Positions 1-64,000 of a stretch of 64,000 bases of DNA are shown here, one piece after another. Position numbers and translations under genes: made by a program. The stretch lies in NCBI GenBank assembly GCA_951406725.2, contig OX597815.1, forward strand, positions 209,684,001 through 209,748,000, read 5' to 3'. The stretch is from Octopus vulgaris. Taxonomy: Eukaryota. Below the pieces are notes generated by a model that searched no databases, had not been told where the DNA came from, and saw nothing but the letters and a program-made list of their open reading frames with translations. The stretch's first letter is position 1; each line of letters starts with the position of its first letter.

Positions 1-1244
1 CTTAATGGCATTATAACTCTCTCCACGGAGAAAAGTAACACACTGGGACCTATTATATTACACTAAGACAGTATACAGAGATTAGCATTGGTGCACGTGG
101 ACCCGTGGGGCCCAATGTATCTTCATAGTATAATTATAACTTAGGATGGCATAAACCACTTCGATGTAACTACTTCCTGTAACACACACTGGATTAGATC
201 AAGCCATTACCCAAGCAAGTACGTCTCTGCAATTAGAATATATTTTCTGTATGATCATCATTATTTCTTCAAGAAACGTATTTATGAATGCATATGTGTG
301 CAAACGTGCTTTTATATACATTTGTATAAGTTGTGTAGTTTTAAATGTTTAAGCTTCTCTCTTCTGACATAAACAAATAAACAAATACAAATAATAATCA
401 TCTCCATTGAAATTATTCAAAAACTAAGAGTGTTTGCGTCAAGGTATTTCAAAATGTTGAAATAGTGATTCTCAAAGATTTTTCTTTGATTAGAATTCTT
501 TAAACAATCATTTTACCCGAGATCTTCAGAACAATTTTTACTGGCTAGACTGCATTTAGCTTTGTCAATAACTGAAGTAGGGCTTCTTTAAACTATAGAC
601 TGTTTTTATTGCCCTCTTGAGCTTCTATGCTTGGCTGCAGCGTGCTTCCGACCGTTTCCCCGCTTAGGCCTATCAAATATAATTAGTTTCTTTTTGCTGT
701 TCAGTTTAGCTTTGTTTTCCAAATGTTAGAAATTTTCGAATTAGGTTAGGGAAGAATAACAAACGAAACACCAAGAAAAAAAAGCAAAAACAAAACGAAA
801 CAGAAAATTAGAAAGAAACATCAATATATAAAAATTTAAAAACTAAAAATGAATAAAGCAAATGAATTGAAGAAGAATAAAATAATGGCATACAGAGAAA
901 CACAAAGCGAACCGACAATGACAACGAAAATAAATTCACTAAACAAAACAAACGCTTGTTGGATCTTAGACAGAAGAGAAGAGAAAGGAAAGGAGAGAAG
1001 TTAATGGTAATGGATATAAAGAATTTGCAGGGTTTCATTGCATGTTGAATGTCACGTGGAAGATTAAAGTGTGTACTGACAATCTGTACAAGATGGACAC
1101 TGTGTTTTTTGTTGTTGTCACATTAACTGATGTCTCCACTACGACGGACGGACAACTGTTCCCCCACCTCGTTCCGGCAATGCCCTCTTCACATACAGGC
1201 ATTTCAAACATCAGCAGAAACAGTAGCATCATCATCATCCCCGT

Positions 1245-1481
1245 CACCAGCACCAGCACCACCACCACCACCATCGCCACCACCATCGCAACCACCACCA
1301 CCACCATCGCCACCACCACCACCACCACCACCGCCACCACCACCACCACCACCACCACCACCACCACCACCACCACCACCACCACCACCACCACCACCAC
1401 CACCACCACCACCACCACCACCACCACCACCACCACCACCACCGCCACCACCGCCACCACCACCACCACCACCACCACCAC
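1245..1481. repeat. (ACC)n trinucleotide microsatellite
   Basis: Long near-perfect ACC run; source of the poly-T/P/V/W ORFs. Confidence 0.97.
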
Positions 1482-1529
1482 GATGAGGTTATCATCATTA
1501 CCTCACTCCAGGTTCGACCAATGTTGATA

Positions 1530-1762
1530 CTACCACTAGACTCCATCACTACTACTACTACCACCACTACTACTACCACTGCAACCACCACTACTACCAC
1601 CAGCACCACCACCACTACTACCACCACCACTACCACCACTACTACCACCACCACCACTACCACCACCACCACCACCACTACTACTACTACCACCACTACC
1701 ACACCACCACCACCACCACCACCACCACTACTACTACCACCACATACACCACCACCACCACC

Positions 1763-1812
<50 letters not shown>

Positions 1813-1845
1813 CACTACTGCTGCTGCCGCTGCCATCTCCACCAT
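1530..1845. repeat. Mixed (ACC)n/(ACT)n microsatellite
   Basis: Interspersed ACC and ACT triplets. Confidence 0.95.
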
Positions 1846-2473
1846 CACATCCAAATTCACTTTTTTAACAAATCACTGTATTGTGAGGCAATGGTAATCT
1901 TACTGTATTATCTTTGTATTATTATTACCCTCAACTAACATGTAAGCTGTTAGCAATAGTTGCCAAAATCTTCCTCAGACCAATTCCTAGCTTATTTGGA
2001 AGTACAGAATACATCGCCATAAGATGGCTTGGCTCTTGCTGGAATATCTTTAACCTTAGAGTTTACTCGATGAAGTAACAGCGACTACCACCACCTCCGT
2101 AATTACTACCCACCATTAATGCTTCCTCCATCACAACTGGGGAGTTCTTTGTAGTAGTTCGACTTGCTAGAAGTGGCAGGCAAATCTCCTTCAAATATAC
2201 CTTGCTGCCTGTAAAAAATGCAAGTTAAGGAAAACGATGGCATTGCTCATGGTTGGAGTACCTTTGATCGTGTGTCTGATAGTTCGGAGTTGATTTGATG
2301 TTACCACCACTACCACATACCACCACCACCACCACCACCATCTACTACTACCACGTAACGTTATCTCGATCACTGTTGCTGCAACCATTTCAATCACCAT
2401 TACTAGCAACGCACCTACGACTATGACTACTACTACACTACTACTACTACTACTACTACTACTACACTAGTTT

Positions 2474-2698
2474 GACAAGGCTGGCCCATTCAAATACAGG
2501 TACAACAGAAACAGGAAGAAAGAGTGAGAGAAAGCTGTGGTGAAAGAGTACAGCAGGGTTCACCAGCCCCTGTCGGAGATTCGTGGATCTTTAGGTTGTT
2601 TTCGCCCAATAAACACTCACAATGCCCGGTCTGGGAATCGAAACTGAGATCCTACGACCACGAGTCCACTGCTCTAACCACTGGGTCATTGTGTCTCC
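2474..2698 (-). mobile_element. tRNA-derived SINE, family B
   Basis: Reverse complement has tRNA-like head (CCCAGTGGTTAG...TTCGATTCCC); body matches copies at 24973, 37993 and 52962. Confidence 0.85.
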
Positions 2699-3433
2699 AC
2701 GTCTTACTAAGTACTGTTCGTATAAATTACCTTACCATTTGGTAACTTTTACTGGTAGGAAAAGTAGTTAAAATTTCTCCAAAACACACGTCATTGTCAT
2801 AGAAAAACGCATATTGAGTAATAACGGGATGGTCACGGTTGGAAAAGCTTTGATTATAAATCTACTCGTCCACAATAGAGCCGGAGTTAAACAGCTGCAA
2901 CAGAAAAAATTATTCACTGCCTCTAACGTGAGCATCAAACTTATGACGGCCAAAACCACTATGACCAAAACGAAAACCACATGCGCCAAAACTAAATAAT
3001 TTTTGCACAAGACCAGTAATTCATTGCTACTTTATTTTACCGACATCATAAAGACAAAAGGTAAAGTTGATCTCAGCAATGATTGCAGCAGCAATGATCG
3101 AGTTGGTGGTATGTTGGAGTAGATGTTGTTGTTATTGTTGTTAACGACAAATCAGCTCCGAACGATCGTAAAGTGTAGTAACAAACACCGCAAGGCATTG
3201 TGTTGTTGCCCGACGCTCACGCGATTCTTGTTATTCTCTACCATCTAATAGCATGATGATAAAACATCTCATCTATTTCATAGGTTACTCCTGTACCAAA
3301 GTAACCACTGTAACAAGTAGAAGAATAAGATAACCAATAAAAGAACTTTTGCTTAACCTACAAGAAATAGTAATTAAATTTCCTTTAATTCACAATAACC
3401 GCATAAGATAACGATAAAAATTTAAATTACGGA

Positions 3434-3718
3434 GATGTACTTGCATAGCAAGTGACCTGATCTGAGATCGTGTGCTGGAATGAAAACAATTGCGGTGTGG
3501 AAGGTGTTTATAAGTCATTTAAGAAACACTCAAAATCCGTTAGACTCACTTCAACAGTTAAATTTAATTTGTCAAAATATTTTCGTCGCTTTGAGACCGT
3601 GACCTGTTCACTGACAAAATTCCGATGCAGCATGGAATTTTGTCAGTGAACAGGTCGCGGTCTCAAAGCGACGAAAATATTTTGACAAATTACATTTAAA
3701 TGTTGAAGTGAATCTAAC
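3434..3718. mobile_element. Fold-back element with ~85-bp inverted arms; Penelope-like terminus candidate
   Basis: Arms 3539-3623 and 3634-3718 are near-perfect reverse complements; a decayed relative lies at 33552-33751. Confidence 0.7.
3639..3689 (+). ncRNA. Minimal type I hammerhead ribozyme-like fold, G3-C8 core variant
   Basis: tttgtca-GTGAACA-g-GTCGC(ggtctcaaa)GCGAC-GAA-AATATT-T-tgacaaa: 7-bp stem I, 5-bp stem II, palindromic stem III. Confidence 0.6.
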
Positions 3719-4320
3719 AATAATTAGAAATAAACGCAAAAATGTTCTAGATGTATTATGTCTGAAAGTACATGGTTTTTGTCATGTTGGTAACATCTTT
3801 GTTACGGGTCTACCGTTTGTGGGCTAAACCATGCCTTAAAACAACAATAAACTCTGATTCTATCTGTTAGAAACAACTTCAACATTTCTCTCGAGTCACA
3901 CATTTCATTTAAAATAAACTAGAGGAGGATTACATAATGTAATCCTAGATATACCAAATCTGAAATATATATATATGGCTAACTCATCAATACAATGTCT
4001 TTTGACTGCAAAGCCAGTAGCCAAACAGCGACAATAATACTTTGATTTAGCATTAACAAATAGAAAGCAAATCTCTTTCGATTCTCACTACTCCGTTTAG
4101 ATATATAAAAGACATTATATTAAATAATGTATTCCAAGATATTATATGTCTGGTAAATACATGGGTTGCTCATTGCTACAACGTATTTCACCAGGAGCCA
4201 ACTTTTGAGAGATAAACTGGGGCTAAACAAGAAACACGAACGTCGATGCAACATCGGTAACAGATTGCACACCAAAGCTGCAGGTATTGACAGAGCTCTT
4301 TCCACTTCACTTCCAAATTT

Positions 4321-5125
4321 GGTTTGCCCAAGCGTTCGTTTCTGCGCTTCGCTCCCTTCTTTTTATATATTAATGATGTACTTCACGTCACAATCAACAA
4401 CCTGTAATCTTACGCAGATAGCACAACTATCATTTCGCCTTAACATTCCCTAACAATGCATCATCCACACGCAATCTAGACACTGCACGCCAAACCTGCA
4501 TTAATTTCAGAAATGTAGAGAGAGACCTTCAGAACATTCTCCAGTGGAGTCATACCAACCTTGTTTCTTTTAACAACAAATAAATAAATAAACACCCTCA
4601 AATGCTCCTCATATCATGAAAACGCCACCGCATTACAGCCATTCTAAACATGAACGACAAACAGCAAAAGTCTAAGGGTCGCTGAAAATGATGGGTTAAC
4701 TTCTCGTGAAAGTAGATCCTTATTATAGCTAACAAGGCACCAATACTACCACTGCTATTTAGAGTTGGAAGAATTTCATTTTTCACAATTGGGACGATGC
4801 CGTTACTGCTCCAAATGACTTTCCAGATCCTAGCCAGAGAATGGCTACTCAACTGAGTAGCACTCGATCACTAATGGATACATTCCTGCCTCTGACTCAC
4901 AGGCATGCTGTATCCGCTCTCTTTGTCTTTCCCATCGCTAAAAGAACGGACTTAAAGTGGAATGGTCGGTGACATGTTTATGAAGATTACATTTTCACTC
5001 CTTCATAAACATGTCACAGATAGTTCCATTTTACTTCCTTCATAAATATGTTGCAGATCATTCCATTTTAACTTCTTCAATTATAACGGACTCAGATCCT
5101 CGAAGCTGGTTAGTCTCCTGCCACT
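4321..5125 (+). mobile_element. Decayed LINE reverse transcriptase fragment (CR1/L2/Jockey-like)
   Basis: GLPKRSFLRFAPFFLYINDV...SYADSTT resembles GVPQGS..LF.LYINDL..YADD; also RDLQNILQWSHTNLVSFN and LPLTHRHAVSAL; stops and frameshifts present. Confidence 0.75.
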
Positions 5126-5334
5126 AGTACTGACCCACCAGGAGTAAGGGTGGAATTCAAAGAAATGCCACCAGTAGTGGATTTAATAGAAATTGAACCA
5201 TTGATGAAGTACTACTAAAAAGAAAATAAGTATGTTTAATTGACAGGAAAAAAAGAAAAGAAAAAAGAAAAAAAGAAAGAGCCAGGTGTTTTATGTTATG
5301 TTTCTTTAAAAAAAAATATTGAAAAATAGAAGAA

Positions 5335-5601
5335 CTAATTGTAGATAATGTATATAACGGTTCAAATCCTTGCAATGGTATGTAACATGATAATTAATTG
5401 TTAAGTAAATACAAGATAAAAATGGACTGAAAAAAGGATTAATGGTTCTGCATGTGATGAGGGGCGCATGCAGCCATTCATAACCTCATTGTTATATGAT
5501 CATCTCATTCATATTCGTTTTATGTATTGTCCTCTCTGTGGTGTCCTGTCTGTCCTTGTTTGTCCCCCGCTATTTTGGGCCCTTGTGGCTAATAAAGAAA
5601 C
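5335..5601 (+). mobile_element. Probable LINE 3' end sharing its tail with SINE family A
   Basis: Ends tgtctgtccttgtttgtcccc...ccttgtggctaataaagaaa like SINE-A tail i but has no SINE head; 5' boundary approximate; inverted partial copy at 6418-6480. Confidence 0.55.
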
Positions 5602-6183
5602 ATAGTTTCCTGCCTCTACCACTCAGGTAAACTGTCTCACTCCTCTTTCCGTCTCACGGCATCCTTGATGCATCCAACCTCTCACTTTTTCATTACTTAT
5701 CATTTTGCCCAATCCTTCACCGACATGATATCGACCCGTTATGTTTCCTGTAGGTGTGTACCTACAAAGAACATCAATGATATCGGTGTTACCAGTTTCG
5801 GAGGGTCTGCAAAGGTCATGAGTTTTGCGCCTCCGTCCAGACTCAGAAATTAGACAAAACAACAGCAACCATAGTAACAACAACAATAACAGCAGCAATG
5901 TAAAGCAACAAGTGAAACCTTGCACAGTTTAGAAAATACGACATATCACCCCAGTTCTTCACATTACACTGCGTACGATTAACAAGCACATATAATTCTG
6001 CACTCAGGGACAGACAGGATACATTTGTATGCAGTGTTCTGTGTGTGTGATCAAGTGCATGTGCATTTATGTGAATGAGTACGTTTGTATATGTGTGCCT
6101 AAACACACACACACACACACACATATACATAGACACACAAACACATGCGTGGGCGCACACACGCATATATATGTATATATATA

Positions 6184-6417
6184 TCATCATCATCGTTTAG
6201 CGTCCGCTTTCCATGCTAGCATGGGTTGGATGGTTCAACTGGGGTCTGGGAAGCCAGAAGGCTGCACCAGGCTCCGGTCTTATCTGGCAATGTTTCTACG
6301 GCTGGATGCCCTTCCTAACGCCAACCACTCCGTGAGTGTAGTGGGTGCTTTTTACGTGCCACCGGCACAGGTGCCAGACGAATCTGGCAACGGCCACGAA
6401 CGGATGGTGCTTTTTAC
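6184..6417 (-). mobile_element. Retroposon 3' portion (SINE/LINE tail ending in (ATG)n)
   Basis: Reverse complement contains GTTGGCGTTAGGAAGGGCATCCAGCCGTAG and ends ...GCATGGAAAGCGGACGCTAAACGATGATGATG. Confidence 0.7.
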
Positions 6418-6539
6418 GAGGGGGACAAACAAGGACAGACAGGACACCACAGAGAGGACAATACATAAAACGAATATGAATATATATATATTTATACGTT
6501 AAATTAATAAATACATATATATTATAATTTTCATATTAA

Positions 6540-6875
6540 GGGAGCAAGGGCGAAAACAAAACGACCTATCTCCAACATGCTTGAATGCCGAGGCATTTAG
6601 ATACTACTGTAAAACTCCAAAAATATACTTCGATTGTAGGCGAGCGAGTGAACAAAACATTAAAAAGACTTCACGTTGATTGCGAAATGAGTTCAATTCT
6701 AGATTAAAGCCGTAAAACAGCTTTTTTCCTTCATTAATACAAAACCTGTCTCCAATATGCTTGAACGACGACTTATTCAGATACTACCGAAGAACTCCAA
6801 AAACTATACACGGATTGTATGACTGCCTCGGCATTCAAGCATTTTGGAGATAGGTCGTTTTTCGCCATTGCTCCC
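6540..6875. mobile_element. MITE with ~55-bp TIRs flanked by TTAA (Kolobok-like termini)
   Basis: TIRs 6540-6595 and 6824-6875 (GGGAGCAA...TTGCTCCC); TTAA at 6536-6539 and 6876-6879; internal direct copy of the subterminal sequence near 6745-6820. Confidence 0.8.
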
Positions 6876-7874
6876 TTAATATAATTATATACACATATAT
6901 ATATAATTATCAATGTAATGGATATATTACCTATAAATTTTTATTTTGTGCCGACTACCTGATAAAAATCATTAACATGAATTTATCCTTATATTCTAGC
7001 ATAAATTGATAAATAAAATAAAATTAATGAATAAAATAAAATAAAACAATATTATTATTTTTACTCCTGATCGGAAAAGCATCTGAATATCTTTTAAGTA
7101 GCAACATCGAATTATAAAGACAAAATAAAAAGAAACATAATAGAAAAGGTAGCTTGAGGATGGTCATAGCTTGAACATTTTTGATAGAACATCAGCTCTA
7201 TCAGGGATAACCTGGGGCGAAAAATGGCATTGACTCTACCATAATGACAAGAACATACCCTTATATTCATTACATATATGAGTGTAGATATATGTACTTG
7301 TATTTGTGTGTGTGAGTGTATCATAGACGTGTCTTCTGGGTAAGCAATGTAGGCAATGCCTGTCCTTCTGATGAAAAGTAAACATTTTAATTACAAAATC
7401 CCACTCCACAAAGAAACAATTTTTAATAGTTTTATGAAAATGCTAATCTGTTGTGGGAACTTCAATGTATTATTCAGTAAATGTCAGCCTTTTCCATTTT
7501 TATACGGACACAATATCCGTCGCTTTTCAAGAGCGTTGTTTAAATAAACATCGCATAAAGCTAAGAGTTTAGCTCTAGAACACAAAATTGATTGAAAACT
7601 TATTGAAAATGTAGGAACATAATTTAAAGTGTTTGCACTACGAGGTGAATTCAAGATGTGTGGAGGTTTTTCAGGAGGGACATTTATCAATTTCAAAGAA
7701 GTACATAATTCTAATCTGACTTCAATGCGCTTGTTGTAGTACTCAAAGTACATCATGAATACCCCATGGAAGTCCTCCAGATTGAACATATACTTGACTC
7801 TTGTCAAAACCTCCTTCATTTTCTCAATATCTTCAAAGCAACTGTCTTAGGGTATAACTAAATTTCACAGGGAG

Positions 7875-7985
7875 CAACGGCAGATATGACGTCATCGTCA
7901 CAGCAATACTGGTTCTCAGCAAAGAGATTTTTCATGTTGGAGAACACATGATAGTCAGATGGGGTCAAATCAGGAGAATTCATAT
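7875..7985 (-). mobile_element. Mariner transposase C-terminal fragment
   Basis: Translates NSPDLTPSDYHVFSNMK...DDDVISAV, matching the YSPDLAPSD motif. Confidence 0.75.
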
Positions 7986-8004
7986 TCAGTTAATATTAAG
8001 AAGT

Positions 8005-8505
8005 GGAGGCGCGCGGCTTAGAGGTTAGGGTGTCAGCATCGTGATCGTAAGATTGTGGTTTCGAAAGGCGGAGAGCTGGCAGAAACGTTAGGACGCCGGG
8101 CGAACTGCTTATCAGATTATCGTCTGTCTTTACGTTCTGAGTTTAAATTTCGCCGAGGTCAACTTTGCCTTTCATCCTTTCGGGGTTGATAAACTAAGTA
8201 CTAGTTACGCACTGGGGTTGATGTAATCGACGTAATTCCTTTGTCTGTCCTTGTTTGTCTCCTCTATGTTTAGCCCCTCATGGGCAATAAAGAAATAAGA
8301 TTGTGGTTTCGATTCCTGGACCGGGCGACGCGTTGTGTTCTTGAGCAAAACACTTCATTTCACGTAACGCTGCGATGAGTAACGCTGAGTAACGATGAGT
8401 AACGCTGCAATGGACTGGCGTCCGGTCCAGCTGGGGAACACATACGCCATTGAAACCAGGAAACCGGGCCCATGAGCCTGGCTAGGCTTTAAAAGGGCGC
8501 ATTTG
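8005..8505 (+). mobile_element. SINE family B interrupted by a SINE-A insertion
   Basis: tRNA head 8005-8064 resumes after 8312; CORE-like ttgagcaaaacacttcatttcac; 3' part gactggcgtcc...ggctttaaaagggcgc. Confidence 0.85.
8065..8295 (+). mobile_element. SINE family A (tail i), nested
   Basis: Full head and body; 17-bp TSD taagattgtggtttcga at 8048-8064 and 8296-8312. Confidence 0.92.
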
Positions 8506-8628
8506 TTTTTTTATTTTAATATTAAGAAACAATAATTCTAAGAGGCATGTGTAAGTATAAAATAGTAATAATTATACAAATGACTACAAACACATACATA
8601 AATACATACACACATGTATACATACCTG

Positions 8629-8739
<111 letters not shown>

Positions 8740-10225
8740 CATGAGTGGCAGTTTCTTAGTGTGGCACACCATCAAGTGGCTATGTAACTCTGTGTATGAA
8801 GATAAAGGGCTTTATTTTCGTGACTGCGCTTAGTGTTTTATTGTGAGAATTTGTCCGCACTATCTGATCCCATTCTTTAGATAGGATGTGTGGCCACTCC
8901 GGGTAAACAGGTTAAATAGATAGATAAACTGATAAAAAGATAAGATACCTACATGCATATATGCATAAATTTATCATCCATTCCAGTATATGTCTATATA
9001 TACGTATAACTGAAATAAATTGGTTGTATTTGCGATTGAAACAAATTCGCATAACTGGCAGCTAATCTATAACACAACAATGCTCGGCGCTGCTAATTAT
9101 TTATCCGATCTTACCAGTTTAATGAAATTTGCTCACCTTTCATATTAGCAAATGCTCCAGTCCCGACCAACTCTTTCGCCACGCTGCATTCTTTTGACTA
9201 CCGTCTCCATGAATATATATAATATGATTGGCATCTAGTTCTATTCCAGAAAAGTTTGAGAAGCTGAGCAACCATAGCAATTTATTCATTCACAAATTAA
9301 TATCTTAAATAATTAAATTATATATTTTTATACTTTATGAAAATTTATTTTTGCTTTTCAATTCCATTTGTATTATATTATTTTTTCATGTAATATATTT
9401 TCCTTCATATTACTTTTTTTATGTATCATATTTTCCTTCGTATTATTTTTATTGCAAACTGTATCCTTTTACAGCTTTACTTCACTAAACCATCTCTTGT
9501 GGCATACGATGCAATCTTACCTTCGTCAAAAAGAAGAAAAAAATAAATAAGAAAACAAGCTCACAACAACAAAAGACATGAACTATCAATAAGTATAACT
9601 CATATTACTTCGAATTACAGGACATAGCTTATTGGTACGAAGAAAACATTAAATTTCTTTTAATGGGGTTCATAAAATTGGAGGCAATGAGGAATACACA
9701 TCTCATTTTTTCCCCTCCTGACAATCTTTCCCTTTTCCCTTTATTACATTATTGATTTCTCAATCCGGCAGAAAACCACAAATTTATAGAGTAATGGGAA
9801 ACATGATATTGTCATAAAATGCCTTCAATTAGGACTAGAAACACAGTCGATGTCACTGGTAAGGGACTCAACTCTACCCTACGATATTATCTTCATTATT
9901 ACTATAACCTCCAATTTATCATCTTCAAGTTAGACTTGGTTGTCTTGACCTACGGCCAAAGACGTTCCAGCCATGATCATTACATTATTTATTCAGACAG
10001 TCAATGTAGGATCACACTATCCAAGAGTCAGTCTAATCTCTTTGAAGACAATAGGGTTTTATATAAACAAGTATTTGGCTGCTATTTCAAATATGAAAAT
10101 CATCTAGACACGGGCTTCTCCATAGAAGGACGTTATATTAATTATACCCTTTTCCTGATATATACCAGTGAACCTAAGTCAGAAACTCTTATTTATATTA
10201 TTATCACTGTCATTTGACGTTTCGG

Positions 10226-10448
10226 AAGGTGGAGAGCTGGCATGGTCGTTACCACGCCCAATAAAATGCTTAGCGGCATTTCGTCCGTCTCTACGGCCTG
10301 AGTTCAATTTCCGCTTAGGTCGACTTTGCCTTTCATCCTTTCGGGGTCGATAAATATAAGTACCAGTTGAGCACAGGGGTTGATGTAATCGATTTAACCC
10401 ACTCCCTTGAAATTGTTGGCCTTCTGCCAAAATTTGAAACCATTATTA
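10226..10448 (+). mobile_element. SINE family A (tail ii-like)
   Basis: Central gtcgactttgcctttcatcctttcggggtcgataaa plus head. Confidence 0.85.
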
Positions 10449-10505
10449 GATGTTCGGATAAAAATATCCTACACATTCATGCGCTGACATAAATGCGCAT
10501 TTATT

Positions 10506-10525
10506 CACACACACCAACACACACG

Positions 10526-10615
<90 letters not shown>

Positions 10616-10622
10616 CACACAC
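10506..10622. repeat. (CA)n microsatellite
   Basis: Direct. Confidence 0.97.
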
Positions 10623-11297
10623 TTTTTTCTATTTAACTCACGGGAGAAATAGAATAAGAACCAGTCTTGTTCCGGTATTAATGTAAATCCTGTATATATA
10701 ACACTGCGCCGATTGAATTGGCAAACAAGTGATGATTTAAGTAACTTTAAGTGCATAGCTTCGTATCCCCTGGTTCGTGTAGATGCACTAATCTTTGAAC
10801 TTATGTAGTAACCATATAACCACATCAGAATACACACAACATATCAGCACTTCATTTAATGTTCTGCATATATATTTCCTAGTTTAATAAATTATTCTTT
10901 AGAGTACTTAATTTAAGTAAATGGGGATCATTGAGTTGCATATTAAGAGAACATTGACACATTTTATTGTGCTAATAATGGCAAGATACAAAGTTAAGCT
11001 TCCTCCAAAAGAGAATACAATTAACTGCAACGATTGCATTGCATATGTTGTCTTAATTCCCTGTGGTAAAAGGGCTCTTCAAATGAAATAAGCATCCAAG
11101 AACCGCACACTTAATTCCCGGTAAAATTGCTACACTTCGTTGCCTCTTATAACTTGTGATTTCTAAGTGGATATTCTTTAACTACCTGATACGTTTACCT
11201 ACTCTGAACATATTACACGAAGGCAGTCTTCTCATTCATCAATTCAACACTGACCTCAAAACTTGTAATTTTGATAGGTACGCTATTAGTCCTATGT

Positions 11298-12224
11298 AGC
11301 GGCGAGCTGGCAGAAACGTTAGCACACCGGGCGAAATGCTTAGTGATATTTCATCTGCCGTTACGTTCAGAGTTCAAATTCCGACGAAGTCGACTTTGCC
11401 TTTCATCCTTTCGGGGTCGATAAATTAAATACCAGTTACCCGCTGGAGTCGATGTAATCGACTTAATCCCCTTGTCTGTCCTTGTTTGTCCCCTCTATGT
11501 TTAGCCCCTTGTGGGCAATAAAGAAATAAGAATCGTTAGTACACTGGAAGGCGGCGAGCTAGCAGAACCGTTAGTATACAGGACGGAATGCTTAGCGGTA
11601 TTTCGCCCGTCGCTACGCTCTGAGTTCAAATTCCGCCGAGGTCGACTTTGCCTTTCATCCTTTCGGGGTCGATTAAATAAGTACCAGTAGAGTACTGGGG
11701 TCGATATAATCGACTTAACCCCTCCCCCAAATTTCAGGCCTTGTGCCTATAATAGAAATGATTATTATGATATGTCTATAAGGCGGCGAGCTGGTAGAAC
11801 CGTTAGCATACAGGACAGAATGCTTGGCGGTATTTCGCCTGACGCTACGTTCTGAGTTCTAATTCCGCCGAGGTCGACTTTGCCATTCATCCTTTCGGAG
11901 TCGATAAGTTAAGTAGCAGTAGAGTACAGGGGTCGATACAATCGACTTAACCACCCACCAAATTTCAGGCCTTGTGCCTATAGTAGAAAGGATTATTATG
12001 ATACCTCTATAAGGCGACGAGCTGGCACAATCGTTAGCGCGCAGGACGAAATGCTTAGCGGTATATCGCCTGTTACTACGTTCTGAGTTCAAATTCCGTG
12101 GAGGTCGACCTACATTTCATCCTTTCGGGGCCGATAAAATGAGTATCAGTTGAATACTGGGGTCGATGTACTCGACACATCCCCACCTCCCCTAAGCTAC
12201 TCTTGTGGCAAAAATTTGAAATAA
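11298..12224 (+). mobile_element. Head-to-tail array of four SINE-A copies
   Basis: Units start near 11298, 11548, 11780 and 12011; the last three are ~231 bp apart. Confidence 0.9.
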
Positions 12225-12337
12225 TCTGTATATTAATACGCTTGTATCGTCAGTGTTTGTCACGCTAAGGGAGATAAGTGAGGATTAAATTCGAGCTATT
12301 TCCCTTGGCTTTGTGAAAAGAAGAAAAATGGCGATGT

Positions 12338-12505
12338 ACTCTTTAGTCTTTTACTTGTTTCAGTCATTTGACTGTGGCCATGCTGGAGCACCGCCTTTAG
12401 TCGAGCAAATCGACCCCAGGACTTATTCTTTGTAATCCTAGTACTTATTCTATCGGTCTCTTTTGCCGAACCGCTATGTGACGGGGACGCTAAGTGACGG
12501 GGACA
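12338..12505 (-). mobile_element. SINE family C, 3' fragment
   Basis: ttttacttgtttcagtcatttgactgtggccatgctggagcaccgcc... matches other C copies. Confidence 0.88.
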
Positions 12506-13360
12506 TATATGTAATATAGGAAAGTGCTGTAACTTATGTATTTCACATACACTTCCACTCAGTATCTTAATATATACTTATATTATTAATAAATGCCTTC
12601 TGCCTGCCCCCCTTTCTCTCTCTGTTTCATTCACACTCAGTTTCTCTCTCACTCTCTTTTCTTCTTTCTATCTATCATATAAAATATAGCTGACTTATTC
12701 TACAGATTTATATAAACTACCTGGGCCGTGAAAACAAAAATGCTTAGCGGTATTACATCTGCCGTTACGTTCAGAGTTTAAATTCCGCCGAGCAAAAAAT
12801 GTAAGCATCTTTAAATAGTGATCATATTTAACTAGCGAATAATTTTTTTAAAATTATTTTTGTGTTATACTTCAAATAATCATATTTTCATACAATATAA
12901 TTATATATGTTTTCAGTTCGACAGCTCATATGCTACATATTGCACAAACCTCATTTCCACATCCCCGGGAGGTGTGAGCTTTGAGGTTCTTTTTGTTTGT
13001 TTTTCACTGGACACATAAATATGATACATCTGAAATAATTCATCAAAATTATTGAAAATATTGAATAATAAACAAAAACATACATAACATTCCCCAATTT
13101 TTTCATCTGGACACAATTTGCGTACAGTTTGTGAAAATTAAAAATGGTGGCATGCGACCGTAGACTTCCACAATAAAGATTTTTTCATGTAGCTAAAGAT
13201 ATTTTAACGTTGCATTGTATTCCTGAAGAAACTCATGTTAGTATAGTTACAACTGATTACATGTAATTTTCTTGAGCATTTCTACGCTTCTACCGTCGGT
13301 GTTCGTCACGCTAAGGGAGCTGTTTTCTTATATCACTTACACATTCAGCGATTCTTGAAA

Positions 13361-14410
13361 ATGGTAAAGAGAATAAGTCAACAAAGAGCGGCAGCAAGAG
13401 AGCGACAGGGAAGAGAAGATGACGACAACGGTTACCAGCAGAAGAGAGGCAAGTAATCCGTAACCGTATTTGGGAACAAATGCAAAGAATGAGAAATAGT
13501 ATGAACCAATACGAGAGAGAACTTTATCTGCAGAATAGAAAAAAAAACGGAGATCAAGAGAGAAGAAATAACGTGAATCCCGAAGAGAGAGAGAAGCTTA
13601 TCTACAGAATATGAGAAACAGAGTTCAACAGCGGAGAAATGCCATAAACGAAGATCAACCTTTAGGATTCCATATTGGTGATATGATTGTTATTTATCGA
13701 TAGAATTGAGCTCCAAGATTCTCAAGGGAGATCCTGAATTGTTTGTCACAATGGAAAAGTATTAATTCTTGCTTTACAAGGATATCCAAGTAATCTTAGT
13801 CAATTATGTGATATAAATAATCACGAAGGATCTCATTTTAGGAACAACATATGAAAATATAATTCTGCTTTTGCATTTGCTTCTTTTGGTGCAAATATCA
13901 AACCTCCACAGGACCTGGCTTTTATTGCTTCCGATTACAAGGTCGAATATATCATTACGCCAGCAATCTGCATCCAAATGAAACTGAACAGAGAAGATAG
14001 GGTCAGCTCTACGTCATAGAATCAAATGAAGCAATCCATACCTGAGCTAATGTTAATGAAAATGCTAATTGTTTATTATCGGTATTTGAACAAATATCGG
14101 TTGCAATGAATAATAATTCTTAGGCAGCAGCATACAATAATATTACTCTTTCCTTTTTACTCTTTTACTTGTTCCAGTCATTTTATTGCGGCCATGCTGG
14201 AGCACCGCCTTTAGTCGAGCAAATCGACCCCAGGACTTATTCTTTGTAAGCCTAGTACTTATTCTATCTGTCTCTTTTGCCGAACCGCTAAGTTACAGTG
14301 ACGTAAACACACCAGCATCAGTTATCAAGCGATGTTGGGGGGACAAACATAGATACACAAACATATACACACACATACATACATACATATATACACACAC
14401 ATACATATAT

Positions 14411-14476
<66 letters not shown>

Positions 14477-16375
14477 CGGGATTCTTTCAGTTTCCGTCTA
14501 CCAAATCCACTGACAAGGCTTTGGTTGGCCCGGGTCTATAGTAGAAGACACTTGCTCAAGGTGCCACGCAGTGGGACTGAACCCGGGAACATGTGGTTCG
14601 TAAGCAAGCTACATTGAAATGCAAGAGCAAGAAAGAGCTGCAAGAGAAAATAATATTCCTTCTAGAAAAGTAACCATGCACTTCATCCCAGTTCTTGATA
14701 CAAAAAGATACAATAATCCAGCGAACAATGAGCAGAATATACTGCAGCAATTTTCGTTGGTGAAGATGGAGCTCCGCCAGTACATCGTGATATTGTTGTA
14801 TATCCTATAGGACAACATAAAGAGGGAATATCGTAGATTTCTTACCGTTTAGACCTCATGGTTCATCCTCTTCTTCTTCCAAATGGCTATCAAAGATGGC
14901 ATACCAACATACTGCATGTACAACATCATCAAACAAGAGTTCGTAACAAAGTAACAATGCAGGAATTCTACCTTTTAACGTTTGGCCATAAGAGGCGGTT
15001 TCAGTGCAATTGACTGAGCGGGAAAATTATTTCAACAATATATTGTTGATGCATATGTCAAAGTAGAGGGCTGTTGTTTGAATTTCATTCAAAATAACCA
15101 TGCATTGTTGAGAGTTACAATGTACTCTGGCCTCATGGATCACCTGGCGGAGAACAATCAAAATGAAGTGCCAGGAGTCCCTGTCATTCTACCTCCAAGG
15201 AATATACAACAGTAATATCAAGATGTAATGGCGATAGTTTGCAAATATGGAAGTCCTGACCTATTTGCAATCCGAATGTCAAGTAATTACTGAAAACCTA
15301 GGGCCACCAGAAACAGCTCAAAACAGGCTACATTTAGTAGTACGCGTTTACAAATTACATCTGAATGAATTGATGGTTGATATTAAAGAAAGGCTTGTAT
15401 TTGGTGTACCTATTGCCCATATACATGTTATTACATTCCAGAAAAGAGGTCTTCCGAAATGTTATATGTTTATCATGTTGCACGAAGAAGATAAAATTAG
15501 AAGAAAAAAGAGAACAGATTAATAACATAGTCTCTGCTGGAATTCCACCCATGGAAGAACCGGAGTTGAGACAATTAGTTTGAACACTGATGATCCACGG
15601 ACCTTGTGGAGTATCAAATCTACATTCAGTATGTATGGTTGACGGACAATGTCAGAAGAAATTCCCTTAGGAATATCAATAACGTTTCAGAGTATCCCGT
15701 ATACAGAGGGAGGAACAACGGAAACACTCTACAAGAGGGAATTCACCAAGTGGACAATAGATTTGGCACTCCATATAATCGGTATTTGTTCAAACAAATA
15801 ACATGCACACAATAACGCTGAAGTGTGAAATATCTTTTTAAATATGTCTATAAAGGACACGATTGTGCAATGATGGAAGTAAGGAATGACATGACAGAAA
15901 ACAACGAACAAACAATATATTTTCATGCAGACACGTGACCCCACCTGAAGCATTTTGACGATTATCGTAGTTCAAAATGCATGGGCAGTCCCACACAGTA
16001 TGCCGTTTAGCTCTACATTTACCCGATGAACAAAAAGTCTACTACATAGTAGGAGAGCAACGACAAGCAGCTGCACGAGCACAAGAGCGTGACACACATT
16101 TAATCGCTTGGTTCAAGCTAAATCAATCTGAAGAGAATGCTAGAAATCTCCTTTACTGTGATATCCCTGAACAATATGAGTTTCACAAGCAAACTACAAA
16201 GTGGACACGGCGACTGCGCTTCCATAATATTGTAACCAGAATGTACTCCACAAGTCTACATAATGCAGATAAATTTTACTTAAATATGCTACTGCAGCAT
16301 ATCCCTGGCGCAACTTCTTTCAATCATTTAAGAACTGTTGAAGGTGAAGAATTTGAAACTTTCAAAGAGACGTGT
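13361..16375 (+). pseudogene. Decayed Helitron Rep(Hel) coding region, truncated before the helicase
   Basis: Motifs in order: HFRNNI*KYNSAFAFASFGA, YCFRLQGRIYH, AIFVGEDGAPP..RDIVVYP, GKLFQQYIVDAYVKVE, KYGSPDLF, FQKRGLP (15436), MIHGPCG, KYLFKYVYKGHD (~15828), RLALHLP, GATSFNHLRTVEG; many stops and frameshifts. Confidence 0.93.
14145..14611 (-). mobile_element. SINE family C with internal (CA)/(TA)n, inserted in the Helitron
   Basis: Matches 35378-35825; Helitron coding homology resumes after it. Confidence 0.9.
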
Positions 16376-17081
16376 TTTTTTAAGGCAATTTTTAAAAAAA
16401 CTTTTCAGAATGGTACCCAAATTGACGTATTTTGTGTTATTTATTCCAGCTAATACTGTCCTTTGACCCAATAGTATACTAATGATTGTTCTTTTTTTTA
16501 ACTTGAATCGAAGTTAAAGAAGTTAGTGGTACAAAATAAGCAACTCATTTTGAAATGGTGTAAACTCCAAGAAGTACACTGAATCTCGGACGCAAACGTG
16601 TACGCATGTATGTTTATGTATGTTACTATACATACTCACATGCTCACTCACACACACACATACACGCACAAACACACAAATACATGTATACATTTGTCCA
16701 TTAATTACCTGTAGGATATAACAGATTCAGAAGAAAGGTGTGTTGTATCTCAACAGTTAGCGCGTGACCAATGGAGCCCACGTCGAAGTGTTCTGAGGTT
16801 TCTAATAAAAATGTATTGCTTGCCTGTATCTTCCAATAAACTCTGATGAGTTATCCTTAATCTTTCCTGAGTATTTTGTATTGTGAAGGTAATTTATTGG
16901 CATTCTGTATACATACACACATACATACATACATACATACATACATACGTTCGTAGAGAAATGCATGCATGCATACATACATACGTACGTGCATACATAC
17001 ATGCATGCATACATACCTTCGTATATTTACAGATATATACAAATTTTAAATACACACACAAATATATATATATATATATAT

Positions 17082-17293
17082 AAAGTTAATCCAAACATAA
17101 AAACACAAACAGAAAACACAACAACGCGAGAACGTGGAACAAATATAGTATTATTGGACGCTCAGGAAGGAAGGGAAGAAGGAGGGTTTTACGTTTCGAG
17201 CGGAGCTCTTCGTCAGAAACATAGGAAAAGGAAAGATCCAGAGAAGGGAAGACAGCGGAAAAAAATCGCCAACGGTACACACGCGGTCGCATT
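17082..17293 (-). mobile_element. Penelope-like terminal repeat fragment with minimal hammerhead
   Basis: Closely similar copy at 24744-24949; abuts (TA)n; contains CTGACGA...GAAACGT on the minus strand. Confidence 0.75.
17186..17220 (-). ncRNA. Minimal type I hammerhead ribozyme (canonical C3-G8 core)
   Basis: Minus strand gttt-CTGACGA-a-GAGC(tcc)GCTC-GAA-ACGT-A-aaac; palindromic ACGT stem III. Confidence 0.7.
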
Positions 17294-17772
17294 ATATGAG
17301 TTATCCAGAAGACCCAAGGTGGAACATAACGCTATGTAAGTGCTATGGAAGTACCATAGTTAACCTCTCGGTTCGATATATATATATATAGCAATTTTCG
17401 AGTCTATGATGTTGGTCGACAGCATGTATTCTAGTAGTTCTTTATATCGACTCCACCGAGGAATGTAAAGTAAAGTTAACCCCGGCGGGCGGAACAAATA
17501 TCACGTTCATTTCTTTTTCTGGCGTTCTAACGGTTCTCTAACGCTACTCTATTCACATAAGTATTGAATAGAAAATAGGCCTATTCATGATTTGCAAACC
17601 GAGTGAGATATGTTTACTATCCCTTTTGAGAGCAATAGATAAATATGCGTCTTTTTAAACAAATAGAACGAAACACTGCAGAAGATCTGTGTCTAAATTC
17701 CTTGATACTATCTTGCAAAAGTACACACACACACACACACGCATGCATATCCAAACACACACACATACATTT

Positions 17773-17808
<36 letters not shown>

Positions 17809-18871
17809 GCACACACATACATGTATGTACATGTATCTCTGTATCTTTAAGCAGTGCCTTAAATAACATTTAAATAAAACGGCCATTTCCGAAGAAGCCA
17901 TTCCTAAGAAGAATAAATTACTTCCACCGACTGAAAGATATATTTAGATATCTCCAATTTTTTTATCATACTTTTGGTTGTAAATTCACTATCTCTGCAG
18001 ATCTTATTGCCATTTCTGATTGTTTTGACGGATAAAGATTGATTCACGGGTTACATTCAAATAACCATCTCACAAAATGTTCGCAGTATAAGAAATAATA
18101 TTAATGTTTGCATTACTATAGAAACCTGAATGTGTTTTATAAGTTTTACAATTTTTTTAAAAGTATTTAATGTAATTTTGTGATTCGAAATTATATAATT
18201 TTCCCAAAAAAAGAAAGCAAAAACATCTATTTGCTGTAAATAAATACATTATAAATGCGATTTATTAAATATTTTCAAAATAATGTAAAAGAATAATTTA
18301 ATAAAATATAATATTAATAAAAGAGGGTGTGGTTTGGTATAGTGTTTGTGTGTGTAAATGCGAAGGGTGATATCTGTGTTTGTTTGTTTGGTATGAAGGA
18401 GGTGCTATTTTCATGGTCTTGGAAATCTTCTTAAGACGATGCCGTTAACACTTTCCTGAATAATTGCATATCAACATTTACGAAAAATATAATTAAGAAA
18501 AGAAACCCAGAAGGATGTCATTCTGAGGAAGAAGGACTAGGGAGTGGACGTAGAAGTTATTAGGCAGGATGGGATGGAATTTGGCACAATATAGTCAACA
18601 AAATGAACAGAGACGGTAGCGCGTGATTAAAGCTGGCACGACATATACCTTCACCGAGTTAAAGACCACTATACTATCGATAAACAGGTACAGAGGGAAA
18701 ATGGTTTGTAGGGAAATGTTTAGGTTGTGTTGGTTAGTATCGGGATTCATGGCGACGTTATTGCTTTCCCTCGATTTGGTGGTGTTGACGCTGGTCGAAG
18801 ACTTTGACTCCTATCTTATGAGAAATTTTAAAGCTGGAAGGAAAGAATGTTGCAAACCTGAATAATTTTCT

Positions 18872-19620
18872 TCAATTGATGTCCACTTCTCTTTTTTGAG
18901 GGCGATCTACAGCTTCGATATATCCAAAGATGATTTTCGGAAGGCGAATTTCAGGCAACTGGATTATATGTCCTACCCAGCGTAGAAGACGACGGTTGAA
19001 GATGCATTTAATAATTGAGATTCCTGTACGTTGAAGGATGTTATATTGGGGAATCTTTTGATCCCAAGTGATACCAAGATTTTGTTGAATGTACCGAACA
19101 TAGAAAGCTTCAAGTTGTTTAATATTCGCTGCCATACAACAGCATTGATCGCAACAGTGGGGAGATGACAGCAGTTCGATACACTAAAATTTTTGTATGA
19201 AGACGAAGATTTGAGTAGGCGAATACCCTGGATCTGAATTTTCGAAGCTAATTAGCAGCCAGATTGATGCGGCTGGTTTCATCAATAAGTGTTGAATCTG
19301 AAATCCTTCTTCCAAAAATGATGATACATTTTTCTAAGGTATATTGTTTAAATGCAGTTGTTGAGTAAGGTCATTGTCCGTGAGTGATATTTGCCTGATC
19401 CCAGTCTTTTGGGGGTTGATGTTAAGTTCCAGTAAATAAAAGCATTGAGCACAGACGACACGATGTACTGGAAGTGAGACGGGTCATGAGGTGCAGCAGT
19501 TAGATCATCAACATAGTGAAGTTCGAAAACAGAGAGTGTTTAAACTGATTCAAGTGATCTTGAGTTGAAGCGGCAGCCAACGGTCCCAGATATTAATACT
19601 ATCTTCAGGAACAATATTGA
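18872..19620 (-). mobile_element. Decayed RTE-clade LINE ORF 3' portion
   Basis: ELHYVDD (YADD-like) then LEAFYVRYIQQNLGITW...LRWVGHIIQLPEIRLPKIIFG, typical of the RTE C-terminus. Confidence 0.85.
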
Positions 19621-21253
19621 TTCTAGATGTCGACGACCAAGGCATATATATCAATATGTACACACACACAAACACTTTTATATGTATTAGGTGTGCGTGT
19701 GTAAACACATGAATCCATATGTAGATAGAAGACGTGAATATATTAACGTCGCTGTCAGTTGCGTATATACTAGTAGGGTGTATGTAAGTTGAGTAGATAA
19801 TTTCCCAGTCAAGGGTAACAGAGATGTATTCTTAAGACACTGCACCAGGAATTCCTCTTTCCCATTAGCTGGTGAGCCCTCAGTTTCATCGTGAGTGACC
19901 CAACCAAATACAAGTAGGTAGGTGTTGCAAACACTTGGCTTCTCATGAGGGCTCTGGGTATCTGGCGTAGGAACAAATTCAAAGAGGGCTTATATGGGCC
20001 CGATCAGCCCATCACTACTGTTATTGTTTAACTCAACTTAGGCTTTGCTGCTCAATGCTATTACGATGAACTGCAAGCTGTATTACCATATTTTATATTT
20101 CGGAGACTTACACATTCCAGTGGATGGTGATATAAAACGTACGGTTATTAGGAACCTTTTTTGAGAAACAGATCGAATGAGGCACGGTTTCTCACCAGGC
20201 GGGCTGTTCTACTAAATAAATTCTAGGTAATTTTTCGATAGGTATGCCATTGAGAATTGCTCCGCGGACCGGGTTTGCTCATGACTGATGTATGTATTAG
20301 TAGAATGCTTATTTCTCATTCAGCTACTATATTTTTCTGGAGGTATTCTTTTCTTATTTTCAGATCTTTAAATACCTTTGATTTTTGTCAAGTGATTAGT
20401 TTAACAACTACCCGGGTACAAAATTCTCATAAACATAAGTGTATAAAACATTCATATTATAGTTACTTGTATCCGCGCATCAGCGGTACGCAAGTGAACA
20501 ATTTCAGAGGAACAGAAAATTTCAATATGGTTAATAAAACATTTGACGCAATAAACAAACAACAGCCATTACATTTCCCTTTACCTGAACACGTTATGAA
20601 TTTACGATGCATTTAAGTTTTCATCACAGTTGAGAACATCTGAAATTATTAAACAGAAAATTTGGTTTACGTTAATTCACCTAGTAATTGTTACATTAAT
20701 CATTTGATTCTCGCAATAATTGTTAAACTAATCATTAAACATTAAAAAGAAAAATGAAAAGGAAAAAAAGAAAATAAAAATGAAAAAAAATCGAAGTCAT
20801 TTAATAGCCTGAAAAATGAGGGGAAGAAATCTTTTGCAAAATGTATGAGTCGTTGCGTCAGAATTACATTTGTTTGATCATATGTTATTTCTGATCAATT
20901 ATGATCTGACTCCAGAACAATAAGAACAGTTAATGAAGCTTTTCCTCCTTGCTTCTTTCATTATTCGAAACAGTGCTTCTCTCTCACTACGACTTCGCCT
21001 TAATTTTCTGTATATTCTCTTGTCCATTAGGCAGCCACGCTCATGCACGCGCAAAGAAACGTACACACACAAAAATAACCAATACACAGATAAATCCATT
21101 TACGCACATGCGTATTTTGCAGCACAAAGACTCTTACATAAAATAAATGAGTAGAAACTAACAAGAATGAAATATTTTTATGAAAGCACCTGATATTAGT
21201 GCCTCAGTATAACTAAAGTATACTGGCTGAAACGACTGAAAGACTAAACGCTA

Positions 21254-21284
<31 letters not shown>

Positions 21285-21311
21285 TGCATCCATATATGTG
21301 CATATGTGTGA

Positions 21312-21605
21312 AACAGTTTGGCCTATAGATTAAGGAGGTTGTACTCGTCATCGCAAGATTGTGGGTTCGATTCTCAGACCGGCGGTGCGTTGTGGTTTTG
21401 AACTAAACGATATTCCACGTTGTTCCAAGCGACTCCTCTGCTGTGAGTAGATAACCCTACAACGGACGGGTGTGTCGTTCAGGGACAAATTTTAGTCAAC
21501 GTGCATAGCCAGTGGCATCACTTGCATCCTTTGAAAGCTACAATAATGCAGGAAAGCACATTGTGAACAGCAGTGTATAACAACATCTGGCAGTCTAGTC
21601 GATAT
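21312..21605 (+). mobile_element. Degenerate SINE family B
   Basis: gtgggttcgattctcagaccgg head remnant; tail resembles 25200-25280. Confidence 0.6.
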
Positions 21606-21608
21606 AAC

Positions 21609-21696
<88 letters not shown>

Positions 21697-21710
21697 CTTA
21701 TATGTATATA

Positions 21711-21870
21711 TTTGTAAAGAATAAAAACGTTTTGAATGGTACATCAATGCACTATAATACAAACAATGGGCTATATACCTGTTGTAATTTAGTGATACAA
21801 CAGGTATATAGCCCATTGTTTGTATTATAGTGCATTGTAGTACCATTCAAAACTTTTTATTCTTTACAAA
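21711..21870. repeat. Long inverted repeat (~75-bp arms, 9-nt spacer) beside (TA)n
   Basis: 21711-21786 versus 21796-21870, near-perfect reverse complements. Confidence 0.9.
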
Positions 21871-23574
21871 CGATACACAATGCTTCAAGCGAACTATAAT
21901 ACTCTCCTATATATATATATTCATATATGTATGTAACTATCTATAACACACACCTAATAGTGTGTACCCATGCACATTAATATATATATATATATTTATA
22001 TATATATGTACGTGTGTGTGTAGTTCATTGATGTATAACTGTCTGTTATGTCTTTCTGGAGTTTGTACTAATATTCCATCATTTCTATGTTGTTCGCATT
22101 TCGTAATTTGGTATTTGCATGTGCATATCATATGTCTAATTAGATATGTAGTAAGGGGTTTGAGGATTTTCTCCAATTCATGAGAGAAGCGTATTCATTC
22201 TCGCTAACATATTTATTCTTATATTTTAAGTTCTGCTTTTCTCTTTTGGGTTCTGAATTCGGATAAAGAAAGAATTAGAAATGAACACTAACATAAAGTG
22301 GAAAAATTTGAAACCAGCCACAGACCTTATGTCTAACCAAGTTAAGGAATCTTTACTCCGAAATGTTTAATAATTGTATCTAATTGTTCGAAAATTGCAA
22401 TGAAATGAAAATTAATTGCTTCAATTAAACTTGGAAAGTCTTGAGAATTCACAGAAAAACACTTTAGCGATTAATCAGACCAGTTCACTTGACCACATAT
22501 AATATACATAGAACGTTGGCACCTATGGCCAAAATTCTGCGGCCTTTGCTGATAGTAGACCTAATTGTAAACGTAATACAAATCAGAAGAGAAATTCATA
22601 GCAAGCTCAGTTTCTGCACTGTTCAAAGACATCATGTGCCATATGTGACGAACAGCTTTTGTCAGCGTTTGGAACCCTCTTTATCAGAATCTTCTTCAAC
22701 TCTGACGTATACGCAGTTGCAGCTATTGATCTGCAGGACAGGTGACAATTCAAGCATACCTCAACTTACGTAGGTAATTTGTTCCAACTGGAAAAATCAC
22801 GTAACACGTAAAAAGAAAATAAAAAAGAATTGATTAGCACATATCTGTCTTAATATTTTGTAATTATTTTCACTCGTATTTTAATTACTACATCAGTTTT
22901 GGTGTTTAGGTACTCTTAAAAAACCCCAAAACAAATGCTTTTAAATAAATTCCCTGAGACCAATGTAAAGACTGATAAATCGACAACAGTTGCGATTTGT
23001 TTTGTTCAATAATTTCTTTAGAAATCGACATAAAGTTGAAAAAGATGTAACTAGAGGCGACATAAACTGATGTATGTCTGTACTTTATGTCTTCACAGAA
23101 TTTTACACTAGACCACTCTATCAAACAGCAGTCAACATTGGTTGCTGTTACTAAAAGACATACTACGTTTTATTACATTCATGTATAATCGCTAACGATT
23201 TTCTGTTAAAATGTTGAGATGCATACAAAGAGCATTGTGTGGTTAAAATTTAATTTCATGCAAAAACCTGATTGCATTGCTTAATTTTTAGAGAAAATTT
23301 CATCAGAAAGCATTTCAGTTTATTACAGGAATAAATGGGAATATAGAATTCGCTTTAATAAAATACTACGTTTCGAGATATAAGGTGTTTATATATATAT
23401 ATATATATACAAAAAGCAATAAAGATTCAAGTTAATTTAAATGAATTTACTTGCACGCTCGCACACACAACTTACACACACACAACACAAACATGCATAT
23501 TCAAATGAGCATACAGGTGAGAAGAATGTGTATGTGAACGTATGTAAATATGTAAGGACACAAGAATGGATAGG

Positions 23575-23667
23575 TTTTTAGTACAATCGTTTCATACAAG
23601 GACAGGCTTTATTAAAAGTTGCAAAAATTACAGCATATAAACGTGTCCTGTACTCATCAGCTAAAAT
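23575..23667 (-). ncRNA. Type I hammerhead ribozyme, canonical core, long stem II
   Basis: Minus strand ttttag-CTGATGA-gTACAGGACA...TGTCCTTGTAt-GAAAC(gatt)GTA-ctaaaa; predicted cut between 23582 and 23581. Confidence 0.78.
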
Positions 23668-24057
23668 ACATGTGAGTTCTCTAGACATCCTATTGGTTGA
23701 GGCTATACTCATGAAGTAGATAATTAAGTAACATAAACAGATTTCCAAAGTTCATTAAAGTTCTATAAAGATGATGTACAGTCTTATCACAGAATTTTAA
23801 AAAAGTTTTAACAGCATCACAGAGAAGGTGACCTAATCCATAGTGCACATATGAATTTCCAGAGATATGATGAGGGATTACATACTCACAGACGATAAAT
23901 TTATCCATTGTTAATCACAACGAGGTGTGTCTCAATTCCTGCTTATTAGCATTACAGAGAGGGTGTATTAATCCTTTGTATAGATGCACAATTTCCAATG
24001 GTGTAGATGTAAATTTCCAGATGTAAATGTGTGTGTATGTATGTATATATATTTGTG

Positions 24058-24100
<43 letters not shown>

Positions 24101-24160
24101 CGCGGTAATAAGAAAATGGGATGACAAAAGAATATAATTTTATGTACTTCCGTCATATTC

Positions 24161-24364
24161 TTTTCTACTCTAGGCACAAGGCCCGAAATTTTTCGGGAGA
24201 AGGCCAGTCGATTACATCGACCCCAGTACGCAACTGGTACTTAATGTATCGACCCCGAAAGGCAAAAAGGACCTCGGCGCAATTTCAACTCGGAACGTAA
24301 TGATAGACGAAATACCGCTAAGCATTCCGCCCGGCGTGCTAACGCTTCTACCAGCTCGCCGCTT
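24161..24364 (-). mobile_element. SINE family A (tail ii)
   Basis: 18-bp TSD tgtacttccgtcatattc at 24143-24160 and 24365-24382. Confidence 0.92.
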
Positions 24365-24743
24365 TGTACTTCCGTCATATTCGAGACTCTGATGAAGCTA
24401 CAAGTTACTCGACTATGAGTCGACTGCATCTTATATCAGAAACAACGGTAAGCTACCGGAATTCATAAGACAATCGTTTGTTTTCCTTGTTATCTCATTT
24501 TCCTATGTATGTGTGTATATATGTATGTATTTATCTATCTATCTATCTAACTCTCTCTATGTGTGTGTGCATATATATTTACATACGTATATATACATAT
24601 TATATGCATGTACATACGCATATATACACACACATATATATGAATATGTTTATACATATATATCTATATTCATATATATTCATATGTATGTATATATGTA
24701 TATAAATATGTATGCATGTACGTATCTATGTATATGTAGATAT

Positions 24744-24949
24744 AAAGTTAATCGAAACAAGAAAACACAAAAAACACAACAACGCGAGGACGTGGAACAA
24801 ATATAGTATTATTGGACGCTCAGGAAAGAAGGGAAGAAGGAGGGTTTAACGTTTCGAGCGGAGCTCTTCGTCGGAAACATAGGAGAAGGAATGATCCAGA
24901 GAAGGGAAGACAGGAAAAAAATCGCCAACGATACACACGAGGTCACATT
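24744..24949 (-). mobile_element. Second copy of the 17.1-kb Penelope-like repeat; hammerhead core mutated (CCGACGA)
   Basis: Aligns to 17082-17293; fold at 24844-24878. Confidence 0.75.
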
Positions 24950-24972
24950 ACATATGTATGTATGTATATATG

Positions 24973-25283
24973 TAGGCGCAATGGCCCAGTGGTTAGGGCA
25001 GCGGACTCGCGGTCGGAGGATCGCGGTTTCGATTCCCAGACCGGGCGTGGTGTGTGTTTATTGAGCAAAAACACCTAAAAGCTCCACGAGGCTTCGGCAG
25101 GGAATGATGGCGATCCCTGCTGTACTCTTTCGCCACAACTTTCTCTCACTCTTTCTTCTGTTGGCCTGCTCGCTTAGCCAGCGGGGTGGTGTCATTTGAA
25201 GGCTAAAACACTGCGAAGCGCATTGTGACCAGCAATGTGTAGCAACGTCTGATAGCCTGGTCGGTCACGGTGATCACGGTGAT
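24973..25283 (+). mobile_element. SINE family B, near full length
   Basis: aggcgcaatggcccagtggttagggcagcggactcgcggtc...tttcgattccc tRNA-like head; tail ends ggtcacggtgatcacggtga. Confidence 0.88.
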
Positions 25284-25763
25284 GTGTGTATATATGTATA
25301 TGTGTGTCTGTGTGTGTGTGTGTGTTTATGTCCTCAGGTTTGTCTGCATGTACGTCTATGTATTGGGGAGTGTGCGTTATACATATCAGTAATAAGTGAT
25401 CCTGTACAAAATTCATATCTAACGTCTTGTCGTAGCTTTCATTGTGAATTCTCAATTCTTTCGTTGTTGTTGCTATTGGTGTTGTTGCTATTTTCTTTAT
25501 GATATCATCATTTTCCTCTCATTCGTTATCAACCTTTCGTTCTCCATCTCGTCCTCCGACGACTCTTTCTTCTCTATTTTAGTTTATTCCTTCTGCTTTT
25601 TCGTCTTCTTTTTCTTCACCTCTTCCGCCAATATCGCTTCGTTCTTTTAATTTCTGTTGTTGATTTAGTCAGCAAAAAAAAGAAAGAAAAAAAATCACAG
25701 AATAAATAGAACTGTGAGGATAAATATTTGCTGATGAATTAAGCATTACACACGGAGAGGAAA

Positions 25764-25777
25764 ACACGTACACACAA

Positions 25778-25810
<33 letters not shown>

Positions 25811-26097
25811 CAAACACACACGTACACACAAACACACACGTACACACAAACACACACGTACACACAAACACACACGTACACACAAACACACACGTACACA
25901 CAAACACACACGTACACACAAACACACACGTACACACAAACACACACACATACGCGCAAGTACACACAAACAACAACATATTCAAACACTCAAACATATG
26001 AGAAAAATGTTTAAGGAAAACAATGGTAAAATATTTATGCATACATACATACATATATACATACATACATACATATATACATATATACATATATACA

Positions 26098-26131
<34 letters not shown>

Positions 26132-26141
26132 CATATATACA

Positions 26142-26175
<34 letters not shown>

Positions 26176-26320
26176 CATACATACATACATACATATATAC
26201 ATACATACATACATACATATATACACACATACATACATACATACATACATACATACATACACACATACATGCATACATACATATATACACACATACATAC
26301 ATATATATACATATATATAG

Positions 26321-26367
<47 letters not shown>

Positions 26368-26603
26368 CATACACATAGACATACATATATATATATATAT
26401 ACACATAGACATACATATATATATATACATATATACATATATACATACACATAGACATACATATATATATATATATACATACATACACATAGACATACAT
26501 ATATATATATATACATACATATAGACATACATATATATATATATACATACACATAGACATACATACATACATACATATATATACATACATACATATACAT
26601 ACA

Positions 26604-26637
<34 letters not shown>

Positions 26638-26810
26638 CATACATACGTACATACATTCATACATATATACATACATACATACATATAGACATACATACAT
26701 ATATATATACATACATACATACATATATATATATATACATACATATAGACATACATACATACACATATATATATACATACATACATATATATATATACAT
26801 ACATACATAC

Positions 26811-26881
<71 letters not shown>

Positions 26882-26888
26882 TATGTAT
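25764..26888. repeat. Compound satellite: 18-bp CA-rich minisatellite, then ~800 bp (ACAT)/(AT), then (GT)n
   Basis: Direct; source of the 143-360 aa low-complexity ORFs. Confidence 0.95.
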
Positions 26889-29439
26889 GAAACGACGAAG
26901 GTAGAGAGACGGCAGAGAGTTAATGAAAAAAAAAAAGAAAAATAATGAAGTTAAAAATAGAACGTCGGTGAATTTATGAAGTTTGTTTGAATTCCGCTTG
27001 GGGTAAAAATATCTGATTGTGATTCAGCAACATTCTTCTTTCATCATTTTCTTTAATCTATTTATTTTTTATTATATATTTTTTTTTTTTGTTGGTATCA
27101 ATTTTCTTCTGTTTGTGTGGTTGATGTTGGTCTAAATTTTATATAGTCGTACTTGACTAGCCAAAGGGAAGTAACTCTTTTTTTTTTTATATATTTGTCG
27201 GCTGATATATTTGATATCTGTGGTGTTAGAGTCGTAAGTGGTGGAGAATAGTCTGAGAGAATATTGGTTACGGTGCTGGTCTGACGTAAGTGAGCAGAAT
27301 GTGGGTACTGGTGTTAGGTGACAGCAGTGGTAGAATGGAGTGGGAGTGAAAGCAAAGGAAAGAAAGAGAATAGGGGAAAAAGAGAGAGGAAAATCAGAAG
27401 AGAAAATTAAAAGGAATATAGAAAACGAAATAATAAAGTAAAAAATAAGTACAAAGGAAAAAATCGATAGAGAAAAATAAAGAAAGAGACGAAAAAGAAG
27501 AAGAGAATGTTTTGTTATATATTTACTAGTTTTATTCTTTTAAACGTATTTTTCACCCGTGAAAGTAAGGAATCATTATCGACTCTGAATATTAACGATT
27601 CCTTACGTTTATTTACTTATAATGGAAATAAGTGGAATGAGAATGGGTGCTATTCATGCCTTTTCAAATTTGTTAGTGACGTAAATAAACTGAAATGGTC
27701 GCAGACTGGAAATGTAATATAATTCTGTAGAAACACTCAGCTTACAAAAAAATCCGAACATAGTCTAAAGACTTTTGTCCGTTTCAGCACCTCATGGAAA
27801 GAATGAAATAATACTGAAAACTAACCGAAGTACTCTAACCAGGAATCAGACCTATTTCTGTGTGGAGGAAGTTAAAAACACCAGTTTGATCAACCCCAGT
27901 ACATTACAGTTATGTTAAAATTTAAAATCTTGTCTCGAACCTACAATCATACTAGGCCAGAGCTTATCCTTGTTTCTTCGATGTTTAAGCTACTGAGAGC
28001 TCAACACTTCTCTCCACTTGCCAGTTCGTTGCAGGTGTCACCAGCATTCATTTTCTGCTTAGTGAACTGGAACAACGAGAACCGCTGTACCTTGCTTGAA
28101 GATACACCACGTGCCACAGGAATCGAACACACGATGTAATGATCGGGTTCCAAACACCCAAACCACTGAGCCATATTCCTGTTGTGGATTCGAGGCAACG
28201 AGTAACTATGTACACTGTCATTTGCATTTTCTACAAAGATGACCTATATTTCTCTGAGAGCGCGTTAAATTGTTTCAAAAAATGACACAATAGAAAATAT
28301 ACTTCTAGACATAATTTACCGGAAAACAATGCATTTAGCATAGCTGAATTTCCCTTGATTATGGGGCTTCTTGTTTATGAGCTGAACATGGGTTAAACAA
28401 CAAAAGTAACAGTTGCAAATGAATAATACACGTTTGATCAGCTTCGGAATTAATTTCGTGAATTATTTAAAATCTGAGATATTCTCATCCGAATCATCAT
28501 CATCATCATCATCATAACAACAGTCATCTTCAAAATCATTCTCCTTATTCCTCCTCATCTTTACCATCCCAACATAATTTTAATATCGAAATTTCTATGC
28601 AGACAAGGATTTGACAATTGCACTACATATCACTCAACATAATCCCTTGGTGATAGCTTTCTTTATGTAGCCCAGTATTCTAAGACCGACCCACTCTCCT
28701 TTTCATGTTCTCAAAATCCTCCCATACTACGCGGCATCGCCTTTCCAGTACATTGCACTTTTTCATGTAGCACCCCTCTGCGTATAAGAACCGTCACATT
28801 TAACACCTCTATACTCTCTAAATCTAACTGTGCTCTATGATTCCTGAAAGATTATATTACTTCTAAAAAATATCAATTTTGATTCATGTAAATTCACAAA
28901 TACCACATTTTTAAGACTTACGTTTCTCACTGTTGTGCAGCATTATACACAATCATTGCTGGCATGCATTTCAATATGGTAAAGTATACCAAAGTAACTG
29001 GTCTAGATATCATACGTAAAGATTAGTCAAAATATTTATATTCTCAAAATCCCTTCTGCAAGAAACTTCGTCAGGAAGTATGTTAATTTAAAGCTTGAAA
29101 TACTGAGAGAATTAAAAACTAATAGATTTTTCTGTAAACTTAGGAAAATATTTTCCAAGAATTAAACTCTGTAATAAATAATAGCAATAAATATGAAACC
29201 TTGAGATCATAGATTTAATGGAAGTGGACACTAACACGTGTGCGAAACTATATTTGCAACAAACATGATAGTCACTAAGGAAATCGAATACTTTTCCGTT
29301 TCGACTCGCATAAGAATATCAAAACCCTTGCTTATAATATAGAAAAGGGTGGAAAATAAACAAAAAGATATTTGAATAGTTAATGAAATAAAAAAAACGA
29401 CAACAACCAGAAAGAAAGGAAATTGCAATTGCAGAAATG

Positions 29440-29915
29440 TAACACAGAATGTTGCTCCCAAGCAAGAACGGCTGGAACAAGACATCTTCGAAAAAATGGA
29501 AAACGACAACGAATCTTTGCAACCCAAATCGTTTTAATCAAAAATTAATTAAAAATAGAACAGAAATCCTCCAGCACCAGCAATAAGAAATATGGAATAA
29601 TTATTGGCGGTAATATGGAGAGCGAAGGATTCATTAAAACAGTGTAGCATAATTAAGATAGCTTCACCAAGAGATAAGAATATCTGAAAGGGAGAAAACT
29701 GATGAAGTGGTGTGAAAACAGGAAAAGTTAAAAATTACAATATTTGGAGCAGGAGAGAGATTGAAGGCATACCAATAGAAGTGGGTGTCCTTAGGTCAGT
29801 AACAACTAAATTACAAACCTCGCTTATGAAATCTGGATTTGTGATACGTACTAAACTTCTTTGGAAGACATCCCTATAATAAACAACTTAGGTTCTGAGA
29901 AAGACTTGTGAAATA
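29440..29915 (+). mobile_element. Decayed RLE-type non-LTR retrotransposon 3' end (R4/Dong-like)
   Basis: IIKIASPRDKNI*K, IWSRREIEGIPIEVGVLRSVTTKL and LLWKTSL..TT.VLRK resemble IID.A.P.D.NI..KE.EK, P.VIGALG and LQK..LLGTA.ILRK. Confidence 0.6.
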
Positions 29916-32470
29916 TAAAGGAAGAAAGAAAATCTGATAGTATCTTATCATGACTCAGTTTTTCAACACAAATAACTAGCATCAGCTGGATCTTTCGAAA
30001 CGGTAGTTATGATATTCTCTATTTTCCAAAAGGATACATTTATACCGAAAATATACATGGCGATCTAAGGATGACGGGTAGTGTACATGAGATTTTATTT
30101 TTCACATCTCCGAGACCGATGGGAGAAAGGGAAGTCGTTTTCCTAAACTCTGAGACCTGAATTGAATGCTTATAAAAGTTAAAATTTCTCTGAGGATATT
30201 CAAAGATCAAGTGGTGGTGTTACAACGTGCAGTAGATTAAGTATACCAACTAAGAATTTAGAGCATCAAGAGCCGGTAGATTTTTGCAGTCTGTTTTTCT
30301 AGCCATTCCCAAACATCCACTGTCCCCAAAAGGATGAAGATAGTAGATGACTTTTACTGGATTCGAACTCAAGCAGAGAGTTGGAAAATATAGAGCAAGA
30401 CGTTTTGAACAACGTCCTCACAACTCTGCCAATATGCTTTCTTTTGGTGGTAGGGAAACCTCTTGAGCTATTCTGCGTATGTATGCAGAGGAAATGTTTG
30501 CTTTTGTTATTGTTGTCATTCTGTTGCTACACGTGCCGGCGTTGTTGTGGGTGTGTCGGTGGAAAATTGTTGCACTAATATTACTAAAGAAATTTACCGC
30601 TCTTTGAATATGCATGGAAATTATGTCCACTTTAAATTCACCAGATTGTAATGAGAATTCCATGTAATGTATATTTGAATTGCGTTATGCTAATTTAGAA
30701 AGGAAAGGAAATGAAAGTGAGAAAGGAAACAAAGAGTGGAATGATATAGATCAGTTGATGGAACAATAAATACAAAAGGTCTTTATTAAGTTCATGGTTG
30801 TTTGACAAAATAATCGATCCATAAGCTAACCTTTGCCATCAGAATGAGAATGCTAATTGATATTATTAATTTGTAAGATGTCCTCGTTCATACGAAGGAA
30901 TTGAGAATGTTTTGCTTATGAGAGATTTAAAATTCGTTCGAGTAAGACAGTAAGGCTAAAATGGCGTTCTATTATTAAACTGGTGTGATAAAAGTGGGTT
31001 AGTTTTCTTTTAAATACTTGATATAACTTTAAAACCCCGATTTCTTATCCAACATCAAAGCCATGCCTTCTTGAGATTGGTTTGCCTTTAAATTGGTTAT
31101 CTTTTCAGTCAGGACTTGAAAAGAGAGAATTGGGTGAAGGTTCTGCTAATCTGCTTCTGCATTATGATCAAATACTCTGTAACGTCTGATTAGAATATTC
31201 CTTCAAATAAAGTCTCATCAGAACGATGCAAAAATCAATAATCAATACTATGCAGCTCGGATTTTGTTTAGTATGACATAACATCTGTGAATTGGCTCTC
31301 TTTTAAACTATCACTTTTGACAGTTACGCAATATTTTACAGTATTTCCACATGCTGGCTTAATTTTAATGAGGTAAAGACTTAGTATACTTTATCATTAT
31401 TCTAATTGTAGGTGTTTTGAAGCAAAATCCAAATAGCTAGCTTTCAAGTCTTGTATCTGGCATCCGTTGATTATTAGCTATTTCAAAACAACTGAAAATT
31501 ATATAGTTTTTACATAATTAATTTAAAGAGACAAATCTATTCCTAAACCTTTTAAAGCTCCTAGATTAGAGCATGCGCAGAACGGGTTAAATTATTGCAG
31601 CTGAGTTTGAATGTAGATCATACAAGTTAAAATAGTCCCAATATGGATTGGGAGAGAACAAAACAAAAATGCATTTCTGGACATCAGGTAAAGAGATTAA
31701 TATGGCGTCAGAATATAAAGCACGGTGGGGTAAATTGGGAAGAAAACGGAAGTGCAGAAAGTGGGTTTCCGTGAAGGCAATATACATCCAGAAATTTGAG
31801 AAGAATACATATTATTAAATTAGAAGAAGTTGTGTAACTATACAGTTTGTCTGTCTTTCAGACAGGAATTTAGCTATTACTTTCTTTGAAGTTAAAATTA
31901 TTAAATTTCTTTTGATTTACGAGACGTAAGGAAGAAAATTCACTAGTGAAAATTTGAATTAAAATGGCAATGAGAGTGATATTTTTTATCTCAAAGTAGT
32001 TACATTACTAACAGGAAACATTCCCAACCAAAATTAAAATAAAAATCCAAAATCAGCTCTGTCTAGGGATCTTTAATTTGGCATGGAACTTTGGAAGGAC
32101 TTTGTGAAACTGAATTAAATGATAAACAGTCATAAAATATGCTAAGGCAGTAAGAAGATAATAATCTAAGACAGGCATCAATGTATTCACAAGAACATAA
32201 GATTATATATATATATATATACATACATATATATATATATATACTCGCACACATGCATACACAACAATTTCGCTAACTGAATAAGTGAATAAGAGAACCT
32301 CTACGTAGTTGTTCCTCTTGCAAAAGTAGTCGCTGACTCTCTTTAAAATCATTCCATACCATCACAAGCAACCAAAAATTAGATAATGTAGTTTTCTCTC
32401 TGAAGAAACAAAAGCTAAAACAAGATCTCTCTCTCTCTCTCTCCCTAAATATATATATATATATATAATG

Positions 32471-32504
<34 letters not shown>

Positions 32505-33401
32505 GGAAGAGAGAGAGAGAGAGAGGGAGGGAGAAGTTGTGTGCAGATAATCCAAAATACAGAAAAACAATGGTACTACAGGTTTACCAAAACTAAATGT
32601 GTAAAATGTATATCTATAAAGACAGAAATTCTCCTGAAAGATACACACCTGCAGTTTGACGAAACCACAAACGTTGTTGTCTTAAAGAATGATGCAATGA
32701 AATACTATTGAGGTATGTTGTACCCTTATAATAAATGCTACTTTGCACGCTTATGATCAAAATGTATTTTGTACTCGTTTCATGTGTGACAAGTTAGTTT
32801 CAGCGAATTGATATCCAGTCCATCCTTGCCATGAAATAGTTTGGAATGCATCTAAATACTAAACAATATAGGAACAAGGACTAGCATATTACGTCAGGGT
32901 CTTATATGTGCAATATGGCGAGTTGAAAATCTATTATCAGTGATTCTCCACGCGATTAGTTGGCAAATCTTTTAGTTTAATTTAAAATCTACAAGCAACA
33001 ACCGATAACAGGAGCTCTCTTAATATCACTCACTGGAAATTACATCAACGGGTAAAATCAACAAACACGTTTCGATCTTAGCAAAACTTTTCAGTGAAAA
33101 TTATTCAGTTCAGACAATAAAAGTTAAAAGAAATAGAGGAAGATAAATAAAAACAGAGGAAGAGTGCGGACGTTAAGAATAGTCGATTTTATTAACCCTT
33201 TAAGAAAGGAAAGTAGAGTCAAACTTGACAGAATTTGTAGTTAAAGGGATGTAACTAAATACCGCAAGGCATTCTGTTTGACACTCAAGTTCGAGTAATC
33301 TACTGCCTTCTTTCTTTCTAATGTAAACCCTATATATAAATATTTCACATACGTACATGTTAACATACAAAGATACACATATGTATGCATATACAAATAA
33401 A

Positions 33402-33450
<49 letters not shown>

Positions 33451-33551
33451 CAAGGACAGAGAAATGGCTGAATAATTAAGATGCTTGTTTTGCAAAAAAG
33501 GGATCCCAAGATTCGAACTATCTTGGTAGTTTTTCAGGCATATTTCTGTTT

Positions 33552-33751
33552 ATAGATTCACTTCATAATTCAAATTTAATTTGCCAAAAGCGACGAAAAT
33601 TTTTTCTCAAATTAAATGAAATTTAAATGTCGAAGTGAATCTAACAGTTTTTGTGTGTGTTTTTAAATGACTTATAAACACTTACTGCGCTGCAATTGTT
33701 TTTGTTTCAGCACACGATCTCAGATCAGCTCACTTGCTATGCAAGTCCATC
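33552..33751. mobile_element. Internally deleted copy of the 3.4-3.7 kb fold-back family
   Basis: 33620-33751 is the reverse complement of about 3434-3565; a short inverted arm is retained. Confidence 0.8.
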
Positions 33752-35377
33752 ATAATTTTTGTTTATAGTTATTATGATAATCTAGCACAAAAGCAACTAA
33801 CACTTGAATATTCTTTACATATGTCCAGCTACCAATCTCTCGGTTCATTTAGTAAACGAATTATCATACATCGCAGTAGCATGATTTTGCATCTACGATT
33901 AATATAATCGTTATGAGTATCTATCAATTATTTTCAACTATTAAAATTTATACTACGATATATGTAAAGACTGCTTTAAAACAAAAGCTATAACGTAGCT
34001 TTGAATAGTATATTATTTTAGTCAGAATGATTATTAGAATCTAATGGAAAAAAGTTTGCTATTAATTTTAACAAACAGCAATAAAGGATAAATTCTTCTT
34101 TTTCTACTTTGAAGTAAACGGCGTGAAAAACAGTGTATATGGCTCTTCATCTAAAATGCAATAAATATTTTATATTTTCATTTGAAGTAATTTAATTTCT
34201 ACTTTTCTAAAACAGTATTATTCATTTATATATAGCTATTTCTCTATGGCATGTATCATTTGTATACAACTTTGTACAAAGAAAAGAAACGAAAAAACAA
34301 TGAACTTTGACACTAAAAAAAACATTAAGAATAAATATTCTTACATGCACATGACAATCAAATGAGGTTTATATTTCTTTTAAGTATGAAGTTAACAATA
34401 GACACACAGAGAAACAAAAGAAACGAAATCTCGTCCATTGTTGCCAAATTGTCTAAATTATTCTGTTAAATATTCCAAGGAAAATGTCTCAATTTAGGTA
34501 TTATTGATGTCCAACGCAGATAGACAAAAATGGTTTTATTTGTTCAATAATATTCAATAATGTCTTTTCCCCATTTACGTTTCTTTTCTTTTATTAAAAG
34601 CTTTTATATACATCTTTTATATGCTGGTAGGAATCAAACAGTTTAACAAATTCTGAAATTGTTTGACAGGATTTTGAAAAAGAAAATTAGCAACTTAGAT
34701 ACGTAAAAGAAATTGAAGCTGTGACATTTAAGTTTTCACCAAGGGCATTAACACTTTAAGTGAAATATATCCAACTGGGAATCAAAATAGCGACAGGCTA
34801 AATACATGATATGTCAAAGAATATATTTCATTAATAAGGTTGATGGATACTGCCTCACGGGAGCGTTCTGTATCCTAAATACACTTACAGTAGATTGTGT
34901 CACATATGTAATATAGTGATTCGAGAAATTTCGAATGACTTTATACTTGCAATAAAAGACAAAAATTACCTTTAGGCGTATTTAGAATTAATGAAGAAAT
35001 AATCAAGGGAGATAACTCGAATAATATCAGCGAATGGAAACTTTTGGAAAATATAAACGATGCTTTTAAGAGGGGAATTTGTCCTGAAAACCAGTTAGTA
35101 AAAACAACAAACCTGTTTAGATCGTTATATATCTCTATATATCAGTAGAAAAGTGTATTTACTTTAGTTGGGATTAATTGACTGACACCAATAGACTTAC
35201 CTTCATTACTCGTTGCTATTAGATTTTAAACACCCGTACAAATACTTTTTCTTTTCGTCTCCGAATAACAAGGTAACCTCTGTTAATCGAATTTTAAAAA
35301 ATTTCACCATATCATTGATACGAAACTGTGCCGTAGATGTATTCATCTTGCAGGACCCTTCCTCAGGAATTGCATTC

Positions 35378-35613
35378 ACTCTTTACTCTTTTACTTGTTT
35401 CAGTCATTTGACTGCAGCCATGCTGGAGCACCGCCTTTAGTCGAGCAAATCGACCCCAGGACTTCTTTGGAAGCATAGTACTTATTCTATCGGTGTCTTT
35501 TGCCGAACCGCTAGTTTACGTGGAAGTAAACACACCAGTATCGGTTGTCAAGCGATGTTGGGGGGACAAACACAGACAAACATATACACGCACACACACA
35601 TATATATATATAC

Positions 35614-35663
<50 letters not shown>

Positions 35664-35825
35664 GACGGATTCTTTCAGTTTCTGTCTACCAAATACACAC
35701 ACAAGGCTTTGGTCGGCTTGAGACTATAGTAGAAGACACTTGCCCAAGGTGCCACGCAGTGGGACTGAACCCGGAACCATGTGGTTGGTAAGCAAGCTAG
35801 TTACCACACAGCCACTCCTACGCCT
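35378..35825 (-). mobile_element. SINE family C, full length, internal (TA)n
   Basis: tRNA-like head aggagtggctgtgtggtaa...ggttcagtccc; CORE-like accttgggcaagtgtctt; tail gactgaaacaagtaaaagagt. Confidence 0.92.
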
Positions 35826-37992
35826 CATCTTTACTATTGCTATTCCTAATCCGTATCTCTACTTTTCTTCTGCTTCTCTACTGAAACACTTTTAAGTCTA
35901 GCCAAGTGAGGTAAATATATTTCTCTGTTGGATATCTATCTTATTGATCAACTGAGTCAAGAAGGAAAAATAATGTTGCTTAAATTCGCCTCCGGCATAC
36001 GCAGTAACATACATTCTGATTTGTCATTATATATTCAGTACTTTTGCCTGGATAGCTGTAAGACTTTTGTTTGTCGAAGCAATTGTTTTTGAAGTTTGTT
36101 GGCCGTAGAGTGCTAATCATTAAACCATGAAATTGGAACAAAACTTTTCAGTCAGTGAAACTAAGACAAATATTGCTTTATGTATGTTTTGCTTATGGAC
36201 AAAATAAAGTAGTTTGTAATTCCATAAAATCTGTTATTCGTTGCCTGCAACCATTTTACTGTGTGTTCAATATTATAATATGAAATAATTACTGAAGTGA
36301 ATGCACAAGGAGTCCATTATTGCTTAAAAGTGATATAAAGGAGAAGGTCCCAATTTCCTTTCTTTTTTTTAATTACAATAAATATTTTAATGTCATTAGA
36401 TTAGATATAATTAACCAAGTTAATCACACATTTCTGATTGGCCGGAAATATTTATATTCTTGGAAAATATTCCAATAGAGAAAAACATCTTGGTCCTTAT
36501 ACTAGCTAACTAACATTCCTCACTTAAGTTAATAACTCTAATGTTAATTGAAAGCCAAATGGCTTTTGAATTTTGAACATATAAAAGAATATGAATACGT
36601 AAGTTATTTTATGCATTTGTAAAAACGATTTTTAGTAATTTTCATTACGTTTGAACTTTCATATGCAAAATTACATGAGACGGAAATTTTAACAATTAGT
36701 AATAGGTTTGAAACCTTAACATTACCTCAAATGCAAAAACAATTATACATACATTTTCATACAAACTACGTAGTGGATGTTCGGTTGTTAAGAGAGGCAT
36801 ATTTGTTGTGAGACAATTTATTGAGTTTCAATGGCTACCACTGATAATATCAATAGCACAACTACCAACGTTTTTGAATAAACAGCTGTTGTTCTGGACC
36901 AATTTTTGCAGAAATCTTTAAGTCAAGATCGTACCGATATTTGACGCAACTTGAATTCTTCCAATAGATAATCACAAGGAAGTGCATATCTGAAAACGAT
37001 GCCATGAATAACATCGGCAAAGAGCAGAGGAAGACGATAAAGAAAGTAAGCAAAGCATTTTTAGCTGTCACTATAAAAAATTCGAAATTATGAAGTGCAT
37101 TTTTCCTTGGAATTATGTTCTTAAAAACTTTATCAATTGCGATACAATAGCAAAAACGATCCCTCTCTCGGCTATATGAGTAGAATGGAACTGTGATTGG
37201 CGAGCTTCAGAAATGAATAATTTCACAAAGAAAATAAAAATTCAGCAAGCAAGATTTATTGAATGCTTGAGAAATATTGTTGATTGTAATATTCCCCAGA
37301 GGGTAAACGGTATACAAGTAGTCGTTAATGAAATGCTTATCCAGCAGCGTGTATGAGAACACGTTGGACAACTGACTAGCCTCAGCTGGCCATCATGTCA
37401 GCTCTTAGTTAAGTTAATCATCCCTATGTATCTTCAAGGGATTATAGTACCAGCCGCGGTAATAAGTGTAACGTGAGCAAGACAGGGAGCAATATAAACA
37501 CCTGAAATATACTCTGATTATAATGTTTTAGAAAGAAGATTAATTGGTTTCCAAAAACGGTGGCTTCAAGGCAGATCTTATTTAATTAGAATTTGCAAGG
37601 AACACAGAAAACTGATGTTGGTAGTGTTTAAAGATATACGGTGGGTTTATTTAAATTGAATATTCCCTCAGTTTAGTATATTACAACACCTGTTTAAATT
37701 CCCTTCCCACAAATATTAAGCCGTGTCATGAAAATGATCAAATAAGCAAAATATAAACATTTAAATATCATAAGTTGACCAGAGGAGAGGGAAATAGCAT
37801 CTTCAGTTTACGGGAGCCCGTCAGCTAGGTAGGAATATTACCCAATATAAGTAGATAACTAGCTACACTTGTTGATCAACATTAAAACAAAGTATAAACC
37901 GGGTTTGAAGGCAACAAAACAAATTCTTGAAAATAAGTATTGATAACACTCACCCAAGTGCCAAAGTGTGTCAGTGAGAAACTTCTCCATAA

Positions 37993-38285
37993 TGGAAGCA
38001 CTCCGTCGGTTACGACGACGAGGGTTCCGGTTGATCCGATCAATGGAACAGCCTGCTCGTGAAATTAACGTGTAAGTGGCTGAGCACTCCACAGACACGT
38101 GTACCCTTAATGTAGTTCTCGGGGATATTCAGCGTGACACAGAGAATGACAAGGCCGGCCCCTTGAAATACAGGTACAACAGAAACAGGAAGTAAGAGTG
38201 AGAGAAAGTTGTGGTGAAAGAGTACAGCAGGGATCACCACCATCCCCTGCCGGAGCCTCGAGGTGCTTTTAGTTGTTTTCTCCAT
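37993..38285 (-). mobile_element. SINE family B, head missing, alternative tail
   Basis: Body matches 2474-2600; tail matches 48925-49070. Confidence 0.85.
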
Positions 38286-38479
38286 AATATGAGAACAGTC
38301 GAAAGAAAAACAATTTAGAAGAAATTTGGAAGAAATCAACAGTGTGCAAATAAATGAAAGGTAGGTTAATAAAAGAGTTAACAGATGATACGGATTCAAA
38401 CTTGAGAAAAATCTGAACTACTCTGAAATGAATGTAGCAAACATGTAGTGAAGTAGGATGAAAGTATCAGAAATATTAC

Positions 38480-39200
38480 ATCAAGACATACAACATCAAT
38501 GGAATGATTCTTGAGATTACGATAAAAAATTCAACGTAAGAAAAAACACTAGAAAGACTTTGTCAGCAATGTTACAGAAAAAAACCCCATTCTATTTGCT
38601 GTTATTTAACATCTTACAAACTCTCAAACGAGCTCGCCGGCATCGAAAGAATCAAGTTTGATACGAAAGAATGATGCTGCTAGTGTAGCAGGAAAACGAA
38701 CGACGTATTAAATACTGGACTCTTATGTATAAAAAGCATAAACGATTTCTGAATGTTTTTAGGGATGTGCTGAACATCTCTTAAATAACTAATCTATGAT
38801 ATGACAGTACGATGGTATAAGGGAAATTTTGTCGAAGTCTGATTAGATGACAAGAAAGAAATCGATTCAGTTCCGCACTCATGGATGCTATTGACCATTT
38901 GGTTGACTAAAATTCAGGGGCACTATAGTGAAATCCATGCATCATTTAATTTTAGTCTCTTCCATCAAGGCGAAGTGACTACATTGTCTCTGATAGAGTA
39001 AAATATCACGTGAGCGGTGGGGGTATATATTTCAAGTAAACAGGTTCACTGCTTTGCCGTTTCTACTTGCAGTGAATCTTTTATACATTTTTTGAGAAGA
39101 TACTGAAGTATACACAACTGTCTCAAAGTATATTAGAGATATATATGAGCAGTTTATTTGTTAAATATTTGAAGAAATGCTCAAAAATATGAACAAGAAA
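38480..39200 (+). mobile_element. Possible highly decayed hAT transposase remnant
   Basis: NDAASVAGK followed by GCAEHLLN, resembling YDxAxxMSGK...CxAHxLNL; the rest is unreadable. Confidence 0.3.
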
Positions 39201-39841
39201 TAACGATTTGAATGATTATGATATTCACAAAGGAAAAACGGTAGGCTTTCGCCAAGATAAATATTACTAGCTTATAGAGAAAAGAGAAACAATTACAGGC
39301 AAACTATCGTTGTCAGTATCTAAAGTCAAACATTTTTTCAGTATACGTCGATATACTGTCGATATACAGTGCCTATGAATAGATGATAGTATATCTTATG
39401 ATGACACATCTGAGACGGAACATGTAACCATACAAATATTGTGACAACAATTTTTTTTGTAACTCAATTGGATTCTAGATGTGATTTAGGCCATTAAAAC
39501 CAGAAAATTACCACCTACTATTAGAAGTTTCCACATCACCAGTGATGCTAATCCTGAAAGGAAAAGATGGTGGCATGAGTTTAACATTTATGGAAAAATC
39601 CTTTCTAACCACTAACCAGAGACCTATGGTCTCTCGATACAAAATAGTTCATTATTAGAATCATCAAAACACTGAGACTACTTATCCCAAATGTTGCCAT
39701 AAAAAGTATTCATGTTAAGTATGTTCAGCCATCGTTTTTCATTCTTCTTTTGATCATGCTCTTCTATTGAAATCAACTGACCTATGCGACCTACTTAAAG
39801 ACTCTGTCAAAACGCTACACATTTTAATATTTAAAATTACA

Positions 39842-40017
39842 GGTATTTCGTCTGTCTTTACGTTCACATTCTGTCGAGGTCGACTTTGCCTTTCATCTTT
39901 TCGGGGTCGATAAATTAAGTACCAGTTGCGTACTAGATCGATCTAAGTGACTGGCCATCTCCCCCAAAATTTCGGGCCTTGAGCCTAGAGTAGAAAAGAA
40001 TATATATGTATGAAAAG
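39842..40017 (+). mobile_element. 5'-truncated SINE-A (tail ii)
   Basis: TSD aatatt(ta/tg)aaattaca at 39826-39841 and 40018-40033 (15/16 match). Confidence 0.85.
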
Positions 40018-41316
40018 AATATTTGAAATTACACTTTTATCATAGATAAATTATTTAATCGTAGATTATAGAAAGGCTACATATATGTGTACTAGTAAAC
40101 AGTATTGTATCATTCGGTAAATAGCAGATATGCTAATGTTTCGAGTAGAATGTCTTGTAGTGGTGAGTTCAAATCTCACCTTTGCCCACCCGCTTCAATA
40201 ATAACTTGAATACATCACCCAATTTAATACTGTACTACATCCTGGCGCCTTCGGATCTTTAGGGAAGTCCATTCTGCTGCAGGCACCCAGGCTAGGTCTC
40301 CGGTTTAATACCTATCAACTCTTCTTTTAGGGTGTCTCCTCGATAAAAAGAAATTTGCATTAAAAGCATAAGTTAGAAGGACTGCCAAAGACTAACATTG
40401 ATAACGTGTATTTTATGTATACATATTCTTATGATTTGAACCTCATTCCGTGTGAAATTTGTAGATGCGCAAAATGGAAAATTTTGCAATATCTGATTGT
40501 AACGGTTTTAGTGACAAACGAAGATTATATCTCCTTACAATATTAAGTCGGTTGCAAGGTTTTAATATTAAGTCATTTGGTTAAAGCTAAATCAGCAAAG
40601 TAAGAGTTAAGGATAGCAATAAGATAAACCGCTATATTCCTGCATAGCGTTGGGAAAGTTTATAACAATTTCACTTCTTTTCTATAAACTGTATTTGCTA
40701 CGTTTGAATCTAACTTGAACAATTTGATTAGTGTGTAGCTCAATCATGGTTTTCTGTAATGCGGTGTCAAAATCAGAATGCACGAAATCTTAAAATCTCA
40801 TCTCTAACAAATATCAGAACCATATTTCCATATAAAACCAAATTTAATGAAGGCTGAATATTATCCTCTTTCCTCTTAAACCAATCGTAACTCATAACTA
40901 TATTATTTCAATATCTCTCTTAATATCTTTTAGCTTACTGAAGAGAATTTTTACAGCATCTTATTTGAAGTCGCTTATATCATCATTGAAAGAAACGTTG
41001 CAAAATGCGTCATGTTTTAATAAATCATCTGAGTTAACAGATGAAATGATTAATATTTCACAGCTACACAGGATCTTTAAATAATTATCCAATCACATAT
41101 ACATTTCATAGTTTAGGGCCCGCTTTTTGTACTTGCATGAGTTTGGCTGCTCATTATTGTCAGAGTCGGCATGTATTTAATTATGTATTTAATTACACTT
41201 CTCAGCTTGATATGCCATTAAAGGTTCAGTCAGGATTATTGTCAGAAGATACGTTAACGTTAGTGAACATCTTTTCTGGCTCAGTAACTGACATCCGCAC
41301 GATAACTGTCCGACGA

Positions 41317-41461
41317 TCTAGCGGATGGGGTTAGCATCACTTTCATAATATCATTTTCAAAATTCATCTTTCATTCTTTGTAATTGTGATGTTCTATGTC
41401 CCCAATGTTTGTAGTGTCCCCCTCTGTGTGGCCCCTCGTGGGTAATAAAGAAAAAGAAAAA
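41317..41461 (+). mobile_element. 5'-truncated LINE-like 3' end with SINE-A-type tail
   Basis: Perfect 16-bp TSD gataactgtccgacga at 41301-41316 and 41462-41477; ends gcccctcgtgggtaataaagaaa. Confidence 0.8.
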
Positions 41462-55022: not shown

Positions 55023-56030
55023 TATATATAATGTTATATATAGAAGAAAAATGGGAGATATATAGATATATGAAGGAAGACAAAAGGAAGAGGAACCCGG
55101 GCATAAAATATATTAAGATAAGAAAACTGAATTATTGTTGGATCGTGTGTGTCATCATATTCATCGAGGTTGTCGTTGCTGTTGTCATCGTCGTGAACAT
55201 CATCATTATCATCGTAACCAACACACCTTTAACGCTGTCATCATTTTAATGACTCTCTTTTCCATGTTAAAACTTATTAGTAGAGTTAAAATTCACCGAA
55301 TGTTTAGCAGTATGAATAAAATAGCATTGAAATTCTGCTTAAATGACATCTTAATGAGATTTTCTTTCAGAAACTGGAAATTCAGCTGGAATAGGGCGGT
55401 AAATGTGCAACTTCTTCGTATAGTAGACGAAAATAGAAACAACCAAAAAATATATTAAAAAATACAAAATAGGACCAAAAAATAAAATAATAATAATAAT
55501 AATAATAACGTTGACACCAACAATAGCAAAGACAACATCATTTAAGCAGTTTGAAACAAAATCGAAGAAAAAAATAAAGGAAAAATTGAAAGTGAATAAA
55601 AAATGTTGAATAAAAAGGAAAAAAATAATCTGAAAAAAACAAGAGAGAAAGAAATCGCACAAAAGAATCAAGAAGTAAAAGAGTCTTTGAATGAATCCTC
55701 CACCCCTTTTTCTGATTGGCTGGTTAATCAATCTACAACAGTGAACATTAAGGGACAATAAATTTAAATGCATTGATTGATTTGGTTAATGTGTCTAATT
55801 GTATTTTCCTTCGTTGAAATATTCTTACTGATAATGACAAACACAACATCATGCTGGGTGCAGTGTGGAAAGCTTAACAACATTTTTTTTATTAATCTTT
55901 TTTTCCTCTCAAATTTGTTCTTGCTAATTGTTTAAGAATGCCAATGAAAATTCAGCAGTGGTAAGTGATAATAATAATAATAACAAAACAAAATAAAATG
56001 AAATGATTCTAAACTAAAATAAACAACAAC

Positions 56031-56083
<53 letters not shown>

Positions 56084-56399
56084 CCCACTGCGGTCAAGGA
56101 AAATAGAAAACAAAGTTTCGTCTTGCCAACAGAATTCACCTAGATGCAGCAATATTTTAATGCACAGCTAGAATTATAATAAATGAAATTCATTTGCAAG
56201 TTCTAAATAATTTAACTCCAACAATTAAATCAGAATCAGGGAATAAATTGGAATTAATATTTTTAAACCGATTTGAAAGAGGCTTTAAAGAGGAAATTTC
56301 ATTTTATGAGGAATTTGTTTTCAAGGGCCAGAGAGCATCAGCAATGTCGTTTTCTATAGGTAGTCCACTTTAGCTAGTTCGGTGTATTGATATTTCGCG

Positions 56400-56468
56400 C
56401 GTCATCGTCGACGTCATCTTCGTCGTCATCGTCATCATCGTCGTCGACGTCGTCATCATCATCATCAA

Positions 56469-56509
<41 letters not shown>

Positions 56510-56520
56510 CCATATTAATA

Positions 56521-56565
<45 letters not shown>

Positions 56566-56598
56566 GTAATAATAACAGTAATAATAATAGTAATAATG

Positions 56599-56647
<49 letters not shown>

Positions 56648-56654
56648 TAATAAT
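56400..56654. repeat. (GTC)/(ATC)n followed by (AAT)n microsatellites
   Basis: Direct. Confidence 0.95.
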
Positions 56655-58408
56655 GTTTCTATGTCTGATTACATAGGACCAAGTGTCCTCATAATAGAAA
56701 ACATGATAACCACGAATGGATAATGCTGATCAAATGCTTTCTTTGATCAGCGGTCTTTGTGTTATAGGTCTTCTGAAGTAGAGATAACTGAGACTACACA
56801 ACAATGCCAACTACGTATGTGATTATGCATCTTTTAAACAGGAAAATAAGTCTAACTTTAACATGGAGACTTTATTGATCCTCTAATCGCTTCGATAAAG
56901 TCGACCTTTATAGAGTATATTTTGCCAGCCTAAGAAGATACTTTACGAACACGCCCACTCCTACGAAAAAAAAAAAGAAAACTTAAAAGAAATAGAAAAC
57001 CGTTAAATCTGAAATATGCTACAGGAAGTGGCATCGACAGACTTTTTAAATAAAGGAACATAATTCTCATAATCAATGTCTGCTTGTGTTATTAATACTA
57101 AAATATTCTTACATACACATTCTCCACACACACATAATACAATCAGACACCTCTCATATTCATACCTATTTCCTACACACACAATCACATATATACAAGC
57201 AAGAAACACGTCTTGAACACACTAAAAGCAAAGTATCTAACTGATAAATCAGGACACATTCATTAGCATACAAAGAACATTGACTTATGTGTGAGTTGAG
57301 ATTTCCTTCTGGTTGGTTTTAGTAAAGAAATATCTGAGTTGAGGGAGTAGATTTCTTTCAAAGCCATACAGTACAAAAGAATATAGAAAATGGAGATACG
57401 AAGTCATGGGACGGCGTATCGGATTCAATTCCCTATAGTGCTTAGTTACTACTCTTTACTTTCTGAATTTAAATTCTGTTGAGAGTATTCTTGGTTTTTA
57501 TACAAGATCGATAGAATAGGTAACATGAAATACTATGGTATTTAAATGAATATTCCCATCCTACACAAATGTTTCATCGTGTGCCAATATTAAAAATCGA
57601 TATTTCATACCACATATTTGCACAGATATGTGCGAAGATGGGTCATAATAAATCCTTGAGGAATATTAAATTTGTATAACGTTTGCTCAATTTATCGTAG
57701 AATGAATATGTGAAATGGTTACCTAAAAAGATATATTACACTTTTGGAAATATTGACTTTTGGAGTTGTTACTTTTTAACATGTACATCATCATTATATA
57801 AACAAATCTTGATTATAATCTGAAGTTATGGAAATACATTCTGCAAGCGGTATATAGTTACACCACGAATCATATTAGTTATTCTCGCTTACAAGTCATC
57901 TATAGAACGAAGTTAAGTTGAATAACCAGTAGCTTTTAAATAATCTCATAAAATAAAGTTGAAGCAATTACGAATTTTTAAAAACATGAATAAATATCCA
58001 TTAAATAGTTTGACTGATGGCAATAAAAGAGATGCATCTAGCTTTTAAATGTTTATTTTTTGTTGTTTTTACGGATGAGTTCTATCAAATAGAGAACCAT
58101 AGTTAAAAAATGGAAAATTTGTAATTTAGAATCACGCGTTGATTTTGTAATGACTCTGTATAATTAGATAAAATATACTTGAAACCAAAGCTGCAAAAAA
58201 CAGTTGATATATCTGAGAGAAGTAAATTTAATATATCTGGGATACAAACAACACATAGGTACAGTAGTAAAAAAATGGATTTGAAGTAAGGTAACAAATA
58301 ATAGTATGGAATGATTCCTAGCTTTATAACAAAATTATTGTTTTCACTAGAGAGAACAATAGTTGAAATTGACCCCTGCATATTATACATTTTTATACGT
58401 AATATAAT

Positions 58409-58830
58409 CTGTAAATAATAATAATGGTACTTATATAAGCCTAAAGCTTACAGCAATCACCGTGCAATGATTATGGGGCATACAAGCCCTCGACAGAAAA
58501 AAAGTAGGCTTTCCTATCCGAGTGGTACTCGACCCACATCCCTTTGTTAACGCGATTAAGTGTGTCACCATTACACCAGCGAATAAGCCTCCCTGTTTGT
58601 GTGAAATTTAACAACTATATTAGTTCGTACTTCTTTTTGTAAACAAACTTTATATATGCTTTCGGCTTTGTTACACGGTGCCGGGTTCTACAGTCCTGTA
58701 AATAATAATAATAGTATTTTATATAAGCCTAAAGCTTACAGAGGTCACCATGCAATGACTAAGAAAAATAGTCTCTTGCAGGGTGATCGCTGTAAGCTTT
58801 AGGCTTATATAAAACCATTATTATTATACA
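58409..58830. mobile_element. Element with direct plus inverted ~65-bp terminal repeats enclosing a tRNA-like sequence
   Basis: Repeat at 58409-58473 and 58696-58761 (direct) and 58769-58830 (inverted); tRNA-like fold at 58514-58585 on the minus strand. Confidence 0.65.
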
Positions 58831-58873
58831 TCGATACATACATTTATACATCTATACATACACACACATATAA

Positions 58874-58908
<35 letters not shown>

Positions 58909-60062
58909 CACACATACATATATATATATATACATACCATACACACATATATACATACATATACAAATACACGCATACGTCTTACATATATACACACACA
59001 CGCGCACACATACATATATATTAAAGAAATTTATATGATTTCTAGCTTGCATAACTGGACATTCGGGTATATATTGTTTTATAATACATACATATATATA
59101 CCTGCATATATACCTGCATATACATATACATACTTACGTACATACATAGATATATGCATATACAAATACACATACATACATTTGCAGATACATACTTCCA
59201 TATACACAATTACGAGCATGTATTTGTTTAAGTAAAATTTTTCTTGGTCTTTGCTTTACCAGACGTAATAACTTGTCCTGAAATTTTCCAGTCTTATATT
59301 CTTAAGAATATTATTTTTCTTACTCGCATTTTCCCATGTAATGCATGTTTTTTCTCGGCTTATACTATTACGCTAATTTATAATGTGTCAAACGTGTCAA
59401 TTAGTGGTGTCGTTGATAATTTTTTCTTTATCTCAATGATGCCGGTGACATATGTTAAAAGTCCCCTTATAGAGTTATATTCATGAAAATGGATAGAACT
59501 ATATTATCACCCTCAAATTTGAGAAACAACCGCAGCTTTTCCTTTTAAAACTTCATTGCATGAGATTGATATCAGGAAACTCCTCGAATTGAGCTTTATC
59601 ATTTAAGCCTAACTAAAATATAGTTTGTTTTTAAAAGAGAAAAGTAACTTATACTTAAATTCAAATTTTACCCTATATTTTTTCATGATATTTTTACATC
59701 ACAACCTTTTTGCTATCAATCTTTGTTGCATGAGGCCAAAACTACAAAATGCCTCATGCATTCTTCTATCCTTGAAGCTAAGATAAATGTATTTTGCTTT
59801 TAAAATGAGAAAGTTATAGAGGTCTAAACTTGATTGGTGGTGTTACTTACTCTCCCATAACATTGCAACACATTTTGATGTAAAGCTTTTCCTACTGGAC
59901 CAAATCTGAATGTTTTTAATGCCAAAATGTAGCTAGGGATAAGTATACTTCAAAACTGTTAACAGTTCACAATTTGGTTAAGAACTGAATTAGTGACAAA
60001 GTCTGAAATATGCTGCGTCTGAGTAACTTGCAGACTTAAGAATATCAGTCAACTACGGTATT

Positions 60063-60095
<33 letters not shown>

Positions 60096-60096
60096 C

Positions 60097-60146
<50 letters not shown>

Positions 60147-60192
60147 AATAATGGAATAATAATGGAATAATAGTGGAATAATGTATTGAGTG

Positions 60193-60249
<57 letters not shown>

Positions 60250-60271
60250 CATACATACATATATATATATA

Positions 60272-61146
60272 CATGGTTTGCTCAATAGGTATCCGCACTG
60301 TTGCCAAAGTAACGATGCTAAAGCATGCAGAGTTAAGCCGCTTGGCACAGATTGACCTTAAAATCTGTCCATGCGCACTATGTTTTAACGTTCTAGCTCC
60401 TTTCCGCGGTTTACAACGGTGCTTGAAAGGAACGTGTGTAACATTTGACCGACGCATTGACTATGACAGACAAAGTTGAGCGGAGAATCTGCATCAAATT
60501 TGCGATATCCGCTCAGAGGCCTACTTAAAATTTTCAAAAAAATTTCACCGTTCTCGGCATAAACCAAGGAGATCTTGTGCAATTGAACACCGTGTGACCT
60601 TTTGGTCAGCTGAAAGTAGTTTTGGTGCAAACTTGGAGGGTACGCGTGTTATACCCAAATTTAACAGGGATAATGCACTACTGAACTCTAACTAATCTGC
60701 ATATCCTCTGATAACACACGGATGGTGATTCGATGATTTCACCTCAGCTTCACGCATATCTGCAAAGTTTCTCTCAGTTCTGCTGGTTACAGGTATCTCA
60801 GAACGTTCGTGAATATCGACATTTTTGGCTATCTTGGAAACGTCTGAACCACTCGTACACTTGTGTGCGTCTCATACACCCCTGCCCATACACTTTCTGC
60901 GACTTTGCGTTGGCTTCTGAGCAGGTATCACCATGACAACTTTTTCTGTCATGCTCAATGCGACGATAACACGCTACACACCTTTCTTCCAAGCCCTCCT
61001 GTAAACAGCAAAATTGAGCTAAAGCGTTAAAACGTAATGCGTATACACAACAAAGTTCAAGGCCAATCTTTGTCAAGTGGCTTCATTCTGCGTAGTTTAG
61101 CTTCGTTACTATGGCAACAGTCCGGATATTTATTGATCAGACCTAG
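60272..61146. mobile_element. Mariner-derived element made of two inverted 5' ends
   Basis: Arms ~60272-60502 and ~60935-61146; MTDKVERRICIKF on plus; KVYGQGCMRRTQVYEWFRRFQ and SKFAPKLLSADQK (WVP-linker-like) on minus. Confidence 0.85.
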
Positions 61147-61169
61147 GATCTACATGTATGTATAGATGC

Positions 61170-61203
<34 letters not shown>

Positions 61204-62466
61204 GGAGTGGGGACGTGTAGGTTAGTGGTTCAACTATTTGGCGGCGCACGTTCATAAAGTCCTGGATTCGGTTTCTGGCGGCTCCTTGGGTCCTTGAGCA
61301 TGACATTCTTTCTTACGCCGTCTCTACACACTCAGCTGACTCTCATTCTTTCGCTATCGATAAAAATCAAATTAATTAGTCTATCAAATTGATATGTTTT
61401 GTCCTTTTTATAAATAGTATACGCACTTGAAACAGCCTTGAATATAAAAGAGAAAAAATGTGTGTATAACATTGGTAATATGTACATATATACAGTATAC
61501 TAACAAGCAGTATTCCTTCAGCTGCCTAAAATTTAAGTTTTAGGAAAGGAAGATCTTATCAGAGGTTCATTTATACATTAGCAAATGCATAAATATGGCA
61601 CCCATAACTCTATTACACAAATGTCGAAAAAATAGTAAAGATTTCTATCAGAGACTTCGATAAAAACATCAATAATTTTCCTATTAACATGCAATGATTA
61701 TTAGGCGTCAAAATCGAAGTTAAATTCTTGGGTTTCCACTGCGTATAGCACGATGAAGAAAACAACTTCTAAAACGCTTTGAAACGAATTACATGCAAGT
61801 AATCAGTAGATGCCAGAATATAAAAGGAATTAATGAATTGATAAAATGTCAAAAGAGTGTTCTTTAATATAGCTACATGTTCTTTATATATATATAAAAA
61901 CATTAACGTTCTCAATAGAATGTTACCGCATGGAGAAATAATATCAAAAAAGGACAATTTTCAGAATACGAGAAGAGTAGAAATGAACTACTTCGAAGAG
62001 AACCACCCCAAAATTAAGTTCAGAAGATTGTACAGTTTCTTAGATGTAAACTGTAACGCTTCTAACTCTACCCCTATCGTCAGCGAGAATAGAAAGTATT
62101 GAAAATTATATGTGGAAGGAAGGTTTTTCCTGGAGAAAGTCATAAGCGAATTAAACGATATGTCAGGGAGTTGAGCAAGTAGGTAACTATAAATCCTTCA
62201 AAGAATTAAGAAAATAAGTTACAGTTGAATATCATAGATAAAAATCATAGTGATGAGGAAATAAAAAAAGCAAGAAGCTTTGTGAGGTGTATACATAAAA
62301 TTAAATGCAAATAGAAACTGGAAAAGAACCACCCCAGTATGTCACTCTTCACCGTCGAGCAACTTGTACTTATGAGAAAACAAAATATAAAAATAGAAAA
62401 TAAAAAATTTAAGACAATTAAGAATTTGAACTACTTGTTCACGCGAACCAGATTCAGCTGTTGACT

Positions 62467-62467
62467 G

Positions 62468-62499
<32 letters not shown>

Positions 62500-62579
62500 T
62501 GTATGTATGTATGTATGTATGTATGTATGTATGTATGTATGTATGTATGTATGTATGTATGTATGTATGTATCTATCTG

Positions 62580-62654
<75 letters not shown>

Positions 62655-62660
62655 ATCTAT
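62467..62660. repeat. (ATGT)n-(ATCT)n microsatellite
   Basis: Direct. Confidence 0.97.
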
Positions 62661-63030
62661 CTGTCTTCCATTCTATTAATCTGTGTTTATATATATGCAT
62701 ACATATATGCAAACTCAAACATATGTTTGACTATGTGTTATAACTGATTTTACTGACAAGAAGTACTATAATTTGAATAGAAAATGAATATTTAATTGGG
62801 AAGTTCCGTACAAATCTTCAAGTAGTTTTCTTCCTACAAAATTCTCTGAATAAGACTTAGAAACATGTTTGAATATCTCTTAGCGTCATCGCATCTCTCC
62901 TCTTAGCGTCCTCTCCTCCTCTCTCTCTCTCTCTCTCTCTCTTACCGTCTCACATGCTCTCGATATACATTCATAGACACACAGGTACATAATACACACA
63001 CATACGTATATTAGTATACATACATACATA

Positions 63031-63104
<74 letters not shown>

Positions 63105-63144
63105 TTCGCTTTTTTATTTGGTTTGCAAGATTCGTGTGTTGAAG

Positions 63145-63437
63145 TATATTTTATTGTGCCTGAGTGAAGTCATTCACTTTTAGTGCCTTCTTATTAATTT
63201 AACACACTCACCGGTCCGATTTACACTCATTTACTTATTTATTTCTACTGAAATTTTCGTTGCGTCTTGCAACCTTTACAATAGTCGTTGACTCAACGAC
63301 TACTGAAATGGTTTGCCAGACGCAACGAAAATTTCAGTAGAAATAAATAAGTAAATGAGTGGAAATCGGACCGGTGAGTGTGTTAAATTAATTAGACACT
63401 AAAAGAGAATGACTCTCCCCAGATACAATAATATATA
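63145..63437. mobile_element. Palindromic element (~145-bp arms, 1-nt spacer) with decayed hammerhead-like folds
   Basis: Centre gtcgttga-c-tcaacgac at 63292; flanked by TA/TATG microsatellites. Confidence 0.75.
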
Positions 63438-64000
63438 TGAGTATGTATGTATGTATGTATGTATGTATGTATGTATGTATGTATTGGCTGATTAACAGAC
63501 TGACTGAGGGAACAGTAGCATTAAACAACCGTAAACGTCACAGAAGATAGTTCTACGTCTGTTATCATTCTTTTACATTATGGTTTCACTATCTCCAATA
63601 GAGCAGTTAATAATCTCAAGTAGAGCAGCTATTTAGTCACAAAGAATTTTCCAGTAATATCGATTTATCAGAAACATCGTGTAAAAGGAAAAAAAAAGAA
63701 AAAACAAAATAAGCTAGAACAAAGAAAATACCAAAAAGAATATTACGAACCAGTGTGGTGGAGGTAAATTTTCCTACCAATTATTAAATATGTTTTTTGT
63801 TAAATATATCAACTGTGATGAATCCATTTCTTCAAATAAGATAATATGTTCCAACTGAATTGACTACAACCAAAGATATTAGCAATCTATTAAGCAATTT
63901 CTAAATCTGTCAATGGCATTACTGCTCATATTTTATGTCGAGATGGCTAAGTTATTCCCTTTATAAAACATCTGTTGAAGTGGTGAAACTTTGAGCAATA

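What the first reader, a model, noticed from the sequence alone, without database searches (positions are those of the whole stretch)
3539..3718. G3-C8 hammerhead variant duplicated in a 180-bp hairpin
The right arm folds cleanly: tttgtca/tgacaaa (7 bp), core GUGAACA, one extra G, GUCGC/GCGAC, GAA, palindrome AAUAUU, U17. The left arm carries the antisense mirror with one stem II mismatch. A double change of C3 and G8 to G and C is what selection for a working core predicts. Any read-through transcript would also form ~85 bp of dsRNA that would sequester the ribozyme.
Basis: partly seen in the sequence, partly recalled or inferred. Interest (0 to 1): 0.75.

Follow-up and report, generated by a model that had tools for sequence, protein, structure and literature searches.

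The report
Swapped-core hammerhead in Penelope-type mini-retroelement
The hairpin is two head-to-head copies of a 206-base jumping repeat with thousands of copies, likely pasted in by Penelope-type enzymes, and the repeat carries a predicted self-cutting "hammerhead" RNA whose key base pair is flipped and has stayed flipped across old and young subfamilies, although cutting itself is untested.

Summary
The hairpin is not the unit. It is the junction of a full 206-nt repeat (minus strand, 3428-3633) and an inverted, shortened copy (3624-3718). The family has over 6,000 core matches, fixed ends, target-site duplications and a ~56-nt tail on one arm only: the footprint of Penelope-like elements (PLEs). 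No reverse-transcriptase gene was found attached. G3-C8 is the family state. An older subfamily, about 20% diverged outside the ribozyme, keeps G3-C8 and the stems, swaps one stem I pair (G-C to T-A) and appears to have a shorter stem III palindrome, which points to selection on the fold. Against activity: RNA reads show no pile-up of ends at the cut, inserted copies derive from uncut RNA, and tandem copies needed for dimers are rare. RNA reads show A-to-G changes mainly in the part that pairs, so such hairpins are likely edited dsRNA. The copy at 33552-33751 lacks the core. This scan noted the G3-C8 family before on other DNA of this genome. Verdict: new variant of a known kind.

The parts
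3428..3633 (-). Full unit of the repeat (unit positions 2-206), sense on the minus strand; fixed 3' end at 3428
   Evidence: 93.7% to solo copy L109 over 206 columns; end shared by family copies
3428..3483 (-). Tail (unit ~151-206), present on this arm only; likely the stretch between two reverse-transcription start sites
   Evidence: 58 of 76 inverted arms end at unit 143-154; tail as RT-start interval from PMC11167929; inference for this family
3429..3518 (-). 30-codon open frame running to the unit's 3' end; possible relic of a PLE ORF start, weak evidence
   Evidence: no continuation found
3568..3618 (-). Hammerhead motif of the full arm; stem II mismatch at 3600; predicted cut 3' of 3575 on the minus strand
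   Evidence: stem II pair probability about 0.4
3624..3633 (.). Head-to-head junction in the quasi-palindromic 5' leader, shared by both arms
   Evidence: junction read in both orientations among copies
3624..3718 (+). Inverted, shortened arm (unit 1-95); shorter than usual and without a clear target-site duplication, so likely trimmed after insertion
   Evidence: 96.8% to L109; longest duplication 5 nt
3639..3689 (+). Intact G3-C8 minimal type I hammerhead motif; predicted cut after 3682
   Evidence: stems I and II probability 0.87-1.0 when the arm is folded alone
33553..33751 (+). Second, more decayed copy: unit 42-200 on + (33587-33751) with inverted 57-93 (33553-33589); lacks the core
   Evidence: 86.7% and 89.2% to L109

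Best explanation
The hairpin is a head-to-head insertion of a 206-nt non-coding repeat that is likely a non-autonomous Penelope-like element (a stand-alone pseudo-LTR), and its G3-C8 hammerhead is predicted to be a slow, dimer- or protein-dependent self-cleaver that is folded away and likely inactive in this hairpin. Mechanism. Shown: fixed 5' start, fixed 3' end, target-site duplications, A/T-rich targets, solo and inverted forms, inverted arms ending ~56 nt short of the tail end, arms sharing source alleles. Inferred: a linear RNA starting at unit position 1 is copied in trans by a PLE reverse transcriptase/GIY-YIG protein that nicks both target strands; one nick primes at the tail end (206), the other at ~150; the two cDNAs run toward the RNA 5' end and join by microhomology, often in the quasi-palindromic leader. 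Inferred: the ribozyme is kept because it matters in the source elements (RNA processing with protein help), while insertion uses uncut RNA. Inferred: read-through of inverted copies gives dsRNA that ADAR edits.
For: Copy number: 6,272 exact matches to a 21-mer with positions 3, 7, 8 free, 0 for the reversed control; 94 of the first 100 listed read G3+C8. Architecture in 107 loci: 47 of 78 loci not chosen for the palindrome have an inverted arm; 58 of 76 inverted arms end at 143-154; 23 of 26 loci chosen on the ribozyme alone carry the tail; 21 of 31 solo copies start at position 1-2; duplications >=8 nt in 63 of 107 against 11% of shuffled pairings. In 9 of 47 pairs neither arm is a subset of the other (the short arm holds >20 nt the tail arm lacks). 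Arms of one insertion share alleles: 71 shared at subfamily sites against 15 permuted, 27 against 1.8 at other non-CpG sites, 68 pairs. The same layout (inverted pLTR, junction palindrome, tail, duplication) is described for PLEs (PMC3846280; PMC8557442); two RT starts, both-strand nicking at ATT and partial rescue by C3G/G8C are shown in vitro for an anole PLE (PMC11167929). Fold constraint: subfamily B rewrites loop II only within the ribozyme; the old subfamily majority keeps 18 of 18 stem positions not fixed by my search pattern against 25 of 125 changed outside (Fisher p=0.043), and has G-C for T-A at the sixth stem I pair (5' G 12 of 24, 3' C 15 of 23); 3 of the 4 old copies not picked by the pattern whose core could be read are G3-C8. 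Other minimal hammerheads in this genome have C3-G8 or U3-A8.
Against: No autonomous partner found: none in 50 GIY-YIG loci (150 of 6,136 candidates were scored) and no shared continuation among 156 tail ends beyond duplicated loci and other repeats. No pile-up of RNA read ends at the cut in two raw RNA runs. 0 of 31 solo copies and 2 of 94 paired arms start at the cut, positions 59-60. Head-to-tail junctions within 15 nt: 2 in the genome, so cis dimers are rare. Among genomic copies the core mutates at the same rate as the rest (2.2% vs 2.3%; mildly biased by how loci were chosen), so inserted copies are not under selection. The tail is ~56 nt, longer than the 30-40 bp in the papers. Asymmetric junctions could also come from later deletions. 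The old-subfamily sample is small, decayed and mostly picked by a core pattern; its stem III majority is uncertain (2 of 4 unselected copies read AATT).
Confidence: 0.78

Rival explanations
1. Same element, but the inverted arm is made by fold-back self-priming of one cDNA, and asymmetry comes from later deletions.
For: Self-priming at junction palindromes was proposed for PLEs (PMC3846280). Arms share alleles. Many junctions are symmetric in the leader, and three are symmetric at the AT palindrome near unit 51-57.
Against: 9 of 47 pairs have a short arm with >20 nt that the tail arm lacks, while only the tail arm has the tail; the junction loop occurs in both orientations.
Confidence: 0.2
2. 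The hammerhead is a dead relic: the stems persist for protein binding or by chance, and G3-C8 does not cut at a useful rate.
For: No RNA ends at the site; copies derive from uncut RNA; cleavage was dispensable for insertion in the anole PLE; the cut triplet is UUU and the extra base is G where the published consensus has H.
Against: Core, stems and a palindromic stem III are kept across subfamilies while loop II and flanks change; the 3-8 pair is Watson-Crick in all three hammerhead types seen here; C3G/G8C partly rescues activity.
Confidence: 0.3
3. It is a non-LTR retrozyme that spreads through circular RNA.
For: Short, non-coding, hammerhead-bearing, high copy; animal retrozymes are linked to PLE pLTRs (bioRxiv 10.64898/2026.07.22.740005).
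Against: Only 2 close head-to-tail junctions genome-wide; copies stop at a fixed 5' end 59 nt upstream of the cut, as expected for a linear template; arrays seen include flank DNA.
Confidence: 0.07
4. It is a MITE or foldback DNA transposon, and the hammerhead likeness is chance.
For: Long inverted repeat, no coding capacity, high copy number.
Against: 31 of 78 loci are solo; arms are unequal; duplications vary in length; 5' truncations are common; descriptor hit is above shuffles.
Confidence: 0.03

Closest known systems
Minimal type I hammerheads in pLTRs of metazoan Penelope-like elements (Cervera and de la Pena 2014, PMC4209133; read parts 1-3 of 4 and supplement passages)
   Same: Type I order, extra base after A9, G10.1-C11.1, short palindromic stem III, thousands of dispersed copies, pairs on opposite strands 100-700 bp apart, a natural 3-8 covariant (U3-A8).
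   Different: Core pair is G3-C8; extra base is G; stem I is 7 bp; no ORF found attached.
Poseidon PLE of Anolis, PAc (Frangieh et al. 2024, PMC11167929; read parts 1-2 of 4)
   Same: Two genomic 3' ends separated by a tail, A/T-rich targets, ribozyme near the 5' part, no RNA-seq ends at the cut.
   Different: PAc is autonomous and tandem with a canonical core; G3-C8 there is an engineered rescue; tail here ~56 nt.
Inverted pLTR insertions of Adineta vaga and other EN+ PLEs (PMC3846280, PMC8557442; passages)
   Same: Head-to-head inverted arm, junction palindrome, tail on one end, 8-10 bp duplications, pLTR acting in trans; non-autonomous derivatives are known (MRC1).
   Different: Here the whole mobile unit is the 206-nt pLTR-like piece with its own fixed 5' start.
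Animal non-LTR retrozymes (bioRxiv 10.64898/2026.07.22.740005, part 1 of 5; PMC7229834, search listing only)
   Same: Small, non-coding, hammerhead-bearing, PLE-related.
   Different: Not tandem; unit boundaries are not at the cut site; no sign of a circular template.
Short-stem-III hammerheads of Lunse, Weinberg and Breaker 2017 (not held; citation seen in PMC6765202, content recalled)
   Same: Small palindromic stem III, dimer cleavage, PLE association (as summarised in PMC6765202).
   Different: Whether their set holds G3-C8 cores could not be checked.

Membership tests
Minimal type I hammerhead of metazoan PLEs | Type I order with stems I and II | tested here: met
   7-bp stem I and 5-bp stem II; probabilities 0.87-1.0 for the arm alone
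Minimal type I hammerhead of metazoan PLEs | Canonical core CUGANGA | tested here: not met
   GUGANCA; 94 of first 100 listed are G3+C8; 0 of 14 double variants in the strict context are C3-G8; 3 decayed C3-G8 copies in a looser search
Minimal type I hammerhead of metazoan PLEs | Watson-Crick pair between positions 3 and 8 | tested here: met
   G3-C8 in young and old subfamilies
Minimal type I hammerhead of metazoan PLEs | Extra base after A9, G10.1-C11.1 pair, GAAA, palindrome, NUH | tested here: met
   All present; extra base is G where the supplement consensus has H; 89 of 136 arms keep all features
Minimal type I hammerhead of metazoan PLEs | Self-cleavage as a dimer or with protein | not testable with these tools
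   Dimer fold is predicted; no read-end pile-up in two RNA runs
EN+ Penelope-like element | Head-to-head inverted arm with junction palindrome | tested here: met
   47 of 78 loci; junctions
EN+ Penelope-like element | Tail on one end | tested here: met
   58 of 76 inverted arms end at 143-154; longer than the published 30-40 bp
EN+ Penelope-like element | Variable target-site duplication at A/T-rich or (TA)n sites | tested here: met
   >=8 nt in 63 of 107 against 11% control
EN+ Penelope-like element | RT plus GIY-YIG ORF between pLTRs | tested here: not met
   None attached in 50 GIY-YIG loci, 20 old-subfamily loci or 156 tail ends; search not exhaustive, so filed as working like a non-autonomous derivative, not as an autonomous member
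Non-LTR retrozyme | Tandem units each with a hammerhead | tested here: not met
   2 head-to-tail junctions within 15 nt genome-wide
Non-LTR retrozyme | Circular RNA | not testable with these tools
   No circle-enriched data; fixed 5' end argues for a linear template
MITE | Symmetric terminal inverted repeats with a fixed short duplication | tested here: not met
   Solo copies, unequal arms, variable duplications

The most novel reading that the evidence does not exclude
A stand-alone, SINE-like Penelope parasite of about 205 nt, amplified in at least two waves from a linear RNA, carries a naturally fixed and active G3-C8 hammerhead that standard descriptors miss; its insertions record two-ended priming from two RT start sites, and the resulting palindromes supply thousands of ADAR substrates to the host transcriptome, as inverted Alu pairs do in primates.
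Probability: 0.3. Interest if true: 0.65.

Novelty: new variant of a known kind. Interest (0 to 1): 0.42.

Why it matters
A natural, long-kept G3-C8 core would extend the known hammerhead covariation (C-G, U-A) to a pair so far seen by me only as an engineered partial rescue, and shows that CUGANGA-based searches and Rfam miss whole families. Thousands of short insertions with two 3' ends and unequal junctions give a natural test set for how Penelope elements make their inverted arms, a step still open. If the A-to-G signal holds, these insertions are a ready source of edited dsRNA. The element's layout itself is ordinary for Penelope-like elements.

Tried and rejected
Autonomous partner: Pfam GIY-YIG search and 50 loci gave other PLE families only; a peptide search with the 30-codon frame (150 of 14,813 candidates scored) and 20 loci fetched for longer frames or clusters gave low-complexity flanks; two tail patterns (30 loci each) gave no shared continuation; 7-8 kb arrays on C17 are segmental duplications carrying one copy passively. 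A supposed canonical-core sister family is coding DNA of another retroelement with no stem I: rejected. Three C3-G8 copies are about what double mutation would give (1-2 expected from the single rates); one has G3-C8 in its other arm: not an ancestral subfamily. A search for G3-C8 relatives keeping the AATAT motif with a different stem II gave decayed family members and chance hits. Rfam gave only microsatellite-driven miRNA-type hits. The run search listed no holder on record as RNA: 'no RNA holder listed'; evidence comes only from laying raw reads. Open frames in window 1-12000 are mostly low-complexity and none overlaps the element; host-gene context was not determined. Lunse 2017 and Hammann 2012 were not held; supplement file 1 of PMC4209133 was not searchable; these could hold natural G3-C8 examples. 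Arm-to-arm gene conversion was considered: shared variants are mostly ones that recur in other loci (23 of 27, against 159 of 224 unshared alleles), which fits inheritance from the source, but conversion is not excluded.

Full report
Observation. The inverted repeat at 3539-3718 is present (93.9% over 181 columns, -129.7 kcal/mol). The left arm is the mirror with one stem II mismatch at 3600. A relaxed descriptor finds this one site in the window and none in 40 shuffles at the observed stem lengths; at looser settings 5 to 8 of 40 shuffles hit. Rfam shows no hammerhead among 150 of 151 matches. The second window copy lacks the core.

The real unit. The window lies in a 2.8-Gb animal genome; an octopus is likely from its size, microsatellite load and earlier AI notes, which I did not verify. 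A DNA search gave 4,208 candidates, 40 scored. Alignment of 29 loci showed one fixed end at window 3428 and a variable other end. Copies chosen by the tail or by the ribozyme showed a 206-nt monomer, sense on the window's minus strand, with the hammerhead at unit 16-66. A 21-mer with positions 3, 7 and 8 free has 6,272 exact matches and none for the reversed control; 94 of the first 100 listed are G3+C8. So G3-C8 is inherited, not a change in this copy.

Insertion anatomy (107 loci, of which 29 were chosen with the palindrome as query, 52 by the tail and 26 by the ribozyme; duplicates and one array were dropped, and one likely duplicate pair, L157/L159, remains). Of the 78 not chosen for the palindrome, 47 have an inverted arm and 31 are solo. 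21 of 31 solo copies start at position 1-2. 58 of 76 inverted arms end at 143-154, about 56 nt short of the tail end. Duplications of 8 nt or more flank 63 of 107, against 11% of shuffled pairings; many targets are (TA)n. In 20 of 47 pairs the two 5' starts differ by more than 20 nt, and in 9 of them the short arm holds sequence the tail arm lacks. Arms of one insertion share alleles far above permutation (71 vs 15 at subfamily sites, 27 vs 1.8 elsewhere; 68 pairs).

How it likely works. These are the marks described for endonuclease-bearing PLEs: inverted pLTR, junction palindrome, one-sided tail, duplication (PMC3846280 and PMC8557442, passages). For the anole element PAc, both target strands are nicked at ATT, reverse transcription starts at two sites that bound the tail, the ribozyme needs protein, C3G/G8C partly rescues it, and cleavage is not needed for insertion (PMC11167929, parts 1-2 of 4). 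I infer that a PLE protein copies this 206-nt RNA in trans from both nicks, one from 206 and one from about 150, and that the cDNAs join by microhomology. Fold-back with later deletion is the main rival. No partner ORF was found, so the enzyme source is inferred. A circular retrozyme is unlikely: 2 close head-to-tail junctions in the genome and a fixed 5' end upstream of the cut.

Is the ribozyme under selection? Among inserted copies the core decays like the rest (2.2% vs 2.3%). Between source lineages the pattern differs. The main subfamily variant inside the stems is A62G, which keeps a U-G pair (30 of 133 arms). Subfamily B rewrites loop II and leaves stems and core unchanged. Two pattern searches, prompted by an earlier AI note, gave totals near their controls (9 vs 16; 278 vs 247), but the listed hits included a recurring motif; 20 of these loci were fetched and most are an older subfamily of the same unit, about 70% identical copy to copy. 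Its majority differs from the young unit at 25 of 125 scored positions outside the ribozyme and at 0 of 18 stem positions not fixed by the pattern (p=0.043), has G-C where the young family has T-A at the sixth stem I pair, a 6-8 nt loop II, C or T at position 7, and a 4-nt stretch in stem III (26 of 27 copies parsed). Of the copies not picked by the pattern, 3 of 4 with a readable core are G3-C8 and 2 of 4 read the palindrome AATT. The sample is small and decayed, so this is moderate support. In about 1 Mb of held DNA other minimal hammerheads have C3-G8 or U3-A8 cores.

RNA. No listed holder is on record as RNA, so two raw RNA runs of organism B were laid on solo copy L109. Each gave over 1,200 reads, in both directions about equally, with host flanks as loose ends and no place where many molecules begin or end. 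This fits read-through in host transcripts and gives no sign of cleavage, though ordinary libraries show ends poorly. In one search, 17 listed sites show A>G or T>C in the RNA reads at about 4-31% but at 1.3% or less in contigs of run X15 (organism A; type not on record, DNA-like by size) and, with one exception at 6.5%, about 1% or less in X16. 16 lie in the part that pairs in inverted copies (58 A/T sites) and 1 in the tail (29 sites), p=0.008; none has a 5' G neighbour. This is likely A-to-I editing, but there is no DNA of the same individual, the species labels differ, and 3 rows were hidden.

Comparison with print. Minimal PLE hammerheads, opposite-strand pairs and a U3-A8 variant are in PMC4209133 (parts 1-3 of 4 and supplement passages); natural U3-A8 is also in PMC3088659 (passages). 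G3-C8 appeared only as an engineered variant (PMC11167929; PMC3884650 and PMC8495972, passages). Searches for a natural case; for twin priming in PLEs; for PLE palindromes as editing substrates in cephalopods: (0 papers). These are full-text word searches of an open library; Lunse 2017 and Hammann 2012 were not held, so absence from print is not established. PMC6765202, PMC6155905, PMC13282606 and PMC6962438 were seen as passages and add context only.

Earlier notes. My PLE reading was set before the first look-up. Searches show that this scan already noted the G3-C8 family and similar head-to-head insertions on other DNA of this genome.

Verdict. Real motif, known class of element, unusual core pair with moderate evidence of constraint, activity unshown. 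New variant of a known kind; interest 0.42.

Noticed in passing
L086 (G000:C16:20835000-20842000), L087, L100 and many hits: A young PLE family with an intact 781-aa RT + GIY-YIG frame and a CxxC linker; several GIY-YIG loci carry a downstream minimal hammerhead with a U3-A8 core and ACATGT palindrome, and in some copies (L086, L100, L101, L091) its stem II looks degraded. No DNA similarity to the unit studied.
   Followed up: partly
L078 (G000:C27:32596000-32600000); L216/L217 (C27:31281435): Local tandem arrays holding the whole unit in direct orientation (about 426-bp period, 7 full copies, in L078). These are places where cis dimers could form.
   Followed up: partly
L197 (G000:C18:35457300-35458400): One insertion with G3-C8 in one arm and C3-G8 in the other; position 3 is the centre of a 7-nt palindrome, so a micro-inversion could flip it.
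   Followed up: no
L107, L188, L222: Three copies are followed by the same other repeat (about 84% alike), also seen as an RNA loose end; a target hot spot or a composite element.
   Followed up: no
L129: Insertion joined to a second partial unit at the A/T-rich stretch near unit 69, like homing into its own copy.
   Followed up: no
L070, L074, L156: Canonical C3-G8 minimal hammerheads with an ACGT palindrome, from other families.
   Followed up: no
window 63145-63437, 21645-21945, 58409-58827, 6473-6945, 43137-44622: Other inverted-repeat structures in the window, not related to this unit.
   Followed up: no
G000:C17:44.71-44.72 Mb and 68.4-69.3 Mb (L248-L252): Segmental duplications of 7-8 kb period that carry one palindromic copy of the unit.
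   Followed up: partly
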